A stretch of 64,000 nucleotides of DNA. It comes from Actinomycetota bacterium (GTDB lineage: Bacteria; Actinomycetota; UBA4738; CALAEC01). The notes under the pieces were generated by a model. It worked only from the letters and a program-made list of their open reading frames with translations. It made no database searches and was not told the DNA's origin. The translations under genes were made by a program, and so were the position numbers. The stretch is taken from NCBI GenBank assembly GCA_036001425.1, contig DASYUI010000035.1, positions 1,756 through 65,755 of the forward strand, in the 5' to 3' direction. Shown piece after piece: positions 1 through 64,000 of this stretch. Position 1 is the stretch's first letter. Each line of letters opens with the position of its first letter.

Positions 1-256
1 CTCTGCGGAATCTGCGAGGGGGAACAACGCCCGCGGCGTCGGTGAGGCCGGTACCTCGGGCTCCTCAGGACTCAGATGAGCACCTAGATGTCCCCTCGTG
101 GCGTCCAGACCATCGTCAGTCCTGCCCTGCTCAAGTGGGCTCGCGAGTCTGCCCCGGTCAGCAGGTTGCGGGCCGCAGACCATATCGGTAGGAGAGTGGA
201 AGTTCGGGCCGCGGTCCAGGTCCCGCGCGTGGGGCCACTGGCGTACCCTTCATCGG

Positions 257-1858
257 GTGACGGAGAGCACATCGCCTGAGAGCGAGTCCGTCCGGGCCGC
301 CGAGATCATCGCCGCGGCGTGCCTGGCCACCGACCTGGGCATGGGGTTCCCGTTCGAGCACGGCCTGCACGGCACGCTCATGGCCATGAGGCTCGCCGAC
401 CTGCTCGATGTCGATCGCGAGACCGAGTCGCAGACCTACTACGCCTCCCTCCTGATGTATTCGGGATGCACGACCGACCTGGATATCGCGACACGCATCT
501 TCGCGGGGAGCAGGACCGAGAACTTCACCCCGAGGATGATGGGATCGCCGCTGGAGGCCTTTGCGGGCTTCGTCCGCGCCCTCCCTCCTCCGGACGCCCC
601 CCCTCTCCGGCGCGTCTACGAGGTCGGGAGGCGCCTGATCCCAGTGGGGAGATTCGTGAAGCCCCACCTCACGGCGATCTGCGACGTCGCTGAGATGATG
701 GCGAAGCGGCTCGGTCTGCCCCCGGCGGTGCACAAGCTGTTCGTCCTCCTGACCGAGCGCTGGGACGGGAAGGGGATGCTGAAGCGAGCGAAGGGAGAGG
801 AGGTCCCCTTGCCTCTTCGCATCGTCGGCGTCGCGCGCGACGCGGCCTATCAGCGGATCCTGGGCGGGGACGATCATGCCGTGGAGGTGATCCGCAGGCG
901 AGCCGGGCACGCCTTCGACCCCCGCATCGCCGCCCGGTTCATCGAGGAGGCGCCGGAGGTCATGGCCGCGGCGGACGGAGCCGACTCGGCGTGGGAGGCG
1001 ATCCTGGCCGCCGAGGCCCGCCCCTGGCTGACGCTGGAGGACGAGGGGGTAGACCGGGCGCTCGCCGCCATCGGCGACTTCGCCGACCTCGTCTCGCCCC
1101 ACCTGTCTGGGCACTCGAGCGGGGTGGCCGAGCTGGTGGAGACCGCCGGCCGGCTCTACGGCTTCGCTCCCTCCGACGTCGCCCTGGTGCGGCGGGCGGC
1201 GTTCGTGCACGACGTGGGGCGCGTCGCGATCGATCCGCGGGTCTGGCAGAAGCCGGCGGCCCTGACGGTCGATGAGTGGGAGCAGGTGCGACTGCACCCC
1301 TACCACACCGAGCGCGTCGTGCTCCACCCCGGTTTCCTCGCCTCGCTGGCCGAGCCGGCATGCGCGCACCACGAGCGGCTCGACGGGGACGGGTACCACC
1401 GAAGGATGTCGGCCTCCGCCCTCCCTCCGGCTGCACGCCTCCTCGCAGCCGCTGACGCGTTCCACGCTATGCGCGAGCCGCGCCCGTACCGGCCCGGACT
1501 CTCACCCGCAGAAGCCGCGAAGCTCCTCAGCGAGGAATCGCACGCCGGTCGTCAGGACTCCGAGATGGTCGCCGCCGTGATCCAAGCCGCGGGGCAGCCG
1601 GCGCCGCCGGTCGAGCGCCCGGCCGGGCTGACCGAGCGGGAGGCCGAGGTCGTCGGGCTCCTCGCCCGGGGCCTCCAGACGAAGCAGGTGGCCAGAAGAC
1701 TCGGCATCTCGGTTAAAACCGCCGATCGGCACATTCAGAACGCCTACCGGAAGATCGGCGTCTCCAGCCGTGCCGCCGCCACGCTGTTCGCGATGGAGCA
1801 CGGCCTGGTGCCCAAGCCTGGTCCCTTCGTTCGAGCGGCGACGGACACTCGACGCTGA
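257..1858 (+). CDS. HD-GYP-like phosphohydrolase fused to a C-terminal LuxR/GerE-type HTH
   Basis: ORF 98..1858. Contains 'HDVGRVAI' and 'HHERLDGDGYHR' (HD-GYP signature with GYH instead of GYP). C-terminal 'LTEREAEVVGLLARGLQTKQVARRLGISVKTADRHIQNAYRKIGV' is a LuxR-type HTH. The first 53 ORF codons are Arg/Ser/Pro-rich and look non-coding, so the in-frame GTG at 257 was chosen. Start is uncertain. Confidence 0.8.
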   Translation: MTESTSPESESVRAAEIIAAACLATDLGMGFPFEHGLHGTLMAMRLADLLDVDRETESQTYYASLLMYSGCTTDLDIATRIFAGSRTENFTPRMMGSPLEAFAGFVRALPPPDAPPLRRVYEVGRRLIPVGRFVKPHLTAICDVAEMMAKRLGLPPAVHKLFVLLTERWDGKGMLKRAKGEEVPLPLRIVGVARDAAYQRILGGDDHAVEVIRRRAGHAFDPRIAARFIEEAPEVMAAADGADSAWEAILAAEARPWLTLEDEGVDRALAAIGDFADLVSPHLSGHSSGVAELVETAGRLYGFAPSDVALVRRAAFVHDVGRVAIDPRVWQKPAALTVDEWEQVRLHPYHTERVVLHPGFLASLAEPACAHHERLDGDGYHRRMSASALPPAARLLAAADAFHAMREPRPYRPGLSPAEAAKLLSEESHAGRQDSEMVAAVIQAAGQPAPPVERPAGLTEREAEVVGLLARGLQTKQVARRLGISVKTADRHIQNAYRKIGVSSRAAATLFAMEHGLVPKPGPFVRAATDTRR

Positions 1859-1973
1859 GCTGACCCGACGCCGACCCGCCCGGAGCCTCGGTCCTGAGGC
1901 GTCGAGGGGCGCATCCTCCGAATGGGGAGGACTCCCGATTTTTCCCAGATCCGGCCGCGCGTACGGTCGCGGC

Positions 1974-2378
1974 ATGGCAAGGACCTACCAGGACGAGACG
2001 CGAGGCTCCGCCGACAGGGACCGTGCTCGCCGTTTCCGTCTCCTCTCGGCCGCCCTCTGCGCGTTCGCGCTCTCGGCCGCCGTGGTGATGACGGCCGTGG
2101 GGGACGACGGGCCCCTCGGCGCTCCCCCGTTCTGGTCGTGGCTGCTGACCGGGCTTCAGGTGCTCGCGCTGCGTTCGGCCGGAACGGGGCGCTGGTGGGG
2201 CTGGCTCCTGGGCGCCGGGGTGCAGCTGCCGTGGATCGCGTATGCGGTGGTCACGGGGCAGCTTGGGTTCATCGCCGGCTGCGCGGTCTCCGCCGCCGTC
2301 CAGACTCGCAATTTCCTGGAGGCGAGCCGGATCCGCCACGTCGTCAGGTTTCAGGAATGGAGGGGGTGGTGTTCATGA
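1974..2378 (+). CDS. small hydrophobic (membrane) protein, unknown function
   Basis: In-frame ATG inside ORF 1770..2378. Has hydrophobic segments 'FRLLSAALCAFALSAAVVMTAV', 'FWSWLLTGLQVLAL' and 'WWGWLLGAGVQLPWIAYAVV'. Its TGA overlaps the next gene's ATG (ATGA at 2375-2378). Confidence 0.45.
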   Translation: MARTYQDETRGSADRDRARRFRLLSAALCAFALSAAVVMTAVGDDGPLGAPPFWSWLLTGLQVLALRSAGTGRWWGWLLGAGVQLPWIAYAVVTGQLGFIAGCAVSAAVQTRNFLEASRIRHVVRFQEWRGWCS

Positions 2379-3475
2379 AAGCTCAGCACACCGAACGGAT
2401 CGAGACGCTCGTCATCGGGGGCGGGCAGTCGGGACTCTCGGTCGGGTACCACCTGGCTCAACGCGGCCTGCCGTTCCTGATCGTCGACGCGAACGAGCGG
2501 GTCGGGGACGCCTGGCGCAAGCGCTGGGATTCCTTGCGGCTCTTCACCCCCAACCGTGTCAACGGGTTGGATGGGATGCCGTTCCCCGGCCCCCGCTGGG
2601 GATTCCCGACCAAGGACGAGTACGCCGACTATCTCGAGAGCTACGCCGAGCGGTTCGAGCTGCCAGTGCGAACCGGCTTGGAGGTGGAGCGGCTGACCCG
2701 GAACGGGGACGGCTTCCTCGCGACCGCCGGTGATCGGCGCTTCGAAGCCGAGAACGTGGTCGTCGCGATGTCCTCGTGGCAGCGCCCGCGGGTGCCGGAC
2801 TTCGCGTCCGAGCTCGATCCCGCGATCGTCCAGCTCCACGTCGCCGACTATCGCAACCCGGAGCAGCTCCGCGAGGGGGACGCCCTCGTCGTCGGGGCGG
2901 GCAACTCGGGAGCCGAGGTCGCCATGGAGCTCTCGAAGACCCGGCGGGTCTGGCTGTCGGGCCCGGACAACGGTGCCCTCCCCTTCCGACTAGATAGCCG
3001 CGTGGGGCGCATGGTGGGGCCCTTCGTCGCCCGGGTCATCTTTCATCGGGTGTTCTCCACGGGTAATCCGATCGGACGGCGGATCCGCCCGAAGATTCTC
3101 GCGAAGCGCGATCCTCTGATCCGGGTCAAGCCGAAGGACCTCGCAGCGGCGGGAGTGGAGCGGGTGCCGCGGACGACGGGCGTCGAGGACGGGTGGCCCA
3201 GGCTCGAGGACGGCCGTCGCCTGAAGGTCGCGAACGTGGTCTGGACGTCCGGGTTCCACCCCGGATTTTCGTGGATCGAGCTGCCCGTGTTCGGGCCGAA
3301 CGAGCCGAAGCACGACGGGGGAATCGTCGACTCCGAACCCGGTCTTTACTTCGTCGGCCTCCGGTTCCTGTACTCGAAGTCGTCGGAGCAGATCCACGGG
3401 GTCGGCCGCGACGCCGACCGCATCGCCGACGCGATCGCCGCTCGCCAGACGCAACGAGTGGCGGTCGCCCGCTGA
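2375..3475 (+). CDS. FAD/NAD(P)-binding flavoprotein monooxygenase-like oxidoreductase
   Basis: Two dinucleotide-binding motifs, 'LVIGGGQSGLSVGYHL' and 'VVGAGNSGAEVAMEL'. The ATG at 2375 is preceded by AGGGGG. The upstream part of ORF 1922..3475 is Arg/Pro-rich, which looks like a frame artefact. Confidence 0.9.
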   Translation: MKAQHTERIETLVIGGGQSGLSVGYHLAQRGLPFLIVDANERVGDAWRKRWDSLRLFTPNRVNGLDGMPFPGPRWGFPTKDEYADYLESYAERFELPVRTGLEVERLTRNGDGFLATAGDRRFEAENVVVAMSSWQRPRVPDFASELDPAIVQLHVADYRNPEQLREGDALVVGAGNSGAEVAMELSKTRRVWLSGPDNGALPFRLDSRVGRMVGPFVARVIFHRVFSTGNPIGRRIRPKILAKRDPLIRVKPKDLAAAGVERVPRTTGVEDGWPRLEDGRRLKVANVVWTSGFHPGFSWIELPVFGPNEPKHDGGIVDSEPGLYFVGLRFLYSKSSEQIHGVGRDADRIADAIAARQTQRVAVAR

Positions 3476-3838
3476 CAGGTTCAGGCGGTGGGTGGGCGCC
3501 GTGGACTTGAGAAGTCAGCGTCGGCGAGGAGCGCTAACCGACGCGGACCTGCGGATCAGTGATTAGTGGGTCGCCCCGGATGACGTGTGCCGCGCTCCCA
3601 AAGCACCAGCCTGGCCGGGGGATCTTGGGCCACCCGCGGTCGCCGAATTGGGCTGCGGTGAACTCCGCCCTGCTGGGGCGGGAACGGTGATTGGCAAGTC
3701 GGTGACCAGGGCTCTCCCAGACCCGAAGGAGGCCCGGGGCCGCACTTTCACAATTCTCGCGGAATCTGTGCGGAATCAGCCGGAGGGTCCAGGGGGACCT
3801 CAGCTCGAGAGACCGCCCCCGACCTGCTGCGATGCATG

Positions 3839-3910
3839 TGGGCGCTGGTGGTTTCGAACCACCGACCTCCGCCTTGTAAGGGCGGCGCTCTCCCACTGAG
3901 CTAAGCGCCC
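3839..3910 (-). tRNA. tRNA-Val (anticodon TAC)
   Basis: Reverse complement reads GGGCGCT TA GCTC AGTGGGA GAGC G CCGCC CTTACAA GGCGG AGGTC GGTGG TTCGAAA CCACC AGCGCCC A. This is a full 72-nt cloverleaf with a 7-bp acceptor stem, a TTCGAAA T-loop and anticodon loop CT-TAC-AA. CCA is not encoded. Confidence 0.9.
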
Positions 3911-4019
3911 CGGGTATGGTGCCACGCCGCGCCCCCGGCCGTACGCCTTTGCGCCGATCCCCCTGGACGCGTGCTCGCGGCCGATGCCACACTCTCGATA
4001 CCCCCCCGAGGAGGAGGCC

Positions 4020-4811
4020 GTGGCCGAGTTCGAGACCATCAAGTACTCCGGGCACGACGGCCTGGCCACGATCGAGCTGGCCAGGCCGGAGAAGCTCAAC
4101 GCGATGAACGCCCAGATGTTCTACGACCTGGGCAAGGCCGCCGAGCGAGCCGCCTCCGACCCCGGGATCCGGGTCATGCTCGTCAGGGGTCAGGGCCGGG
4201 CGTTCTGCTCGGGGATCGACGTGTCGCTCTTGGGACAGCTCGCCGGCACGCGGGGCGCGCGGTTCCGGTCGTTCGTCCTCGCGGCCCAGCGCCCGTTCCT
4301 GCTCCTTGCTCAGATGGGAAAGCCGACGGTTGCGGCCGTGCGGGGGCATGCATTGGGCGCAGGTTTCCAGCTCGCGCTGGCGTGCGACCTCCGCGTGGCC
4401 GCCGACGACGCGAGCTTCGCCATGCTCGAGGTGAAGTTCGGGCTCGTGCCTGACCTGGGAGGCACGCACCGCCTGGTGCGACTGGTCGGTCCGGCCCGGG
4501 CCAAGGAGATGGTCTGGACGGGAGCGAGGCTCGACGCCAGCGCGGCGGAGCGGATCGGCCTGGTGAACCGGGTGGTTCCGGTGGACACGCTGGACAAGGA
4601 AGCGGAAGTGTATGCGCGCGAGGTGGCGGCGTCTCCGCCGATCCCGGTGAGCCTCACCAAGACCGCCATCAACCGGGCCGAGGAGACGCCCCTCGAGAGC
4701 GCGCTCGAGCGTGATGCGCAGGCCCAAGCCGCGTGCGTCGACTCCGAGGACCACCGGGAAGCCGTGGCCGCCCACCTCGAGAAGCGTCCCCCGCGGTTCA
4801 CCGGGCGCTAG
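4020..4811 (+). CDS. enoyl-CoA hydratase/isomerase (crotonase) family protein
   Basis: 'GLATIELARPEKLNAMN...VMLVRGQGRAFCSGIDVS...FGLVPDLGGT' is the crotonase fold signature. The GTG at 4020 is preceded by GAGGAGGAGG. The ORF-track start at 3984 is an alternative. Confidence 0.9.
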   Translation: MAEFETIKYSGHDGLATIELARPEKLNAMNAQMFYDLGKAAERAASDPGIRVMLVRGQGRAFCSGIDVSLLGQLAGTRGARFRSFVLAAQRPFLLLAQMGKPTVAAVRGHALGAGFQLALACDLRVAADDASFAMLEVKFGLVPDLGGTHRLVRLVGPARAKEMVWTGARLDASAAERIGLVNRVVPVDTLDKEAEVYAREVAASPPIPVSLTKTAINRAEETPLESALERDAQAQAACVDSEDHREAVAAHLEKRPPRFTGR

Positions 4812-5021
4812 ACCCGCAACGCGAGACCCCCGAGGGGGAGAGGACCCTCGGGGGCTCGGTCGGCGTCTTGCCTCCACCCGGTGGGGGGCACCAGAGGCGG
4901 TCACGCCGCACGCATCCTTCCCGCGGCTCGATTCGTCTAAACGGTTTCACCTGCGACGCGAACGGGAAATCGTCAGGGCGGCCGGGCGGACGCGCGTTCA
5001 CCCGAGAGGAGGTGTAGCCAC

Positions 5022-5201
5022 ATGCTGGCCCTTCTATCCCTCCTGGCCGTAACCGGAGGGCTCGCCACGATCCTGTGGATCATCGCCGTCATCCTGGTGA
5101 TCGCGGGGATCGTGCAGATCGTTCAAGGGCAGGTCGTTCTCGGGATCGTGCTCATCGTGGTGGGTCTCCTGGTGGGACCCGGCGGAGTGAGCATCTTCTG
5201 A
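5022..5201 (+). CDS. 59-aa two-helix membrane peptide
   Basis: Below the ORF-track cutoff. ATG is preceded by GAGAGGAGGTG. Translates to MLALLSLLAVTGGLATILWIIAVILVIAGIVQIVQGQVVLGIVLIVVGLLVGPGGVSIF, and a hairpin follows. Confidence 0.6.
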   Translation: MLALLSLLAVTGGLATILWIIAVILVIAGIVQIVQGQVVLGIVLIVVGLLVGPGGVSIF

Positions 5202-5220
5202 CCATCTCCCGACGCGCACG

Positions 5221-5252
5221 GGCCGGGGGGGCGGGGCTCCCTCCCCCCGGCC
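5221..5252 (+). terminator. GC-rich hairpin downstream of the 59-aa gene
   Basis: GGCCGGGGGG (5221-5230) pairs perfectly with CCCCCCGGCC (5243-5252) across a 12-nt loop. There is no clear U-tract. Confidence 0.4.
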
Positions 5253-5350
5253 GGAGCGCCATCGTGTCCCGTTGCTCACGATGCGCGGCTGAGGCGCGCG
5301 GCCCCATCGGTCCGTTTGCTTGGCATCTCCGAGGGAAAAAGGGACGTGAC

Positions 5351-5458
5351 ATGGATATCGGCAAGACTCAGAAGGTGATCGAGATCGAGCCGATCGAGGA
5401 GCCGGTGAGCGTTCCTTCCGAGCCGGCTCCCGACGAGCTCCCCACCCCCGTTCCCTAG
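5351..5458 (+). CDS. 35-aa acidic/proline-rich peptide
   Basis: ATG preceded by GAGGGAAAAAGGGA. Translates to MDIGKTQKVIEIEPIEEPVSVPSEPAPDELPTPVP. Its TAG stop lies 2 nt before the GTG of the next ORF. Confidence 0.35.
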   Translation: MDIGKTQKVIEIEPIEEPVSVPSEPAPDELPTPVP

Positions 5459-5460
5459 TC

Positions 5461-5928
5461 GTGTCACCCTGGAGGGCCCCGGACGGGATCGAGCCCGTCC
5501 TGGCCGCTCGTCTGTGGGTGCTTCGCGGAGACGACCTCACACTCCGTTCCCTGGTCAAGCCGGTGACCTGGCCATCGAACTCCCCTCTCCACGCTCGGTG
5601 CTCCGCACCGGAGGAGCTTCGCAGCGACCAGCACGAGGCGCCGGGAGAGGCCTGCTTCTGCGGCGTCTGGGGTGTCCCGTTCCCCGGGCGCCTCGAGGAG
5701 ATCGGCCGGTCGGCGCTAGAGGGTTGGAAAGTCGGCGGCATCATCCAGCTCTGGGGCAGGATCGTCGTGGGAACGAAAGGGTGGCGGGGGGAGTGGGCTC
5801 GACCAGCCGCACTCGTGGTTTCGGGCCGCAGGAGGTCGGTCCCGGTCGACCTCGTCCAGTCGGTGGCCTTCCGCTACGGGATCCTAATGCTCGACGAGTG
5901 GCCCGTGCTCACGCCGCTGGCCGCCTGA
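5461..5928 (+). CDS. conserved-looking hypothetical protein with a His/Cys cluster
   Basis: ORF 5461..5928 (GTG start). Contains 'LHARCSAPEELRSDQHEAPGEACFCGVWG' followed by 'GGIIQLWGRIVVGTKGWRGEWARPAAL'. The composition is protein-like. No family could be assigned. Confidence 0.55.
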   Translation: MSPWRAPDGIEPVLAARLWVLRGDDLTLRSLVKPVTWPSNSPLHARCSAPEELRSDQHEAPGEACFCGVWGVPFPGRLEEIGRSALEGWKVGGIIQLWGRIVVGTKGWRGEWARPAALVVSGRRRSVPVDLVQSVAFRYGILMLDEWPVLTPLAA

Positions 5929-6084
5929 CCTCGTTCCCCCGATATCGACGCCGGACATTCCCGACCGTTCGCCAACGGCTCACGAAAATGGGCATTCCGA
6001 GTCTTGTCTTGGCCCACCCCCTTCTGGTACCGTGGCGCGGTTCTGTGGCCAGCTTGGTCAGCTAACCCGGAGGAAAGCCCGCCC

Positions 6085-8994
6085 GTGGCGTATCCCCAGC
6101 CACACATCGTTCCGGCGAGGATCCGCGTTCCCGCGACCCGCGGACTCCGGCGTGAGCGCCTACTCGGCGCGCTCGACCGGCTCTGGGATCATCGGTTGGC
6201 CCTGGTCGTGGCGCCGGCCGGATCGGGGAAGACCACCCTCCTGTCGCAGTTCGCGTCGGCACTGGAGGGCCCGGTCGCCTGGTACACCGCCGACGGATCC
6301 CACGCCGAGCCCAGTGTGTTCCTCAGCCATCTGGAGCAGGCGGTATGCACGGCCTTCGGAGACGTCCCCCGAGGGTGGGAGTCGGAGGACGCGGCGGCCC
6401 AGTCGCTCGAAGGCTGGGCGGGCACCAGAGGCCTGGTGGTCCTGGACGACCTTCACGCGCTGGAGGGGACACCTGCGGAGGCGGCCCTCGAGCGACTGAT
6501 CGACTACATCCCACCGAACGTGTTCGTTCTGGCGGCTTCCCGCCGGACTCCGGGGTTCAACCTCTCCAGGCTGCGGGTCTCCGGGGCACTCCTCGAGGTG
6601 GGCTCCGACGACCTCCGGTTCCGATCGTGGGAAGTCGAGCGCCTGTTCCGCGACATCCACGGCGAGCCGCTCACCCCTGAGGATCTCGCCGCTCTGACAC
6701 GAGGAACCGAGGGCTGGGCGGCCGGCCTCCAGCTGTTCCACCTGGCGACTCGCGGGAAACCGGTGCACGAGAGCAGGAAGATCCTGGCCGAGTTGCGCAC
6801 GCGATCTCGCCTGGTCCGCGAGTACCTGGCGAGGAACGTCATCGACGAGCTCCCCGAGGCCCTTCGGGCCTTCCTCCTGGATACGTGTGTGCTGGACCGG
6901 ATGTCGGGTCGCTTGTGCGACGAGCTCCTGGGCGTCTCCGCCAGCGAGCTGGTCCTGGAGGAGCTGGAGCGCCGCCAGATCTTCACGTACGGGCTCGAGG
7001 AGGGGTGGTGGCGGTACCACGAAGTGCTGCGGTCACATCTCCAGGTCCAGCTCGTCCAGACGGTCGGCGAGGCCGAGGCTCGGGAACGATACCGGCGAGC
7101 CGGGGAGCTCCTGGAGACGGCGGGCGCGGTGCGGGAGGCCCTGCAGGCCTTCTGCCGCGCGGAGGACTGGGACGCGGTCGACCGGCTCCTGGGGAAGGAA
7201 GGCGAGCTTCTGGCCGATGGTCCCGACGGGTGGCTGGATCTCGTTCCCTCGGACCTCCGGGAAGACGACCCGTGGGTCCTCCTTGCCGCCGCCCGCAGAG
7301 AGAGAGCCCGGGGCAGGTGGCACCCCGCTCAGGAGGCGTACCAGAAAGCGGAGCGGGCGTTCGGGGGTGCCGGCGCGGCGGAGATCTGCCGCGCAGAGCG
7401 CCAGGCCCTGACCTCCTGGATGGAACCGGCATTCGTCCCCATCGACACTCCGTCGGGGGCCGTCCGAGCCGCGGTCTCGCGCGAGCCGCTCCGGGCGAAG
7501 GGATCGTGGCCCGGCGCTCAGGGGGCCCTTGCCCGAGGGATCTGCTCTCTGCTCGCCGGCCAGGTGCTGGACGCCAGACCCGTTCTTCTTTCGGTCGGCG
7601 ACCACCCGGACGCCAGCCCGAGCCTGGTGGCGGGAGCCCGGCTCGCTGCCGCCCTGGCGGCCATGCTGGCCGGTGACCCTGGTGGCGAACGCGAAACCGA
7701 AGCTGCGGCCGAGGAGGCCGAACACCTGGGTATCCTCTGGCTGGCGCGCCTGAGCCGAGCCTCTCTGGCCCTGTCGGACCGCCCCGACGGAGCGTCCGAA
7801 GCGGCGGCGGCTCGGTTGGCGGGCGAGCGCCGGGGCGACCAGTGGGGAACCTCCCTGGCCGCGCTGCTCGAGGGCATGGGGGCGCTCCGGATCGGCGGGA
7901 GCCCGACCGCCGTCCTGGACGTGGCCGTTCAGGGGTTCCGTCACCTGGGTGCGGGGACGCTGGAGGCCTGGGCCCGATCCGCCCATGCGCTGGCGGTGGC
8001 GCGGACCGGAACACCCGAGGCCCGGCAGACCGCTCTCCAGGCTGAGACCTTCGCCCGGGCCGCCATGGTTCGGGGCGCGCAGATGATCGCCTTCCTGGCC
8101 CTGGCGCAGGCTGATCCCGCTCGGGAAGGTGAGCACCGAGCCGTCGCCATGGAGATCGCCAACGAGTGCGGTCTTGCGTTGCCAGAGCCTCCGAGTGCCA
8201 CCCAGGCTCCGTCGGCCCCGTTCCAGATCTGGTGCTTCGGGAGGTTCTCCCTGACGATCGACGGAAAAGCGGCGGACCTGTCGAGCCTTCGGCCACGGAT
8301 CCGCAGGCTGCTTCGGCTCCTGGCCATGGGCGCCGGAGCCCCGATTCATCGAGAGGTCCTCACCGAGGCCCTGTGGCCGGGGGCCGACCCCGAGACCGGT
8401 GGCCGGAACCTCCACGTCGCGATCTCCACGCTCCGGCGCGTGCTGGAGCCGGACCTGCCCAAGGGTGCCGGCAGCCTCATCCTCCGCGAAGGTGAGACCT
8501 ACCGCTTGGCGCTGCCGGAGGACACCTTCGTCGACGTGCTGGAGCTCGATGACCGCTTGGTCGCCGCCCGGGGTGCCCTGGCCCGGAAGGACGCGGAGAC
8601 AGCACTGACGGAGTTCCGCCGGGCCATGGCCTTCTACGTCGGGGACCTGCTGCCGGAGGAGGGGCCCGCCGAGTGGATCGTGGGAGAACGGGAGCGGAGG
8701 CGCCTCGACGTCTCCGAGCTCGCCGGGGCCCTGGCCGAAGCGTTATTGGTCGCGGGCGAGCCCGGCGAGGCCGCGTGGGTGTGCCGGCGGGGTCTCCAGG
8801 TGGACCGGTACCATGATGCCCTGTGGCGCACGCTCGTCCGCGCCTGCGACCAGGCCGGCGACCCCGTCGCCTCAGCCCGGGCGGGCCGCGACTACCAAGC
8901 GCTTCTCCTGGAGCTCGGGCTCCCGCCGTCCTCGAACAGCCAATCGGAGTCTGACGTGGGCGTCGACCCCGACCGGGCTCTTAACAGCTCTTAG
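6085..8994 (+). CDS. MalT-like STAND ATPase with C-terminal SARP module (OmpR-type wHTH + BTAD)
   Basis: Walker A 'VVAPAGSGKTTLLSQFA', Walker B 'LVVLDDLH', and MalT-like 'TEGWAAGLQLF'. The central part is Ala/Leu-rich and TPR-like. C-terminus has 'FQIWCFGRFSLTIDGKAADL...REVLTEALWP...LHVAISTLRRVLEP' (wHTH) and 'DRYHDALWRTLVRACDQAGDPVASARAGRDYQALLLELGLPP' (BTAD). GTG 6085 is preceded by GGAGGAAAG. The ORF-track start at 6004 is an alternative. Confidence 0.85.
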   Translation: MAYPQPHIVPARIRVPATRGLRRERLLGALDRLWDHRLALVVAPAGSGKTTLLSQFASALEGPVAWYTADGSHAEPSVFLSHLEQAVCTAFGDVPRGWESEDAAAQSLEGWAGTRGLVVLDDLHALEGTPAEAALERLIDYIPPNVFVLAASRRTPGFNLSRLRVSGALLEVGSDDLRFRSWEVERLFRDIHGEPLTPEDLAALTRGTEGWAAGLQLFHLATRGKPVHESRKILAELRTRSRLVREYLARNVIDELPEALRAFLLDTCVLDRMSGRLCDELLGVSASELVLEELERRQIFTYGLEEGWWRYHEVLRSHLQVQLVQTVGEAEARERYRRAGELLETAGAVREALQAFCRAEDWDAVDRLLGKEGELLADGPDGWLDLVPSDLREDDPWVLLAAARRERARGRWHPAQEAYQKAERAFGGAGAAEICRAERQALTSWMEPAFVPIDTPSGAVRAAVSREPLRAKGSWPGAQGALARGICSLLAGQVLDARPVLLSVGDHPDASPSLVAGARLAAALAAMLAGDPGGERETEAAAEEAEHLGILWLARLSRASLALSDRPDGASEAAAARLAGERRGDQWGTSLAALLEGMGALRIGGSPTAVLDVAVQGFRHLGAGTLEAWARSAHALAVARTGTPEARQTALQAETFARAAMVRGAQMIAFLALAQADPAREGEHRAVAMEIANECGLALPEPPSATQAPSAPFQIWCFGRFSLTIDGKAADLSSLRPRIRRLLRLLAMGAGAPIHREVLTEALWPGADPETGGRNLHVAISTLRRVLEPDLPKGAGSLILREGETYRLALPEDTFVDVLELDDRLVAARGALARKDAETALTEFRRAMAFYVGDLLPEEGPAEWIVGERERRRLDVSELAGALAEALLVAGEPGEAAWVCRRGLQVDRYHDALWRTLVRACDQAGDPVASARAGRDYQALLLELGLPPSSNSQSESDVGVDPDRALNSS

Positions 8995-11098
8995 AGCGGA
9001 ACTCGATCTCCGTCAGCGACAGCGCGTTCCCTGCCTGTCCCTCGTAGACGGAATCGATCCGGATATCGATCCTCTTGGTCCCGGCGCCCGAAACCTCCAC
9101 GGGCTGGGGTGCCTTCGTGTCTCCGAGCGTCTCCTTCTCGGTCGCAACGACCCGTCCCCTCGCGTTGATGAACCTCATGGTGATCTCGGCGGGCCGCGGC
9201 TGCTTCGCGAAGCTCTGAGGCGTCTCCTGGTTGCCGGTGGTGAAGATCATCTGGGCGATGTCAACGGGTTCGTTGAAGAGGATCGAGATCCTCTCGCCGG
9301 TTCCGTCACCCGGACCCGATTCCGCCCAGTGGGTGTTGTTCCCATCGTCGATCAAGAGGCTGGCGGGATGTCCTTTCTGCCCCGGGGCCTCTGCGCGGAG
9401 GGCATGGACGGGATTGAAGTCCGGGAAGGCACGAATCTTCACCGCGCAGTACGCACCCTGGACCCCGGAAAGGATCGCCCCTCGCGCGCTCGGGATGACC
9501 ATGCCGCCCGCCAGGCCCAGCAAGGCCAGGACGGCGACGAGCATCCGCAGCTTCCCGAGCATGCCCAGGATCTGCCGGAAGCCGCGCCTCGCGGTCTTGC
9601 CCTTCTGGCCGGCCTTGGCTCGGCCCCGCCGGGTACCGGCCGCCATGGGCTTACGCCCGAAGATCCGCTTATACCAGGGGACCTTCTTGGCGACCTCGGC
9701 CGCCAGCAGCGTGTTCGCGCACCGCCGGCAGAACTTCCGATCGCGGTCGTTGACCTCACCGCACTGGCCGCAGATGAGGTCGCCCGGCTTGGGCTGCCGG
9801 GTCGGCTCCATCTTCACCTGTTGCCTGGCGCGCTTTTCCCTTTGCGCGGCGGGCTTCTGGGCCCCAGGTGTCCGGGCCGCCACGTCCGGGGTGGGAGCCG
9901 TGGGGGGCTTGGCCACGAGCGCCGCCGCCCGATCCGTCCGCTCCTGCTCCTCGGCCTCGGCCAGGAGGCGCCGGGCCTCCTCGTCCTCGCGATGCCGCTG
10001 TGCCTCTTCTTCGGCGCGCTTCCTGGCCTCGGCTTCGGCGCGCTTCCTGGCCTCGGCTTCCTTGCGGGCCTTGGCCACGGCCTCCGCACTGGCCACCATG
10101 GATGCCGCCTGGGAGCGCCGCCGCTCCTCCTCGGAAGCCGCCTGGGTGCGCCGCTGCTCCTCCTCGGAGGCCGCCTGGGAGCGCCGCTGCTCCTCCTCGC
10201 GGGCCTTGCGCTCGGCCTCCTCACGCTGCTTGGCCTCGAACTCCTGGCGGGCCTTGGCCTCCGCTTCTTGCCGCTGCTTGGCCGCCTCCTCCTCACGGAC
10301 CTTGCTCTCGGCCTCCTCACGGGCGTTACGCTCCGCCTCCTCACGAGACCTGCGCTCCGCCTCATCACGCTGGCGGCGGGCCTCCTCCTCGGTGAGCCTG
10401 CGCTCCGCCTGCTCGCGCTCCCTGGCCTCGGCCTCCTCACGGGACTTGCGGTCGGCCTCCTCACGGGACTTGCGGTCGGCCTCCTCCCGGGCCTTGCGCT
10501 CGGCCTCCTCGCGCTCCCGAGTGACCTCGGGGGTCTCGACCTCCGGAACGACCACGGCCAGCTCGGGCTCCGCGGTCTTCACCGACGTGTCCTCAGCGGA
10601 CGCGGCCGGGGCCTCCCCCGTGGACGCCGCGGCCGGCATGGGCCGGGTCACGTCCCGCCGGGGAGGCTCGATCCGTGGCGACCCCGCCGGTTGCGACGGG
10701 CTCACTGTGGGTGCTGTGCCGGAAGCACCCTGCCGTTCCGCGGCCGTGTCCGGTGGCCCGGTTCCTGTCGGGGCAGCCGGTTCGGCATCAACCACAGGGG
10801 TCTCAGGAGCACCCTCGCCGGCGCCGCTCTCCGCGGCGGGCTGCTCAGTGGGCGGAGCCTGCGGAGTCGTTCCGGTCTGTCCGTCGGGCTGGTCTTCGTC
10901 GCCGATCCCCAGGGTGGACTTCACGCGATCCATGAACCCCGCCTTTTCGGGCTCGGGTTCGGGCTGGGATTCGGGCTCGGGTCCGGGCTCCTGCTCCTCG
11001 GTCAGCCTCTCTCCGGCCCACTCGAGAAACGTTCCGCACGAGCCGCAGAACGCGTCGTCGTCCTCGTTCTGGTAGCCGCAGTTCTTACAGATGATCAT
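8981..11098 (-). CDS. zinc-ribbon / charged coiled-coil / zinc-ribbon / TM / discoidin-like (galactose-binding-like) membrane protein; last gene of the CIS operon
   Basis: N-terminal 'CKNCGYQNEDDDAFCGSCG'. About 200 aa of E/R/K/A repeats ('EAERKAREEADRKSREEA'). Second ribbon 'CGQCGEVNDRDRKFCRRC', a basic stretch, then TM 'LRMLVAVLALLGLAGGMVIP'. C-terminal 'LLIDDGNNTHWAE...ISILFNEPVDIAQMIFTTGN...IDIRIDSVYEG...LSLTEIEF' looks like F5/8-type-C. Its ATG overlaps the stop of the gpI-like gene (ATGA at 11095-11098). Confidence 0.85.
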   Translation of the reverse strand: MIICKNCGYQNEDDDAFCGSCGTFLEWAGERLTEEQEPGPEPESQPEPEPEKAGFMDRVKSTLGIGDEDQPDGQTGTTPQAPPTEQPAAESGAGEGAPETPVVDAEPAAPTGTGPPDTAAERQGASGTAPTVSPSQPAGSPRIEPPRRDVTRPMPAAASTGEAPAASAEDTSVKTAEPELAVVVPEVETPEVTREREEAERKAREEADRKSREEADRKSREEAEAREREQAERRLTEEEARRQRDEAERRSREEAERNAREEAESKVREEEAAKQRQEAEAKARQEFEAKQREEAERKAREEEQRRSQAASEEEQRRTQAASEEERRRSQAASMVASAEAVAKARKEAEARKRAEAEARKRAEEEAQRHREDEEARRLLAEAEEQERTDRAAALVAKPPTAPTPDVAARTPGAQKPAAQREKRARQQVKMEPTRQPKPGDLICGQCGEVNDRDRKFCRRCANTLLAAEVAKKVPWYKRIFGRKPMAAGTRRGRAKAGQKGKTARRGFRQILGMLGKLRMLVAVLALLGLAGGMVIPSARGAILSGVQGAYCAVKIRAFPDFNPVHALRAEAPGQKGHPASLLIDDGNNTHWAESGPGDGTGERISILFNEPVDIAQMIFTTGNQETPQSFAKQPRPAEITMRFINARGRVVATEKETLGDTKAPQPVEVSGAGTKRIDIRIDSVYEGQAGNALSLTEIEFRSKSC

Positions 11099-11871
11099 TC
11101 AGCGGGCACCTCACCTTCTCCGTTCGGAGTTTCCTGATCCAAGTTCCCCGGGGCGACGGTCTCGGTCTTCGGGCTCTCGCCTGCCTCGGGCTCTGGCTCG
11201 GGCTTGGCGGGGGGAAGCTCGACGCCCGTCGGGGTCTCCCCCGTCTCTGGCTCGGGCTTCGCGGGGGCAACCTGGCCGGCCTTCGGCGCCTCCGGTTCCC
11301 CACCCTTCGGCCCTGGCTTTGCAGGTTCGCGCCCCGGACCGACCAGCTCGATCTGATGCAGCACGTGGGCCGGCTTCGCCGCTCGGATGATGGCGTCGAG
11401 CCGGTCGACATCCACTGCCGAGCGATCGGGCACCCTGAGCCGGATCGTGAACCTCGGCTCGGGCTCACCCGGTACCCTTCCGTTCGGGGTGGGCGACCAC
11501 TCCACCCCGCCGGTGTCGACGATCTCCGGCTCCACCCCCGCGTACAGGGCAACCAGGGCGGAGACTCCCTTCACCGTCCCTCGCCACCGGTACAGCTCCA
11601 CGGCCTCGGCCACGAAGGTTCGCTGCCGCTCGAGGGGCCAGTTCTCGTCGAGCACCACGCCCACCCACCCGGCGAGCCACTCGAGGAAGTCTGTCGGGGT
11701 CAGCTTCGGATCCAGGTACGCGACCAGATTGTCCAGCGTCGATGGAAGGGGAGCCAGTACCGAGTCGAGTGCGGACGTGAACCGCTGGGTGAAATCGTCC
11801 TCCTGGTAGACGGCCGGGAGCGCCACCCCGATCGGGTGAGGGTTCGGAAGTTCCTCGATGATCCCTCGCAC
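11095..11871 (-). CDS. short phage-tail-protein-I-like baseplate protein (Afp12 N-domain-like) with P/E-rich tail
   Basis: 'LPAVYQEDDFTQRFTSALDSVLAPL...FLEWLAGWVGVVLDENWPLERQRTFVAEAVELYRWRGTVKG' is P2 gpI-like. The tail is 'AKPEPETGE...PAKPEPEPEAGE'. GTG 11871 has AAGGAG 9 nt upstream. GTG 11940 and TTG 11973 are alternative starts. Confidence 0.8.
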   Translation of the reverse strand: MRGIIEELPNPHPIGVALPAVYQEDDFTQRFTSALDSVLAPLPSTLDNLVAYLDPKLTPTDFLEWLAGWVGVVLDENWPLERQRTFVAEAVELYRWRGTVKGVSALVALYAGVEPEIVDTGGVEWSPTPNGRVPGEPEPRFTIRLRVPDRSAVDVDRLDAIIRAAKPAHVLHQIELVGPGREPAKPGPKGGEPEAPKAGQVAPAKPEPETGETPTGVELPPAKPEPEPEAGESPKTETVAPGNLDQETPNGEGEVPAE

Positions 11872-11956
11872 GGCCCCGCGCTCCTTGCTCAGCTCCCAGG
11901 TCCAGGGGGCGATGTTACCCCGCCCTGGAACACCCGTCACTCCCCAATTTTGCTGG

Positions 11957-13906
11957 TTACATCCCCTCCACAAGTACCTGATGCTCGTACGAGAACACCA
12001 GGGCGTGCGGCTCCAGCTCGATCCGAGGCATGGCCTTCCCGCGCTCGCCGGTGATGGGGTCCGCCGAGAACAAGCGAGCGTCCTCGACGAGCTCCACCCC
12101 CTTGAGGCGCTGGAGAACGGAGTAGACCTCCCCCGCCTGGACGGGCCGGCCGAACGGCCATCCCTTGCCCTCCGGCCCTCCCTTGATCGGATGGAAGTAC
12201 CGGTACAGGGCCCCGATCGCTGCCTCTTGCAGCCGCCTCGGGCTAGTCCGCGACCGGGCTCGGAGCCGGGCCACCACCGTGATCCCCTGGTACACCGGAG
12301 GCTCCACGATGACTCGGGCCCCGATGATCCGCCGCTCGTCGAGGGACTCCGCCATCCGCTGGAGTGTCTCGTCGGCCGGGACCAGTTGCTCGAACCGTAG
12401 CCTGCCCACCTCGTCGTCGGCGGCCGCCGGAACGACCAGGATGCGGACGCCTCCGGCCTCGGCGCCGTCTCCGGCAGCCACGCAGCGCACCCGAGCCACC
12501 TCGGGAGCGGACTGACGCGCCAGCTCCTCGTAATCCTCTGCCGTCACCGCCCGGTTGCGGGTCCGGAACACGATCGGGCCTCGCGCCTTAGCGTTCTCGA
12601 TGTCCTCCCCCTCGACTCCCCCGCCGGCCGGATAACGGTTCTCCACCCGAGAGATGTATGGGATCGTCGTCTTCAGCACGGAGATCTCCCCCCGGGCGAC
12701 GTTGCCCCTGGAGCCGCCACCGGTTCGGTACGTCCGGATCCGGAGCGGTGAGGCCGTGGGCGGAACCGCCCCGAATTGGCGCAAGGTGCCTTCGGGCTCC
12801 CGGACGGCAGGCCCGAGGATCACTTCGCCCGTCACCTCGTCGAGGATGAAGTGACGGTCCTCCGGGCCGCTGTCCGCGAAGTTCTCGACCTGCGTCCATT
12901 CCTGCCATCCCTCTCCGCTTCCGGACTCCAGAACCACGGCTCCGTCCCCGCGGACGACGGGCCGGTGCTTGAGCGTGAACCGTTGCCCCGGGACTCCCTC
13001 GGAGAGGCCGATGATTTCGCCCTCGACGACTTCCGCGTTCAACGCCTCGGTCGTCCCGCCGATCGTGAAGGCCGAGAGGTTCCTGATCTTGGGCGAGGCG
13101 CTGTAGAAGGGCTGCTCCTCTTCGGGCTCGAGCACTCGGCAGCGCAGCCACCCCGCCCGCTGCCGGTCGATCACGGATGCCACATGGGTTCGGGGAACGT
13201 GAAGAACGACGTCCCCCGCCTTGTTCAGCCCTCCGGTATCGTCGTGGTCGACCTCACAGGGAACCCACTGCTCCCCGTCCCACGCCTCCCACACCATCGG
13301 GGGGTTCGTCGGGTCTACGCCGACGCCCTCGACCTCGCAGACGAACCGCAGCGACACGGCGCAGGACGGAACCGGGTTCGAGAGTCCCACCAGCATGACG
13401 TCCCCCGGTTTCGGCGGGTTGGTGAAACAGTAGAACTCCTGGCCCTTGAGGAGCGCATCGGTGTGGTCCCTGATCTCGTTCTCCTCGATGGAAGAAGCCA
13501 GGCGTTCCAGCGAGCACGACACGATGGGCAAGTCCGATATCGTCGTAAAGGTGACGGGCTCCTCCCCGGTGGTCCTTTCCGTTGCCACCTGAGTGCCCGA
13601 GGAGACCTGCAGCGTGGTCTCATGCGCGCCCGAGAGCCAGAAGGTCACCTCAGACCGAGCCGCGTTCGGAGGGAACAGGCGGACCCCGATGAGCTCCAGG
13701 AACTTCACGTAGTTGCGGTCGGGTACACGGTTCACCCGGTAGATAAGCTGCTCGGTCATCCAGGCAAACGTCTCGATCAGCGTCACTCCGGGGTCGGACA
13801 CGTTGTGGTCCGTCCACTCGGGGCATCGCTGCTGGACCATCCGCTTGGCGTCGTCCACCAGCTCCTGAAACCGCCGATCGTCAAGGTTGGGTACGGGAAG
13901 GGCCAT
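11957..13906 (-). CDS. baseplate J-like protein (Afp11 / gp6-like)
   Basis: 'MALPVPNLDDRRFQELVDDAKRMVQQRCPEWTDHNVSDPGVTLIETFAWM' is the typical N-terminus of putative baseplate assembly proteins. Length is 649 aa, and it sits after gp25. Confidence 0.9.
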   Translation of the reverse strand: MALPVPNLDDRRFQELVDDAKRMVQQRCPEWTDHNVSDPGVTLIETFAWMTEQLIYRVNRVPDRNYVKFLELIGVRLFPPNAARSEVTFWLSGAHETTLQVSSGTQVATERTTGEEPVTFTTISDLPIVSCSLERLASSIEENEIRDHTDALLKGQEFYCFTNPPKPGDVMLVGLSNPVPSCAVSLRFVCEVEGVGVDPTNPPMVWEAWDGEQWVPCEVDHDDTGGLNKAGDVVLHVPRTHVASVIDRQRAGWLRCRVLEPEEEQPFYSASPKIRNLSAFTIGGTTEALNAEVVEGEIIGLSEGVPGQRFTLKHRPVVRGDGAVVLESGSGEGWQEWTQVENFADSGPEDRHFILDEVTGEVILGPAVREPEGTLRQFGAVPPTASPLRIRTYRTGGGSRGNVARGEISVLKTTIPYISRVENRYPAGGGVEGEDIENAKARGPIVFRTRNRAVTAEDYEELARQSAPEVARVRCVAAGDGAEAGGVRILVVPAAADDEVGRLRFEQLVPADETLQRMAESLDERRIIGARVIVEPPVYQGITVVARLRARSRTSPRRLQEAAIGALYRYFHPIKGGPEGKGWPFGRPVQAGEVYSVLQRLKGVELVEDARLFSADPITGERGKAMPRIELEPHALVFSYEHQVLVEGM

Positions 13907-13909
13907 CGC

Positions 13910-14359
13910 TCACTCCTCGCTCATCGAATCCACTTGCGCCGCCAGCTCCTGGGGTGTGGGTTGTTCTTCCTCGGGGGGGATCACGTAGAAGGGAAAGACC
14001 AGGTTTCTCGGGTCGTTCGTCGCCTTAATCGTGTATCGGATGTCGATGTACAGGAGAGATGGATCCTCTGTATCGAACAGGACCTCCACCGCGTCGACGT
14101 CGACACGTGGCTCCCACATCGTCAGAGCTCGACGGACCTCGAACTCGATCTCTCCTGCGGTCGCGGCTTCTGCCGAGGCGAAGATGAAGTCGTGGATCCG
14201 GCATCCGAAGGTGGGCCTCATCGGCCGTTCCCCCGGTGAGGTCATCAGGACGAGCTTGATGGCTTCCTCGATCTCCCGGTCCCGCGAAACCAGGGCGATG
14301 CTGCCCGTGGCGTCGGTGCGCAGCGGGAAGGCCCAGCCCTTGCCGACGAACTCCTCCAT
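13910..14359 (-). CDS. GPW/gp25 baseplate wedge protein (Afp9-like)
   Basis: 'GKGWAFPLRTDATGSIALVSRDREIEEAIKLVLMTSPGERPMRPTFGCRIHDFIF' is the gp25 lysozyme-like fold signature. Confidence 0.9.
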   Translation of the reverse strand: MEEFVGKGWAFPLRTDATGSIALVSRDREIEEAIKLVLMTSPGERPMRPTFGCRIHDFIFASAEAATAGEIEFEVRRALTMWEPRVDVDAVEVLFDTEDPSLLYIDIRYTIKATNDPRNLVFPFYVIPPEEEQPTPQELAAQVDSMSEE

Positions 14360-14375
14360 CCCCTTTTCTCCCTCG

Positions 14376-16160
14376 CTAGTTCAGCTTGATGACCGAGCCC
14401 TTCGCCTCGAGCACGCCCGAGGACTCGATCTTCACCATGGCCCCCTTGAGCTCCAGGTTGCCCGTAGCCTCGAACTTGACGTTCGTATCACCCTTCACCG
14501 TGATGTCCTGCGTCCCGTGGATGGTGATCTTGCCGCCGCTCTCGATCTCGATCTGCGTCTTGCCTTGATCGAGCTTCAGCATGTACTTCTTGTCTCCCGT
14601 GCTGAGCTCGACGTACTCGTCGCCGCTCTTGTCCGAGAAGATGAGCCTATGCTTGAGCCCCGAGATGAACCCTCTCCAGTTCATCTTTCCGGAGCTGTCG
14701 GGCGCCTCGAAGGGTCCAGGGTCGGCCTTGTCCACACCGTTGTAGAGCCCCCCCAGCACGTATGGGAACCGAGGGTTGCCCATGTTGAACGCCACCAGGA
14801 CCTCGTCGTCCTTCTCCGGAAGGATGACGGTTCCTCGGTCCGCCCCCGCACCGGCCTGGACCACCCGCGCCCAGTGGGAAGCGTACGCAGTGTCGCCGTC
14901 GGAGACCCAGGGGAACTTCACCTTGACCCGCCCTAGCTTGTCCGGGTCCTGAACGTCGGTGACCACTCCGATGACCACACCGTTGATCGGGGGGCCGCTG
15001 TCGAGGGTGATGTTCTCGGCCCCATTAGACAGGAGCCCATAGATCGTTCGGTCCTGGGATCCGGTCAGCATCAGGTGCGTCCGCCATCCCTGGCCATCGA
15101 ACACGTGTCGGGTGCTCCCCACGGTCCACTGCCCGACGAACTCCTTGCTGACGCCCTCGACCGAGACCGCTTCCCCCGCTCGGACCGCCATCCCGTCGAT
15201 GGTGGCCTCCGCCTCGGCGTAAGTGCTCCCGATTTGGGCCGCGAGGGTCTTGGCGAGGGCGTCCACCTCGCCTTGATCGTCATAAGGGGTGGGCTGGAGG
15301 TAAGTGGCGGATCCGAACTTTCCGGCCAGGGAGGCCGCGTCCTCCCCAAGGCCGCTCAACACGGCGTTGTTCCCCGCAATCGGCTCCTCGTTGGACTCCA
15401 GCATCTTCTTCTGGCTCGGGTCCCACCCCCTGGCCTGGGCCTTCTCGTGCTGGGGGGCGGTCACCCGAGGGACGAACGACCGTAGGTTCTGCCCGAAGAT
15501 CAGCTTCCGGCGTTCCGGCGGTCCGTCCGTCGCCCCTCCACCCGGCTCGGGAGCCTCGCTGGCCTCCGCGCGCTCCTGGAACACGAGCTGAGGCATACCG
15601 TTGGAAACGATCCGCAGCTCTCGATCGTGGGCCCGGGCTTTCGGTCCCAGGAACTCGGCCCCGGTCTGATTGAATCGGGGAACAGGGTCCTTGTATGTGA
15701 AGTCGTCGACCGTCCCGACGGTCAGCTCCGCTTCTCCCGCCACCGCCTGGACGAGACTCGCGTCGGTCGCCTGGTTGTACATCTCCGTCTTGCGTCCCCG
15801 GTGCAACCGGTGAAAGAAATCGTGGCCCCGAACGGCGATGTGCCTACCTCTTCCGGCTTCATAGGCGCCCTCGATCGCCGTGACCTCTCCGATGATGAGC
15901 AGCTCGACCTCGTTCGCTCCCAGCGGGATGCCTGAGATCTTGATCTCTGTCCCGATCGTGAGACCGGCGGCCTCGAGAAGGGACCCCCCGGGTGTGGCTC
16001 CCTCCTGGTTCCTGTACAGATCGCTGAACCGGATCGTGAAGGTATCCGGGAGCGACAGGTGGTCCTCGACCACGGTCATGTCCAGGAGCTCCACAAACTC
16101 ATCGCCCAGGAGCTGGCCGTCGATCTCGATGACCGGTTTGGTACCAAAATGCTCGTACAT
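14376..16160 (-). CDS. VgrG / phage late-control-D-like spike protein (Afp8-like)
   Basis: OB-fold segment 'GVVIGVVTDVQDPDKLGRVKVKFPWVSD...HWARVVQAGAGADRGTVILPEKDDEVLVAFNMGNPRFPYVLGGLYNG'. C-terminal beta-helix 'ITIHGTQDITVKGDTNVKFEATGNLELKGAMVKIES'. Confidence 0.9.
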   Translation of the reverse strand: MYEHFGTKPVIEIDGQLLGDEFVELLDMTVVEDHLSLPDTFTIRFSDLYRNQEGATPGGSLLEAAGLTIGTEIKISGIPLGANEVELLIIGEVTAIEGAYEAGRGRHIAVRGHDFFHRLHRGRKTEMYNQATDASLVQAVAGEAELTVGTVDDFTYKDPVPRFNQTGAEFLGPKARAHDRELRIVSNGMPQLVFQERAEASEAPEPGGGATDGPPERRKLIFGQNLRSFVPRVTAPQHEKAQARGWDPSQKKMLESNEEPIAGNNAVLSGLGEDAASLAGKFGSATYLQPTPYDDQGEVDALAKTLAAQIGSTYAEAEATIDGMAVRAGEAVSVEGVSKEFVGQWTVGSTRHVFDGQGWRTHLMLTGSQDRTIYGLLSNGAENITLDSGPPINGVVIGVVTDVQDPDKLGRVKVKFPWVSDGDTAYASHWARVVQAGAGADRGTVILPEKDDEVLVAFNMGNPRFPYVLGGLYNGVDKADPGPFEAPDSSGKMNWRGFISGLKHRLIFSDKSGDEYVELSTGDKKYMLKLDQGKTQIEIESGGKITIHGTQDITVKGDTNVKFEATGNLELKGAMVKIESSGVLEAKGSVIKLN

Positions 16161-16168
16161 CCGGCCTC

Positions 16169-16996
16169 CTAGGAAAGCCCGTCCACGTCACTCCGCGGCG
16201 GGATCAAGAGCCTCGCGCCGACGCCGACTCGCAATGGGTCATCGATCCCGTTGAAGTCGGCAAGGCCTCGCCAGAACTTCGGGTGCCCGTATGTCTGGAA
16301 CGCGATCGAGTGGAGCGTCTCTCCCTCTGTGACCAGTCGCGTGCGCCACCCGGGGGCGCCACGAGACGTCGGGTTGGTCGGAGGTGGTGGTGCGCCGCCC
16401 ACTCTCTGCAGTTCGATGGTAGCCTCGGCCCGCACGGGGGTCCCGTTCTTCCGGAACATCGTGTACGTGACGTTCGCCGACGTCAGGATGAAATGCCCAA
16501 AGATCGCCTTGCCCCACCGGAACTCGATCCAGGGTTGCTGCGCCGCCTCTGACGAAAGGAACTTCTCCACCGGCAGCGTCCAGCTGAGGAGCATATCCAC
16601 GGCGGGGGTCACGCTGGCCGCCAGCGCCTCCCACTCGTCGAAGAGGAGTTTCATGGAGAGGGTTTGGGCCTGGGGCCCCCGGTAGTCCGGGACGGGGTGG
16701 CCCGTCGTTGTATCGGGGTTCGGTTTCGCCTCCACCTTGGCGCTCTGCTTGATCGACAGCTCCGTCGGGTTGAATTTGCACACCAGCTTGCCGAGGGTCG
16801 CGATTCCGGGCTTGCTCATTAGTCCCCCCGCCCCGAACAGGAAGCTGCTTGGAGCGGCCGCCAGGCTGCTGCCGATACTGCTGACCAAGCCACCCAGGGA
16901 GAAACCGCCAGCGGCTGCCACGACGTCCTTGGGGTGGTGGGCGGTAAAAGTCGCCTTCTCAGTCTTCAGCGGATTCGAGACCGCCGACAGTCCCAT
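16169..16996 (-). CDS. LysM-domain tube-initiator-like protein (Afp7-like)
   Basis: C-terminal LysM 'ETLHSIAFQTYGHPKFWRGLADFNGIDDPLRVGVGARLLIPP'. The ATG at 16996 shares its A with the TGA of the upstream tube gene (TGATG). GTG 17005 is an alternative start. Confidence 0.85.
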   Translation of the reverse strand: MGLSAVSNPLKTEKATFTAHHPKDVVAAAGGFSLGGLVSSIGSSLAAAPSSFLFGAGGLMSKPGIATLGKLVCKFNPTELSIKQSAKVEAKPNPDTTTGHPVPDYRGPQAQTLSMKLLFDEWEALAASVTPAVDMLLSWTLPVEKFLSSEAAQQPWIEFRWGKAIFGHFILTSANVTYTMFRKNGTPVRAEATIELQRVGGAPPPPTNPTSRGAPGWRTRLVTEGETLHSIAFQTYGHPKFWRGLADFNGIDDPLRVGVGARLLIPPRSDVDGLS

Positions 16997-17469
16997 CACA
17001 CCCACCCCTTTGCGGTCTTCGCGCCCGCGGCTACGCCACCGACGCCGCCCAACTCACCCATGAACCCGTTGTGCATCAGCTCGAGCGTCTCCTTGGCGAC
17101 CTGGTTGCCGTCCGAGGTGAGCGACGGACCCGTGTACTTGCTCGGGTAGACGCCCTCCAGGTTCCATTGAGCGATCCGCTCGCCGTTGCCGTCGTAGACG
17201 CTGATCGAGGCCGTTTGCCGCTTCACCGTGACCGCCAGGCTGGAGAACCAGGCGGAGAGCACCGCGGACTCACCATCGATCGCGCGGGTCAGCTTGATAG
17301 GGGTGTACTTCATCCGCCCCGGCAGCTTGTGGACGAACCCGTTCTCCCCGCCTTCCTCGTAGTCCTTGACCGCGTATTCCGCGCCGATGCCATCGCACGA
17401 GGTGAACGTCCCCAGCATCACGCCGTCGATCCTGACCTCGAACCGGAGAGACACCGCGGTATCGGCCAT
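16996..17469 (-). CDS. second tail-tube-family protein (Afp5-like)
   Basis: 'VSLRFEVRIDGVMLGTFTSCDGIGAEYAVKDYEEGGENGFVHKLPGRMKYTPIKLTRA' is the T4 gp19-like tube pattern and is paralogous to 20122..20571. Confidence 0.85.
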   Translation of the reverse strand: MADTAVSLRFEVRIDGVMLGTFTSCDGIGAEYAVKDYEEGGENGFVHKLPGRMKYTPIKLTRAIDGESAVLSAWFSSLAVTVKRQTASISVYDGNGERIAQWNLEGVYPSKYTGPSLTSDGNQVAKETLELMHNGFMGELGGVGGVAAGAKTAKGWV

Positions 17470-17489
17470 CGTTGCTTACACCTCCTTCG

Positions 17490-19541
17490 CTACAGGTCCG
17501 CCAGTCGCCCGGCGCGCTCCCTGAGGTCTCGCAATTCCTGTCGGAGGAGCCGGGTCATCGGCTCGTACAGCTTGTTTGCGAGTTCCTCCATGTCCTCTTC
17601 CTTTTGAGGCTCGGGGGCCACGGCCGTGACCGGAGCAGCCTCCTCGACCCGCTGGACCGGAGCCACCGGCTCCGACGGCGGGGCATGGAAGGTCACGGAG
17701 CCATCCGCCTGCCGTTGGGCGATGCCCGCGGCCACCGCGGCGGTCGCCGGATCGACGATCGGCGCCGGCGGAGCTCCAGGCTCGGCGGGCGCCCTAGAAA
17801 CCAGCGGCATCTCCGGAGCGGCCCTCCACGCCGACTCCATCGAGCGGGCCTCTGTCTCGAGGCCCTGTCCATCGCTCGTCCTCTCGGCGGGCAGCGCGGG
17901 CCCGAGGCGCCGCTGCTGCGCCGCGTGGACCAGATCGTGCGCCACCAGGGTCCTGCCCTCGCTGGCCTCCAGCGACCCATGGTCGGCGGGGACGTGCACC
18001 TCGCCACCGGTGGTGAACGCGCGTGCCGACATCTGGCGCGCCGCCGTCGCGGTAGAGGCTTCCCTGTGGACCTTGACCTCTCTGAGGTCCACCCCCGTCC
18101 GGCGCTCGACCACCTGCCGTACGGGCTCGGGTGGGGCCTCGCTCGCCCGTTGGACGCGAGCGAGAGGCCGCGCGGACACCAGTGGCGCTACCTGGGGCGG
18201 CGGCTGCGGGCGTCCGGTCCACTCGGCAACCGGAGCCTCAAGGGCCCGGGTCGAGGAGATCGGGGCCTCGCCGACCAGCGGTCCGCTTGGTTCGGGAACG
18301 ATGTCCTCTTCCGGCTCGCCGGGGAGTGTCACCGGGCTCGGCGGCTCGGTCGAAGCAGGCGCCTCTTCCTCAGGAGCCCGCTGGGCCGGACGGGGAGATA
18401 CAGGGAGAGGCAGCTCTTCGGGGGCGCCCTGCACGGACTCGCGTGCGAGTGTCCCCTCTCCCGACACCTGCGCCTTCGAGGCTTGTTCTGCGGGCAGCGG
18501 GGTCAGGCGGCGCGGCACGGGGAGGTCCGGCCCCGTCGCGCGGGGCATCGGGGTTCTGCTCACGGTCATCTCCGGGGCGGCCTCCGAAGGCACTTCGGCT
18601 TCCCGCCCTCCTGTCGCCCACTTCCTGAGGACGGGTCTGCCAGCGAGAGGAGGTCCCTCTCCGACGACGGGCGCCACCTCTGCCATCTCTCCCCCCGAGC
18701 CGGCGATCCCCGGCGCTCGCTGGACGCCGTCCGGGCGGGGAGCCGCCATCTCCGCCTTGTCACCGCCCTCCGCCTTCCCTCTGGGAGACAGGGGCAACCT
18801 CTCGTCAGGTGCCGATGGAGTGGCCCTGGCCGTCATTGGCCGGGAGGTCAGCGGCTCGCCGAGACCGAGGCGCCTGCCGATCAGAGGCGCATCGGGTGAA
18901 GGAGCCCGCTGTACCTCACCGGGGACCGTCTCCTCTCCCTCGGCCGTGGCCTTCCCCGCCGCTTCCTCGGGGGCGGGCGCGGGGGAAGGCTCCGCCTCGC
19001 CGACCCGGCTCACCTGACTCGCCGACTCGGTCTCGGGGACGATCTCGGGCTCGGCGTCGCTGGCCGGCGGCTGCTCAGGAGCCCGCTGGACAGGCGGAAG
19101 CGATAGAGGTTGGAGGGAACGAACCGGCTCCACCTCGGGCATGCGGCCGGCCGGGGGACTCTGGGCCTGAGCGATGGGCGCGCGTTGCGCGGCGGCCCAG
19201 GCGTCCTCCGCCCTCGCGACCGCCGGCTCGTGTCGACGGTCCGGCGGGTGGGAGAAGTCGAGCTCGGGTCCTTCCGTCCGGGCTGCGGCTGGAGTCGCGA
19301 TCCCCGTCGCGATTCCGCCGGGGGCCTCGGTTCTCACGTCGTGTCCGAGCGGCTCCAGGAAATGCTCGAGCGGATGACGCGTGCCGAGGTCGTGAACGAA
19401 CCCTTCGGAATGAGCCGAGGGTTCGATGGGATCCACGGCGCGCTGGATGGGAGGCAGCGACCGCCATGCGGCCGGCTCCGAACGGGATGTCGGTCCCGCT
19501 AGAGTCGGAGCCGGCCGAGGTCGGCGAAACGGCCAGCGCAC
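17490..19541 (-). CDS. tape-measure-position protein with DUF4157 (eCIS core) domain and repeated [VIA]QRAP motifs
   Basis: 683 aa, GTG start. The N-terminal two thirds are Pro/Ala/Glu-rich and disordered. DUF4157-like segment 'VERRTGVDLREVKVHREASTATAARQMSARAFTTGGEVHVPAD...LVAHDLVHAAQQ'. C-terminal helix 'EEDMEELANKLYEPMTRLLRQELRDLRERAGRLADL'. It lies between the chaperone-like genes and tube 2, which is the tape-measure slot in P2-like tails. Confidence 0.8.
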   Translation of the reverse strand: MRWPFRRPRPAPTLAGPTSRSEPAAWRSLPPIQRAVDPIEPSAHSEGFVHDLGTRHPLEHFLEPLGHDVRTEAPGGIATGIATPAAARTEGPELDFSHPPDRRHEPAVARAEDAWAAAQRAPIAQAQSPPAGRMPEVEPVRSLQPLSLPPVQRAPEQPPASDAEPEIVPETESASQVSRVGEAEPSPAPAPEEAAGKATAEGEETVPGEVQRAPSPDAPLIGRRLGLGEPLTSRPMTARATPSAPDERLPLSPRGKAEGGDKAEMAAPRPDGVQRAPGIAGSGGEMAEVAPVVGEGPPLAGRPVLRKWATGGREAEVPSEAAPEMTVSRTPMPRATGPDLPVPRRLTPLPAEQASKAQVSGEGTLARESVQGAPEELPLPVSPRPAQRAPEEEAPASTEPPSPVTLPGEPEEDIVPEPSGPLVGEAPISSTRALEAPVAEWTGRPQPPPQVAPLVSARPLARVQRASEAPPEPVRQVVERRTGVDLREVKVHREASTATAARQMSARAFTTGGEVHVPADHGSLEASEGRTLVAHDLVHAAQQRRLGPALPAERTSDGQGLETEARSMESAWRAAPEMPLVSRAPAEPGAPPAPIVDPATAAVAAGIAQRQADGSVTFHAPPSEPVAPVQRVEEAAPVTAVAPEPQKEEDMEELANKLYEPMTRLLRQELRDLRERAGRLADL

Positions 19542-19547
19542 GTCCGG

Positions 19548-19706
19548 TCACCCCTCTTCCGCGAGGCGCCGGTTGATCCGGCCGATTTCCTCCACGAAAC
19601 GCTGGCGCAGGGAATGCTCGAGGTCGAGGATCTCGTCCAGCGACCAGTGGAAATGGTAGGCCACGTACGCAACCTCCTCATAGAGACGGTCGGTTGCGTA
19701 CGTCAT
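19548..19706 (-). CDS. 52-aa conserved-looking small protein (resembles the eCIS-associated family I recall as DUF6760)
   Basis: Below the ORF-track cutoff. Translates to MTYATDRLYEEVAYVAYHFHWSLDEILDLEHSLRQRFVEEIGRINRRLAEEG. Its ATG overlaps the upstream stop (ATGA), and it is in the -1 frame relative to the upstream gene. Confidence 0.65.
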   Translation of the reverse strand: MTYATDRLYEEVAYVAYHFHWSLDEILDLEHSLRQRFVEEIGRINRRLAEEG

Positions 19707-20125
19707 GATCCCCCCGGTGCACCACCGGCCACATCGACCGTGAACTCATGCTCGCAGGAGGGGCACGTCACGGTGGCCCGTGTGTGCCCCTCCTGGTTGA
19801 TCCGTCGATACAGGTCCTGCAGGAACGCCAGGTCGGAGGCGAACAGACCTTCGATCGTGGCCGGCGTCACCTCCCGGAGGTCGCCGAGCTGCGTGACCAC
19901 CCGGGACAGAAGGAGCACCGTGAGGTACGCCTCGTTGTCGCGAACCCTCGGGTCCCGGAGCGGGAGAATCTCGTCCCGTGCCGTGGCCAAGCGGATGACA
20001 CCCCGCTTGTGCGTGGTCCCCGAGTCGTCCGTGTACCCGATGGGTAGCTCGAACTCGAACTCCGTCCGTACGGCCTCGCCACGCGATTCCCGGCCGGCCA
20101 CCTCCGCTGGGCTCGGCGCTCTCAT
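19703..20125 (-). CDS. tail-assembly-chaperone-like protein (gpE/gpG position) with C-terminal CxxC
   Basis: 'FEFELPIGYTDDSGTTHKRGVIRLATARDEILPLRDPRVRDNEAYLTVLLLSRVVTQLG...TVTCPSCEHEF'. Sits directly after the tube gene and before the tape-measure-like gene. Its ATG overlaps the tube stop (ATGA at 20122-20125). Confidence 0.7.
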   Translation of the reverse strand: MRAPSPAEVAGRESRGEAVRTEFEFELPIGYTDDSGTTHKRGVIRLATARDEILPLRDPRVRDNEAYLTVLLLSRVVTQLGDLREVTPATIEGLFASDLAFLQDLYRRINQEGHTRATVTCPSCEHEFTVDVAGGAPGGS

Positions 20126-20571
20126 GCGGGAGCGAGTCCTTCGTGGACGATGGTGCACTCCTCGACGAGGATGTCGTTCCCCGAAGCCGAGAGCGCACCG
20201 ATGCTCACCTTTGACGGCCAGCCGTTCACGAAGTTGAACCGGCCCACCTCGCCTCTGGCGTAGTCGTACAGGACCACCGAGCCGTTCCTGCGGGCGGTCT
20301 CGATGTTCCCGTCCTGGACCTCCTTGATCCAGTCCCAGAGGGCCTTGTCGTTCGTCTTCCCGTGCTTGAGCGTGATGGGCCCGAACTTCTTCGCCCCGGG
20401 GAGCTGCTTCATCAGGGCGAGACCGCCCAACTTGTTCTCCCGGTGCTCGATCACCTGGATCTCGGCCGAGAGACCGCTCACTTCCTTGAACTGGGCCATC
20501 GAGACGCCGTCGATCTCGATCTGGAAGGTATAACCAGCGACTGCGTCTCCTCCGGCGATATCAATTCCCAC
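20122..20571 (-). CDS. tail tube protein (Afp1-like, T4 gp19 family)
   Basis: 'YTFQIEIDGVSMAQFKEVSGLSAEIQVIEHRENKLGG...KQLPGAKKFGPITLKHGKTNDKALWDWIKEV'. Confidence 0.9.
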   Translation of the reverse strand: MGIDIAGGDAVAGYTFQIEIDGVSMAQFKEVSGLSAEIQVIEHRENKLGGLALMKQLPGAKKFGPITLKHGKTNDKALWDWIKEVQDGNIETARRNGSVVLYDYARGEVGRFNFVNGWPSKVSIGALSASGNDILVEECTIVHEGLAPA

Positions 20572-20617
20572 AGACTCTCACCTCCTCGTAGCTTTCAGCT
20601 GGCCTCTCCGGCCACGT

Positions 20618-22153
20618 CTACTCCGACACCTCCGCGCCGCCCGAGAACTGGGCGAGACGGAACACCACGAACTCGGCCGGCTTGACCGGCGCGATGCCGA
20701 TCTCCACCGTGACCTGTCCGGCGTCCACCATGTCCGGGGGGTTGGTCTCCTCGTCGCACTTGACGAAGAAGGCCGCCTCCGGGGTGGCCCCGAACAGGGC
20801 CCCATCCCGCCACAGCCGGAGCAGGAAGGAGGTGATCGTCCGGCGGAGCCGGGCCCAGAGGTCCATGTCGTTCGGCTCGAACACGACCCACTGGGTGCCG
20901 AGCAGGATCGACTCCTCGATGTAGTTGAAGAGCCGACGGACGTTGATGTACCGCCATGCGGAATCGCTGGACAGGGTCCTCGCGCCCCACACCCTGATTC
21001 CCCGGCCGGGGAAGGCCCGGATGACGTTGACCCCGATGGGGTTCAGGAGGTCGTGCTCGGCCTTGGTGATATTGGTCTCGAGGGTGATCGCTCCCCTGAT
21101 GACCTCGTTCGCGGGAGCCTTGTGCACGCCCCGGGTGTCGTCGTTTCGGCCCCAGATACCGGCCAGGTGGCCGCTCGGTGGCACGAACGTGTTCTGTCCG
21201 CTGGCCGGGTCGAACACCTTGATCCACGGCCAGTACAGAACGGCGAACTTGGAGTCGTAGCCGGCCTTGTCGACCCGCCACTCGCGGATCTGCTGAGCGG
21301 TCAGGCCGGGCGGCGCGTCCAGGACCGCCATCCGGTCACCCATGTTCTCGCAGTGCGCGATCATGGCTAGCTGGACCGCCTGGAGCCCCTCGAGGTCGAT
21401 CATGCCCTTCTGGTAGGCGGCCATGAGGTCCGGGCAGGACACCATGGTCACCTCGTCGATGGCCTCTAGACCTCCGAGGCCCGTCCGGTCCGCGGCGTCG
21501 CCGACGTAGTCCTCGGGAGCGATCCGAGTGGGCGCAGGGGCCCCGCCGCCAGCCAGGCTGACCTTGCTGCCGGTGGCCGGCCGACGCTCCAGCGTGGAAG
21601 CCGAGCCCACCTCTTGGAGCTGGATGAGCTTCGACTCCGCGTTGACCACCGTGACGGCGTTCTGCTTTCCCTTCTTCGTCGTCAGGTTGTCGAAGGACTC
21701 CTCGACCTTGGTTCCCCGCTTCACGACGAGCTTGAAGGTCTCTTCCTTCTCACCTTCCGAGGCGTCCTGCACCTCGACGGTGAGGTCGTTGCCGGCGGTG
21801 CCCTCCTCCAGCGCGAGCACGCGGTAGGCCGACAGGTCTTCCTTGGCCCCGCTGGGCAGCTCGCCCCGGGCGGTGGGTGGGCCGGCGCCGTCCTGTCCTA
21901 CGCGGACCACGTACGCCGCGCCGCCGCCATTGTTGAAGTAGCCGTACACCGCGTGGGCCAGGTACGAGCCCTCGATGAAGTCACCGAAGGTCTGCGAGAA
22001 CTGGCTCCAGTTGGTGACCAGGGTCGGGGTGTTCACGGGTCCCTGCGCCGCCATCCCCGCGAACGCGGCGACGGCGGTCCCCACACCCTCGATCGGTCGA
22101 GACCCGGCCTCTACTTCCTCTACGTAGACGCCGGGCGACAAGTACTGAGGCAT
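20618..22153 (-). CDS. contractile tail sheath protein (Afp2-4-like)
   Basis: 'MPQYLSPGVYVEEVEAGSRPIEGVGTAVAAFAGMA' is the canonical sheath N-terminus. C-terminal 'GVNVIRAFPGRGIRVWGARTL'. RBS GGAGAGGAGG. Confidence 0.95.
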   Translation of the reverse strand: MPQYLSPGVYVEEVEAGSRPIEGVGTAVAAFAGMAAQGPVNTPTLVTNWSQFSQTFGDFIEGSYLAHAVYGYFNNGGGAAYVVRVGQDGAGPPTARGELPSGAKEDLSAYRVLALEEGTAGNDLTVEVQDASEGEKEETFKLVVKRGTKVEESFDNLTTKKGKQNAVTVVNAESKLIQLQEVGSASTLERRPATGSKVSLAGGGAPAPTRIAPEDYVGDAADRTGLGGLEAIDEVTMVSCPDLMAAYQKGMIDLEGLQAVQLAMIAHCENMGDRMAVLDAPPGLTAQQIREWRVDKAGYDSKFAVLYWPWIKVFDPASGQNTFVPPSGHLAGIWGRNDDTRGVHKAPANEVIRGAITLETNITKAEHDLLNPIGVNVIRAFPGRGIRVWGARTLSSDSAWRYINVRRLFNYIEESILLGTQWVVFEPNDMDLWARLRRTITSFLLRLWRDGALFGATPEAAFFVKCDEETNPPDMVDAGQVTVEIGIAPVKPAEFVVFRLAQFSGGAEVSE

Positions 22154-22248
22154 AGCGGTCCTCCTCTCCGGAAACCGTCCGTGCGCAGAGTCTCGCGTTG
22201 GAGGACCTGCTACTAGGTCCTACCGGGCGCGCCTACGGGTAGGAGTGG

Positions 22249-22329
22249 TTGCCCGAAGGAGTGGGCGGCCGCGTTCCCGAAGGGGAGACGGAATTGCCCG
22301 ATGAGCGGGTCGGGTTGCCCGAATGGGCA
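22249..22329. promoter_or_regulatory. array of TTGCCCGA-type direct repeats ending in the palindrome TGCCCGAATGGGCA, upstream of the sheath gene
   Basis: Plus-strand copies: TTGCCCGAAGG (22249), TTCCCGAAGG (22274), TTGCCCGATG (22294), TTGCCCGAATG (22315). Spacing is 25/20/21 bp. TGCCC-GAAT-GGGCA lies at 22316-22329. Confidence 0.5.
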
Positions 22330-22369
22330 GCGGGTGGACGTGAATCGTCTTCCCGCGGCCCTTCGGCCG

Positions 22370-23068
22370 TTACGTGGCGGCGGGTGCTTCCTCTTCTTCT
22401 TCTTCTTCGGTGGCCTCTTGGGTGGCGACTTCCTCTTCTTCCTCTTCCGCCTCGCGGCCCACCGGAGCAGTCTGGAGCTCTTCTTCCTCTTCCGCCTCGC
22501 GGCCCACCGACGCTCCCGCATCGCTCCGTGCGGTGACCCTGTCCGCTACCGCGCTCGCTTGCTGCTCGGAGGCGTCGCCGGGGTCGGAGACTTCGAGCTT
22601 CTGCGCAGGCGGGGCGTTCCGCTGCTGGACCACGTGGGTCAGCTCGTGCGCCAGGAGCTTGTCCCCGTCGCCGCTTCCCGGCTGGTACTCGCCGGAACGG
22701 AAGAAGATGTCCTGCCCCGTGGTGAAGGCCTTGGCCTTGACCGACCGTGACAGCGAGTCCGCCTCCGTGTCGTTGTGAACGCGCACGCCGGAGAAGTCCT
22801 CGCCCATGGTTCGCTCCATCTTCTGGCGAGACCCCTCATCCAGGGTCGAGCCCCCTCCTCGCTTGGACTGGATGGCCCGGGCGATGGTGTCGTCGACGTC
22901 CGCTCCCTTCGCCCCCTTCATCTGCACACGTAGCTTCGGAACCAGTCGCTGCATGGCCTGGTTTCCAAGACGGCCCTCGCCGCCGGTCGGGTCCTTCGAA
23001 CGCGCCGCCTCACCCTCGGCGGGCTTCCGCGAGGACTTCCGGACCTCGTCGATGTCGAACGAATCCAT
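22370..23068 (-). CDS. DUF4157 (eCIS core domain) zincin-like protein with intact HExxH and poly-Glu tail
   Basis: 'STLDEGSRQKMERTMGEDFSGVRVHNDTEADSLSRSVKAKAFTTGQDIFFRSGEY...LLAHELTHVVQQ'. The C-terminus carries 'VGREAEEEEE' twice and an EEEEEEE run. Confidence 0.85.
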   Translation of the reverse strand: MDSFDIDEVRKSSRKPAEGEAARSKDPTGGEGRLGNQAMQRLVPKLRVQMKGAKGADVDDTIARAIQSKRGGGSTLDEGSRQKMERTMGEDFSGVRVHNDTEADSLSRSVKAKAFTTGQDIFFRSGEYQPGSGDGDKLLAHELTHVVQQRNAPPAQKLEVSDPGDASEQQASAVADRVTARSDAGASVGREAEEEEELQTAPVGREAEEEEEEVATQEATEEEEEEEAPAAT

Positions 23069-23086
23069 CGTCAGTCGCCTCCTCCC

Positions 23087-25177
23087 CTACAGGCGCGGCG
23101 GGCCATCCAACGCCTCGCTTGTCGACACCAGGTGGAAATATGGTCCGAACTCCGCCTCCACGCACAACCGCCCGAGCTTGCGGTACTCGCGCTGGACCCC
23201 TCGGATGAGGTCCTCCACCGAAACGGATCTCTCCGCGTCCGCCGCCAGGTACGCAGCCGTGACGCAGATGTTCCGGATGTTCCCACCGGAGAATTCGAAG
23301 GACTTGGCCAGGAAATCGAGGTCCAGGTCTCCCTCCCTGGGGACCTCCGGGCTCAGGCACTTCTCCCACAGCGAACGGCGATGTCTCTCATCGGGCATGG
23401 GGAAGTCCACGATGACGTCGAGCCTTCGGGTGAACGCCTCGTCGAGGTTGGCCCTCAGGTTGGTGGCCAGGATGGCCATCCCCTCGAAGGTCTCCATCCG
23501 CTGCAGCAGGTATGCCACCTCGATGTTGGCGTAGCGGTCGTGGGCGTCCTTGACCTCGGACCTCTTTCCGAACAACGCGTCCGCCTCGTCGAAGAAGAGG
23601 ACGCCGTTGACACCCTCCGCCTCGGAGAAGATGCGTTCGAGGTTCTTCTCGGTCTCTCCGATGTACTTGTCCACCACGGTGGCCAGGTCGATCGTGTAGA
23701 GGTCCAGCCCGAGCTCGCCGGATAGCACCTCCGCGGCCATGGTCTTCCCGGTCCCGGACTCACCCGCGAACAGGGCCGTGATCCCCCCGCCCCGGCCGCC
23801 CCCCTTCCGCATCCCCCACTCCCCGAGGACGCGCTCCCGGTACCGCGCCCGGGCGGACAACTCGTGGAGGTGAGCGAGGGTATCGGCCGGGAGGACGATG
23901 TCTTGCCACCCAACCGCCGGCTCGATCCGGCGGGCCAGCCTCTCCAACCCAGCGGCGTTCTGGGCCCGGGCCCCCGCCCTGAGGTCGGTCGGGTCAATGG
24001 ATCGGCCGGCGTAGGAGGCTCGCAGGCGAGCGGCCGTGGCCGCCCTGGCCACCTGTTCGGGGCCGAGGCGGAAGGGGGTCATGACCGCCGCCGCGTCCAG
24101 CTCCTTCGGGGTGTCGCCGTCGAGGTGGGCCCGCCACATGCCGGCTCGCTCCTCCGGCCCGGGGAGGCCGACGTCGACGACCAGCGGGATCTCCCGTGAC
24201 CACATGGGGTCCCAGTTCCGTGTCCCGGTGATCACCACGGGCCAGGGGATCTCGGCGAATGCCCGCACGCCGAGCGCTCCGCGCTCCACGACCTGTTCGA
24301 CCGGCCCCACCACCAGACCAGCCCCTCGCAGGCCCGCCTCGCGCCCCGCCGCTGCGGCGATGGCGGTGGGGTCGTCGTCAACGGTCAGTCGAGCCAGGTC
24401 GAGGGCCAGCGTGGGGATCCCCATCCCGGCGAAGGCGGCCGCGGCAAGCCCTCGTCCCGCGCCCGCCAGCCGCTCCCGCAGGTAGCAGAGCCGCGCGCCC
24501 TCGGCGATGGCGCGAGCCAGGGCCTCCCCGTCTTGCTCGTCCCAGCTGATCGGAGAGGCCAGGAGTGTGGTGAGCGCGTGGTCGGGGCGGTCGTCGCCCA
24601 AGAGATGAGCCGCGACCCGGTCCGGGACCCGCAGGGTCCGCGTGAGGAACGGCCGATCGGGGTCCTCCACCAGGATGAGCCCCGCCTCGACCAGAGGGCT
24701 TCCCCCCTGTAGCCTTCGCCGGGCGCGGGCGTCGGCCGGTGAGGCTCCGCACAGTTCCAGAGACAGGCCCACGCTGGCCCGCCGGCGGGTCACGTCGTCG
24801 TGCAGATACCCGTAGAGGCGTTCGAACCGCGCGTCGAGGTCCGGCGCCAGCGAAACGAGGAGAAGCTCGGCATCGAGGGGCTCGAGATCGAAGGTCTTTG
24901 CCAGGCGCCGGAGCCGGATGTCCTCTCCCTCGGCCTCAGCGGTGTCGGCGGCCTTCTCCACGCGCGACAGGTCCTCGGCTGCCGCGGGATCGGGCGGGGG
25001 CGGTGGGGCCGGGGCATCCAGGAGCTGGTCGACCTGCTCTTCCGTGAGGTAGAGACCACGGAAGGGGTCGTCGGGTTCCGGGTCTCCGGCCCGGCGGCGG
25101 TTGACTGCCGCCTTCACGCGAGCCTCCACGACGGCCAAGCGACCCAGGAGGTGCTCGAGCGATGGAGACGGCTTCAT
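23087..25177 (-). CDS. AAA+ ATPase (Afp15-like)
   Basis: Walker A 'FAGESGTGKTMAAEVL', Walker B 'VLFFDEADALFGKR', and 'ILATNLRANLDEAFTRRLD'. ATG 25177 overlaps the DUF4255 stop (ATGA). The ORF-track extension to 25624 is Arg/Pro-rich, a frame artefact. Confidence 0.9.
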   Translation of the reverse strand: MKPSPSLEHLLGRLAVVEARVKAAVNRRRAGDPEPDDPFRGLYLTEEQVDQLLDAPAPPPPPDPAAAEDLSRVEKAADTAEAEGEDIRLRRLAKTFDLEPLDAELLLVSLAPDLDARFERLYGYLHDDVTRRRASVGLSLELCGASPADARARRRLQGGSPLVEAGLILVEDPDRPFLTRTLRVPDRVAAHLLGDDRPDHALTTLLASPISWDEQDGEALARAIAEGARLCYLRERLAGAGRGLAAAAFAGMGIPTLALDLARLTVDDDPTAIAAAAGREAGLRGAGLVVGPVEQVVERGALGVRAFAEIPWPVVITGTRNWDPMWSREIPLVVDVGLPGPEERAGMWRAHLDGDTPKELDAAAVMTPFRLGPEQVARAATAARLRASYAGRSIDPTDLRAGARAQNAAGLERLARRIEPAVGWQDIVLPADTLAHLHELSARARYRERVLGEWGMRKGGGRGGGITALFAGESGTGKTMAAEVLSGELGLDLYTIDLATVVDKYIGETEKNLERIFSEAEGVNGVLFFDEADALFGKRSEVKDAHDRYANIEVAYLLQRMETFEGMAILATNLRANLDEAFTRRLDVIVDFPMPDERHRRSLWEKCLSPEVPREGDLDLDFLAKSFEFSGGNIRNICVTAAYLAADAERSVSVEDLIRGVQREYRKLGRLCVEAEFGPYFHLVSTSEALDGPPRL

Positions 25178-25890
25178 CGGGAATCGCGGGAGCGGGTGCT
25201 CCTTCCGGCCTTCGCCTGCTTCCCGGCCGGCTTTCGCTCCTCTTCCTTCTCCTTCGTAGCGTCCCCGTTGCCGGACAAGGTGCGCTGCACCCGACCACCT
25301 GCCTGGTCTCGCGTGCCTTCTGGGCCGGCGAGCTTGACGACGGGCTCCGCGAGCACCGGCGGGCCCGCCTCGACCATCCGGCGGGGGTCGAACGGCGCGG
25401 TGATCACCAGGTCCAGTGAGGGCTTGAGCTCTCCGCCAAGTGCGGACCAGACGTCGGAGAGGTTTCGGTCCTTGGGGGGCGGCAGCCCCACCTGAGAGAT
25501 GACGGCCAGCGGCTGGTCGGCCAGCGATCCGACGAGCACGTCTCGAGGCAGCGCGTCGCGACGGAGGAAGCAGGTCAGCACCGCCGCAAGGAGCCGGTGC
25601 TCGTCCTCCGGACGCTGGGTCCACGCGGTGAGGAGATAGGAAAGCTTGAATCGCCGAGGAGGCGGCCGTCGTTCGGTCACCCGGCCGGTCTTGTCCCTGA
25701 TCTCCTCGTACTCGACCTGGCGCCGCTCGAGGTCCTCCCGGATGTCGTACAGGTAGACGCTGACCGTGGGACTGTTGCGGCGGGCCGCCCAGTCCTTCGT
25801 CGGCGCGTCGAACGTCACCTCGACGTCGGCGCCGTTCAGCGCCTCGCGCCGGATGAGGTTCCGGAGCGCCTCATCGACCTCGTGGATCAT
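25174..25890 (-). CDS. DUF4255 / Pvc16-Afp16-like tail terminator (cap) protein
   Basis: 'MIHEVDEALRNLIRREAL...VEVTFDAPTKDWAARRNSPTVSVYLYDIREDLERRQ...FKLSYLLTAWTQRPEDEHRLLAAVLTCF' is the typical Pvc16 N-terminal domain pattern. Confidence 0.85.
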   Translation of the reverse strand: MIHEVDEALRNLIRREALNGADVEVTFDAPTKDWAARRNSPTVSVYLYDIREDLERRQVEYEEIRDKTGRVTERRPPPRRFKLSYLLTAWTQRPEDEHRLLAAVLTCFLRRDALPRDVLVGSLADQPLAVISQVGLPPPKDRNLSDVWSALGGELKPSLDLVITAPFDPRRMVEAGPPVLAEPVVKLAGPEGTRDQAGGRVQRTLSGNGDATKEKEEERKPAGKQAKAGRSTRSRDSR

Positions 25891-25961
25891 GCGTCCCGAT
25901 GCTCCTCTCCGGCGCTGAGGGAAGCCACCCGCCCCGGTACATTCCTTGGTGCAGTTCCGCC

Positions 25962-25975
25962 TGCCCGTTGGGGCA
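25962..25975. promoter_or_regulatory. palindrome TGCCCGTTGGGGCA upstream of the first CIS gene
   Basis: TGCCC-N4-GGGCA lies 72-85 nt upstream of the DUF4255 start. The architecture is the same as TGCCCGAATGGGCA at 22316-22329. Confidence 0.45.
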
Positions 25976-25980
25976 TCGGT

Positions 25981-26009
25981 CGGCGCCCGGCAAAGAGGGC
26001 CGGGCGCCG
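25981..26009 (-). terminator. perfect 11-bp hairpin after the LuxR-family gene
   Basis: CGGCGCCCGGC-AAAGAGG-GCCGGGCGCCG lies 24 nt downstream of the stop at 26033. It has no U-tract, which fits the I-shaped type common in GC-rich genomes. Confidence 0.5.
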
Positions 26010-26032
26010 GACGGGTCCGCGCCGATCCGAGC

Positions 26033-26659
26033 CTAGATCAGTCCCTGCCGAAGTGCGAAGGCGACCGCGTGGGACCGGTTGCGCAGATGGAACCGGGTGG
26101 TGATGTCGTGGATGATGTTCTTGATCGTCCGCTCCGAGTACGCGAGCTGCTGGGCGATCTCCGCGGTGTCCATTCCTTCGGCCACGAGCTTCAGCACGCC
26201 GAGCTCCCGCTCGGTCAGGCCCGAGAAGGTAAGACCCCGAGGAGCCAGCACATGACGCTGGAGCCTGCCCACCTGAGACAGCAAGCGTCCCAAGAGGTCA
26301 GGTGGAACGGTGCCATCGCCCTGGGCGGCCGCGACCACTGCCCTGGTCAGGATCTCAGGCGTGGCTTCCGAGCGCCGAAGGAGCCCACAGGCGCCCGCCT
26401 CGACCGCCGCCACCAGGCCACCGTCGTCGGGCCGGGCCACGACCAGGACCACCCGAGGACCGCCGCTGCGCTGGATGGCCTTGATGACCCGAAGGGTCTC
26501 ATCGTCGACCTCGTCCGCGGCGACGACCGCGACATCGGCCTGGTCGACCTCGGTCTCGCTCAGGACTTCGAGCTCAGGGCGTCCGCGAAGCTCGGCCGCG
26601 ATCCCCGCCTGTGAGATCGGGTCTCGCGCATAGACGAACACGGGTACGCGCTCCGTCAT
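26033..26659 (-). CDS. LuxR/NarL-family regulator with degenerate (pseudo-)receiver domain
   Basis: C-terminal HTH 'LTERELGVLKLVAEGMDTAEIAQQLAYSERTIKNIIHDITTRFHL'. The N-terminal REC-like fold starts 'VFVYARDPIS', where NarL has 'LLIDDHP'. Confidence 0.85.
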   Translation of the reverse strand: MTERVPVFVYARDPISQAGIAAELRGRPELEVLSETEVDQADVAVVAADEVDDETLRVIKAIQRSGGPRVVLVVARPDDGGLVAAVEAGACGLLRRSEATPEILTRAVVAAAQGDGTVPPDLLGRLLSQVGRLQRHVLAPRGLTFSGLTERELGVLKLVAEGMDTAEIAQQLAYSERTIKNIIHDITTRFHLRNRSHAVAFALRQGLI

Positions 26660-26735
26660 TTCCCCTCCTCCTCCTGCTCAGGTCCGTCGGGCATCCTAGG
26701 AGGGCAATCTTTCCGGGCACTTCACCTGGGCTTAA

Positions 26736-26766
26736 CGGGCATGGGAAGTTGCCCGGATGTTCTCCT
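26736..26766 (+). promoter_or_regulatory. conserved element CGGGCA-N8-TGCCCGGATGTTCTCCT (copy A)
   Basis: 23 fixed positions are identical to copy B at 32185..32215. It lies in the divergent region between the LuxR gene and the 26814 operon. Confidence 0.5.
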
Positions 26767-26813
26767 CGGTGGCTCTAAAGGGCTATTGACCTGCCTGGTA
26801 GTATCCTCGCGTC

Positions 26814-28097
26814 GTGGGCGCGACTGCCATGCTGCGGCCGGCCACCATTCGCGTGGATCCTGGCGGAGAGACCAGCTTCGACATCAGCGTTCGAAACACT
26901 GGGACGATTGTCGATGAGTTCTCCTTCGAGATCCGCGGGGATCCGGCTCCCTGGGCCGAGGTCGAGCCGGGGGTCCTCCGGCTGTTCCCCGGCGCGGAGG
27001 GGATCGTCACGGTCAGGTTCCGCCCTCCACGGACGCCGACGACGCGGGGGGGTCTCACACCCTTCGGCGTGAAGGTCATCTCCAAGGAGGACCCCGAGGG
27101 CACGATCGTCGAAGAGGGGACCCTCGAGGTCGGCGAGTACAGCGACAACAACGTGGAGATGATCCCCCGGACCTCCCGCGGGCGGATGGGCGCCTCTCAC
27201 GACGTCTACATCGACAATCGCGGGAACCAGCGGGTCAGCACGACCATCGACGCCACCGATCCCGACGACAACCTCCAGTTCCAGATCAGCCCGCCGTCGA
27301 CGACGGTCGACCCGGGGAACGCCACTCGGGTGAGGGTCCGGGCCCAGCCGAAGAAGCGGTTCCTCCGAGGAGCGCCGAAGACACATCCGTTCAAGGTGAT
27401 CGTCCAGCCGGAGGGCGACCAGGCCCTCCAAGCCGACGGCACCATGCTTCAGGAGCCGCTGATCCCGAAGTGGCTCATCCCGGCGCTGCTCGCCCTGGCG
27501 GCGCTGGTGCTGATCTGGTTCTTCCTCCTCAAACCGGCGGTTGAGACGGCAGCTGTGAGCGCCGTCCCCAAGAACGTCGCCAAGAACGACGAACTGGCCG
27601 CCGCCGAGGAGCGGATGAACGAGGCTCTCGCAGCCCAGGCCGCGGCGGCCGAGAAGCAGGCCAAAGCATTGCAGAAGCAGATCGACGAGCTGGCGGGTGG
27701 GGCCGCGGCCGGCGAAACCAGCGACCAGCGACTCGACCCCAGCAACGAGGCGTTCCTGGACAAGAACAACTTCGAAGCGTCGTTCACCGTCCCCAAGGGC
27801 AAGACCCTCAAGATCACCGACCTGGTCCTGCAGAACCCCGCGGGAGCGACCGGACGAATCCTCATCATCCGTGATGATCTGGTGGATGACGCGAAGGACG
27901 CCACGCTCCTCGTGTCAGCTCTCGAGAACTTCCGAGACCTCGACTACCATTTCGTGACTGCGGTGGAGATCGGGGAGGGTCAGAACCTGCTGGTGAGGGT
28001 GACGTGCGACAAGCGCGCCGGACAGACAGTCGCCGAGGCCCAATCCGCCTGTAATCAGGCGGCCGTGTACTACACCGGTTCTCTGGCCAAGGCGTAG
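26814..28097 (+). CDS. bitopic membrane protein: two Ig-like (CARDB/NEW3-like) N-terminal domains, one TM, coiled coil + beta-rich C-terminal domain
   Basis: 'ATIRVDPGGETSFDISVRNTGTIVDEFSFEIRGDPAPWAEVEPGVLRLFPGAEGIVTVRFRPP' and 'VYIDNRGNQRVSTTIDATDPDDNLQFQISPPSTTVDPGNATRVRVRAQP'. TM 'WLIPALLALAALVLIWFFLL'. There is no N-terminal signal peptide, so the N-terminus is probably cytoplasmic. GTG start; ATG 26829 is an alternative. Confidence 0.8.
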   Translation: MGATAMLRPATIRVDPGGETSFDISVRNTGTIVDEFSFEIRGDPAPWAEVEPGVLRLFPGAEGIVTVRFRPPRTPTTRGGLTPFGVKVISKEDPEGTIVEEGTLEVGEYSDNNVEMIPRTSRGRMGASHDVYIDNRGNQRVSTTIDATDPDDNLQFQISPPSTTVDPGNATRVRVRAQPKKRFLRGAPKTHPFKVIVQPEGDQALQADGTMLQEPLIPKWLIPALLALAALVLIWFFLLKPAVETAAVSAVPKNVAKNDELAAAEERMNEALAAQAAAAEKQAKALQKQIDELAGGAAAGETSDQRLDPSNEAFLDKNNFEASFTVPKGKTLKITDLVLQNPAGATGRILIIRDDLVDDAKDATLLVSALENFRDLDYHFVTAVEIGEGQNLLVRVTCDKRAGQTVAEAQSACNQAAVYYTGSLAKA

Positions 28098-28099
28098 CC

Positions 28100-29731
28100 G
28101 TGCGGCTCCGCAGCCTCTCCCTTGCCCTCCTCCTCAGCGTCTTCCTAACCGGGCTGGGACTCCCGATGGCCGCGGCCGACCCATCCGATCCGACGCCCGA
28201 CCCAACACCGACTTCGGACCCGACCCCCAGCCCGGATCCCTCCACCGATCCGACCCCGGACCCCCAGCCGACCGTGACTCCGCCCGACGACGGTGGGGCG
28301 GGAGACAACCCTCCCCCCACGCCCCCTCCCGATCAGGACGGCAAGGACGGCAAGAGCGGCAAGGGGAAGCACGGCCAGAACGGCAACCGGGACGGGAAGC
28401 GGAAGAAGGATCCGTTCGCCATGGCCGGGCCGCAAAACACGGCCACGCTCGTGTCTCTGCTCGCCGAGCTGACCCAGCGGGGAATGTCCCTCGAGAAGGC
28501 CTTCCTCAAGGTGGTCGGACCCTTCCCCGTCGCGGGCCTGGCCTGGTGGAGCGACGACTGGCACGCGCCCCGGTGTTGCCCCTTCCCGCACCTCCATCAG
28601 GGCCTCGACATCTTCGCGCCGATGGGCACCCCCTTGGTAGCGGCGGCGGATGGGTACATCAGCCAGAAAGTCAATTCCCCCTCGGCTACAGGGTTCGGCC
28701 TCGAGGTCACCGACGCCCGGAACGTCCAGTACTTCTACGCGCACCTATCGGCCTTCGAACCGGGCATCGAGGTAGGAACCCACGTCGAGATGGGCCAGGT
28801 CATCGGGTACGTGGGTGACACCGGGAACGCCCGGGGGACCATCCCCCACGTGCACTTCGAGCGCCAGCCAGACGGCGTTCCGGCCCCGCCCAAGCCCTGG
28901 GTCGACCGGTGGCTCAGGATCGCCGAGCGGAAGGCCATGCTGCTCGTGCAGGAGGTCACGGGGAGGAAGCCCAAGGTGGAGCGCCTGACCTTCCGGCTCA
29001 CCAGACTGTTCGACCTGGTCGATGCGGAGCGCACCGACCTCGACGACGCGGCCACCGGGGACGCCGGGGAAATCCTCGTGCTGACCGGCCTCCATCCGGC
29101 TGCCACGTACGACATGGCTCGGGACACTGCCGGGGCCATGGCCTGGGAGATCGACTGGGGCGACGAGGCCGTCGACCAGATCGCCACCGGGATCAAGGCG
29201 TATCGGCAGGAGTTGACCGAGCAGACGCTCATGGGCATCCTCCACGATCCCGAAGAGGGGCAAACGGCGATCCCAGCGGGCGGGATGCTTCCCGGAAGCG
29301 AGGATGTGGGCCTGGCCGAAGGCATCGGCGATCCAATGGCACCCGTCGCCACGGAGAGCGGCGCACTGGTCAACGTGCCCTCCGTTCCCGGGGGCGTGAG
29401 CGCGCACGACGGGACCGGCACGGAGGGCAGCCTCCCTGTCGGCGCGCCGGGGGCCCCGGTCGCGTCGGGCAGCCAGGTCGCCGATACGGGCACCGGCTCT
29501 TCGGTTCCCTCGATCGGCAGGGAGAGCGACACGTCGAGCTCATGGAGGGCGGGTGTCGGGCCCGGCCTGGTCAGGGTCCTTGCCCTCTACAGTGCGTTCT
29601 CGACCGGGCTCCCGGGCATGACCCAGACCCTGTGGCACGAGATCCTGGCGGCGGTGCAGGATGAGGGCGCACGCGGCCTCCTGGGAAACGAGACCGAGGC
29701 CCAGTTCCCGGCCGCCGCAGGAAGGCCCTAG
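28100..29731 (+). CDS. secreted M23 family metallopeptidase
   Basis: Signal peptide 'MRLRSLSLALLLSVFLTGLGLPMAAA' and a DPTP-rich linker. M23 motifs 'HQGLDIFAPMGTPLVAAADG' and 'GDTGNARGTIPHVHFE'. The GTG lies 2 nt after the upstream stop. Confidence 0.9.
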   Translation: MRLRSLSLALLLSVFLTGLGLPMAAADPSDPTPDPTPTSDPTPSPDPSTDPTPDPQPTVTPPDDGGAGDNPPPTPPPDQDGKDGKSGKGKHGQNGNRDGKRKKDPFAMAGPQNTATLVSLLAELTQRGMSLEKAFLKVVGPFPVAGLAWWSDDWHAPRCCPFPHLHQGLDIFAPMGTPLVAAADGYISQKVNSPSATGFGLEVTDARNVQYFYAHLSAFEPGIEVGTHVEMGQVIGYVGDTGNARGTIPHVHFERQPDGVPAPPKPWVDRWLRIAERKAMLLVQEVTGRKPKVERLTFRLTRLFDLVDAERTDLDDAATGDAGEILVLTGLHPAATYDMARDTAGAMAWEIDWGDEAVDQIATGIKAYRQELTEQTLMGILHDPEEGQTAIPAGGMLPGSEDVGLAEGIGDPMAPVATESGALVNVPSVPGGVSAHDGTGTEGSLPVGAPGAPVASGSQVADTGTGSSVPSIGRESDTSSSWRAGVGPGLVRVLALYSAFSTGLPGMTQTLWHEILAAVQDEGARGLLGNETEAQFPAAAGRP

Positions 29732-29735
29732 TCGG

Positions 29736-31811
29736 CTACCGGTTCACGAACTTGGGCGGCTGCCCTGTCGCCGGAGTGACCATGAAGTCGGCTTCCGCGA
29801 GTACCCCGGGTCCCTTGGCGCGCAGGAGCCTCGGTCCGGTGATGTCATTGTGGAAGACCAGCACCTGGCCGACGATGTTCCCGTCGACATCCGACACGAT
29901 CTCGAACCGGCCGAGCCCTGGCTTCCACTTGAGGACGATCGTCCTCTCCGGCGGGAACAGGCTCCCCTCCACGAACGGCACGAACCCGGGTGGCCCGATG
30001 TTCGGGCTCAGGGATACGATCGGCTGGAAGCCGCCTCCCAGCAAGAGTGCGGTGTCCGCTGCCGGTGATTTCGCTCGAGTGACCGCGAACAGTGCCGAGC
30101 GGACCCCCGAGGCCTTCGGGCGGAACTGGACGCCGACGAAACACTCCTCCTCGGGATGGAGCCGCACGTTCGAGCAGCCGTCGGTGTGGATGATGAAGTC
30201 GCCGGGGTTACCGGGGCCCAGTACGTCGATGGAAGCGATAGTCACCGGCCCGTCTCCCTCGTTCGCCACGCTCACGAGCTGTTCCGGGCTGGTCGTGGTG
30301 ACGATCCGGGTGTCGAACTGGATGGGGATCGGATCGATCTGGACGGTCGGCTGACGGTCGCGCACGAAGACGTCCTGGACATCGTTCCTGTCGCATCCCG
30401 CGTCGCAGATTCCGTCTTCGTTCGAGTCTTGTCCGATGAGATTCGATGCGGTCGACACGAAGGCCACGTACTGTCCGGAGTCCGAGGCCGCCGGATCACT
30501 ATTCACGCTCCGCGGGGGGGTCTCGTCGCCGTCGGCGCTGATGGAGACTCGGTTGGTCCGGCCAACGAACTGGTCGCGGACGTAGACGTCCTGCGCTCGG
30601 TTCGTGTCTCCCCGCCGAAGGGTCGAAGCCAGGGACTCGAACGCCACGTATCGGCCATCCGCGGTCATGTCGGGGTCCGTGCTCCGACCGTTTCCCGGAT
30701 TCCCGTTGGAAGCCACCGAGGCCTTGATCGTCGTCTCCGCGCTCCGGTCACGGATGAAAATGTCCCGGACACCGGACGCTGGGAGCGTCTCCAGCAACGG
30801 GAGCATGTTCGTCGCGTCGCTGGCGAAGGCCACCCATCGACCGGCCGCGTCGATGGTGGGTTGGACGCTCGCGCCGTTGGCCTGGGCCTCGGAGGTGCTG
30901 ATCGACACCCGTGAGGTGCTCTGCGTCGCGAGGTCCCTCAAGTAGATATCGCTGACGTTGTTGGTATCTGCCCCGATGAGATTGGTTGCCGTGCTGCTGA
31001 AAGCCACGAGCTGGCCGTCGCCCGAAAGCGCGGGGTCCACGCTGTCGTCGTCGCCAGCGGCACCGCTGGCCCCCGACGCCCGCGACGCAAGCTGCGTATC
31101 CACCAACCCGGCCTCGTCGTAAACCCCGTCGAGATCGGTGTCCCGGTCCCTGACGAACACATCGAAGTTGTCGCTGGTCTTGGCGGGGTCGAGGTCGTCG
31201 GAGTTGCTCACGAAGGCCACGAACCGCCCGTCCGCCGAGAGGTCGGGCTGGGTGTTGGAGCTGGAAAACCTCCCGTCGTCGTCCACGGAGACCATCACCG
31301 TGGCCACGCCACGGGCCTCGTCGAAGGTGCCGTTCCGGTCCGTGTCCCGGTCGCGGACGTACACGTAGGGCCCCCCGCAAAACTCGGAGCAGTCGGGTAT
31401 GAAGTTGGTGGCCTCGGACACGAAGGCAACGAAGCGACCATCGGCGCTGATCGCTGGGGAGTTGGAGTCGCCGTTCCCCTGCTCTCCACTGGTCAATACG
31501 GAGACCCGGACGGTGGTCCCAGCCGTGATGTCCCGGACGAATACGTCCTCGACGCCGTTCGAGTCTTCGGGGACGAGATTCGACGCGTCCGTAGCGAACG
31601 CAACCCATTGGCCGCCCGCCGAGATCGCCGGCTGAGCGCTGCCCCGGTTGGCCTGGTCTTCATCGGAGGACAGGGAAGCCAGGAACGTCGTCCCGGGGCC
31701 CTCGGACCGTGCCTGGCTCACGAACAGGAGCGACGCCACCAGGGCCAGGACGAGCGGCAGTCCCATCCTGGCTCGCCGGGAAAGGGCGCGTTTCCGCTGG
31801 CCCGGGGGCAT
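29736..31811 (-). CDS. secreted PD40/TolB-like beta-propeller repeat protein with C-terminal Ig-like (choice-of-anchor-D-like) domain
   Basis: Repeated 'S.SADGR[FYW]VAF.S.A.NL...D.N...DV[FY][VL]RD' blocks. Signal-like 'RKRALSRRARMGLPLVLALVASLLFVSQA'. Start is ambiguous (31766, 31811, 31886 or 31907). Confidence 0.85.
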   Translation of the reverse strand: MPPGQRKRALSRRARMGLPLVLALVASLLFVSQARSEGPGTTFLASLSSDEDQANRGSAQPAISAGGQWVAFATDASNLVPEDSNGVEDVFVRDITAGTTVRVSVLTSGEQGNGDSNSPAISADGRFVAFVSEATNFIPDCSEFCGGPYVYVRDRDTDRNGTFDEARGVATVMVSVDDDGRFSSSNTQPDLSADGRFVAFVSNSDDLDPAKTSDNFDVFVRDRDTDLDGVYDEAGLVDTQLASRASGASGAAGDDDSVDPALSGDGQLVAFSSTATNLIGADTNNVSDIYLRDLATQSTSRVSISTSEAQANGASVQPTIDAAGRWVAFASDATNMLPLLETLPASGVRDIFIRDRSAETTIKASVASNGNPGNGRSTDPDMTADGRYVAFESLASTLRRGDTNRAQDVYVRDQFVGRTNRVSISADGDETPPRSVNSDPAASDSGQYVAFVSTASNLIGQDSNEDGICDAGCDRNDVQDVFVRDRQPTVQIDPIPIQFDTRIVTTTSPEQLVSVANEGDGPVTIASIDVLGPGNPGDFIIHTDGCSNVRLHPEEECFVGVQFRPKASGVRSALFAVTRAKSPAADTALLLGGGFQPIVSLSPNIGPPGFVPFVEGSLFPPERTIVLKWKPGLGRFEIVSDVDGNIVGQVLVFHNDITGPRLLRAKGPGVLAEADFMVTPATGQPPKFVNR

Positions 31812-32094
31812 GCCTCCGGGCAGGGTGGAGCTGCCTTCGCCACGCGAAGGCCGGGATCCCTCGGTATGCGGGCCCATCAGGTCCATGCTCGCCGCAATGC
31901 CCCCCAACCCGGCAGAGGAGCCAGTGTAGCCCCTGGGGCAAGGGCCGGTTCCCCATGGGGCAGGTCAACCCTCGGCCGGATCGTGCTCAGCACGCCGCCG
32001 AAGGCGACCCGGTGATCGCCCAACACCCAGAGGTCACGGCTCCGTTATCCCGTCCCCGATGGGACGAGGTGATCAACTTAGTCATATCGGGCTA

Positions 32095-32123
32095 TTGAGC
32101 AACTTCTGCGCGGCCCGTAGTCT
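32095..32123 (+). promoter_or_regulatory. sigma70-like promoter candidate for the RTX gene
   Basis: TTGAGC (32095-32100), a 17-nt spacer, then TAGTCT (32118-32123). This would give a 5' UTR of about 250 nt containing element copy B. Confidence 0.3.
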
Positions 32124-32184
32124 CGTCTTTCCGACCTGGCCACCTGAATGAGTCATTCATCGCTCGCGTCTCCGGATGTCCGAA

Positions 32185-32215
32185 CGGGCAGCGCTTCCTG
32201 CCCGGATGTTCTCCT
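32185..32215 (+). promoter_or_regulatory. conserved element CGGGCA-N8-TGCCCGGATGTTCTCCT (copy B)
   Basis: Identical arms, 8-nt spacer and 17-mer as copy A. An extra CCGGATGTC lies 30 nt upstream (32172-32180). Confidence 0.5.
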
Positions 32216-32378
32216 TGTTGCCTCTGAGGTGAGCCACAATCGGCCAGTACGCTCAACCCAAGTGGTTGCTCAGGTTTCTGTTCGCTTGCCGTCAGGCGGC
32301 CGGACCGTCGTGCCCGGAGCCGCCATTTCCTTTGATCCATCGAGCGGGACCTTTGGCCCGCGAAGGAGGTCCCCGTAG

Positions 32379-35300
32379 ATGGCTCTCAGTCACAGGCTCC
32401 GCTCTTCTGGACGCACCCGTCTGGTTGCCGGCTTGGTCGTCACAGCAGCGGCCTTGGCCTATTCCCTGATCCTTGCTCCACGGGCATTCGCCGTCAGCAG
32501 CTGCAGCAACGATGGTGCCGGCAACCTCTTCGTGATCCTCAATGCGGCTGGTGACGACGCCAGGGTCGTGCTGCTCGCCGGGACCATCCAGGTCTTCGAC
32601 GCTCCGGCTGCAGACGGTACGGGCGGCACGCTGCTCGCATGTGGAGGAGCGACTCCCACCACGTCCAACATCAACACCATTCACTTCGTGTATGGGGGCG
32701 GGAACGGGGGGGACGAGCTCGTCTCCATCGACATGTCGGGCGGGGCCTTCCTCGACGCCACACCAGTCGGAGAGGGCGATCTCACTGAGGAGATCGAGTT
32801 CAACGTTCCCGACATGGGTCTGGGGGCCGACGCCCTCGTCATCATCGGCGGGGCGGGAGCTGACCGGATCACATTCGGAGCCGCGGGCATCAACCCGAAC
32901 ACCGATGCGAGCCCTCCTCCTCCGCCCTCTCCCCCCGACGACTCTGACGTGGACATCTTCCTGGCCAGCCCAGCCAATACCGAGACACACCGTGTGGACG
33001 CGGGGGCGGGCGCGGACGTCATAAGCGGCGCCGGAGACGCGGTTACGGGAGGCGCCTTCGCTTCGCCGCTCACGTTCGACGGAGGGACCGCTAACGACAC
33101 GCTGACCGGTGGCACCGCGGCCGACAACCTGTCGGGTGCGGCAGGCGACGACACCCTCAACGGTGGAACCGGGGCCGACACGCTCTCCGGAGGAGACAAC
33201 AACGACACCATCAGCGGCGGCGACGGCGCGGACGTCCTCGATGGGGGGAACGGCGACGACGACCTTACGGGGAACGAGCAAAACGATGCCATCGATGGGA
33301 GCGCCGGCGACGACGATCTGACTGGCGGTAACGGCGACGACACCCTCGACGGGGGGGCGGACGCCGACACGGTCAACGGTAGCGATGGGATAGACGTCCT
33401 CAGCGGAGGATCGGGGGGCGACACCGTTTCCGGAGGACCGGGCAACGACACCCTGGCCGGAGGACCGGGCAACGACACCCTGGCCGGTGGCGGCGACAAC
33501 GATACCGGCGATTACTCCGCCGCAGCGGGAGCGGTGACGGTCAACCTGACCACCGGTGTCGGTACGGGCGAGGGCGCCGACACGCTGACGGAGATAGAGA
33601 ACCTGACCGGCTCGGCCTTCGCCGACTCCCTCACCGGGGACAACAGCGTTGCGATCGGCAACCTGCTCCAGGGGGGCGCGGGCAACGACACCCTCGACGG
33701 AGCCGCCGGCACCGACAACGTGTCGGGAGGTTCCGGGAACGACACGCTCGACGGTGGTCTCGGGGCCGACACCTTCGCCGGGGGCTCCGAAACCGATACC
33801 GCTACCTATGCGGCCCGGGTGGCCACGGTATTCGTATCACTCGACGGCTCCCCCAACGACGGAGAAGCCCTTGAGGCTGACAACGTTGGGCTGGACATCG
33901 AACGAGTCGTCGGCGGCAGCGGCGACGACGAGCTGACCGGCGGAAGTGGCAACGACACGCTGGAGGGAGGACCGGGCCAGGACACGCTCGTGGGAGGAGC
34001 GGGTAACGACAGCTTCGACGGCGGCACCGGACTGGAAGACAAAGCCGACTACAACGCCGCCACCGGTTCAGTCACGGTGGACCTCTCCTTGGGAACCGCC
34101 AGCGGACAGGGCTCCGACACGCTTAGCGCCGTCGAAAACGTAACGGGTTCTCCCTTCGCCGACACTCTTGTCGGCGACAGTGTCGCCAATGACCTGTTGG
34201 GCGATGCCGGCAACGACACGCTGGTCGGCAGAGCGGGGAACGACGGCCTCGACGGAGGCCTCGGCACCGACACCGTCGACTACTCCTCTGCCGGGGGGGT
34301 CACGGTCAATCTGGCGACCGGGACCTCAACAGGCGACGGCGCGGACACCTTGACCTTGATTGAGAACGTCACCGGGTCTCCGGCCGACGATGTGATCACC
34401 AGCGACAACCTCACGACCAACACCAATCTTCTCTCCGCTGGGAACGGAAACGATGCCGTCGCTGGTGGCGATGGGGTGGAGATCATCCTCGGAGGAGCCG
34501 GCAACGACGTGCTCAGCGGCGGGGCCGAGAACGACAACATCGACGGCGAGCAAGGCCTTGACACTATGAACGGAGGCTTGGGTAACGATTCACTGGACGG
34601 TGGCGACGGCAACGACTCTCTGACAGGCGGAGCGGGCGACGACCCCCTCGACGGCGGCGCCGGAACCGACACGGCGTTCTACTCAGGCGCTGGAGCCCCG
34701 GTGAACGTGAACCTGGCCGCCGGAACGGCAACGGGCGGCGACGGGACCGACTCCCTCTCCCTGATCGAGAACGTAACCGGCTCTACCTTCGGCGACACCC
34801 TGACTGGCGACGGAGGGAACAACCTCCTTGCTGGAGGTGCGGGTGCCGACAACATGTCCGGGGCTGACGGCGACGATAGCCTCAACGGAGGACCGGGCCC
34901 CGACACCATGGACGGCGGAAACGGCGCCGACAGCCTCAACGGAGACACCGAGAATGACACACTGGTCGGCGGCGCCGGGAACGACTCTCTCGTCGGCGGG
35001 CTGCATATCGATTTCGCCGACTACTCGGGCTCCTCCTCTCCCATGACCGTGAATCTCGGGGCCGGGTCCGCTACCGGACAAGGAACGGACACGCTCGCCG
35101 GCGTCGAGAATGTCCTGGGTTCCGCCTTCGACGATGTCATCACCGGTGACGGACTGGGGAACGAACTCTCCTCCCTTGGCGGTAACGACGTCGTGGCGGG
35201 GGCCCTGGGCAACGACACGCTCTCCGGTGGCGGCGGAATCGATAATGTCGATTTCTCACCTTCGGCCACCCCAGTCACGGTCAACCTTGGGGCGGGGTCC

Positions 35301-38300
35301 GCGACGGGGGAAGGAACGGATAGCCTCTCGGGCTTCGAGAACGTCACCGGGTCGGCCTTTGGGGACACCCTGACCGGAGACGCACTGAACAACGTCCTGG
35401 CGGCCGGAGACGGAACGGACTCGCTGGACGGTGGTCTCGGGGATGACGCTTTGAATGGCGGAGCAGGAACCGACACGGCAGTCTTCACCGCCGCAACGAG
35501 CGGAGTCACGGTGAACCTATTCGCCGGGATCGCCATCGGTCAGGGCTCGGACACTCTCTCCGGGGTCGAAGACGTCATCGGCTCCAACTTCGCGGACGAT
35601 CTCCGCGGAAACCTCGGCCCCAACACACTTCACGGGGCAGACGGTGCCGACAGCCTGGAGGGCAATGCCGGCAACGACTTCCTGTTCGGCGGCGACCAGG
35701 CCGACATCCTGAACGGCGGCGACGGAAACGACTCTCTCGATGGAGAGAACCACAACGACGTGCTGGTCGGTGCGGCGAACGACGACAGCCTTACGGGAGG
35801 CATCGGCAGCGACACGGCCGACTACTCCACTGCTCCGGGGCTCATGACCGTGGACATCGATAACGGGACCGCGACCGGTCACGGTAACGACACTCTCACG
35901 ACCGTCGAGAACGTCACCGGGTCGGCTTTTGGGGACGATCTCCGAGGGGACGGAGGTCAGAACACCCTGAGCGGTGGAAGCGGGAACGACACCGTCGCGG
36001 GCCGCGACGGCGACGACTCGCTGGACGGCGGATCCGGCACGGACATCGCGGACTATTCGGAGGCGGGGGCCGGAGTCACCGTCGACCTGTCTGTCGGGAT
36101 AGCGCAGAACACGTTCGGCGCGGGCACCGACACCCTCTCAACGCTCGAGAACCTGACGGGTTCTGCGTTCAACGACACTCTGCGGGGCAACGCGTCGGCA
36201 AACGTCCTCGACGGTGGGTTCGGCGCCGACGACATGGCCGGAGGAGCGGGGACCGACACGGCGACTTACCAGAGCCGCGTCAGCTCAGTCACCGTGCTCA
36301 TCGACGGTCTTGCGAACGACGGCAACCCAGCGGCCGACGGCGGAGCAGACAACGTGAGGACCGACGTCGAGAACGTGATCGGGGGCGCCGGCGACGACAC
36401 CCTTATCGGAAGCCTCCTCGACAACGAGCTCCGCGGAGGTGCAGGCGAGGACACCTTGTCCGGCGGGACTGGCGTCGATGCGCTGTTCGGGGAGAACGGC
36501 AACGACGAGCTGGCGGGTGGAGCCGGCGCTGACCTGCTGGACGGCGGTGCGGACGACGACCAACTCTCAGGCGGAACCGAGGACGACTCTCTCCAGGGCG
36601 GTTCCGGCATCGACACCATGGACGGCGGCACGGGCAACGACTCCCTGGTCGGCGGGGCAGATGGCGACCTCCTGGATGGCGGCGATGGGAACGACTCGCT
36701 CGACGGCGGGGAAGGCATCGACGATCTCTCCGGTGGGATCGGCGACGACATCATCAGCGGCGGCCCCGCGGCTGACGTCTTCGCCGGCGGCAGCGGCCGT
36801 GACACTGCGACGTATGAGACGCGCACAGAGTCGGTGAAGGTTACCCTCGACGGCCTCGCGGACGACGGGACCGACCTGACACTCGACGGAGTCTCTGAGG
36901 AAGGCGACAACGTTCCCACCGACATCGAGGACGTGATCGGTGGGCTCGGCGACGACCACCTGATCGGCAACGACCTGGTGGATAACGGACTCTCCGGCGG
37001 AGGTGGTACCGACATCCTCGAGGGTCTCGGCGGAAACGATACCCTCGATGGAGGCGCGGGAGACGATCAGTCTTCGCCAGCCATCCTCGGCGGACCCGGA
37101 GATGACACGCTCATGGGCGGCCTGGGCAACGACACCCTTGACGGAGGTCCGGGCATCGACAGCGTCAGTGGTGGAACCGGGAACGACACCCTGATCGGTG
37201 ACGAGGGGGCGGACACGCTGTCCGGCGGTGCGGGGCCGGACGACCATGCCGACTACTCCAGCAGGGCGGCCCCTCTGGCCATCTCGCTCGACGGTGTGGC
37301 AAACGACGGCTCCGACTTCGACTTCGATGGCGTCGGCGACGAGGGTGACAACGTGGCGATCGATGTCGAGAACGTGACCGGCGGATCCGGAGACGACATC
37401 ATCACGGGAAGCCTCCTGGCCAACGATCTGTTCGCCGGACCGGGCAACGATGTCATCGATGGTGGCTTGGGAACCGATGTCCTCGCCGGAGGCCCCGGAG
37501 TGGACACTGCCAGCTACAGGACCCGCGCGGCGGCTTTGAACGTCAGCCTGGACGCCGTTGCAAACGACGGCCAGGCCGGGGAGAACGACGCGGTCGGCGT
37601 TGCTACTGGTGATCTCGCGGACGACCCCGACATCGAGAACGTGATCGGCGGTGCGGGCAGCGACTCCATCACGGGCAGCACTGTGGGAGCCCCAAACACG
37701 ACACCCAACCAGCTCGAGGGTGGCGCCGGAAACGACACCATCGACGGTGGCGATGGGGACGACCTCCTGTTCGGTGGGCTGGTAGCGTCTCCGACTCCCC
37801 CGCCGGCGGATGGGAACGACCTACTGGTCGGCGGTCTCGGGGACGACGATCTCCGGGGCGGCCTCAACAACGACAGCCTGTCGGGCGGCGATGGGGACGA
37901 CTCCCTCCTGCCGGGACTCGGGGACGACTCCGTCGACGGTGGGGCGCATCTCGTCGAAGGGGACACGGTCTCCTTCGCTGGCGCGGCCGGGCCCGGGGGC
38001 GTCACGGTCAACCTCCTGGACAACCCCGCCACCCCGACCGTCGAGGGGACGGCGACCGGAGAGGGAACCGATTCTCTCGCCATCGGCACCATCGAAAACG
38101 TGGTCGGGTCTAACTTCGCCGACATAATCCGCGCTGACAGCGTAGCGAACGTCCTGACCGGTGGATCGGGAGCCGACCTGCTCGACGGACGCGGCCAGAA
38201 CGACACCCTGTCCGGTGGCGCCGGCAACGACGATCTGTTCGGACGCTCAGGCAACGACACCCTGAACGGCGGCTCCGGCGCCGACCTGCTCGTCGGCGAG

Positions 38301-38678
38301 AGCGGGCGCGACGACCTGAATGCGGGCGCCGGCAGCGGCGACGTGCTGAAGGGCGGTACGGATGAAGACGACCTCAACGGCGGAGACGGTGCCGACCTCC
38401 TCGACGGCGGACCACAGGCCGACGTCCTGAACGGCGGCGAAGGGACCGGTGCCGACATCCTGCGGGGTGGCGACGGCGCTGACGACCTGCTCGGTGGGTC
38501 TGGCCGCGACGACCTCTTCGGCGAGGGCGGGAACGACGACCTGTTCGGCAACCGAGGGCCCGACGACCTCGACGGCGGGGCGGGCAACGACGATCTGAAT
38601 GGGGGTCCGGGGAACGACCGGTGCGCACAGCGCGGGGGTTCGGGCGCCGAGATCTCCTGCGAGGCGCCACTCCCCTGA
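32379..38678 (+). CDS. giant (2099 aa) RTX-type calcium-binding repeat protein with N-terminal Sec signal
   Basis: RBS GAAGGAGG. Signal 'RLVAGLVVTAAALAYSLILAPRAFA'. Dozens of GGxGxD nonapeptides ('GGAGNDTLDGG'). Recurrent modules of the form 'ADYS...VTVNL..G.ATG.G.DTL..IENV.GS.F.D.L.GD'. Confidence 0.95.
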   Translation: MALSHRLRSSGRTRLVAGLVVTAAALAYSLILAPRAFAVSSCSNDGAGNLFVILNAAGDDARVVLLAGTIQVFDAPAADGTGGTLLACGGATPTTSNINTIHFVYGGGNGGDELVSIDMSGGAFLDATPVGEGDLTEEIEFNVPDMGLGADALVIIGGAGADRITFGAAGINPNTDASPPPPPSPPDDSDVDIFLASPANTETHRVDAGAGADVISGAGDAVTGGAFASPLTFDGGTANDTLTGGTAADNLSGAAGDDTLNGGTGADTLSGGDNNDTISGGDGADVLDGGNGDDDLTGNEQNDAIDGSAGDDDLTGGNGDDTLDGGADADTVNGSDGIDVLSGGSGGDTVSGGPGNDTLAGGPGNDTLAGGGDNDTGDYSAAAGAVTVNLTTGVGTGEGADTLTEIENLTGSAFADSLTGDNSVAIGNLLQGGAGNDTLDGAAGTDNVSGGSGNDTLDGGLGADTFAGGSETDTATYAARVATVFVSLDGSPNDGEALEADNVGLDIERVVGGSGDDELTGGSGNDTLEGGPGQDTLVGGAGNDSFDGGTGLEDKADYNAATGSVTVDLSLGTASGQGSDTLSAVENVTGSPFADTLVGDSVANDLLGDAGNDTLVGRAGNDGLDGGLGTDTVDYSSAGGVTVNLATGTSTGDGADTLTLIENVTGSPADDVITSDNLTTNTNLLSAGNGNDAVAGGDGVEIILGGAGNDVLSGGAENDNIDGEQGLDTMNGGLGNDSLDGGDGNDSLTGGAGDDPLDGGAGTDTAFYSGAGAPVNVNLAAGTATGGDGTDSLSLIENVTGSTFGDTLTGDGGNNLLAGGAGADNMSGADGDDSLNGGPGPDTMDGGNGADSLNGDTENDTLVGGAGNDSLVGGLHIDFADYSGSSSPMTVNLGAGSATGQGTDTLAGVENVLGSAFDDVITGDGLGNELSSLGGNDVVAGALGNDTLSGGGGIDNVDFSPSATPVTVNLGAGSATGEGTDSLSGFENVTGSAFGDTLTGDALNNVLAAGDGTDSLDGGLGDDALNGGAGTDTAVFTAATSGVTVNLFAGIAIGQGSDTLSGVEDVIGSNFADDLRGNLGPNTLHGADGADSLEGNAGNDFLFGGDQADILNGGDGNDSLDGENHNDVLVGAANDDSLTGGIGSDTADYSTAPGLMTVDIDNGTATGHGNDTLTTVENVTGSAFGDDLRGDGGQNTLSGGSGNDTVAGRDGDDSLDGGSGTDIADYSEAGAGVTVDLSVGIAQNTFGAGTDTLSTLENLTGSAFNDTLRGNASANVLDGGFGADDMAGGAGTDTATYQSRVSSVTVLIDGLANDGNPAADGGADNVRTDVENVIGGAGDDTLIGSLLDNELRGGAGEDTLSGGTGVDALFGENGNDELAGGAGADLLDGGADDDQLSGGTEDDSLQGGSGIDTMDGGTGNDSLVGGADGDLLDGGDGNDSLDGGEGIDDLSGGIGDDIISGGPAADVFAGGSGRDTATYETRTESVKVTLDGLADDGTDLTLDGVSEEGDNVPTDIEDVIGGLGDDHLIGNDLVDNGLSGGGGTDILEGLGGNDTLDGGAGDDQSSPAILGGPGDDTLMGGLGNDTLDGGPGIDSVSGGTGNDTLIGDEGADTLSGGAGPDDHADYSSRAAPLAISLDGVANDGSDFDFDGVGDEGDNVAIDVENVTGGSGDDIITGSLLANDLFAGPGNDVIDGGLGTDVLAGGPGVDTASYRTRAAALNVSLDAVANDGQAGENDAVGVATGDLADDPDIENVIGGAGSDSITGSTVGAPNTTPNQLEGGAGNDTIDGGDGDDLLFGGLVASPTPPPADGNDLLVGGLGDDDLRGGLNNDSLSGGDGDDSLLPGLGDDSVDGGAHLVEGDTVSFAGAAGPGGVTVNLLDNPATPTVEGTATGEGTDSLAIGTIENVVGSNFADIIRADSVANVLTGGSGADLLDGRGQNDTLSGGAGNDDLFGRSGNDTLNGGSGADLLVGESGRDDLNAGAGSGDVLKGGTDEDDLNGGDGADLLDGGPQADVLNGGEGTGADILRGGDGADDLLGGSGRDDLFGEGGNDDLFGNRGPDDLDGGAGNDDLNGGPGNDRCAQRGGSGAEISCEAPLP

Positions 38679-38698
38679 CGCCTGGAGCCTGACGGGAA

Positions 38699-38727
38699 GA
38701 GGGGCCGCTCCGATGGGGCGGTCCCTC
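38699..38727 (+). terminator. hairpin after the RTX gene
   Basis: GAGGGGCCGC (38699-38708) pairs with GCGGTCCCTC (38718-38727) as 10 bp with one G-U. The loop is 9 nt and CCCTTTCTCC follows. Confidence 0.45.
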
Positions 38728-38751
38728 CCCTTTCTCCGGGATAATTGATCC

Positions 38752-39363
38752 GTGCAAGGCAAGCATCCCGGAGATCCCTGGGAAGACTTCTTCGGCTCAC
38801 GGGACGGCGCACCGGAGGGCGCTCGGGAGCTGTTCATCTCAGCCCTGAGCCGGCTGCCGGAGCCGCCGTTTCCCCACGACAGCCTGGAGCGCGCATGTCG
38901 CTCGCTTCGAGGCGCGCTCCGATGGGGGGAGCCTCCCTGCGACCTGCTCCTCGCAGCGGGAGGACTGGAGGCGGAGCGGCTCCCCCGGGAGGACCTCGAC
39001 CTCTGGATGATGCTGGCGGCGGGAACCATCTCCCCCCGCCGGCCGATCCCCGGCCAGATCTCGACGGCTTGGGACGAGCTCGATGACGCCGATTGGCTTG
39101 GCGCGACGCTCTACATGGCCCGCGGAGGCCCGGGCACCCCAACCATGCCCGGCGACCTTCTCTCGGGCATCGTCCTCTGTCCCGAGACGCGTGGCGACAT
39201 CGATACCCAGCACGCCCGAGCCATCACCCAGGCGTTCGAGGCCGTCGGGCCCCTGTGGCGAGTGCTGGGAGTCGTGGGCTCCGCTCAGGAGGGACGGCCG
39301 CTGACCACGTTGGGCCACTGGGGGCTACCCCTCGCGCTCCTCCGGGCGTGGGAGGCGCGCTGA
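38752..39363 (+). CDS. hypothetical protein
   Basis: ORF with GTG start and protein-like composition ('DPWEDFFGSRDG...DLWMMLAAGTISP...DADWLGATLYMARGG'). No recognisable motif. Confidence 0.45.
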   Translation: MQGKHPGDPWEDFFGSRDGAPEGARELFISALSRLPEPPFPHDSLERACRSLRGALRWGEPPCDLLLAAGGLEAERLPREDLDLWMMLAAGTISPRRPIPGQISTAWDELDDADWLGATLYMARGGPGTPTMPGDLLSGIVLCPETRGDIDTQHARAITQAFEAVGPLWRVLGVVGSAQEGRPLTTLGHWGLPLALLRAWEAR

Positions 39364-39385
39364 GCGCCGCCCGCGGAGCCCGATC

Positions 39386-39907
39386 CTATGCGTGGGCCTC
39401 GACCGATTCCTCGAGCAGGTCGATCTGGGCGAGCGGCTCCTCACCCACCGGCGGCCGTGCGCTCCATGGGAAGTCGATCCACCGCTCGGTGCGGCGCCAC
39501 ACGTACTCGCAGGACACCACCGACCGGGGCTTCTCGTAGAGGACAGCGCATCGGACCTCTCCCACCTTCCCCTCGCAGAACTGCTTCACGACGGCGAGGG
39601 TCTGGCCCGTGTCGGCCACGTCGTCCCCGATGAGGACCCTGGATTCCAGGAGATCCACGAACTCGGGAACCGGCGGAAGGATCATGGGCACCGGGAGCCG
39701 CTCGTCCACGTCCGTGTAGAACTCCACGTTCATGGTGTACAGATTCTTCACCCCGAGGACGTACCCGAGGGCTCCGGCGACCAGGAGCCCGCCGCGAGCG
39801 ATGGCCAGGATGATGTCGGGGCGATACCCGTCGCCGTGCACCATCTCAGCGAGGGCCCTGGCTCCGGTTCCCAGGTCGTCCCAGGACATCTCCTCGCGCT
39901 CGGGCAT
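39386..39907 (-). CDS. purine (xanthine/hypoxanthine-guanine-type) phosphoribosyltransferase
   Basis: 'DIILAIARGGLLVAGALGY' and the PRPP motif 'RVLIGDDVADTGQTL'. ATG 39907 is preceded by GGAGGAG. The rest of ORF 39386..40687 is artefact. Confidence 0.85.
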   Translation of the reverse strand: MPEREEMSWDDLGTGARALAEMVHGDGYRPDIILAIARGGLLVAGALGYVLGVKNLYTMNVEFYTDVDERLPVPMILPPVPEFVDLLESRVLIGDDVADTGQTLAVVKQFCEGKVGEVRCAVLYEKPRSVVSCEYVWRRTERWIDFPWSARPPVGEEPLAQIDLLEESVEAHA

Positions 39908-40060
39908 GGCGTCTCCTCCCCCCAGTGGTCGAGGCCAGCGTAGCGTGCCGATCCGGGGACCGAAGGATCGCCAGGAAATCAGTTCGCCAAATCTCGCGGC
40001 CAGGGCGGACGAGGGGTTGCGCCTGACCCTGGCGGAACGCCGGCCCCTAGACTGGACCCC

Positions 40061-40852
40061 ATGTCGCTGGATGGACCCACCTCCGCCTACGCCCGAGCCG
40101 CGGTGGATCGGCTCCGCAGGCTCCTCGGGGACGGCCTGCTCGGCGTGTACCTCCTCGGTTCGGGATCGATGGGAGGGTTTGATCCGAGGATGAGCGATGT
40201 GGACCTGGCCGCGGTCGTGACCAAGACGCTCAGTCGGGAACAGAAACGAGCGGTGGTGCGAGGGCTGTCTCACCCAGCCCTCCCCTGCCCCGTCCGGAAG
40301 TTGGAGCTGGTGATGTACGGAGCCGAGGCGGTGAGAGGACGGTCCCCCAGCCTGGGCTGGGAGCTCAATCTGAACACCGGACCCGAGGTCGGCGTCGACG
40401 CCTCGCTCGACCCGCCCAAGGAGGCCGGGCACTGGTTCGTCCTGGACGTGGCCATTGCCCGGCAGCACGCGCGCCCTCTCTTCGGGCCTCCTCCTCGGAC
40501 GGTGTTCGGTGAGATCGACGAGGACCGGGTGCTCCGCGCGCTCATCGGATCGATCCGGTGGCACCGACGGAGGGATCCCCAGGGGATCCAGAGCGTTCTC
40601 AACGCGTGTCGGGCCTGGCGCTGGAGCGAGGAGGGAACGTGGGCGCCGAAGCCGGCCGCCGCGCGGTGGGCACGCGCTCGCGCCCACGACACCACCGCGA
40701 TCGACGCGGCCATCGCTGCCCGCGAAGACGATGGCAGCTCTCCCCTCGACGGTGAGGCGGTCGAACGTTTCGTGACGGACATCGAACGGCGCCTCGAGGG
40801 CGCCCGGAGGGAGGTTGAGTGGAGCCGAAGCGCATCATCCGGACGTACCTGA
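40061..40852 (+). CDS. nucleotidyltransferase, aminoglycoside adenylyltransferase (ANT(3'')/AadA)-like
   Basis: 'GVYLLGSGSMGGFDPRMSDVDLAAVV' is a NTase fold (GS...D.D). The C-terminal half, 'VLNACRAWRWSEEGTWAPKPAAARWA', resembles the AadA C-domain. Confidence 0.7.
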   Translation: MSLDGPTSAYARAAVDRLRRLLGDGLLGVYLLGSGSMGGFDPRMSDVDLAAVVTKTLSREQKRAVVRGLSHPALPCPVRKLELVMYGAEAVRGRSPSLGWELNLNTGPEVGVDASLDPPKEAGHWFVLDVAIARQHARPLFGPPPRTVFGEIDEDRVLRALIGSIRWHRRRDPQGIQSVLNACRAWRWSEEGTWAPKPAAARWARARAHDTTAIDAAIAAREDDGSSPLDGEAVERFVTDIERRLEGARREVEWSRSASSGRT

Positions 40853-42111
40853 CCATCACAGCGCTGTTCACGCTGTCGGCCTCCCTGATCTGGGGGATCA
40901 ACACGCTGTTCCTTCTCGACGCGGGCCTCGACATCTTCGAGGTGTTCGTGGCCAATGCCGCCTTTACCGCCGCGATGGCCCTCTTCGAGGTCCCCACCGG
41001 CGTCGTCGCCGACACCAGGGGTCGTCGCATCTCGTTTCTCCTCAGTGAGGCGGTTCTGGTGGTGGGAACGCTGGCGTACGTCGGCGTGGCTGCCATCCAC
41101 GGAGGCCTCCTGCTCTTCTCGCTGGCCGGGGTGATCCTTGGGCTCGGCTACACCTTCTATTCCGGAGCCGTCGAAGCCTGGCTGGTGGATGCCCTGCGGG
41201 CCACCGGCTTCCGCGGAGAGCTGGACCGCGTGTTCGCCAGAGGCGGGATGGTCTCCGGAGCGGCGACGCTCGTGGGAACGGTCGCCGGCGGGGTGATCGG
41301 GAGCATCGATCTCTCGATCCCCTACCTGGTGCGTTCGGCCCTTCTCGCGGGAGCGTTCGCGGTCGGGTTCTCGATGATGCACGACCTCGGCTTCACTCCG
41401 CGGACCCTTCGCCTTCGCGGCATCACGGTCGAGATGCGCAAGGTCGCTCGGGCCGGAATCACTTACGGGTGGCGCGTCCCCTCCGTACGCCTCCTGGTAC
41501 TGGGATCGTTCGTGACCCTGGGGTTCTTCTTCTGGGCCTGGTACGCATGGCCGCCGTACTTCCTCGACCTCCTGGGACGCGACCTGGTGTGGGTGGTTGG
41601 GGTGATCGCCGCGCTCTTCTCTCTAGCGCAGATCTGCGGCAACGCTCTGGTCGGCCGACTGGTCCGACCGGGGATTCGTCGGACCACCATCCTCATCACC
41701 GGGAGCGGTGTGCTGACCGCAGCGATGGTGGCCGTCGGCACCATCCAACTCTTCTGGGTGGCCGTCCCGATGTTCCTCCTGGCGGCGGTCGTGGCCGGGT
41801 TTCTCTTTCCGGTCCGTCAGACGTATCTGCACGCCGTGATCCCCACGGAGCAGCGCGCCACGCTCGTCTCCTTCGACGCCCTCTTGGGGAGCCTGGGCAG
41901 CGTTGGGGGCCAGACGGGACTGGGCTACCTCTCCAGAGTCCGCTCGATCCCGGACGGGTTCGTCGTGGGCGGCCTTGCCACGGGGATCGTCGTTCCCCTC
42001 TACCTCTTGCTACGCGCCCGCAGCGACCAGGCAGACGTCGTGAGAGGTGAGCCGGTCCCTGAAGCGGAGCACATTCCGGGAGAGGCACCCGGCGGCCCGC
42101 CCCCGCGGTAA
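40819..42111 (+). CDS. MFS transporter
   Basis: About 12 predicted hydrophobic helices. Loop motif 'GVVADTRGRRISF' (MFS D-R/K-x-G-R-R/K). GTG preceded by GGGAGG. Confidence 0.85.
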   Translation: MEPKRIIRTYLTITALFTLSASLIWGINTLFLLDAGLDIFEVFVANAAFTAAMALFEVPTGVVADTRGRRISFLLSEAVLVVGTLAYVGVAAIHGGLLLFSLAGVILGLGYTFYSGAVEAWLVDALRATGFRGELDRVFARGGMVSGAATLVGTVAGGVIGSIDLSIPYLVRSALLAGAFAVGFSMMHDLGFTPRTLRLRGITVEMRKVARAGITYGWRVPSVRLLVLGSFVTLGFFFWAWYAWPPYFLDLLGRDLVWVVGVIAALFSLAQICGNALVGRLVRPGIRRTTILITGSGVLTAAMVAVGTIQLFWVAVPMFLLAAVVAGFLFPVRQTYLHAVIPTEQRATLVSFDALLGSLGSVGGQTGLGYLSRVRSIPDGFVVGGLATGIVVPLYLLLRARSDQADVVRGEPVPEAEHIPGEAPGGPPPR

Positions 42112-42210
42112 CAGTCAGGCAAGCGGCGACTCTATGAGCCCGCGCCGGATCCTGACCGCTACAGGCTGGGCCCGACGGTCAGGCCCTCCGACTTGTCTGT
42201 TTCCGCGTAC

Positions 42211-44619
42211 ATGACCCTGATCGTCACGCTACGTTCGCGATCTCACGGTGTGGGTGCGAGACAATGGTGGACCGTTGCGCGCGCCATCGGAAGAGAGCGC
42301 TCTCTGGTGAGGATCGGGGCGGGACGGGTGCTCGTCCTCGGTCCTGTCCTCCTCGCGGCCACCACCCTGCTAGTTCAGCCCGCCTCGGCCCAAGCCTTCC
42401 GGCCCGAGGTCGACCGCCAGGTCATCGTGTTTCTCCTCGACCGCGTGTCCTTCGAGGAACTCCTGGCCGCCCCGGCGATACGGGCCCTGGCGCGGGCCGG
42501 GGGGGCCGCCCTCCTCAGTCCCCTCACCGTTCCCGGGGACGACGGACCGGGGGCCTACCTGACGCTCGGGGCCGGGACGCGGAGCGCGGGCCCGGACCCG
42601 CGCGTCCTGGCGTTCGACGCGACCGAGCCCGTCGAGGGTGACACCCGGGCAATCGAGATCTACGAGAAGCGTTACCCCCAGCGTGACCCGCCGAGCGGGC
42701 CCTTCCTCCTGGAGATCGAGCCGTACGTCCGCGCCAACGAGGGCCGCAGCGTGCCCGGTCTTCTCGGCCGCGTGTTGGCGGAGGCCGATCGAACCGTGGC
42801 GGTTTACGGGAACGCCGACTTCGGGGCGGGCCGGCACCGTCCAGCGGTGCTCGTGGGCATGGACGGCCGCGGGGAAGTCAACCGCGGCCGGGTGGGCCAG
42901 GCCTTCCTCCCTGTGGCGCCCGGGGACCCGCCCCTCCTCCTCCCCCTCGACGAGCCTGCCCCCGACGAGATCGGCGGGTACCGAACGGACTTCGACGTTC
43001 TCAGCTTCGTCGCACTGGGGAACCGATTCCCCAACCCCTCCCCGTACCTTTCCGCCCACCTCACGGTGTTCGACATGGGCGACACCCTCCGGATCGACGA
43101 GGGGGCCTCAGAGGCGTCAGCCGCGGCAGTGGCGGCCGCCCGCAGGGAAGCCCTCGGTCGGATCGGCGACCACGTCGAGCGCCTCGTCGGAAGGGCCGCC
43201 GCCCACGACGTCCTGGTGATCGTGGTGGGACCCTCCACCTCGGGTGCCATGGATACCGCCAAGGACATGGTGACGCCGATCGTGGTTGCCCGCGGCGACC
43301 CCCTCGAGCTATTCCCGGAGGAGGGACCTCTTGGCATCCTCACCTCGGCCACAACGCGACGGGACGGCGTCGTTTCCAATGAGGACGTGGCTCCCACCAT
43401 CCTTGACTTCTTCCGGCTGCGCATCAGCGCCGACATGCGGGGGTCGCCGATCACTCGGGTCGAGGGAGCGGCCCCCTTCGAGCTGCACGCTCGCCACCTC
43501 GCCAACCGGCGGATGACGGTGCCAATCCAAGCCGGGGCGGGCGCGTACGCGGCGCTGGCCGGGCTCCTGGGCGTGGTTCTGGCGGCGCGGCCGGATCGGG
43601 GGCCCCGCTGGCTCCGGCACGCGGCCGCGTGGCTCGCCCTATCGCCCCTGCCCCTCGCGGCGGCCCTGCTGCTCGCCGGTCACTTGCCTCGGCTGACCTA
43701 CACCGTGGTGGTGCCGTTCATCGTCGCGGCGGCAGCGGTGGGAACCCTCTTCCCGTTGCCACTTCGCCGCAACGGGCCGGTCGCTGCGCCGGCGGCCATC
43801 GGCGCGGTGCTTCTCGCCGCGCTCGCCGTTGAGGCGGCATTCGGGTGGACCGCGGCCCTCACGCCGTTCCTGGGAGGCTCGGAGCTCGACGGCGTGCGCT
43901 TCTACGGGCTTCCCAACGTCTTCATCGGGCTCCTCTTGGGCGGTGGGCTATGGGCGGCGGCCTTCCTGCCGACCGTAGCTGGCTTCGCCCTCCTGGTCGC
44001 CCTGGCTCTGTTCGCGGGCCTCCCGTGGACAGGGGCGAACATCGGGGCCGCCGTCACGCTGTTCACCGCGGCGGGCCTGTGGCTCGGGCTCCGGCGGCGG
44101 GGTGGGCTCGGATGGCGCGAGGTCGCGTTGGCTGCGGCGGTGGTGATCGGTGGTATGGCCGTGGTCCTGGCCTTTCACGCCCTCCCGGCCGGGCCCACCA
44201 CCCACGCCACGCGGTTCCTGCGGGGACCGGCCCGCACCCCCGCGGGTATCCTCTCGACCCTGGCGTCTCGCCTGGCGATCGGCGTCCGCATGGTCGCGCA
44301 GAACCCCCTCGCGCTCATCCCCGCCCTCGGCATCGGGGCCTGCCTCGCCGTCGTTCTGCGGCCGCCGGCGGCCATCCGAGGCTCGCTGGAGAGGTACGGG
44401 GCGTGGCGGGACGCACTCCTCGTGATCCTCCTCGCCAGCGCCGTGGCCTACGTCGCCAACGACACCGGTCCCTCCGCGGCCGGGCTCGGCTTCGCCGCGG
44501 GCCTGGGTGGCCTGCTGTGGGTGACACTGACCCACGAGGCTGCGCCCGCCTCTCCAGCGATCCCCCCTGCGCCCCCTCCGCCGATGCCGCCGGCCCCACC
44601 CGAAGTGACGCCGGGATGA
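42211..44619 (+). CDS. large membrane protein: N-terminal extracytoplasmic domain + polytopic C-terminal half
   Basis: Signal/TM 'RVLVLGPVLLAATTLLVQPASA', a soluble region of about 380 aa, then many hydrophobic helices. Start is ambiguous (42193, 42211 or 42307). Confidence 0.75.
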   Translation: MTLIVTLRSRSHGVGARQWWTVARAIGRERSLVRIGAGRVLVLGPVLLAATTLLVQPASAQAFRPEVDRQVIVFLLDRVSFEELLAAPAIRALARAGGAALLSPLTVPGDDGPGAYLTLGAGTRSAGPDPRVLAFDATEPVEGDTRAIEIYEKRYPQRDPPSGPFLLEIEPYVRANEGRSVPGLLGRVLAEADRTVAVYGNADFGAGRHRPAVLVGMDGRGEVNRGRVGQAFLPVAPGDPPLLLPLDEPAPDEIGGYRTDFDVLSFVALGNRFPNPSPYLSAHLTVFDMGDTLRIDEGASEASAAAVAAARREALGRIGDHVERLVGRAAAHDVLVIVVGPSTSGAMDTAKDMVTPIVVARGDPLELFPEEGPLGILTSATTRRDGVVSNEDVAPTILDFFRLRISADMRGSPITRVEGAAPFELHARHLANRRMTVPIQAGAGAYAALAGLLGVVLAARPDRGPRWLRHAAAWLALSPLPLAAALLLAGHLPRLTYTVVVPFIVAAAAVGTLFPLPLRRNGPVAAPAAIGAVLLAALAVEAAFGWTAALTPFLGGSELDGVRFYGLPNVFIGLLLGGGLWAAAFLPTVAGFALLVALALFAGLPWTGANIGAAVTLFTAAGLWLGLRRRGGLGWREVALAAAVVIGGMAVVLAFHALPAGPTTHATRFLRGPARTPAGILSTLASRLAIGVRMVAQNPLALIPALGIGACLAVVLRPPAAIRGSLERYGAWRDALLVILLASAVAYVANDTGPSAAGLGFAAGLGGLLWVTLTHEAAPASPAIPPAPPPPMPPAPPEVTPG

Positions 44620-44772
44620 ACCAGCGAACCATGGAACGGGAGCAGCGCTTGATCAACGAGTTCGAGGTGACCCGCACCTACGGAATGTATTGCCCGGTCG
44701 GACCACGATTAGCCGGCTCAGTGTGGCGGGCAGGACTTGCGTTGTCCGGCCCGGAGGGTGTAGAAAGGCCAC

Positions 44773-44814
44773 GGAACCGCGGGAGTCTTCGGACTCCGGC
44801 GGTTCCTTGTTTCT
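44773..44814 (+). terminator. Rho-independent terminator
   Basis: GGAACCGCGGGAGTC-TTCG-GACTCCGGCGGTTCC forms a 15-bp stem with 1 mismatch, followed by TTGTTTCT. Confidence 0.6.
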
Positions 44815-44885
44815 CGTGAGCCGGTCGCTGGGGAGTTACGCGTCGATGAGGAGAGGCACTCCCCGGCCGAGGAGAGCTCGGGTCT

Positions 44886-45428
44886 CTACCACACGTCTCC
44901 GGGCCGCCAGTCACAGCTGATCGGTGCCCACAGGTCGAGCTCGGGAGACGTGGGTGTCAGACGCACGAGCACGTTGCCGTCCTCCTGGGGCGTTCGGATG
45001 AGCCCCGAGTTCGTCCGGACGAAGGTGGGACCATTCCATACCACCCATCCAAGGCGCTCGTAGAAAGCGGAGCTGCCCGTGTCCAACGCGCCGAGTTGGA
45101 AGGTCTCATCGATGTGCTCATCCACATCTCGCATCAAGGCCGACCCATGGCCCCGTCGCTGATGGATGGGCCATGTCGCGACCGCCTCAACGTACCCTGT
45201 TGCGAGGATGTGGCCGCTCGTGTGCAGCTCTCGTTCGACCACGGACGCGTGGGCCACGAGTGCCCCGCCCTCTTCGAGGATGAAGTGGAGGCCTCCCAGG
45301 GCATGGTCCCAGTCCTCGTCGGTGAACTCGTCAGAATTGCCACCCCAGGCGGCACCGAACAGTTCGCGAAGCGCTGCGACCTCCTCCTTGCTCAGTTCGT
45401 CGCTGGCAAGTCGTCGCACAGCCGTCAC
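44886..45428 (-). CDS. GNAT acetyltransferase, aminoglycoside 2'-N-acetyltransferase AAC(2')-I-like
   Basis: From memory it matches mycobacterial AAC(2')-Ic along its length. Examples are 'FTDEDWDHALGGLH', 'GYVEAVATWPIHQRRGHGSALM', 'QLGALDTGSSAFYERLGW' and the terminal 'CDWRPGDVW' (Mtb 'CDWRAGDVW'). Confidence 0.8.
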   Translation of the reverse strand: MTAVRRLASDELSKEEVAALRELFGAAWGGNSDEFTDEDWDHALGGLHFILEEGGALVAHASVVERELHTSGHILATGYVEAVATWPIHQRRGHGSALMRDVDEHIDETFQLGALDTGSSAFYERLGWVVWNGPTFVRTNSGLIRTPQEDGNVLVRLTPTSPELDLWAPISCDWRPGDVW

Positions 45429-45509
45429 ACGAGAACGATACCTCGAGGACTTGAACCCTCCGGCTTACGGATCACGAGTCCGTCGCGGCTCCGGCTCGGA
45501 TCCGCGCGC

Positions 45510-46379
45510 CTAGGTGTCCGGCAGCCGGGGGCCGCCGGCCGTGGTCATGGGGCAGCGGGGGTCGGGGCCCGCAGCGTCGAGGGCCTCGGCGAGCCACTCG
45601 TGGGCCGGGTCCAGGCACACCCGCCACGCCCGCTCGGCCGGGCCCGCCATCACGTTGAGGTAGTACATCGTATGGCCCGGCATGGCGACGCAGGGGCCGT
45701 GATAGCCACGAGGGATGAGGAACACGTCTCCATCGCGGACCGTCACGGTGGCGTCGATCTCTCCGTCGAGCGTGTACGTGCGGTGGAATCCGAACCCGGA
45801 GTCACCCCGGATCCGGAAGTAGTAGATCTCCTCCAGGGGCACCTCGCTCTCGTTGTGCTCGTCGTGCTTGTGGGGCGGGAACGAGGACCAGTTCCCCTCC
45901 GGCGTGAGCACCTCGACGGCGATCAGCTTCTCCGCCTCGAAGGCGTCCGCCGACATGAAGTTGTTGATCTGTCGGGTGGCGACCCCGCCGCCTCGAACTT
46001 CCACGGCCACCGCTCCGGCCGGGACGTACACGGGCTCGAGCCGGCGGGTCGCGCGGGCCGAGGGCAGCGCGAGCTCCCCCCCAGTCGAGCTCGTGATGCG
46101 AGCCTCGCTCCCGGCCGGCAAGTACGCGAAGTCACTGACCCGGGAAAACACGTCTCGGCGCCCTTCGAGCTGGAAGGACTCCGATCCCACTTCCACCCGG
46201 AAAGAGCCCGAGAGCGGGAGCATCGCGGCCTCGAATCCCTCGAGGGTGATCGTCCGGCTCCCGGCGGGAGGGACCGCCATCACTCGCAATGCCGAGAATC
46301 CCCAGCCCGCCCCCTCCGGGGTGATGGCTACCGGGTCGGGTCCGTCGGCCAGTGTCCCGGCTGGGCGGAAGAGATCCAT
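45510..46379 (-). CDS. iolB: 5-deoxy-glucuronate isomerase
   Basis: Cupin region 'SFPPHKHDEHNESEVPLEEIYYFR...GYHGPCVAMPGHTMYYLNVMAGP'. Sits in iol context. ATG 46379; the upstream part of the ORF is artefact. Confidence 0.85.
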   Translation of the reverse strand: MDLFRPAGTLADGPDPVAITPEGAGWGFSALRVMAVPPAGSRTITLEGFEAAMLPLSGSFRVEVGSESFQLEGRRDVFSRVSDFAYLPAGSEARITSSTGGELALPSARATRRLEPVYVPAGAVAVEVRGGGVATRQINNFMSADAFEAEKLIAVEVLTPEGNWSSFPPHKHDEHNESEVPLEEIYYFRIRGDSGFGFHRTYTLDGEIDATVTVRDGDVFLIPRGYHGPCVAMPGHTMYYLNVMAGPAERAWRVCLDPAHEWLAEALDAAGPDPRCPMTTAGGPRLPDT

Positions 46380-46401
46380 CGAGGACCCTCGAGAGGCCGG
46401 C

Positions 46402-47319
46402 TCAGTCATCACCCAGCAAGGCCAGGACCTGTTTCTCGTCCGGCATGGCATCGGCGCAGGCAAGCTGGGCGGCCACATGTGCTCCGGCGGCGCCCGCGAA
46501 ACGGATCGTGCGCACGGTGTCCCAGCCCTCCAGAAGCCCATGACAGAGGCCCGCCCCAAAAGCGTCCCCCGCCCCCACCCCGCAGACCACCTCAACGGGC
46601 ACGGCGGGGACCCGCTCCATCTCGCCATCCCAGGCCACCAGCACCCCGGCCGGGCCCAGTTTCACGATGGCGAGCTCGACTCCGATGTCGAGCAGCCGTC
46701 CGGCCAGCTCCTCCGGTTCGCCATCCCCCACGGCCACCGACACCTCCTCGCGGTTCCCCACGGCGACGGTCGCGTGGACGAGCGCGGCCTTCTGCCGGTC
46801 TCCCGCCTCACCGGGTTCCGGCCAGAGCGTGGGCCGGTAGTCGAGGTCGTGGACGGTGATCCCCGACCGTCCCCTAGCCTCCAGAGCAGCCACGGTGGCG
46901 GAGCGGCTCGGTTCGTCGGAGAGGCCGGTGCCGGTGGTCCAGAAGATGCGGGCGTCGCGGATGGCGTCGTAGTCGAGCTCCTCTGGCTCCAGGTTGATGT
47001 CAGGGGCCTTGGGCTCCCGGTAGAAGAGAAGGGGAAACCGATCAGGTGGGTAGATCTCGCAGAACACAAGGGGGGTACGGAGGGACGGATCGGTGCCGAC
47101 GTACCGATCGTCCACGCCGAACTCCCGCAACGCGACGCGCGCGTACACGCCGAATCCGTCGTCTCCGACCTTGGTGATGACCGCCGACCGGTGCCCGTAC
47201 CGGGCTGCCCCGACCGCCACGTTCGTCGGGCTCCCTCCGAGGGATTTGGCGAACGTCCGGATTTCTGCCAGAGAGACCCCGATCTGCTCCGGGTACAGGT
47301 CCACGCTGATCCGTCCCAT
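46402..47319 (-). CDS. iolC: 5-dehydro-2-deoxygluconokinase (PfkB family)
   Basis: 'MGRISVDLYPEQIGVSLAEIRTFAKSLGGSPTNVAVGAARYG' and the PfkB C-terminal 'GAGDAFGAG'. Confidence 0.85.
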   Translation of the reverse strand: MGRISVDLYPEQIGVSLAEIRTFAKSLGGSPTNVAVGAARYGHRSAVITKVGDDGFGVYARVALREFGVDDRYVGTDPSLRTPLVFCEIYPPDRFPLLFYREPKAPDINLEPEELDYDAIRDARIFWTTGTGLSDEPSRSATVAALEARGRSGITVHDLDYRPTLWPEPGEAGDRQKAALVHATVAVGNREEVSVAVGDGEPEELAGRLLDIGVELAIVKLGPAGVLVAWDGEMERVPAVPVEVVCGVGAGDAFGAGLCHGLLEGWDTVRTIRFAGAAGAHVAAQLACADAMPDEKQVLALLGDD

Positions 47320-47345
47320 GGTGAGGACGTCGTACGGCGATCTCG

Positions 47346-48257
47346 TCAGATCCCCCTCGCCTCCAGGAACCTTCGGTTCCGAGCTTGCGCTTCGGCCGCC
47401 TCGCTCAATTGCTCCTCCGGCCCTGGGATCCGATCCTGCTCCACCACGAGCCAGCCGGAAAAGCGCCGATCCTTCACGAGAGAGAGGAATCCCTCGATAT
47501 CGACGTCTCCGGTTCCGAGCTCACAGAAGGTGCCCCAGCTCCACACGGCTTCCATCCCGGCGCGTTCGGCGATCACCTTCCGGAGGACCTCCATGCGAAC
47601 GTCCTTGACGTGCAGGTGGTTGATACGGTCGCCCCAGTCCCCGAGCGCCTGAGCCGGGTCCCCGCCCCCCAGCAGCAGGTGGCCGGTGTCGAGGCACAGG
47701 CCGACGTCGGTCAGTTCGAGCAGCCGTTCGATCTCGTGCGGGGCCTCCACGTGAGAGCAAGCGTGGTGATGGAACGTGGGCTCGACGCCTCGCTCCCGAC
47801 ACCGGTCGGACGCCCGCTTCACCCCGTCGGCCAGACGCACCCATCCCGACGCGTCGAGCCCGATCTCGGGCAGGTCCTTCCCCCTTCCCGGGTTGGACGC
47901 CCTCGCCGGCGACCCGGCGTCCGCGAGGGTTGGCTTGGGAGGGTCCAGCCCTACATCGGCGACAGCGGAGAAGATATCGAGCGCCTGGTCCAGGTCGGTG
48001 ACATCCTCCTCGAATCCCTCCGGCTCGGAGAACCGCATCTGCACCCATCCGCCCGCCAGCCTCAGACCGCGAGTCTCGAGCCGCGCGGGCAGCTCGTATC
48101 GGTGCCCGAGGTATCCAACCGGCCCGAGGTCGATCCCCTCGTACCCTGCGCCGGCCACCGCATCCAGGATCTCCGCTGAGCCCGGCAGGTTGGGTAGCTT
48201 CCCCATGGTCAGCTCGAAGACACCGAAGCTCACCGGGGCATTGGCGACTCGGATCAC
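47346..48257 (-). CDS. xylose-isomerase-like TIM-barrel protein, inosose dehydratase (IolE)-like
   Basis: 'VANAPVSFGVFE', 'FHHHACSHVE' and 'GLCLDTGHLLLGGGDP'. GTG 48257 overlaps the iolG stop (GTGA). Confidence 0.75.
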   Translation of the reverse strand: MIRVANAPVSFGVFELTMGKLPNLPGSAEILDAVAGAGYEGIDLGPVGYLGHRYELPARLETRGLRLAGGWVQMRFSEPEGFEEDVTDLDQALDIFSAVADVGLDPPKPTLADAGSPARASNPGRGKDLPEIGLDASGWVRLADGVKRASDRCRERGVEPTFHHHACSHVEAPHEIERLLELTDVGLCLDTGHLLLGGGDPAQALGDWGDRINHLHVKDVRMEVLRKVIAERAGMEAVWSWGTFCELGTGDVDIEGFLSLVKDRRFSGWLVVEQDRIPGPEEQLSEAAEAQARNRRFLEARGI

Positions 48258-49258
48258 CCTCCCAGCTCCGCGTCCCCGACCGACACCGGCGTTCCGGTTT
48301 GGGCCGACCTCCCACATGCCTCAGCCACGATGATCGCGGCTCGAGCGTCCCGCGGAGTGCATGGACTCGGGCGAGCTCCGGCCGCGACCTCGATGAAGGC
48401 CTGCATCTCCGTCACGTAGGCCTCCCCGAACCGATCGAGCCAGCCTTTTGTCACGGGCTCCGCCGGCGGAGGCATCCCCTCCTCCAGTGAACGGATCGGC
48501 GCGTGCGGGTCCAGGCCCACCGCGACGCTGTCCTCGGTCCCGAACACCTCCATGCGGACGTCGTACCCGAGGGGATCGCGGCGGCTCCCCGAGAGGATCG
48601 CCAGCGCACCCCCCTCGAGATGTGCGACCACAGCCACGCTGGCCAGATCGCCATGAGTCTCGAACACCGGCATGGTCAGGTTCGAGCCGGTCGCGTAGAC
48701 GGTCACCACCTCGCTTCCAGAGACGAAACGAAGGGCGTCGATGTCGTGGATCAACATGTCCTTGAATACTCCGCCGGAACGCGAGATGTACTCCTCGGGA
48801 GGTGGGGCGGGGTCGTGAGTGTGGGCCGTCACGAGGAGCACGTCTCCAAGCCGCCCAGATGCGACCAGATCGTGCGCCTCCCCATATCCGGGATCGAACC
48901 TTCGTTGGAACCCGATCTGAACGGGGATCTCGGCCTTCTCGATCGCCGCGATGGCCCGCTCGGTCTCCTCCAGGGTCAGCGCGATGGGCTTCTCACAGAA
49001 AGCCGGTAGGCCGGTCTCTGCCGCCTTGAGGAGGTACTCGACGTGCGTATCGGTCGGCGAGGCGATGACGACGGTGTCCACTTCGCCGAACAGCCGGTCC
49101 GCCGATTCGACGAGCTTCGCGTCGTGCAGCGACGCCAGTCGCTCCCCCGCCTCCAGGACGGGGTCGAAGACCGCCAGGCTCTCGACCTCTGGGTGACCGG
49201 CGAGCGTCGCCGCGTGGATGGAGGCGATGCGGCCGGCTCCGATCAAGCCAACTCTCAA
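48254..49258 (-). CDS. iolG: myo-inositol 2-dehydrogenase (Gfo/Idh/MocA family)
   Basis: 'MRVGLIGAGRIASIHA', 'AFCEKPIALTLEE' and 'VQIGFQRRFDPGY'. Confidence 0.85.
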   Translation of the reverse strand: MRVGLIGAGRIASIHAATLAGHPEVESLAVFDPVLEAGERLASLHDAKLVESADRLFGEVDTVVIASPTDTHVEYLLKAAETGLPAFCEKPIALTLEETERAIAAIEKAEIPVQIGFQRRFDPGYGEAHDLVASGRLGDVLLVTAHTHDPAPPPEEYISRSGGVFKDMLIHDIDALRFVSGSEVVTVYATGSNLTMPVFETHGDLASVAVVAHLEGGALAILSGSRRDPLGYDVRMEVFGTEDSVAVGLDPHAPIRSLEEGMPPPAEPVTKGWLDRFGEAYVTEMQAFIEVAAGARPSPCTPRDARAAIIVAEACGRSAQTGTPVSVGDAELGG

Positions 49259-49373
49259 GGAAACCCCCTCGGACGCTCAACGGGCGCCAGATAGAATATC
49301 TTCCGGCCAACCCAGGGTGCGCGCGGGTTACCTATCGCACGAGGTCGGCAGCAGGACAGGAGCTGAGAGAGCG

Positions 49374-51221
49374 ATGGAAACCGTCCGCCTTACCGTTGCC
49401 CAAGCGATCGTGAAGTTCCTGATGGCCCAGCGGATCGATCTCGACGGCGAGGAGGCGCCCCTCTTCCCCGGAGTGTTCGCGATCTTCGGCCACGGAAACG
49501 TGACGTGCCTGGGCGAGGCGCTCCAGGCGGTCGAGGACGAGCTTCCCACCTGGCGAGGGCAGAACGAGCAGACCATGGCCATGGCCGCGGTGGCGTACGC
49601 CAAAGCCAAGCGACGCCGCCAGATCATGGTGGCGACCAGCTCCATCGGCCCCGGCACCACGAACATGCTGACCGCGGCCGCGATCGCTCATGCCGATCGC
49701 CTTCCTCTTCTAGTGTTGGCGGGAGACACGTTCGCCAGCCGGCTGCCCGATCCGGTCCTCCAGCAGGTCGAGCCGTTCCACGACCCGACCATCACCGTGA
49801 CCGACGCGTTCCGGCCCGTGACCCGTTACTGGGACCGAATCACTTCCCCCGAGCAGATCATCCAATCACTTCCGCATGCCGTGGCCACGATGCTCGACCC
49901 CGCGGAGTGCGGCCCCGCCTTCGTCGGATTGCCTCAGGACGTCCAGCCACAGGCATTCGACTATCCGGCAGTATTCTTCGAACGCCGGGTGCACCGGATC
50001 AGGCGTCCGGGCCCAGATCCGGCCGAGATCGGCACGGCCGCGGAGATCCTGCGCTCGGCCCGGCGTCCGCTGTTGATCGCGGGCGGAGGAGTTCACTACT
50101 CGCTCACTACACCCGAACTTTCGTCCTTCGCCGAGAAGCATCGGCTTCCGGTCGTGGAGACGATGGCGGGCAAGTCCTCGCTGACCTGGGATCACCCATG
50201 CTACGCCGGTCCACTCGGGGTCACCGGAAGCACGTCGGCCAATGCCCTCGCTGCGGAGGCGGATGTTGTTCTGGCGGTGGGAACGCGTCTCCAGGACTTC
50301 ACGACCGGCTCTTGGACCGTGTTCCACGAAGAGGACATGCGGCTGATCTCCTTGAACGTCGGTCGGTTCGACGCTACCAAGCACCGGGCCTTCCCGGTCG
50401 TCGCGGACGCAAGGCGCGGGATCGAAGAGCTGAGCTTCGCCCTGGGCGACTGGCGCGCGGCGGAGGGGTGGATGTCCCGAGCCCAGGAAGAGTACCGAGC
50501 CTGGAACGCCTATCTGGACGAGGCTGCTGCGCCGCCTCCCGCGGGTAAGCTTCCTTCTTACGCGGCAGTGATCCGCACTGTGAACCATCACGCGGGACCG
50601 AACGACTACGCGCTTTCCGCGGCAGGTGGATTCCCTGGGGAGCTCAACAAGCATTGGCGAGCCCTCGAGGTCGGGAGCTTCGACTGCGAGTACGGGTTCA
50701 GCTGCATGGGCTACGAGATCGGCGGGGCGTGGGGCGCGGCCATGGCGCTCCCCGAGCGGACGGTGATCTCGTTCTGTGGCGACGGCTCCTACTTGATGGC
50801 GAACTCTGACGTCTACAGCTCGGTTCTCTCAGGCCACAAGTTCATCGTGATCCTTTGCGACAACGGCGGGTACGCGGTGATCAACCGGCTCCAGGAGTTC
50901 AAGGGAGGAGCTCCGTTCAACAACCTCATCGAGCATTCCCGCTTCAAGGAGCTCGTGTACGTCGATTTCGTCCAACATGCCCGGGCGATGGGCGCCAGGG
51001 CGGAGGAAGTCGCCTCGCTCGAGGAGTTGGAGCAGGCTCTGGAGCGCGCCCGAGTGGCCGACCGGACCACGGTAATCGTGACGAAGACCGATCCGTACAC
51101 GTGGACGGGCGGAGACGCGTGGTGGGACGTGGGCGTTCCGGAGGTATCCGACCGGGAAGAGGTGCGGGTGGCCAAGGCTCAGCACGAGGCGGAGCGCAAG
51201 CATCAGCGTGTGGGGGTATGA
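49374..51221 (+). CDS. iolD: 3D-(3,5/4)-trihydroxycyclohexane-1,2-dione acylhydrolase (ThDP enzyme)
   Basis: 'METVRLTVAQAIVKFL...FAIFGHGNVTCLGEAL' and the ThDP motif 'GDGSYLMANSDV...NGGYAVIN'. Divergent from iolG. Confidence 0.9.
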   Translation: METVRLTVAQAIVKFLMAQRIDLDGEEAPLFPGVFAIFGHGNVTCLGEALQAVEDELPTWRGQNEQTMAMAAVAYAKAKRRRQIMVATSSIGPGTTNMLTAAAIAHADRLPLLVLAGDTFASRLPDPVLQQVEPFHDPTITVTDAFRPVTRYWDRITSPEQIIQSLPHAVATMLDPAECGPAFVGLPQDVQPQAFDYPAVFFERRVHRIRRPGPDPAEIGTAAEILRSARRPLLIAGGGVHYSLTTPELSSFAEKHRLPVVETMAGKSSLTWDHPCYAGPLGVTGSTSANALAAEADVVLAVGTRLQDFTTGSWTVFHEEDMRLISLNVGRFDATKHRAFPVVADARRGIEELSFALGDWRAAEGWMSRAQEEYRAWNAYLDEAAAPPPAGKLPSYAAVIRTVNHHAGPNDYALSAAGGFPGELNKHWRALEVGSFDCEYGFSCMGYEIGGAWGAAMALPERTVISFCGDGSYLMANSDVYSSVLSGHKFIVILCDNGGYAVINRLQEFKGGAPFNNLIEHSRFKELVYVDFVQHARAMGARAEEVASLEELEQALERARVADRTTVIVTKTDPYTWTGGDAWWDVGVPEVSDREEVRVAKAQHEAERKHQRVGV

Positions 51222-51232
51222 CCTGATCTCTC

Positions 51233-52024
51233 TTACAGCACCCGTTCGAGGGCTGCCCAGCCGCGACGCGTGACCGAAACCGGATCCTCCTCCCAGTAGC
51301 GTGGATTGAACGTCTCGAGGCTCCACGGGCCCCGGTAGTCGCGGCTGCGGAGGACGTCGAGCAGCTCCGGGAGACGGATCACCCCCTCGCCGGGGAGCAC
51401 ACGATCGGCGTCCTCGATCTCCCGCGGCGGCTTCGCCGGGGCGTCGTTCAAGTGGACCATGGCAACGCGTTCGACCGGGAGCGGGTCGAGCGACCCGCCG
51501 CCACTGGCGTGCCAATGGCAGGAGTCCAGGACGAGGTCGACGTCTTCCAGGTCCTTCACCGCCGCTGCTGCAGCCTGCGGCGTTCCGATCGGGCAGTCGA
51601 AGAACCCGAGAAACTCGAAGGCGACCTTCACTCCGTGGGCCGCCGCTCGGTCCCGCACCAGCACGAGGCCCTCGCGGATCCCGGAAAGGGCCGCGGCCTC
51701 GCCGAGCCCCGCGACCCGAGGCGGGACGGCCAACAGGTAGACGGCGCCGATCGCGCGGCAGATCTCCAGGCGGGCGTCGAGGTCGGCCTGGAGCGTCTCT
51801 CGCTCGAGGCCGCCGTCCGCCAAGAGACCGATCCGTACTCCGTTGAGGCTCCAAACCTCACCGGGCCGGGCCGCCCGCGACGTGGCGGCCACCTCGGCAG
51901 CATCCGCGAGGAGACGCTCGGCGCGCGCCTCGATCCCCGAGAATCCAGCCCCTCGCGCGATCTGCAGCTGGAGCTGAGTCGGCGTCGTCATGATGGTCGC
52001 GCCGTTGAGATACCTCTCGTTCAT
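51233..52024 (-). CDS. sugar phosphate isomerase/epimerase (xylose-isomerase-like TIM barrel)
   Basis: 'VAFEFLGF', 'LDSCHWHASGG' and 'MVHLNDAP' are TIM-barrel metal-site patterns. Adjacent to the ABC importer. Confidence 0.75.
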   Translation of the reverse strand: MNERYLNGATIMTTPTQLQLQIARGAGFSGIEARAERLLADAAEVAATSRAARPGEVWSLNGVRIGLLADGGLERETLQADLDARLEICRAIGAVYLLAVPPRVAGLGEAAALSGIREGLVLVRDRAAAHGVKVAFEFLGFFDCPIGTPQAAAAAVKDLEDVDLVLDSCHWHASGGGSLDPLPVERVAMVHLNDAPAKPPREIEDADRVLPGEGVIRLPELLDVLRSRDYRGPWSLETFNPRYWEEDPVSVTRRGWAALERVL

Positions 52025-52039
52025 CGGTGTACCCGCGCC

Positions 52040-52882
52040 TCACTTCTCGCGAATGACGCCGAAGGTCAGCCCCGCGAGGACGTAGCGCCGGGCCAGCAAC
52101 ATCAACACGAGGGGAATGGCAATGGCGATCACCCCAGCCGCGGCCATCTCGTTCCAGATGATCTCGAACTGTGTCACCAGCCCCTGGACCCCAACCGGAA
52201 ACGTCTGGGCATCACGGGTCGCCGTGAGGATGAGCGCGAACAGGAACTCGCTCCAGGAGAAGGCGAAGATGATCACCGCCGACGCGAGCAGCCCCGGAGC
52301 GATCAGCGGTAGCAGGACACGTCGAAAGGCGACCAGTCTGGTGGCGCCGTCGACGTACGCCGCCTCCTCCACCTCTTGGGGAACCTCCGACAGGAACCCC
52401 TTCAGCATCCAGATGCCGAACGGCAGGTTGATCAGCGAGTAGACGAATACGAGAGCCATCGGATGGTTGTACAGACCGATGGTGCGGACGATCACGAAAT
52501 AGGGCACCACGACGGCGATCGGCGGGAGGAAGCGGAGCGAGAGAGCCCAGTTCAGCACCCAGACCCGCACGCCGCGCGACACCGGCAACCGTGTGATCGG
52601 ATACGTGATCGCCAGGCTGATCGTTAGCGTGATCAGGACGGTCAGGGAGCACACCAGCAGGCTGTTGCGCACCAGCCCCACGAACCCTCGGTCGAACAGC
52701 ACGCTGAGGTACGGGTCCAGCGTGGGGTGCTGAGCGATCAGGGTCGGCTTCGACGCGAAGAGCTCGGCGCGGCCCTTCACACTCGTGTTGACCAGCCAGT
52801 AGAGCGGAAACAGGTACACGAGCCCGAAGGTGGCAATGGCCAGCCACCCGATCAGCCTGAGCCCGCGGTGGGATCGACGCAT
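52040..52882 (-). CDS. carbohydrate ABC transporter permease (MalG-like)
   Basis: Six hydrophobic segments and the EAA loop 'EEAAYVDGATRLVAFRRVLLPL'. Confidence 0.9.
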   Translation of the reverse strand: MRRSHRGLRLIGWLAIATFGLVYLFPLYWLVNTSVKGRAELFASKPTLIAQHPTLDPYLSVLFDRGFVGLVRNSLLVCSLTVLITLTISLAITYPITRLPVSRGVRVWVLNWALSLRFLPPIAVVVPYFVIVRTIGLYNHPMALVFVYSLINLPFGIWMLKGFLSEVPQEVEEAAYVDGATRLVAFRRVLLPLIAPGLLASAVIIFAFSWSEFLFALILTATRDAQTFPVGVQGLVTQFEIIWNEMAAAGVIAIAIPLVLMLLARRYVLAGLTFGVIREK

Positions 52883-52885
52883 CGG

Positions 52886-53809
52886 TCAGTCACGCTCCAC
52901 GGGAAGGAGGCGGGAGACGCCGCTGTAGAGCAGGATCATCCCCACCAGGACCAAGATCGCCAGTGCCGCCGCCTCGCCCGAGTTGAAGAACTTGAAGCCG
53001 ACCCGGTACAGGTACAGGCTCAGCAGCTGCGTCGCGGTGCCCGGTCCCCCGCCGGTCAGCACGAAGATGTGGTCGAAGACGCGCAAGACGTCGGCCAACC
53101 GAAGGAAGAGAACGAGCAGGAGCAGCGGGCGAAGGTAGAAGAGCTCGATCCGGAAGAACAGCTGCCACCAGGTGGCGCCGTCGACCTGCGCCGCCTCCAC
53201 GGACTCCCGCGGGACGGTCTGGAGGCCGGCGAACATGACGAGGTAGACGAACGGCGTCCACTGCCAGATGTCGACGGAAGCGACCGACAGCATGGCGCTC
53301 GCCGGTTGGGAGAGCCAGGGGATCTCTCGCTGGATCAGGCCGGCCAGCTGGAGCAGGTGGTTGAGTGCACCGTAGTTGGGGGCGTAGATGAGACGGGCGA
53401 TAACGCCAACCCCGACGGGCGGGATGACGATCGGCATAATCGCGAAGACAAAGATCAGGGCGCGCACGGTCGGCGACCGTACCGAACGATGGACGAGCAG
53501 GGCCAGCGCGGTGCCAAGCGCGATCTCCGCGGGAAGAACGATGAGCGCGTAGATGCCGGTTGCGCGAAGCGCGACGTAGAGGAGCGGATTCGAAAGGGCC
53601 CGTGCGTAGTTCTGTGCGCCCACGAACGGACCGTCGCCGTCGGCGCGCAGGGAAGTGACGAGAGCGACCAGCAACGGCAGGAGGACGATGATGAAGACGA
53701 TCCCCACAACGGGGAGGAGCATCCGGTAGGCGAGGCGCTCCGGAGCGGTTGCGCCGAGGCGCCGCCTGGCAGCGGGCGGTAACGAAGCGGCGGGGACCGA
53801 CCCGCTCAT
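52886..53809 (-). CDS. carbohydrate ABC transporter permease (MalF-like)
   Basis: EAA loop 'ESVEAAQVDGATWWQLFFRIELFYL' and multiple TM segments. Confidence 0.9.
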   Translation of the reverse strand: MSGSVPAASLPPAARRRLGATAPERLAYRMLLPVVGIVFIIVLLPLLVALVTSLRADGDGPFVGAQNYARALSNPLLYVALRATGIYALIVLPAEIALGTALALLVHRSVRSPTVRALIFVFAIMPIVIPPVGVGVIARLIYAPNYGALNHLLQLAGLIQREIPWLSQPASAMLSVASVDIWQWTPFVYLVMFAGLQTVPRESVEAAQVDGATWWQLFFRIELFYLRPLLLLVLFLRLADVLRVFDHIFVLTGGGPGTATQLLSLYLYRVGFKFFNSGEAAALAILVLVGMILLYSGVSRLLPVERD

Positions 53810-53851
53810 CGAGCGCGCCGGTCCCCGACACTCAGGAGCAGCAGAACGAAC

Positions 53852-55150
53852 TTAGCCGTAGTAGCCAGCCTGCTCCATGATGTTGTGCACCTCATCGGAT
53901 GCGGCCTGGACCGCCTCCTCGGGGCTCATCTGCCCGGCGAGCGCGGCGTTCAGGTTCGTTCCGAGCACCGTTTCCACCGCGTTCCACTGGTCCGTCCGAG
54001 GGCGCCAGTTCGGCCCGGCGGCGAGGGACTCGGCCAGAGCGGCGAAGTAGGGGTTGGCCTCGTTCAGCTCGGCGTCGTTCAGGACGCTGGTCCGGCTGGG
54101 GATCCCGTCGTTCTCGGCATAGAGCCGCTGGGTGTCCTCCTCGGTCATCCACTTGATGAAGTCCGCCGCAGCCTGGCCGTTCTCAGCGGCCGTCGGGATG
54201 CCGAGCAGCCAGTTGCCCATCATCCCGAATCCCTGGCCGGAGGGTCCGGCGGGCATGGGGATGAACGTGACCTTTCCTTCAACCGTGGTCCCTTCACCCA
54301 ACACGATGCTGTTGACCTCGCCCGGCCACACGGTCGACTGCAGCGCCTCCCCGATGGCCATCAGGCGCGACCGGTCGGCGGCGTCCACGTTCTGAGGGCT
54401 CGACTCGGACACCGCCTTGAGGTCCTTGACCAGGAACTCCACGGCGGCCAGTGACTCCGGCGAGTCGAACACGACTTCCCAGTTCTCGTCGAAGACATCA
54501 CCGCCGAACGACCACAGGATCGGCAGGAAGTCGGCCACGATCGGATTGGTCGCCGCGCCGCGGATGGCGTAGCCGGCGAGGTTATCCGAGTTATTCTCCT
54601 TTGCGGCCGCCAGGACGTCGTCCCAGGACGCCGGCTCTTCCATCAGGTCGTTGCGGTACATGAACATCTCGACGTTGCCCACCACCGTGATGCCGAGCAG
54701 GTGCTGATCTTTGCCTTGCTCGCTCGGCGGGACCGGACCGCGCGGGGGCGGCCACGTGCCGACCTCGTAGATCACGTCGGCGATGTCTGAATCCCGCTCG
54801 AAGCCGTAATTCGAATCGAGGGGCTGGAGCCAGTCCTCCGTCCCGAACTTCGGCATCCACGGGTCGTCGAGCATCACCAGGTCATAGGTCGGCTCGTTCG
54901 CTTCGAAGGTCGTCACGAGCTTCTCGAAAAGTTGCGGGTACGGGAGCTCCTCGATCTGCAGCGTGACGCCGGTCTCCTGCTTGTAGTCGTCGGCAAGGGC
55001 CTTGATGCCGAGCGACTCGTTTCCTTGGACCGCGGCGATGACGAGCCGATCCGTCTTCCCTTCCTCGCCCCCTCCGCCGCCACCTTGGCAAGCGGCCATG
55101 ACGAGCATGACCACGGCCGATAGGGCGATCAGCTTGGTACGCTCCCCCAC
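53852..55150 (-). CDS. ABC transporter extracellular sugar-binding lipoprotein
   Basis: Lipobox 'VMLVMAAC' followed by a Gly-rich linker. The size and composition fit a family-1 solute-binding protein. No ATPase gene is present in the cluster. Confidence 0.85.
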   Translation of the reverse strand: MGERTKLIALSAVVMLVMAACQGGGGGGEEGKTDRLVIAAVQGNESLGIKALADDYKQETGVTLQIEELPYPQLFEKLVTTFEANEPTYDLVMLDDPWMPKFGTEDWLQPLDSNYGFERDSDIADVIYEVGTWPPPRGPVPPSEQGKDQHLLGITVVGNVEMFMYRNDLMEEPASWDDVLAAAKENNSDNLAGYAIRGAATNPIVADFLPILWSFGGDVFDENWEVVFDSPESLAAVEFLVKDLKAVSESSPQNVDAADRSRLMAIGEALQSTVWPGEVNSIVLGEGTTVEGKVTFIPMPAGPSGQGFGMMGNWLLGIPTAAENGQAAADFIKWMTEEDTQRLYAENDGIPSRTSVLNDAELNEANPYFAALAESLAAGPNWRPRTDQWNAVETVLGTNLNAALAGQMSPEEAVQAASDEVHNIMEQAGYYG

Positions 55151-55276
55151 GGGTCCCCCTTCCTCGCGGGCTTCTCGGTGCGCTGGCGATAATCATCACC
55201 CCACAGCCGGTCACTATGCCACCCGCGACCGCGTAGGGCCACCTCCGGCAGGGCCATTGACCTGCGGGGTTGATCG

Positions 55277-55316
55277 TGCGGCGGGGAGGACCTGAACCTC
55301 CGACCTACGGATTACG
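55277..55316 (-). other. tRNA-Thr(CGT)-like 3' half fragment (anticodon loop to acceptor)
   Basis: Reverse complement reads CGTAATCCGTAGGTC GGAGG TTCAGGT CCTCC CCGCCGCA. An intact T-arm is present, but there is no matching 5' acceptor, D-arm or anticodon 5' stem upstream. Confidence 0.5.
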
Positions 55317-55370
55317 CCTTCACCGGGGGCCATGGTCGGCCAACGGGCGCAACCGGCATACTCAACGGCG

Positions 55371-55829
55371 ATGAGCGGGGTCGAGGTGCGTCCGGTCCGG
55401 CGACAGGAGCTGGAAGAGCTCCTCCCGCTGGTCGACGGCTACCAGCGGTTCTATGGCGGGGAACCGGATGCCGAGCGCAACCGGCGGTTCTTCTCCCGGT
55501 TCCTCCACCCCAGCGACGAGGGGCTCCTCCTCGGCGCGTGGGCGAACGGGGGCCTGGTGGGGTTCGCCACGTTGTACTGGTTCCATAGCTCCACGAAGGC
55601 GGCGGACACCGTGCTGATGAACGACCTGTTCGTGCGGGAGGACGTCCGTGGCGGAGGCGTCGGTCGGGCGCTCATCCAGGCTGCCCTCGACGAGGCTCGC
55701 CGGCGCGGGGCCGGGCACCTCGAGTGGTACACGGGACCGGACAACCTGACGGCGCAACGACTCTACGATTCGTTTCCCGGCGCCAGACGTTCCACCTGGT
55801 ACGCCTACGAGATCGAGGCCGAGGACTGA
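55371..55829 (+). CDS. GNAT family N-acetyltransferase
   Basis: 'VREDVRGGGVGRALIQAALDEARRRGAGHLEWYT' is the acetyl-CoA-binding motif A. Confidence 0.85.
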   Translation: MSGVEVRPVRRQELEELLPLVDGYQRFYGGEPDAERNRRFFSRFLHPSDEGLLLGAWANGGLVGFATLYWFHSSTKAADTVLMNDLFVREDVRGGGVGRALIQAALDEARRRGAGHLEWYTGPDNLTAQRLYDSFPGARRSTWYAYEIEAED

Positions 55830-55833
55830 CCGG

Positions 55834-56589
55834 TCAGCCCTCCGGCCGTTGGGAGGCCTCTTCCGTCTTCCGCCTGAGCTCTTGCGCACGCTCCGCCGCG
55901 CGGTCGGCCTTCCGCCGGGCTCGCTCAGCGTCCTGCCGGGTACGCTCCGCCTGCTGCTCCATCCGGCGGGCCTCGCTGTCGGCCTCCTTGGCGGCTTCCT
56001 CCGCATCCCGAGCTTGCGCCTCCGCGCGCTGAGCACGCTCCCGGGCCTGCCGGTCTCGCGTCGAGGCGGCCTTCGCGGGAACGGGGATCTGCCCCGCCAG
56101 GCCCTCGAACCCCGAGGGCGGCGCCAGCTCGCGTTCCAGGCGCCCGGCCCGGACAGCGTCGGCCGCCTCCCCATCCCCCGTGGCCGCCATCAGCGTGTCC
56201 CCCACCTTGTCGAGGGTGGACCGGCTGGCCGCGTGCCCGGCCCGGGCCAGCAGGTCCTCGGCCCGGTCGAGGAGCCGGTCCACGACTCGCCGACGACGAC
56301 CGGTGATCTCGCGGATCTTCTCCGCCCCGCCCCCGGACAGCGCCCCTCGCTGCGCCGCCCGCACCTCCTCTCCCAGCGAGAGCAGCTCTTGGACTTCGCT
56401 CCGATGGTTGCGGATGAGCTGGTTGACGGCCCACGCGGCCACGCTGGGCCGGCGGAGCTTCTTGATTCGGGCGGCGGAGGCGGCGTCGCCGTGTCCTTGG
56501 AGCTCCGCCGCAAGCCGGTCCCGGGCGGGGGTGAACTCATCGAGTGGAAGCCCGTACAACCGGTCGAGGTGTTCGTTGGTGTCGGCCAT
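55834..56589 (-). CDS. hypothetical protein with C-terminal charged coiled coil
   Basis: 'MADTNEHLDRLYGLPLDEFTPARDRLAAEL...' followed by 'RERAQRAEAQARDAEEAAKEADSEARRMEQQAERTRQDAERARRKADRAAERAQELRRK'. Confidence 0.6.
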   Translation of the reverse strand: MADTNEHLDRLYGLPLDEFTPARDRLAAELQGHGDAASAARIKKLRRPSVAAWAVNQLIRNHRSEVQELLSLGEEVRAAQRGALSGGGAEKIREITGRRRRVVDRLLDRAEDLLARAGHAASRSTLDKVGDTLMAATGDGEAADAVRAGRLERELAPPSGFEGLAGQIPVPAKAASTRDRQARERAQRAEAQARDAEEAAKEADSEARRMEQQAERTRQDAERARRKADRAAERAQELRRKTEEASQRPEG

Positions 56590-57143
56590 CCCAAGGGCAG
56601 GTTACCTCCGACCGACCCCGGAGATACGTCGCTGAGCCGCGATGGCGGTCCGTCGGCCGTTCGTCCTCAGAGCGTCGGCGGTAGGCCGAATGCCGGGAAC
56701 AGCCCGGTGCCGAACATCGTGATCAGCAGTTTCGGCGCCCGACGTTACTCAACGTTTTGCATCCTTTCGCAGTCCGTCGCGGGGCACATGCGGGGCACAT
56801 CTCCCTTCGAACCGGCTCGCCGAGGCAAATCTCAGTTACCAAGAATTCGAGAATTGACTCCCTCCCGGTCCACCAGTACGAAGGTGTGACCGGGCTCGGA
56901 TCCCATGGCCCAGCGCATCACCCCGGGGGCGCTGGCAACTCCGTTTAGGGCACCCGAACACTCGCAACCCGGCAAAACTAACGACCTGAGGGGTCGCATT
57001 GCCATGGCCTCGCAGCAGTCGGCCGCGCCGGATTCGGCGGGCCAGCGCCGTTCCTTCCTACGCCGACGATCCCGCACAACATCGAAACCGCTCTCCGAGC
57101 GCTCTTGCGCGGCACCGCATGGCTCCGTTAGAACTTCCCCGAA

Positions 57144-57767
57144 ATGACCGCTCTCGCCCAGTCGGTCCCCCGCCCGAGGACCATCGCCTTCGATGCGGCG
57201 CTGGTGGTCTTGGGCAGCCTGGTGGTAGCGGGGCTGGCCCAGGTCTCCATCCATTTCCGGTTCGTCCCCATCACGGGCCAGACGCTGGGCGTGCTCCTCG
57301 TGGCCGCGGCCTTGGGGGCGGCACGAGGCGCGGCAGCGATCGCCCTCTACCTTGCGGAGGGGACTGTGGGGCTCCCCGTGTTCGCCGAAGGGAGGAGCGG
57401 TGTCGAATTTCTTCTCCTGCGCGACCCCCTGCACGTTACCGGAGGCTATCTGTGGGGCTTCGTCCTGGCAGCAGCGGTCGTGGGCGTCCTCGCCGAGCGG
57501 GGATGGGACCGCCGCCCCGGCAGCGCCCTGGGGGCCATGTTCCTGGGCAACGTGTCAATCTATCTCGTCGGGCTTCCCTGGCTTGCTGCCTCCCTTGGCA
57601 TCCCCGTGGTGGACCCGGCGGCCTCCCCCTGCGACCTGGCCACCGCCTCAGGGTGCGACGCCCTGGAGCTTGGCCTGTACCCGTTCGTGGTTGGGGATAC
57701 TGTCAAGCTGTTACTGGCGGCGGGGGCCCTGCCAGCCGTCTGGCGCCTCACGCGTCGCCGCCGATGA
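57144..57767 (+). CDS. bioY: biotin transporter BioY (ECF S-component)
   Basis: 'VPITGQTLGVLLVAAALGAARGAAAIALYLAEGTVGLPVFA...GGYLWGFVLAA...YLVGLPWL' is the BioY signature. Confidence 0.85.
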   Translation: MTALAQSVPRPRTIAFDAALVVLGSLVVAGLAQVSIHFRFVPITGQTLGVLLVAAALGAARGAAAIALYLAEGTVGLPVFAEGRSGVEFLLLRDPLHVTGGYLWGFVLAAAVVGVLAERGWDRRPGSALGAMFLGNVSIYLVGLPWLAASLGIPVVDPAASPCDLATASGCDALELGLYPFVVGDTVKLLLAAGALPAVWRLTRRRR

Positions 57768-58245
57768 GCACGAGGTGGCGGCCAACCTCCCTGGCGGCGA
57801 GTACCTTGGTGAGGTCACGGTTACGATGGGCCGCCCCAGCTTCGCCGTCGCCAACACTCACTGGGGCTTCGGCGGGAGATGCCCCCGACGGCGCCCACCA
57901 GGCGCTAGGTTTGACGCAAGATCTCGCAAGCACCCCCGAACACAGGGCGGTCCTCGGGCTTGGGATATTCCTTCCTTCTGTCCATTGATCAGGCGCTCTC
58001 GGCCACTCGGCTTCGGCGAAGACGCGAGGTCCATACCACCCCCACCGGATCGGCTGCCCGCCTGATCGACCGATTCAACAGATCGTGAGGAGGGAAGGCA
58101 CAAGGCCTCCCATCCTCAGCCACTTCGGACCGGCTGAGGCGCGCCGGCGGCGACACTGTCGCCGAACGAACAGTCGCGGACGCCGAGCCACGGTCGCAAG
58201 GTTGTGAGGGGCGATGACCAAAACTCGAGGAGGAAGGAACCACAG

Positions 58246-58605
58246 ATGGTGACCCAGGTGACGACCGAGGTCTTCCGGCCGGAGGTCCTGGAGAGCGACA
58301 GGCCCGTGGTGGTCGACTTCTACGCCGACTGGTGCCTGCCGTGCCGGCAGCTCGAGCCGGAGATCGAAGCCCTGTCGGAGCAGTGGGAAGCGCGGGTCCG
58401 GTTCGCCAAGCTCGACGTCGATCGAGCCCCGGAGCTGGCGCAGCGGTACAGAGTCTTTTCGATTCCTACGGTTCTGCGGTTCGAGCAGGGCAAGGTCAAG
58501 GCCAGAACCATGGGAGCCAAGCCCGGATCCCAGATCGCGATCGAACTCGGACTCGAGGACCACGAAGCGCCGGCGCACGAGTCCGGGTTGGAATGCGCGT
58601 GCTGA
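58246..58605 (+). CDS. thioredoxin (WCLPC active site, C-terminal CAC)
   Basis: 'VVVDFYADWCLPCRQLEPEIE...FSIPTVLRFEQGK'. RBS GAGGAGGAAGG. Confidence 0.85.
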   Translation: MVTQVTTEVFRPEVLESDRPVVVDFYADWCLPCRQLEPEIEALSEQWEARVRFAKLDVDRAPELAQRYRVFSIPTVLRFEQGKVKARTMGAKPGSQIAIELGLEDHEAPAHESGLECAC

Positions 58606-58717
58606 GCCTCGACCCGATCAGAAGGGCAAGCCATTGGCCCCGGGCCACAGGACGCTAGGCCCTGCCGGGGGGTCCTGAACAGGCAAAGACTGAGCGTGAG
58701 TGGAGGAGGAGATCAGC

Positions 58718-59305
58718 ATGAGATCCGACATCCAAGTGGGAGCCACGTTCCCCGACTACGAGCTGACCGATCACACGGGGACGCGGAGGAAGCTCTCCGA
58801 CCTCCAGGAGGACGACCCGATGATCCTGGTGCTCTCGCGAGGGCACTTCTGCCCCAAGGACCGGCGGCAGATGCGGAACCTCGTGGAGTTCTACCCCGAG
58901 CTCAAGGTGGGGTACACGAGGATCGTGACCATCTCCACGGACAACCTGATCCAGACCAACGAGCTCCGGGACGCCCTAGGGGCGCAGTGGCCGTTCCTGT
59001 CAGACCCCGGACGGAAGGTCCAGAAGGACCTGGACATCAAGGAGTACACCGACCCGCACAACGACCCGATGATCCCCCACACCATCGTGCTGGAGCCGGG
59101 GCTCAAGGTCTTCAAGATCTACAACGGGTACTGGTACTGGGGGCGGCCGTCGGTCGAAGACCTCCACGGCGACCTCCGGGAGATGTTCAACAAGATCCGG
59201 CCCGACTGGGACATCTCAAAGCCGGAGCTCCAGGAAGCGTGGGAGCGGGGCGAGCGGGAGCGGTTCTTCCCTTACAAGAGCAAGGCGCGGGGGGTAGCGG
59301 CATGA
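58718..59305 (+). CDS. redoxin / peroxiredoxin-like (AhpC/TSA family) protein
   Basis: 'FPDYELTDHTGTRRKLSDL..DPMILVLSRGHFCPKDRRQ' with a single Cys in the thioredoxin-fold position. RBS GGAGGAGGAG. Confidence 0.7.
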   Translation: MRSDIQVGATFPDYELTDHTGTRRKLSDLQEDDPMILVLSRGHFCPKDRRQMRNLVEFYPELKVGYTRIVTISTDNLIQTNELRDALGAQWPFLSDPGRKVQKDLDIKEYTDPHNDPMIPHTIVLEPGLKVFKIYNGYWYWGRPSVEDLHGDLREMFNKIRPDWDISKPELQEAWERGERERFFPYKSKARGVAA

Positions 59306-59665
59306 CGCACCCGCTGGGCTGGACCCTGGGGATGTCTGCCTTCACCCCACCTGCAGTACGAGGAGACGTGCCAAACGGGGATGGCAGACAGCGGCAGGAA
59401 GACCGTCGGCCTCGAGGGGAGCTCCGGAGGATGCACCGTGAGGTTCGCCGCCTCCCAAGACGCCGGACCGAGGCGCGGTCGCTGAGAGGCTTCTTCCATC
59501 CGTTCGGCGTGGGGACGCTCTCACTGGACTGGCGGCGCGAGCGAGAGGCGCACGCCAAGGTTTGCCTCTGGCTGGTGGAAGGATCCGATCCAGGGAAATG
59601 TCCGCCAGCACACAGTGTTGACAAGCTGGGGAGCCTAAGAGAGAGACCCCAATAAGAGGAGTGAC

Positions 59666-60346
59666 ATGTCCGACGGGATGCTTCGACACGCCGCCTGGAT
59701 CGCCCGAGCCCTGGGACGGGCGGAGCTCTCGCCGTTCTCCTCGGAGGACATGCGAGAACTCGCCTCGTCGATCGGGGTGCGACGGGTCTCGTCCGGCACC
59801 AAGCTCATGACCCAAGGGAAGCCGGTCACCTTCATCGGGGTCATCGAGGAGGGCGAGGTCGAGCTCTATCACCGGGCGGGGCTCCGCCGTGTGATGATCC
59901 AGATCCTCCGCTCCGGCGACACCATGGGAGACATCCCTTACTTCTGCCAGAAAGACGCCCCGTTCAGCGCGCGAGCCATCACGGACGTGGTGCTGATCCA
60001 GTTGGATGAGGCGGTGCTCGACCGCCTCTTCCAGACGCGGCCGGCCTTGTGTCGTCGCTATCTGTACAGCCTGGCGGCTCGCCTGGAGCGCAGCCAGCTC
60101 CGCCTACTCCAGCTGACCCGGGGTGATCTCCGCTCCCAGGTGGCCGCTCTCCTGTTGGACGAAACGGAGGGACACGAGGGGAGCATCCGCCTTCCCCAGT
60201 CCACGCTCGCCGAGTTGCTCGGGGCCACGCGCCCCAGCGTGAACCGCGTCCTGAAGGCGTTCGAGGCGGAGGGCCTTATCAGTGTGGACTACCGGCACGT
60301 AGAGATCAGGGATCGGAATGGCCTGCGGGCGCTCGTCCCCTCGTGA
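59666..60346 (+). CDS. Crp/Fnr family transcriptional regulator
   Basis: cNMP-binding-like beta-roll 'GTKLMTQGKPVTFIGVIEEGEVELY'. C-terminal HTH 'QSTLAELLGATRPSVNRVLKAFEAEGLI'. Confidence 0.85.
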   Translation: MSDGMLRHAAWIARALGRAELSPFSSEDMRELASSIGVRRVSSGTKLMTQGKPVTFIGVIEEGEVELYHRAGLRRVMIQILRSGDTMGDIPYFCQKDAPFSARAITDVVLIQLDEAVLDRLFQTRPALCRRYLYSLAARLERSQLRLLQLTRGDLRSQVAALLLDETEGHEGSIRLPQSTLAELLGATRPSVNRVLKAFEAEGLISVDYRHVEIRDRNGLRALVPS

Positions 60347-60571
60347 GGCCTCGCGGGATGGATCCGGCCGGTCAGGACATCATCGTCCCGGAGCTGCGAA
60401 ACGCTCCGGAACGAACGTGACGTCGTCGAAGCTGGGAGGGAGGAACCATGGCCTGGGTGGAGATCGCCCCCGAGGCTCGGGACCACGACTACTGTGCTGG
60501 CGTCCCACAGCATCGAAGCGACGTTACTAAACTGGCCCCGAGGCTGCCTTAACGCTCCCGTTACGGAGGTG

Positions 60572-60991
60572 ATGGCAATGGCGAATCCCCACTTCCCCGC
60601 ACCCGAGGAGGGGATGGTCCTCACCACGCTCTTGATCGTCGAAGACCAGGACCGCTCACGAGACTTCTACACGAAGGTCCTCGGAGCGGAGGTCGTGATG
60701 GAGCGGGACCCCGTGATCCTCCAGTTCCACAACTCCTGGATCATCATCAACGTGGGGGGCGGACCAACCGAGGACAAACCTGACGTTGAGATGGTGACGC
60801 CACAGGATCCGAAGCGCGTCAGCGCCTGCATGAACATCCGGGTCGCAGACGTCCACGCCGTGTACGAGGACTGGAAGGCCAAAGGCGCGGAGTTCCTTAC
60901 GCCGCCGCAGGACCGTGGTCGTGAGATCCGCTGCTACATCCGCGACCCCGACGGCCACCTGATCGAGGTCGGCCAGTCGAAGATGGGCTAG
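60572..60991 (+). CDS. VOC (glyoxalase/bleomycin-resistance/dioxygenase) family protein
   Basis: 'LLIVEDQDRSRDFYTKVLGAEVVME' and 'YIRDPDGHLIEV'. RBS GGAGGTG. Confidence 0.8.
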   Translation: MAMANPHFPAPEEGMVLTTLLIVEDQDRSRDFYTKVLGAEVVMERDPVILQFHNSWIIINVGGGPTEDKPDVEMVTPQDPKRVSACMNIRVADVHAVYEDWKAKGAEFLTPPQDRGREIRCYIRDPDGHLIEVGQSKMG

Positions 60992-61151
60992 GTCGTCCCG
61001 GACAATCGCACCTCCGAGCAACGGATCATCAGTCCGCCGGTCCAGTGTGCTGGTTCAGTTCCCAAGCGGATTGCAGCATGAATGCGGCATGGACGGCCTG
61101 CTCCGATTCGGGCTCGACCACCCGAAGATGGGCGCTGACCTGCGCCTTCGC

Positions 61152-61195
61152 TGGTGGGGCGGGCAGGACTTGAACCTGCGACCTACGGATACGAG
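61152..61195 (-). other. tRNA-Thr(CGT)-like 3' half fragment ending in encoded CCA
   Basis: Reverse complement reads CTCGTATCCGTAGGTC GCAGG TTCAAGT CCTGC CCGCCCC ACCA. No GGGG[CT]GG 5' acceptor occurs within the next 600 nt. Confidence 0.5.
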
Positions 61196-61666
61196 TTTGA
61201 TCCGGAGCGATGGGAGAACCAGGCGAAACACGGGAACTTCGTGTCTGACCAGCGCGTTTGGCTATTCAAAGCTACCCGACTTTGCCCAACGTTTCGCGGT
61301 CCATCGCGGGACAAATACCGGACACATCATCCCTCCGGCGCGTACCTAAGACGGCGGCGAGGTACTCCACGCCTAACCATCGATCGCGCTGATTGAGTGC
61401 AAGTAGCACCCATTTGGACACCCTCCGCCTTCCGACCGTCTCGGAAGTGGCTGGGCCCAGACGACGGCCATCCCGATGCGACGGGCAGATGGTCCGAGTC
61501 CTCTCGGGGACACGAGTCCCTCTTCCCTCGGAGAGGCGAGCCTCACAACCCGACCCCCACAAGGCCAAATCCCTCCGGAATTTAAGGATCTTGCAAGAGT
61601 CTCGACAGGGTGTTGCAAGGTGCAGGGCCTAGCCTTGAGGGTGCTACTGGAGAGAGGAGGCGACCA

Positions 61667-62062
61667 ATGAGACGGGTTGCAGTCCTCGCCGGCGTATCAG
61701 TCCTTCTCGCGTTCTCGGCACCGGCCCGGGCTGACACACCTCCCTTCGTATTCCCCGACGGGTGCTGCTTCTATGAGGAGACCACAGTGCGCACCGTGGT
61801 GCCTCCGGCAGCCACTCCTCAGGAGGGGAGGGACAACTTCTACGGGATCGTGGACGGCGCCTCAGGCCAGAAAGGCGTAGTGGGGGTGGCCCCCGGGGAC
61901 GTCGGCTATCACGGTGGTCAGTGGAAGTTCTTCGAGGTCACGTGGAACGTCACGCCGTACCTGCTGACGTCCGAGGAGCAGGTACTCACCGCCCAAGCCG
62001 CTGGCGACGTGACCGTCACTCGGGTACCTGGGGCCGACTTCAAGTGCCCGATCCAGCTGTAG
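61667..62062 (+). CDS. small secreted protein, unknown function
   Basis: RBS GAGAGGAGG. Signal peptide 'MRRVAVLAGVSVLLAFSAPARA'. Mature part has a CC pair and one late Cys. Confidence 0.65.
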   Translation: MRRVAVLAGVSVLLAFSAPARADTPPFVFPDGCCFYEETTVRTVVPPAATPQEGRDNFYGIVDGASGQKGVVGVAPGDVGYHGGQWKFFEVTWNVTPYLLTSEEQVLTAQAAGDVTVTRVPGADFKCPIQL

Positions 62063-62387
62063 GGGTTAGCTCGTAGCACAGCGATGCAGGGTTCCGGCGG
62101 GATGTCACAGTGCGCACTGGCGTCCCGCCCGAGCCTGACGAAGTGTCTTTCGACTGAAACACGGAGGGTCGCGGTTCGCGCGGCCCTCCGTCCCGCTTCC
62201 GGGGTCCCGGGCCGGAGGGTACCCGAAAGTGCTCAGCGGACTAGGCAGGACGTCGAGGCGACCTACCGACTATTCGAGCGCCAATCGCTCAGAGAGGCTC
62301 CCGGCAGCAGCCATACGGAGCGCGGGGATCCCGCCGGAACTGTGCCGTCGTCACGAACTCTCCCCCGCTCCCCGGCTACCGTCGGGC

Positions 62388-63533
62388 ATGAACCGGGACG
62401 AAAGGAAACAGATGGGCACCGATCGGATCGGAAGACGGGACTTCCTGGCCTGGGCTTCCCGACGAGGGCTCGGGATCGGCCTGGCCGGTGGGGCTCTCCC
62501 GGCCCTTCTGGCCGCGTGCGCGACGGGGGCCGAGCAAGCGACCCGAAAGCCCGCCACGCCTCGGCTTGCCGAGGGTCGGCCGATCGTCGGCGACGTGCTC
62601 GACTTCGCGCTCACATCCGACGAGTGGGAGGGCGCCTTCGGCTTCGTCACCTTGAAGCTCCACGAGGGCGTGGTGGGCGGGAGCCGCGTTTTCTTCATCC
62701 GGACCGATACCTCGGACCAGGTCCTGGCGGTGCAGGAAGGACTCGTCTTCGTCCCCAGGCTCGCTGTCCTGGCCGAGGAGCGTCGGACGGGGTCCTGGTA
62801 CGAGTTCGAGAACGGAATGGACGACCAGCCGATCGTGCTCTCCACCGACCCCGGCCGCGACGACTACGCCCCCACGTGGCGCGTCTCCCGGGCCCGGTGG
62901 AAGGCCTCCCTTCGAACCCTGACCTCCATGCGGGAAGTTGAGGCGGCTAGGAAGTCGGGGGAGCTCGCCGTGGAGAAGACGGGGATCGTCCTGAATGCTG
63001 CCGTAGTGAAGTGGTCCGGTGGCGAGATGCCGGTCGATACCGAGCTCCGAGAGTACCTGGGCGGCGGACAGCTCATCGAACCGCCGGATACCTCGGCGGG
63101 GGAAGTCACCTTCAAGCTCCACGAGTGCTTCCCGGGGGTGCGGTACATCGTGGCCGACGTCACCCTGGCCCCGATGGCCGAGGGGATGCACGTCGTCCAT
63201 TCGCCGGCCCTGGCCGGCGCCAGCGAGGCCGGGGCGACCGGTCGAACGAACGTGTTCATGAACGGGCTCGAAGGCCCCGGGCCGATGGGCTTCCAGCCGT
63301 CTGTGTTCGACTCCCAGGCCGGTGAGCCCGCCTGGAGCCCCTACTGGGACCACATGACCTACGCGTGGAAGGATGAGGCCTCCGCGCGAGTCCTGAAGAC
63401 CGAGCCAGAGGTGGTCCAGGCCCGGGACGCGGGAGAGCTCGACGAGTTCCCCGGCACCCCCGACACGAAGGGGGAGACGTTCACGGTGAACTGCCCGGTT
63501 CCTGTCCTCGCCCCGAACACCTTCCAGGGCTGA
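62388..63533 (+). CDS. Tat-signal lipoprotein, unknown function
   Basis: 'RIGRRDFLAWASRRGLGIGLAGGALPALLAAC' combines a twin-arginine motif with a lipobox. Two internally similar halves ('FVTLKLHEGV...' and 'VTFKLHECF...'). Confidence 0.7.
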   Translation: MNRDERKQMGTDRIGRRDFLAWASRRGLGIGLAGGALPALLAACATGAEQATRKPATPRLAEGRPIVGDVLDFALTSDEWEGAFGFVTLKLHEGVVGGSRVFFIRTDTSDQVLAVQEGLVFVPRLAVLAEERRTGSWYEFENGMDDQPIVLSTDPGRDDYAPTWRVSRARWKASLRTLTSMREVEAARKSGELAVEKTGIVLNAAVVKWSGGEMPVDTELREYLGGGQLIEPPDTSAGEVTFKLHECFPGVRYIVADVTLAPMAEGMHVVHSPALAGASEAGATGRTNVFMNGLEGPGPMGFQPSVFDSQAGEPAWSPYWDHMTYAWKDEASARVLKTEPEVVQARDAGELDEFPGTPDTKGETFTVNCPVPVLAPNTFQG

Positions 63534-63592
63534 CCCTTCACTGCGGGAATCCCCCGGCTCGTCGGGGGGTTGTGGTTTCTTGGGACCCGCTC

Positions 63593-64000
63593 GTGAGCGA
63601 CCACGCCTGCCTTCGGGAGACCGACCTCTTCCTCGGGCTCCTCCCCGAGGAGATGGCGTCGTGGGAGCGCCGCCTGCCGCTGCTCCGAGTCGCCGCCGGG
63701 GAACTGGTGTTCACTCCCCTCGACCGGTCTCGGGCCCTGTACATCGTGAAACGCGGCCGGGTACGCCTGTACCGCCTCTGGCAGGACGGCAGACAGGTGA
63801 CGCTGGGGGCGTTCGAGTCCGGCGAGGTCTTCGGGACGCTCGAGCTCTTCGGGGCAGCGGGACGGAACGCCTTTGCCGAGGCCGAACAGGATTCCCTGCT
63901 GTGCCTGCTCCGGGAGGAGGACCTGGGGGAACTCATTGGGCGCCACCCTGAGGTTGCTCTCCGGCTGCTACGGATCCTGGGAGCCCGGCTCGCCGCCGTC
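63593..64000 (+). CDS. Crp/Fnr family regulator (5' partial, runs off the window)
   Basis: Open frame from GTG 63593 to the window end. 'LFLGLLPEEMASWERRLPLLRVAAGELVFTP...ALYIVKRGRVRLYRLWQDGRQVTLG' is a cNMP-binding domain. Confidence 0.7.
   Translation, partial: MSDHACLRETDLFLGLLPEEMASWERRLPLLRVAAGELVFTPLDRSRALYIVKRGRVRLYRLWQDGRQVTLGAFESGEVFGTLELFGAAGRNAFAEAEQDSLLCLLREEDLGELIGRHPEVALRLLRILGARLAAV

Follow-up and report, generated by a model that had tools for sequence, protein, structure and literature searches.

Introduction

The class IId cytoplasmic CIS of S. coelicolor is accompanied by three proteins, Sco4256, Sco4257, and Sco4258, which were described as 'CIS-associated effectors' (Casu et al. 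2023, PMC10066040) and elsewhere called 'putative toxin' (Vladimirov et al. 2023, PMC10020575). They have one TM each, resemble one another at the N-terminus, end in ricin domains, and are toxic in E. coli; in the triple deletion the tube lumen is empty and CIS-dependent death is lost (PMC10066040). Homologues are also encoded in the IId clusters of other actinomycetes, of Chloroflexi, and of cyanobacteria, with lectins in only about one third of them (PMC10020575), and the HHpred neighbours of Sco4256 domain 1 are FAP47, CEP192, protein 4.2, 2qsv, and RbmA (Vladimirov et al. 2023 Supplementary Data 5, PMC10020575). Even in Streptomyces, the term 'effector' interprets the data, with which a membrane-side role is also compatible. 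Another membrane protein, CisA (SCO4242), is the one on which the firing of CIS-Sc depends (Casu et al. 2025, PMC12237407).

The locus considered here lies in a stretch of 64,000 nucleotides from an Actinomycetota bacterium, hereafter the window, in which a gene for a 427-aa membrane protein is followed by a gene for an M23 metallopeptidase in the neighbourhood of a CIS (Table 1). On sequence grounds, the membrane protein is a member of the already described Sco4256/4257/4258 family.

Table 1. Positions of the features discussed in the text, numbered along the window.
Feature	Position	Strand	Basis and remarks
CisA homologue as assigned by sequence, 705 aa, directly after Cis12	8981..11098	-	Domain layout; BLASTP; tblastn
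LuxR/NarL-type (GerE) regulator, SCO4261 counterpart	26033..26659	-	Pfam GerE 3.2e-13
Conserved upstream element	26712..26766	+	Direct repeat CTTCAC/CTTAAC, then AACGGGCA-N8-TGCCCGGATGTTCTCC
CIS-associated membrane protein, assigned by sequence to the Sco4256/4257/4258 family	26814..28097	+	427 aa from GTG 26814; 422 aa if ATG 26829
Ig-like beta-sandwich 1, residues 1-106	26814..27131	+	AF2 pLDDT 92-98; Foldseek
Ig-like beta-sandwich 2, residues 112-213	27147..27452	+	Pfam Cep192_D3 residues 127-203, E 2.6e-08; AF2
Single TM helix, residues 221-250, hydrophobic core 221-239	27474..27563	+	AF2; Kyte-Doolittle
Long Ala/Glu/Lys-rich helix, residues 259-293	27588..27692	+	AF2, pLDDT 51-83
C-terminal jelly-roll beta-sandwich	27714..28091	+	Alignments A1 and A2; AF2 of the domain alone
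M23 metallopeptidase, 543 aa, predicted secreted	28100..29731	+	Pfam PF01551 E 1.2e-19, residues 165-261
Signal-like N-terminus of the M23 protein	28100-28177	+	
M23 domain	28592-28882	+	
Secreted PD40/TolB-like propeller protein with choice-of-anchor-D Ig domain	29736..31907	-	Pfam PD40

Architecture of the Membrane Protein

Both ORFs of the pair, each opening with GTG, were found as they had been delimited in the initial annotation. The public gene call of the membrane protein uses the ATG start; the upstream GTG is supported by the N-terminal consensus of the family, MGAxAxL, which VGATAML fits. The AlphaFold2 (AF2) model of the 427-aa protein, built on 64 homologues, has a mean pLDDT of 91.7 and contains the two N-terminal beta-sandwiches that had been claimed; their specific assignment to the CARDB/NEW3 type was not borne out, the domains being of the ASH/PapD/Cep192 kind according to Pfam (Cep192_D3) and Foldseek. 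In particular, the Foldseek neighbours of the model, FAP47 (7sqc), CEP192 SPD-2 (7ptb), protein 4.2, 2qsv, and RbmA, are the published HHpred set for domain 1 of Sco4256.

The absence of a signal peptide was likewise upheld: the N-terminus contains no hydrophobic segment, and the sole window of TM grade is the one starting at residue 221, where the Kyte-Doolittle profile (19-residue window) reaches its maximum of 2.84; a second segment of this grade was sought by the same method across the 427-aa protein and none was found. In the AF2 model the TM helix is followed, as originally described, by a long helix and by a beta domain (residues 301-426); the model suggests that the Ala/Glu/Lys-rich helix is a possible coiled coil. 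The Ig domains may be cytoplasmic, as had been supposed. In the family, however, the charges flanking the TM are opposite in sign to the remaining topology indicators: the mean number of K+R is 0.94 on the N-side versus 2.75 on the C-side, and the C-side is the richer one in 53 of the 64 members, which is a reversal of the positive-inside rule, so that an ordinary N-in/C-out insertion is not assured.

In the C-terminal jelly-roll the NFRDLDYH motif is invariant and two cysteines, C398 and C413, are conserved as a pair (alignments A1 and A2); modelled alone by AF2, the domain reaches a pLDDT of 87.7 and a pTM of 0.80. Foldseek relates it only to generic folds (nucleoplasmin cores, BcsB, PHM, CBM6, viral capsids) with TM-scores of about 0.4-0.55; no Pfam family matched this domain, and a PDB sequence search with its profile returned chance matches only (E >= 0.18). 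A kinship of the domain with the C-terminal domain of the CisA homologue or with the PD40 protein was considered and ruled out by hhalign (probabilities of 0.9% and 0.2%, respectively). The jelly-roll occurs in at least 180 species genomes. Among cluster representatives, 678 possess it, and almost all of these are proteins of some 400-460 aa that end with it.

Relation to Sco4256, Sco4257, and Sco4258

BLASTP aligned residues 7-247 with S. coelicolor Sco4256 (Q9L0N5) at 38% identity (E 3e-53), and all three paralogues, Sco4256, Sco4257, and Sco4258, were matched by tblastn at about 1e-50 in the S. coelicolor-type locus. Q9L0N5, a 479-aa S. coelicolor entry retrieved by its name 'Hydrolytic protein', is taken as Sco4256 because the order of its locus (sheath / 956 aa / eCIS_core / ChW / Ricin / Ricin / AAA / Pvc16_N / GerE / LAL) matches that of SCO4253-4263. 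The A1 profile detected in a Streptomyces-like genome two tandem ORFs adjoining the sheath gene (E 4.5e-84 and 1.3e-82), to which the 427-aa protein is 37-39% identical by BLASTP (E 3e-53); these matches are confined to profile positions 5-272, and the C-terminal domains of the two ORFs are ChW and Ricin_B. Since the Streptomyces-like genome G294 was unusable, G216 and the S. coelicolor-type record served for the comparison; in G294, where CisA and baseplate genes are present, neither a sheath gene nor a Sco4256 homologue was found.

The likeness with the Streptomyces proteins comprises the N-terminal tandem PapD/ASH-like Ig module of about 215 aa, the single TM helix that directly follows it from about residue 220 and aligns with the TM of Sco4256, and the encoding in a class IId-type CIS locus with a SCO4261-like GerE regulator, Pvc16_N, and an AAA ATPase. 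The C-terminal lectin/toxin-like domain, which is not obligatory in the family, is absent: the window protein ends with a helix and the NFRDLDYH jelly-roll, whereas the Streptomyces proteins carry ChW or ricin lectins. The window gene also differs in that it is present in single copy, versus three in S. coelicolor, is located outside the sheath-ATPase interval and divergent from the regulator, and precedes an M23 peptidase gene.

Comparison with CisA

The initial annotation had drawn a parallel between the 427-aa protein and CisA and left the Sco4256/4257/4258 family, which fits instead, unconsidered. Both proteins cross the membrane once, measure about 430-470 aa, belong to a IId CIS locus, lack a signal peptide, and have a folded domain after the TM. 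In contrast, the N-terminus of CisA consists of two Zn-ribbons around a disordered region and that of the 427-aa protein of Ig domains, and the BLASTP comparison with S. coelicolor CisA (residues 1-310, from the eLife supplement) gives E 0.67, that is, no similarity; the protein was thus ruled out as a CisA homologue. It lacks both the Cys-rich Zn-ribbon before the TM with the PWWRRLFG-type juxtamembrane motif and the glycan- or solute-binding-like C-terminal domain, some 150 aa long, that is conserved on the extracytoplasmic side of CisA. The CisA gene follows the baseplate genes, directly downstream of cis11/cis12 in the tail-fibre slot, whereas the gene of the 427-aa protein is located past the ATPase/Cis16/LuxR end of the cluster.

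As judged by sequence, the true CisA homologue of the window is the 705-aa protein, whose gene occupies the canonical slot after Cis12. Its layout comprises a Zn-ribbon, a disordered and charged region, a second Zn-ribbon, the TM, and an NADase-type glycan-binding domain; it possesses the Zn-ribbon and the juxtamembrane motif of CisA. It matches CisA residues 1-310 by BLASTP with E 6e-12 over Zn-ribbon 2, the PWW/YxR(L/I)FG motif, and the TM, and it matches a Streptomyces-like CisA, including the C-terminal domain, by tblastn with E 2e-17.

Linkage to the CIS and Regulation

The 427-aa membrane protein is encoded by a genuine, conserved accessory gene of such CIS. Among the 41 species-representative loci that extend for 9 kb or more on each side of the gene, 38 have structural genes of a CIS within 10 kb, which bears out the association first proposed; CIS structural genes are likewise present in all five of the metagenomic contexts of the family (5/5). 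A recurrent neighbour is the PD40 gene, convergent with the M23 gene, whose product contains the choice_anch_D domain of NCBIfam at residues 518-610; of the 49 loci flanked by 5 kb or more, 37 have a relative of this protein, or of its C-terminal ~90 aa, in the vicinity of the membrane-protein homologue.

The LuxR/GerE gene is divergent from the pair, as initially observed, and is 50% identical to the GerE gene beside Pvc16_N in the S. coelicolor-type locus; the divergent LuxR/membrane-protein layout recurs in 37 of 80 species loci. The TGCCCG-type element noted between them is present as GGGCA-N8-TGCCC at 26737-26754. Of the 38 orthologous LuxR/membrane-protein gaps, 25 contain the 12-mer ACTCAACGGGCA with at most two mismatches, versus 0.8% of shuffles; most copies are about 95-100 nt away from the gene. 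A near-identical copy of the element is located at 32186-32215 (core 32186-32203) before a gene of 2099 aa, and CGGGCA motifs also precede the sheath and Cis16 genes. The element, conserved in Actinomycetota and some Chloroflexota, is a candidate operator. A scan for sigma-70 promoters and terminators between 26600 and 32400 gave none exceeding shuffles. A leaderless-type -10 before the start codon was seen by eye only.

The M23 Peptidase

The M23 gene begins with its GTG 2 nt past the stop of the membrane-protein gene (TAG, 28095-28097), the distance first indicated, and the close relatives preserve this spacing. The HxxxD and HxH motifs of the M23 peptidases are both intact, as HQGLD (166-170) and HVH (250-252), and the N-terminal stretch is hydrophobic, in the manner of a signal peptide; from its sequence the enzyme looks active and secreted. 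NCBIfam gives weak matches to DD-endopeptidases of the ShyA, MepM, and DipM type, all far below the equivalog cut-offs. With these enzymes it has in common the M23 domain, the zinc/catalytic motifs, and the export signal; it differs from them in a long Pro/Thr/Lys-rich linker, in some 280 uncharacterised residues that extend its C-terminus, and in the putative translational coupling of its gene to a CIS-family gene. A precedent for such coupling was not found in a literature search for M23 with CIS, and similarity was absent between the extension and the PD40 protein.

Of 87 related loci, only three (L002, L003, L009), all close relatives, pair an M23 gene with the membrane protein. The M23 gene is therefore a lineage-specific add-on and no general part of the system; its absence from the other 84 indicates that it is not needed for the general function of the family.

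Proposed Mechanism and Alternative Readings

The preferred reading, to which a probability of roughly 0.7 is given as a whole, is that this member of the Sco4256 family joins the CIS through its Ig module and acts on the envelope after firing, in a process of regulated cell death. The conserved core consists of the tandem ASH/PapD-like Ig domains and the TM helix, with an interchangeable post-membrane part. The C-terminal module of the window protein, unrelated to the lectins on the Streptomyces proteins that have been studied, weighs against the preferred reading. By homology with S. coelicolor, the Ig module may attach the protein to the CIS particle; CisA-dependent firing at the cytoplasmic membrane would then lead to an attack on the envelope through the TM helix and the wall-facing C-terminal module, and this action would contribute to regulated cell death. 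Only in the lineage of the window, a putatively Sec-exported M23 DD-endopeptidase would be translationally coupled to the membrane-protein gene and most likely weakens peptidoglycan within the same expression unit. The analysis establishes the homology, the domain architecture, the linkage to a CIS, the conservation of the upstream element, and the intactness of the M23 motifs; loading on the CIS, topology, envelope damage, and any cooperation with the M23 peptidase are inferred.

A strong single TM together with the absence of a signal peptide would equally suit a resident bitopic protein, not cargo, whose cytoplasmic Ig domains bind the baseplate or the sheath and recruit or trigger the CIS beside CisA. 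The Ig module (putatively cytoplasmic) and the TM are conserved while the outer module varies, as in an adaptor, and many genomes place the gene at the CisA/baseplate end, adjoining a CisA-like gene. The deletion phenotype in Streptomyces, a phenocopy of the loss of the CIS, is accounted for by cargo or dock alike; however, the empty lumen of S. coelicolor particles without Sco4256-4258 and the co-purification of Sco4256 with the particles favour cargo, and Sco4256-4258 are toxic alone in E. coli. The window moreover already possesses a bona fide CisA homologue, and the charges flanking the TM give no support to an N-in orientation; such a docking role is on balance unlikely.

The remaining alternatives involve the peptidase. 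It is rather improbable that the two genes form a coupled lysis device, in which the wall-facing jelly-roll would recruit or activate the co-translated, exported M23 enzyme so that firing results in local peptidoglycan cleavage and lysis; if true, this would represent a holin/endolysin-like logic powered by a contractile machine, and the reversed flanking charges would reflect an insertion driven by the CIS, not by Sec. Still harder to credit is a wall-remodelling unit that merely sits beside the CIS and takes no part in its action, with a membrane-anchored regulator that positions or activates the secreted M23 enzyme after the model of EnvC-like or SpoIIQ-like partners. The weak fold matches of the jelly-roll to carbohydrate-binding modules (BcsB, CBM6), the 2-nt gap conserved in three close relatives, and a peptidase that, as far as its sequence tells, is intact and exported are in line with this unit, but linkage to a CIS is seen in 38 of 41 loci of the membrane-protein family, across several phyla, against an M23 gene in 3 of 87, the N-terminal module is homologous to proteins required for CIS function in Streptomyces, and the promoter bears the element of the CIS locus.

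Conclusions

The assignment to the Sco4256 family corrects the annotation of the locus: the CisA homologue and the effector-family protein are encoded separately, one at each end of the cluster. The analysis also describes a large branch of the family outside Streptomyces, in which the Sco4256-type Ig and TM core is joined to a widespread, uncurated NFRDLDYH jelly-roll; this branch has a fixed partnership with a SCO4261-like regulator, and the secreted PD40/Ig protein is its recurrent neighbour. The M23 coupling is a minor curiosity specific to the lineage. Hosts that can be cultured, together with the candidate operator and a candidate partner, offer experimental handles on the question of whether these proteins act as cargo or on the membrane side.

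Architecture and Identity of the 427-aa Protein

The gene pair lies on contig C35 of a metagenome-assembled genome of 1.63 Mb, 67% complete and with high GC. Both ORFs of the initial annotation and their divergent LuxR/GerE neighbour were recovered (Table), and direct reading of the sequence places the stop codon of the membrane-protein gene (TAG, 28095–28097) two bases before the GTG of the M23 gene. A public gene call lets the first protein begin at ATG 26829 (422 aa); GTG 26814 was kept as the start because the N-terminal consensus of a 64-member family alignment, MGAxAxL, matches VGATAML of the window protein.

Table. Features of the window and domains of the 427-aa protein (AlphaFold2 model).
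Feature	Position	Strand	Remarks
CisA homologue	8981–11098	-	705 aa; immediately after Cis12
AAA ATPase	23087–25624	-	
Cis16/Pvc16_N	25174–25890	-	overlaps ATPase ORF; assigned by similarity to relatives
LuxR/GerE gene	26033–26659	-	divergent from the membrane-protein/M23 pair
Membrane protein gene	26814–28097	+	427 aa, GTG start
Beta-sandwich 1	residues 1–106		
Beta-sandwich 2	residues 112–213		
Helix	residues 221–250 (window 27474–27563)		hydrophobic core 221–239
Second helix	residues 259–293		
C-terminal beta domain	residues 301–426		
M23 peptidase gene	28100–29731	+	543 aa, GTG start
PD40/TolB-like propeller, secreted	29736–31907	-	with choice-of-anchor-D Ig domain; relatives e.g. L015:11689–13452, L025:7849–9795
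Other CIS genes		-	DUF4157/eCIS_core, sheath, tube proteins, VgrG-like spike, Baseplate_J (Cis11), Tail_P2_I (Cis12)

The AlphaFold2 model built on this alignment is confident (mean pLDDT 91.7), and bears out the described succession of two Ig-like sandwiches, TM helix, further helix and beta domain. For the presumed sidedness of these domains, part of the same description, three indicators speak for an N-in/C-out orientation, namely the lack of a signal peptide (a sequence scan found no hydrophobic N-terminal segment), the extracellular type of the paralogue C-termini (ricin, ChW) and a conserved Cys pair. The flanking charges point the other way: over the family alignment, K+R residues in the TM flanks average 0.94 (N-side) and 2.75 (C-side), and the C-side has the higher count in 53 of the 64 members, in reversal of the positive-inside rule, which could be noise or reflect insertion by a non-usual route.

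The only Pfam match of the protein is the Cep192_D3 Ig domain (ASH/PapD clan); Foldseek aligned the model with FAP47 and other ciliary ASH-domain proteins, the CEP192 SPD-2 domain and protein 4.2, as well as with transglutaminase beta-barrels, 2qsv, RbmA and chaperones of the chaperone-usher type. HHpred had produced the same list in Vladimirov et al. (PMC10020575), where the query was domain 1 of Sco4256; in that protein a TM follows at about residues 219–250. The family profile matched two tandem ORFs adjoining the sheath gene of a Streptomyces-like genome (CisA 64% identical to that of S. coelicolor) at E 4.5e-84 and 1.3e-82, the matches being confined to profile positions 5–272; these ORFs end in ChW and Ricin_B domains and are 37–39% identical to residues 7–247 of the query (E 3e-53). 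Starting from one of these ORFs, a homology search and then a cluster look-up led to Q9L0N5_STRCO of S. coelicolor ("Hydrolytic protein", 479 aa), whose locus (sheath, 956 aa, eCIS_core, ChW protein, two ricin proteins, AAA, Pvc16_N, GerE, LAL regulator) has the order of SCO4253 to SCO4263 and thus identifies it as Sco4256. BLASTP aligned the window protein with Sco4256 at 38% identity across 245 residues (E 3e-53), and all three paralogues, Sco4256, Sco4257 and Sco4258, were matched at about 1e-50. By these profile and BLASTP matches, membership of the Ig+TM core in the Sco4256/4257/4258 family is established.

The window protein's residues ~296–427, unrelated to the C-terminal lectins of Sco4256–4258, fold into a jelly-roll of eight strands (pLDDT 87.7 and pTM 0.80 for a model of the domain) with an invariant NFRDLDYH motif and two conserved cysteines; exactly two Cys occur in this domain in 59 of 64 family members. 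PDB sequence searches with the domain returned no match, and its fold matches are generic (TM-score ~0.4–0.55: nucleoplasmin cores, the BcsB carbohydrate-binding domain, CBM6, PHM and capsid jelly-rolls). When 1.84 billion cluster representatives were searched with its profile, 678 proteins proved to carry the domain (539 at E ≤1e-10), nearly always at the C-terminus of proteins of ~400–460 aa. The NFRDLDYH jelly-roll proteins are a coherent, sizeable branch of the Sco4256 family.

The CisA Homologue of the Window

The minus strand encodes a contractile injection system (CIS) of class IId type, as annotated from its ORFs. The initial annotation had likened the architecture of the 427-aa protein to that of the bitopic membrane adaptor reported as necessary for firing of Streptomyces cytoplasmic CIS, which is CisA; however, BLASTP against CisA residues 1–310 (sequence from the AF3 model published with the eLife paper, PMC12237407) gave nothing for this protein (E 0.67), whereas the 705-aa protein aligned at E 6e-12 across its second Zn-ribbon, the PWW/YxR(L/I)FG motif and the TM, so that the parallel belongs to a different gene. 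The 705-aa protein comprises a Zn-ribbon, a long disordered and charged region, the second Zn-ribbon, one TM helix and an NADase-type glycan-binding (discoidin-like) domain. Its alignment with CisA from a Streptomyces-like genome reaches E 2e-17 and takes in the C-terminal domain.

One Streptomyces-like genome (G294; stretch C1:1498500–1534500, loci L095/L096) carries CisA, Cis12, Cis11, spike and tube genes; a sheath gene and a Sco4256-family gene are absent from the entire G294 genome, and its CIS cluster therefore appears degenerate or truncated.

Genomic Context and Upstream Element

One genome per species was scanned, giving at least 180 relatives with the exact NFRDLDYH motif, and the best 80 of 180 were used; these derive from Acidimicrobiia, many Actinomycetes (Micromonospora, Cellulomonas, Amycolatopsis, Pseudonocardiaceae, Nocardioides), Chloroflexota, Dormibacterota and others. 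Of the 41 loci flanked by 9 kb or more on each side, 38 have CIS structural genes within 10 kb, and such genes were present in all five long metagenomic contigs inspected. Two layouts recur. In 37 of the best 80 loci, as in the window, the family gene sits at the Cis15/Cis16 end, divergent from a GerE regulator by ~120–320 bp (in two more, the regulator is 2.3–2.5 kb upstream); in the other it is at the baseplate/CisA end, with a CisA-like gene beside it and a PD40-type gene in divergent orientation. Many Actinomycetes (L023, L025, L034, L036, L045, L053, L070, L075 and others) have the family gene at the cluster end opposite to the window's, in the order baseplate genes, CisA-like, PD40-like (divergent), family gene and GerE regulator; this recurring order indicates that the last four travel as an accessory module.

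A relative of the PD40 protein, or its last ~90 residues alone fused to other proteins, occurs near the family gene in 37 of the 49 loci flanked by 5 kb or more; it had no match in the 21-kb S. coelicolor-type stretch from sheath to LAL regulator. The PD40/choice-of-anchor-D protein is a possible extracytoplasmic partner of the membrane-protein family.

The gap between the LuxR and membrane-protein genes contains (26712–26766) CGGGCACTTCACCTGGGCTTAACGGGCA-N8-TGCCCGGATGTTCTCC; a near-identical block, AACGGGCA-N8-TGCCCGGATGTTCTCCT, is found at 32186–32215 upstream of the gene of a 2099-aa repeat protein, and CGGGCA repeats also precede the sheath and Cis16 genes. The 12-mer ACTCAACGGGCA, with up to 2 mismatches, occurs in 25 of 38 orthologous gaps versus 0.8% of shuffled gaps, mostly ~95–100 nt from the membrane-protein gene, and the element consists of a direct repeat with 11-bp phase, ACTCAACGGGCA, an N8–10 spacer and TGCCC. 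Gaps that bear it (L009–L088, upstream of the match) come from Actinomycetota and some Chloroflexota. From these occurrences, the membrane-protein gene is probably a member of the CIS regulon.

By eye, a TAnnnT hexamer stands 6–9 nt 5' of the start codon in many gaps; in the window (26790–26816), L010, L015, L040 and others this position is occupied and no Shine-Dalgarno sequence precedes the start codon, which suggests a leaderless mRNA and, together with the N-terminal consensus, favours GTG 26814 over ATG 26829.

The M23 Peptidase and Possible Mode of Action

The N-terminus of the M23 protein is hydrophobic and resembles a signal peptide; the protein further comprises a Pro/Thr/Lys-rich linker, an M23 domain (residues 165–261, Pfam 1.2e-19) with intact HQGLD and HVH, and a C-terminal extension of ~280 aa (28883–29731), helical and then Gly/Ser/Pro-rich, which has no family match and is conserved in three close relatives only. 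Among 87 related loci the gene follows the membrane-protein gene in three (L002, L003, L009), whose membrane proteins are 69–78% identical to the window's; elsewhere the downstream gene encodes an AIM24 protein, unannotated proteins of 378–667 aa or, in Chloroflexota, a homologue of the window PD40 protein.

Proteins of the Sco4256–4258 type are reported from most IId clusters, as well as from other actinomycetes, Chloroflexi and cyanobacteria (PMC10020575); Sco4256–4258 are toxic to E. coli, and the filled tube lumen and CIS-dependent cell death depend on them (PMC10066040). On the favoured reading, which is by homology, the 427-aa protein would be an effector-family CIS component that binds to the particle via the conserved Ig module and acts at the envelope after CisA-dependent firing; in the window lineage a putatively co-expressed, predicted-exported M23 endopeptidase would accompany it. 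The main rival reading makes the Sco4256-type family a membrane-side dock and not cargo, which is compatible with the present sequence data and which the Streptomyces phenotypes exclude only in part, while a CIS-independent wall-remodelling pair of membrane protein and M23 peptidase is unlikely, the CIS-linkage statistics speaking against it.

Earlier publications already cover the family, including its architecture, its occurrence outside Streptomyces and its restriction to CIS. Particular to the window locus is the lineage-specific M23 coupling; in addition, the NFRDLDYH jelly-roll branch is documented here together with the regulator and upstream element conserved in it and the candidate PD40 partner.

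Follow-up and report, generated by a model that had tools for sequence, protein, structure and literature searches.

How does a gene for a giant RTX protein come to share a sequence element with an operon beside a CIS, and does that element act as DNA or as RNA? The question is raised by the window analyzed here (the whole stretch of 64,000 nt), in which one composite element occurs twice, once beside the gene of a cluster regulator (copy A) and once in the long gap before the RTX gene (copy B). A sequence-only reading of the window had taken copy B as a link between the RTX gene and the CIS-adjacent regulon, and had placed it within a long RTX leader downstream of a sigma70-like promoter. The comparisons described below support the first proposal and argue against the second.

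Layout of the locus and of the intergenic gap

The gene presumed to be regulated encodes a 2099-aa RTX beta-roll protein with 37 HemolysinCabind stretches and occupies 32379-38678 on the + strand (ATG at 32379). It is preceded by a 470-nt gap (31908-32378), the left border of which is a PD40 beta-propeller gene on the - strand (29736-31907). Further to the left is an operon on the + strand that encodes an Ig-like membrane protein and an M23 peptidase (26814-29731, hereafter the Ig-membrane/M23 operon). Two regulator genes are candidates for encoding the protein that binds the element. The first is a gene for an atypical response regulator of the NarL/LuxR family with a GerE HTH (26033-26659, - strand), and the second encodes a SARP-like regulator of 996 aa with AAA_16, Trans_reg_C and BTAD domains (6004-8994).

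Within the gap, copy B, both hexamers of the upstream promoter, an extra half-copy of the element and a pair of GGGGCA sites were all found where the sequence-only reading had put them. The RTX Shine-Dalgarno, GAAGGAGG, which had been given as about 32361-32368, is present on the + strand and was read from the sequence at 32362-32369. It directly follows a conserved hairpin, GCGGGACC-TTT-GGCCCGC (32344-32361, + strand).

The GGGGCA sites face the PD40 gene (31935-31940 and 31957-31962; TGCCCC on the PD40 strand, that is the - strand) and lie 22 bp apart. A CGGGCA pair beside copy A, at 26714 and 26736, has the same 22-bp spacing. On the PD40 side, a -10-like hexamer, TACACT (31923-31928, - strand), lies 6 nt downstream of the proximal GGGGCA site. 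This geometry is unlike that of copies A and B, and a role of the pair in activation or repression of PD40 can thus only be inferred.

Two copies of one composite element

Copy B has the form AACGGGCA-N8-TGCCCGGATGTTCTCCT and spans 33 bases on the + strand (32183-32215). It contains an inverted half-site pair, CGGGCA (32185-32190) and TGCCCG (32199-32204), and a degenerate third half-site, TCTCC (32210-32214). Copy A, also on the + strand (26734-26766), lies between the regulator gene and the Ig-membrane/M23 operon, and the two copies are identical at 25/25 specified positions. When up to 3 mismatches were allowed, the composite pattern was found at exactly 2 sites in the 64-kb window. A third copy was not found by relaxed searches of the whole assembly to which the window belongs (G000; 1.63 Mb, 39 contigs, 67% complete).

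Could this resemblance be accidental, or the functionless relic of a local duplication? The recurrence of an exact 17-mer is by itself little surprise, as about one such pair is estimated from composition in a 64-kb window of 68% G+C. The additional 8-mer at a fixed spacing, however, gave 0 sites in 100 shuffles, and both copies lie between genes and point the same way. Moreover, both copies are conserved above the flanking genes in a genome of the same genus, and the motif and its geometry are kept as far as Streptomyces. An accident or a dead relic is on these grounds a most improbable explanation.

CGGGCA-N8-TGCCCG was not enriched over a reversed control in genome-wide counts from five relatives. 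A phylum-wide search for CGGGCA-N8-TGCCCGGATG returned about twice the control count, mostly chance matches, and among the 20 contexts inspected only those in two Acidimicrobiia-like MAGs (G433 and G299) were true homologues. The half-copy CCGGATGTC (32172-32180, + strand) is an extra partial copy of the element core and its function is doubtful. CCGGATGT occurs 60 times on the + strand genome-wide, and the half-copy is not conserved because the same-genus genome carries CTGGAAGTC there. The 9-mer GGCTATTGA has 3 occurrences in the genome, two of them in the regulatory regions of copies A and B.

Conservation of the gap in same-genus genomes

The most informative comparison is with G001, a genome of the same genus with approximately 80% nucleotide identity across the locus. 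It has both element copies at syntenic places, both promoter-like hexamer pairs, and both GGGGCA sites, which confirms copy B as a real second copy. Conservation is unevenly distributed along the gap. From left to right, identity between G000 and G001 is 88% on the PD40 side with the two GGGGCA sites (31908-31965), 46% in the following spacer (31966-32054), 84% in the block around the upstream promoter (32055-32130), and 81% in 32131-32182. The element itself (32183-32218) reaches 92%, the highest value in the gap. The remainder (32219-32378) ranges from 77 to 90%, with 90% in the part that holds the hairpin and the Shine-Dalgarno (32331-32378), and the first 62 nt of the RTX ORF fall to 52%. 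The flanking genes show 74-80% nucleotide identity, and the RTX protein is 49.5% identical to its G001 orthologue, versus 72-98% for neighboring proteins. Since 32055-32378 is better conserved than the neighboring genes, the region upstream of RTX is under stronger constraint than those genes.

Another member of the genus, G002, has a regulator 84% identical to that of the window but no PD40-RTX pair, and it has lost most of the Ig-membrane gene. Its copy A retains CGGGCA-N16-CGGGCA-N8-TGCCC, without the GGATGTTCTCC part.

A fixed distance between the site and a -10 hexamer

Downstream of copy B, a hexamer of the type TANNNT is placed at a distance that recurs in distant relatives. TACGCT (32248-32253, + strand) starts 45 nt after the TGCCC of copy B and is kept in G001. 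No other TANNNT occurs in the 75 nt past copy B, and just one more lies on the + strand of the gap; we propose TACGCT as the -10 hexamer of a promoter termed P2. At copy A, TAGTAT (26799-26804, + strand) likewise stands 45 nt after TGCCC. The general layout is [CGGGCA-N7/8-TGCCC], 43-45 nt, and then TANNNT.

This layout extends well beyond the genus. In G433 and G299, which are distant and encode regulators 66-68% identical to that of the window, CGGGCA-N8-TGCCCGAATGTC lies between the regulator gene and a divergent Ig-membrane gene. Two Streptomyces genomes (regulator 46-49% identical) have C[GA]GGCA-N7-TGCCC followed by ATTGCCCTCG in the same place. The distance from TGCCC to the start of TANNNT is 45 or 46 nt in these two MAGs and in both first-examined Streptomyces genomes. 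A search of 151 Streptomyces genomes for the site in its Streptomyces form placed it, in 18 of them, with a LuxR homologue (45-51% identical) on one side and an Ig-membrane homologue on the other. Each of these 18 sites has TANNNT at +44 or +45, with a GTG 6 nt later, versus 0/10 with TANNNT at +44 to +46 among chance matches of the pattern with other neighbors. The composite motif was hence seen before Ig-membrane homologues in G001, G002, G433, G299, and 18 Streptomyces genomes, and the offset of +44 to +46 is fixed in 22 sites of the copy A type as well as in copy B of both G000 and G001. TANNNT has a frequency of 0.001 per position in the genome, and so a match at +45 of copy B would arise by chance with a probability of approximately 0.002-0.01. 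As this -10 hexamer lies downstream of copy B at the offset fixed in the family, the element is probably upstream of the transcription start, and its earlier description as part of a long transcribed leader is not upheld.

Promoters of the copy A type have a start codon 6-9 nt after the -10 hexamer, which suggests leaderless transcripts. The gene behind copy A, which has no evident Shine-Dalgarno, is most likely leaderless to judge from this spacing. P2 is different in this respect: its predicted transcription start near 32260-32261 would leave a 5' UTR of about 119 nt that carries the conserved hairpin and the Shine-Dalgarno, unlike the leaderless type. P2 has no recognizable -35. The promoters of the CIS sheath and of the first CIS gene have TGCCC/GGGCA sites arranged otherwise, with no TANNNT at the +45 offset, so the geometry belongs to a subclass of sites only.

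The candidate regulator and its binding site

The regulator encoded beside copy A has a GerE HTH and shows full-length similarity to VraR, ChrA, DesR, NarL, and DevR. Its receiver domain is missing the usual acidic pair and has arginine in place of the conserved lysine; this probably makes it an atypical regulator that is independent of phosphorylation. Across 14 orthologues, which range from this MAG to Streptomyces, the recognition helix hardly varies, and this fits a half-site that is likewise conserved. Orthologues adjoin CIS ATPase, DUF4255, and sheath genes in Acidimicrobiia-like MAGs and in Streptomyces.

The half-site CGGGCA is not known to resemble the NarL or DevR boxes. The architecture of the element nevertheless resembles NarL/FixJ-family sites, such as the NarL heptamers and DevR/DosR boxes, in having short half-sites that are both inverted and direct and that are spaced by helical turns; the family differs from the present case in the atypical receiver domain of the regulator found here. 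A further half-site of this kind appears to be present in the CU tract of the element (UUCUCCU), as GGATGTTCTCCTCG of G000 and GGACATTGCCCTCG of Streptomyces match at 10/14 positions. On this alignment the tract reads as a degenerate third half-site of the TGCCC type, one helical turn after the second.

The regulator has counterparts in Streptomyces. SCO4263 and SlpR represent the cluster-situated LuxR-type activator of the Streptomyces class IId CIS (PMC2000904, PMC8505568, PMC10020575). In S. coelicolor, transcription of the sheath operon depends on SCO4263, which was shown to be an activator (PMC2000904), and in S. lividans slpR is needed for particle formation (PMC8505568). The DNA-binding site of SCO4263/SlpR is not defined in these three papers (PMC2000904, PMC8505568, PMC10020575), and the motif described here is consequently a prediction. 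In a comparison made with cluster homologues of Streptomyces, the window's regulator was 46-50% identical to CIS-adjacent LuxR proteins, and the shared composite site and -10 distance before the divergent Ig-membrane gene of the 18 genomes constitute a second likeness. The systems differ in that the composite site is single-copy in the sampled Streptomyces, whereas a second copy before RTX was seen only in this genus.

Taken with the fixed offset, these observations make it reasonably probable, in our judgment, that copy B is a DNA-level site of the cluster's NarL-family regulator and serves as an upstream activator site of P2. The element would then be an array of CGGGCA/TGCCCG half-sites, namely an inverted pair with an 8-bp spacer and a degenerate direct third half-site about one helical turn further on, and it would span approximately -75 to -46 of an activator-dependent P2 with TACGCT as its -10 hexamer. 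The binder would be the SCO4263/SlpR orthologue encoded 5.5 kb away, beside copy A. In its active form it would recruit RNA polymerase to the promoters of both the Ig-membrane/M23 operon and the RTX gene, and synthesis of the giant secreted RTX protein would coincide with that of the CIS-flanking envelope module. We infer the identity of the binding protein, activation upon binding, and the use of P2 as a start. In more general terms, the sequence comparisons suggest that the element is most likely an ordinary transcription-factor site for a known kind of cluster regulator. Because the composite site and the -10 geometry are common to the RTX gene and the Ig-membrane/M23 promoter, the regulon link proposed by the sequence-only reading is supported at the level of predicted sites.

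The same site and the same P2 might be served by a different protein, either the 996-aa SARP-like regulator or an unlinked factor, which we consider quite unlikely. Conservation of the SARP-like gene speaks for it: the gene is part of the cluster here and is found in relatives too, between the Ig-membrane and LuxR genes. Direct repeats at 11- and 22-bp spacing, which are typical of OmpR-type winged-helix binders including SARPs, are also present. The inverted-repeat core, on the other hand, suits a GerE-type dimer, and it is the LuxR gene that is immediately divergent from copy A in this genus and in the corresponding place in the two distant MAGs and Streptomyces. In addition, SARP repeats are normally found about 8 bp from the -10 region, whereas 45 nt separate the sites described here from it.

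The putative upstream promoter P1

The putative sigma70-like promoter noted earlier, here termed P1, consists of TTGAGC (32095-32100) and TAGTCT (32118-32123) on the + strand, separated by 17 nt, and lies in a conserved AT-richer block (32055-32130). The CGGGCA of copy B starts 62 nt past its -10 hexamer. Both hexamers are identical in G001, and the block that holds them contrasts in its 84% identity with the 46% of the spacer upstream. P1 matches 7/12 consensus positions at its 17-nt spacing and was not called by a promoter scanner. TAGTCT does fit the looser TANNNT rule. A minus-strand pair, TTGCTC-N16-TAAGTT, overlaps P1 and could, by its sequence, serve PD40.

If RTX were transcribed from P1, with a start near 32130, copy B would lie at approximately +55 to +85 and the bound regulator would act as a roadblock that represses RTX, although it activates at copy A. 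The conservation of the P1 hexamers and their surroundings in G001 speaks for such an arrangement, as do the position of TAGTCT as one of the only two TANNNT on the + strand of the gap and the conservation of 32055-32378 above the neighboring genes. Against it, copy B has the orientation and the -10 distance of at least 20 activator-type sites, which would have to be a coincidence of the low probability estimated above (about 0.002-0.01). The imperfect consensus and the silence of the scanner weigh in the same direction, and the orthologous regulator is known as an activator only. Repression from P1 is for these reasons unlikely to be the main function. The activator model at P2 does not by itself explain the conservation of 32055-32182 including P1 (81-84%), and the two models can coexist as a promoter switch.

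RNA, peptide and other promoter readings of the gap

The sequence-only reading had further suggested that the UUCUCCU of the element could pair with the RTX ribosome-binding site. An RNA-level role of this kind would have the element form a hairpin (GGGCAG...CUGCCC) with its CU-rich tract either pairing with the Shine-Dalgarno or attenuating transcription from P1. Some features do recall structured leaders, riboswitches, and anti-Shine-Dalgarno elements: the gap is 470 nt long, a GC hairpin of 5-6 bp is possible in the element, and UCUCCUU is complementary to AAGGAGG. Most comparisons, however, point away from these systems. The putative 265-nt leader folds no better than shuffles (z -1.1 in G000, z -1.3 in G001), the minimum-energy folds of the two genomes differ, and in neither genome does the minimum-energy or the centroid fold contain the proposed pairing.

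The sixth pair of the element stem is broken in 3/4 copies (copy B of G001 and both A copies), and sequence changes thus lend the stem no support. A search of the window against Rfam gave no match at the gathering threshold, nor did 31850-32450 give one at E<=1. A terminator scanner reported no terminator-like site at 32186-32220, and its single + strand prediction within the gap (32106-32120) does not exceed chance (3 found versus 3.0 expected). The copy A gene looks leaderless and is without a Shine-Dalgarno. Distant relatives retain the half-sites and their spacing and do not share the CU tract, and in Streptomyces the tract aligns with a DNA half-site. Unlike a riboswitch, the element is here probably upstream of the transcription start. 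We therefore regard a function as RNA as very unlikely, and the pairing with the ribosome-binding site is not supported.

Small open reading frames were also considered. A 76-aa ORF on the + strand and an 82-aa ORF on the - strand of the gap stay uninterrupted in G000 and G001 alike; they were nevertheless rejected as genes. Substitutions are distributed over the codon phases as 16/9/11, which is no coding signature, the differing codons comprise 7 synonymous and 21 non-synonymous cases, and GC3 is 0.61 versus 0.79 in RTX. The sequence comparisons lend no support to a function of the element at the level of RNA or of a peptide.

Two other promoter classes were tried and set aside. A sigma-54 promoter requires a spacing of 12 bp, and GG and GC are 13 bp apart in both copies. 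For an ECF-type promoter, judged by the general consensus AAC...GTT, the spacing of about 21 nt is too long.

Giant RTX-like proteins beside the CIS in relatives

Besides its repeats, the RTX protein of the window has a signal-peptide-like N-terminus. Classical RTX substrates of type I systems have nonapeptide repeats, a C-terminal secretion signal, and adjacent ABC/MFP genes, and they have no N-terminal signal peptide.

The sequence-only reading had raised the question of whether RTX genes neighbor CIS loci in relatives, and they do so in a related form. In six Acidimicrobiia-type loci (L103-L108), which have the same membrane protein, regulator, and CIS, the gene immediately upstream of the Ig-membrane homologue encodes a giant repeat protein. 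After the Ig-membrane gene come the SARP-like and LuxR genes and the CIS operon. The giant proteins have weak HemolysinCabind repeats and at least one has a signal-peptide-like N-terminus; one of them, with 2905 aa, matches the RTX protein of the window at a blastp E value of 1e-16. In these relatives the operon has a propeller-repeat gene ahead of the giant gene, and in G666 the stop and start codons of the two genes overlap. Giant RTX-like genes thus stand beside this CIS type repeatedly, and this recurrent association lends support to the regulon link.

The element itself is less widespread at this position. Its presence in related RTX leaders was borne out in G001 and did not extend to the Acidimicrobiia-type relatives, where it was not found before the giant-protein operon in the one upstream region reached. 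A dedicated predicted activator site before the RTX gene is accordingly seen only in this genus.

A broader role may be proposed tentatively, and we rate it as rather doubtful at this stage. Class IId (cytoplasmic) CIS may have in the RTX-like protein a conserved partner at the envelope that is co-regulated with them and acts alongside the bitopic Ig-domain membrane protein, the M23 peptidase, and a beta-propeller protein. By sensing or remodeling the envelope, these proteins could couple its state to CIS firing or to CIS-linked cell death, and in this genus RTX would have been wired in by its own copy of the activator site.

Implications for the CIS regulon

The present analysis adds to the sequence-only reading the conserved -10 distance, promoter P2, the CU tract as a putative third half-site, and the recurrent RTX-like neighborhood. 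The composite site and its -10 hexamer at 44-45 nt, shared from Streptomyces to an uncultured actinobacterium, provide a concrete prediction of the binding site of SCO4263/SlpR. The second copy before RTX extends the predicted regulon beyond the injection machine. If the regulator-site reading is true, the RTX gene would be under the same switch as the membrane-protein operon. Copy B and the recurrent giant RTX-like neighborhood together nominate a new accessory component of the CIS.

The divergent RTX gene and its conserved control region

The RTX gene (window 32379-38678) was compared with its counterpart in G001, a genome of the same genus (locus L016, 11712-18209). The two RTX proteins are only 49.5% identical, against 72-98% for the neighbouring proteins, and the region upstream of RTX is 84% conserved, with nucleotide homology ending exactly at the RTX start codon. 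RTX is a fast-evolving secreted protein preceded by a conserved control region.

G000, the assembly that holds the window, has three copies of the 9-mer GGCTATTGA: at 26781-26789 and 32091-32099, in the regulatory regions of copies A and B of the composite element, and on the minus strand at G000:C17:6696. The copy A- and copy B-region 9-mers both extend to GGGCTATTGA[CG]C, and their position relative to the element differs between the two regions. The 9-mer is kept in G001 but not in G002, a third genome from this genus. Between the putative promoter P1 and copy B, at 32145-32159, lies TGAATGA-G-TCATTCA, an inverted repeat with perfect 7-bp arms; it is kept only in part in G001, where its counterpart is GAATGAATCATCT.

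At the G002 locus (L047, contig C15, 5400-8100), the M23 and phosphoribosyltransferase genes have no PD40-RTX pair between them, the Ig-membrane gene is reduced to about 58 codons, and copy A is without its GGATGTTCTCC part, with a spacer to the -10 hexamer that is 8 nt shorter. In Acidimicrobiia-type relatives, a propeller-like gene built of DG.GYWLVASDGGIFSFGDA.F.GSTGG repeats precedes the giant RTX-like gene. Its stop overlaps the start codon of the latter in G666 (L138, 1-575; contig C66); the copy in G667 (contig C25, upstream of L105) looks frameshifted, possibly through assembly errors.

Regulators and promoters of the CIS cluster

The NarL-family regulator P0001 (26033-26659, minus strand) has YARDP in its receiver-like domain where an acidic pair is usual, and an invariant Arg at the receivers' conserved Lys position. 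Because of both replacements, its sequence suggests an atypical, phosphorylation-independent response regulator. In 18 Streptomyces genomes (L141-L163, around position 1500-1580), an Ig-membrane homologue lies divergent to the gene of the CIS LuxR regulator. Ahead of this homologue stands a composite site present in single copy, GGCA-N7-TGCCC-N4-RTTGCCCTCS, and the gene appears to be leaderless, TANNNT being followed after 6 nt by GTG.

At its far end, the window's CIS cluster carries the gene of a 996-aa SARP-like regulator (6004-8994, plus strand; AAA_16, Trans_reg_C and BTAD). In Acidimicrobiia-type relatives, a protein of equal length and domain order is encoded between the Ig-membrane and LuxR genes (L107, 6795-9785). 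The SARP-like protein is a second conserved regulator of the CIS cluster.
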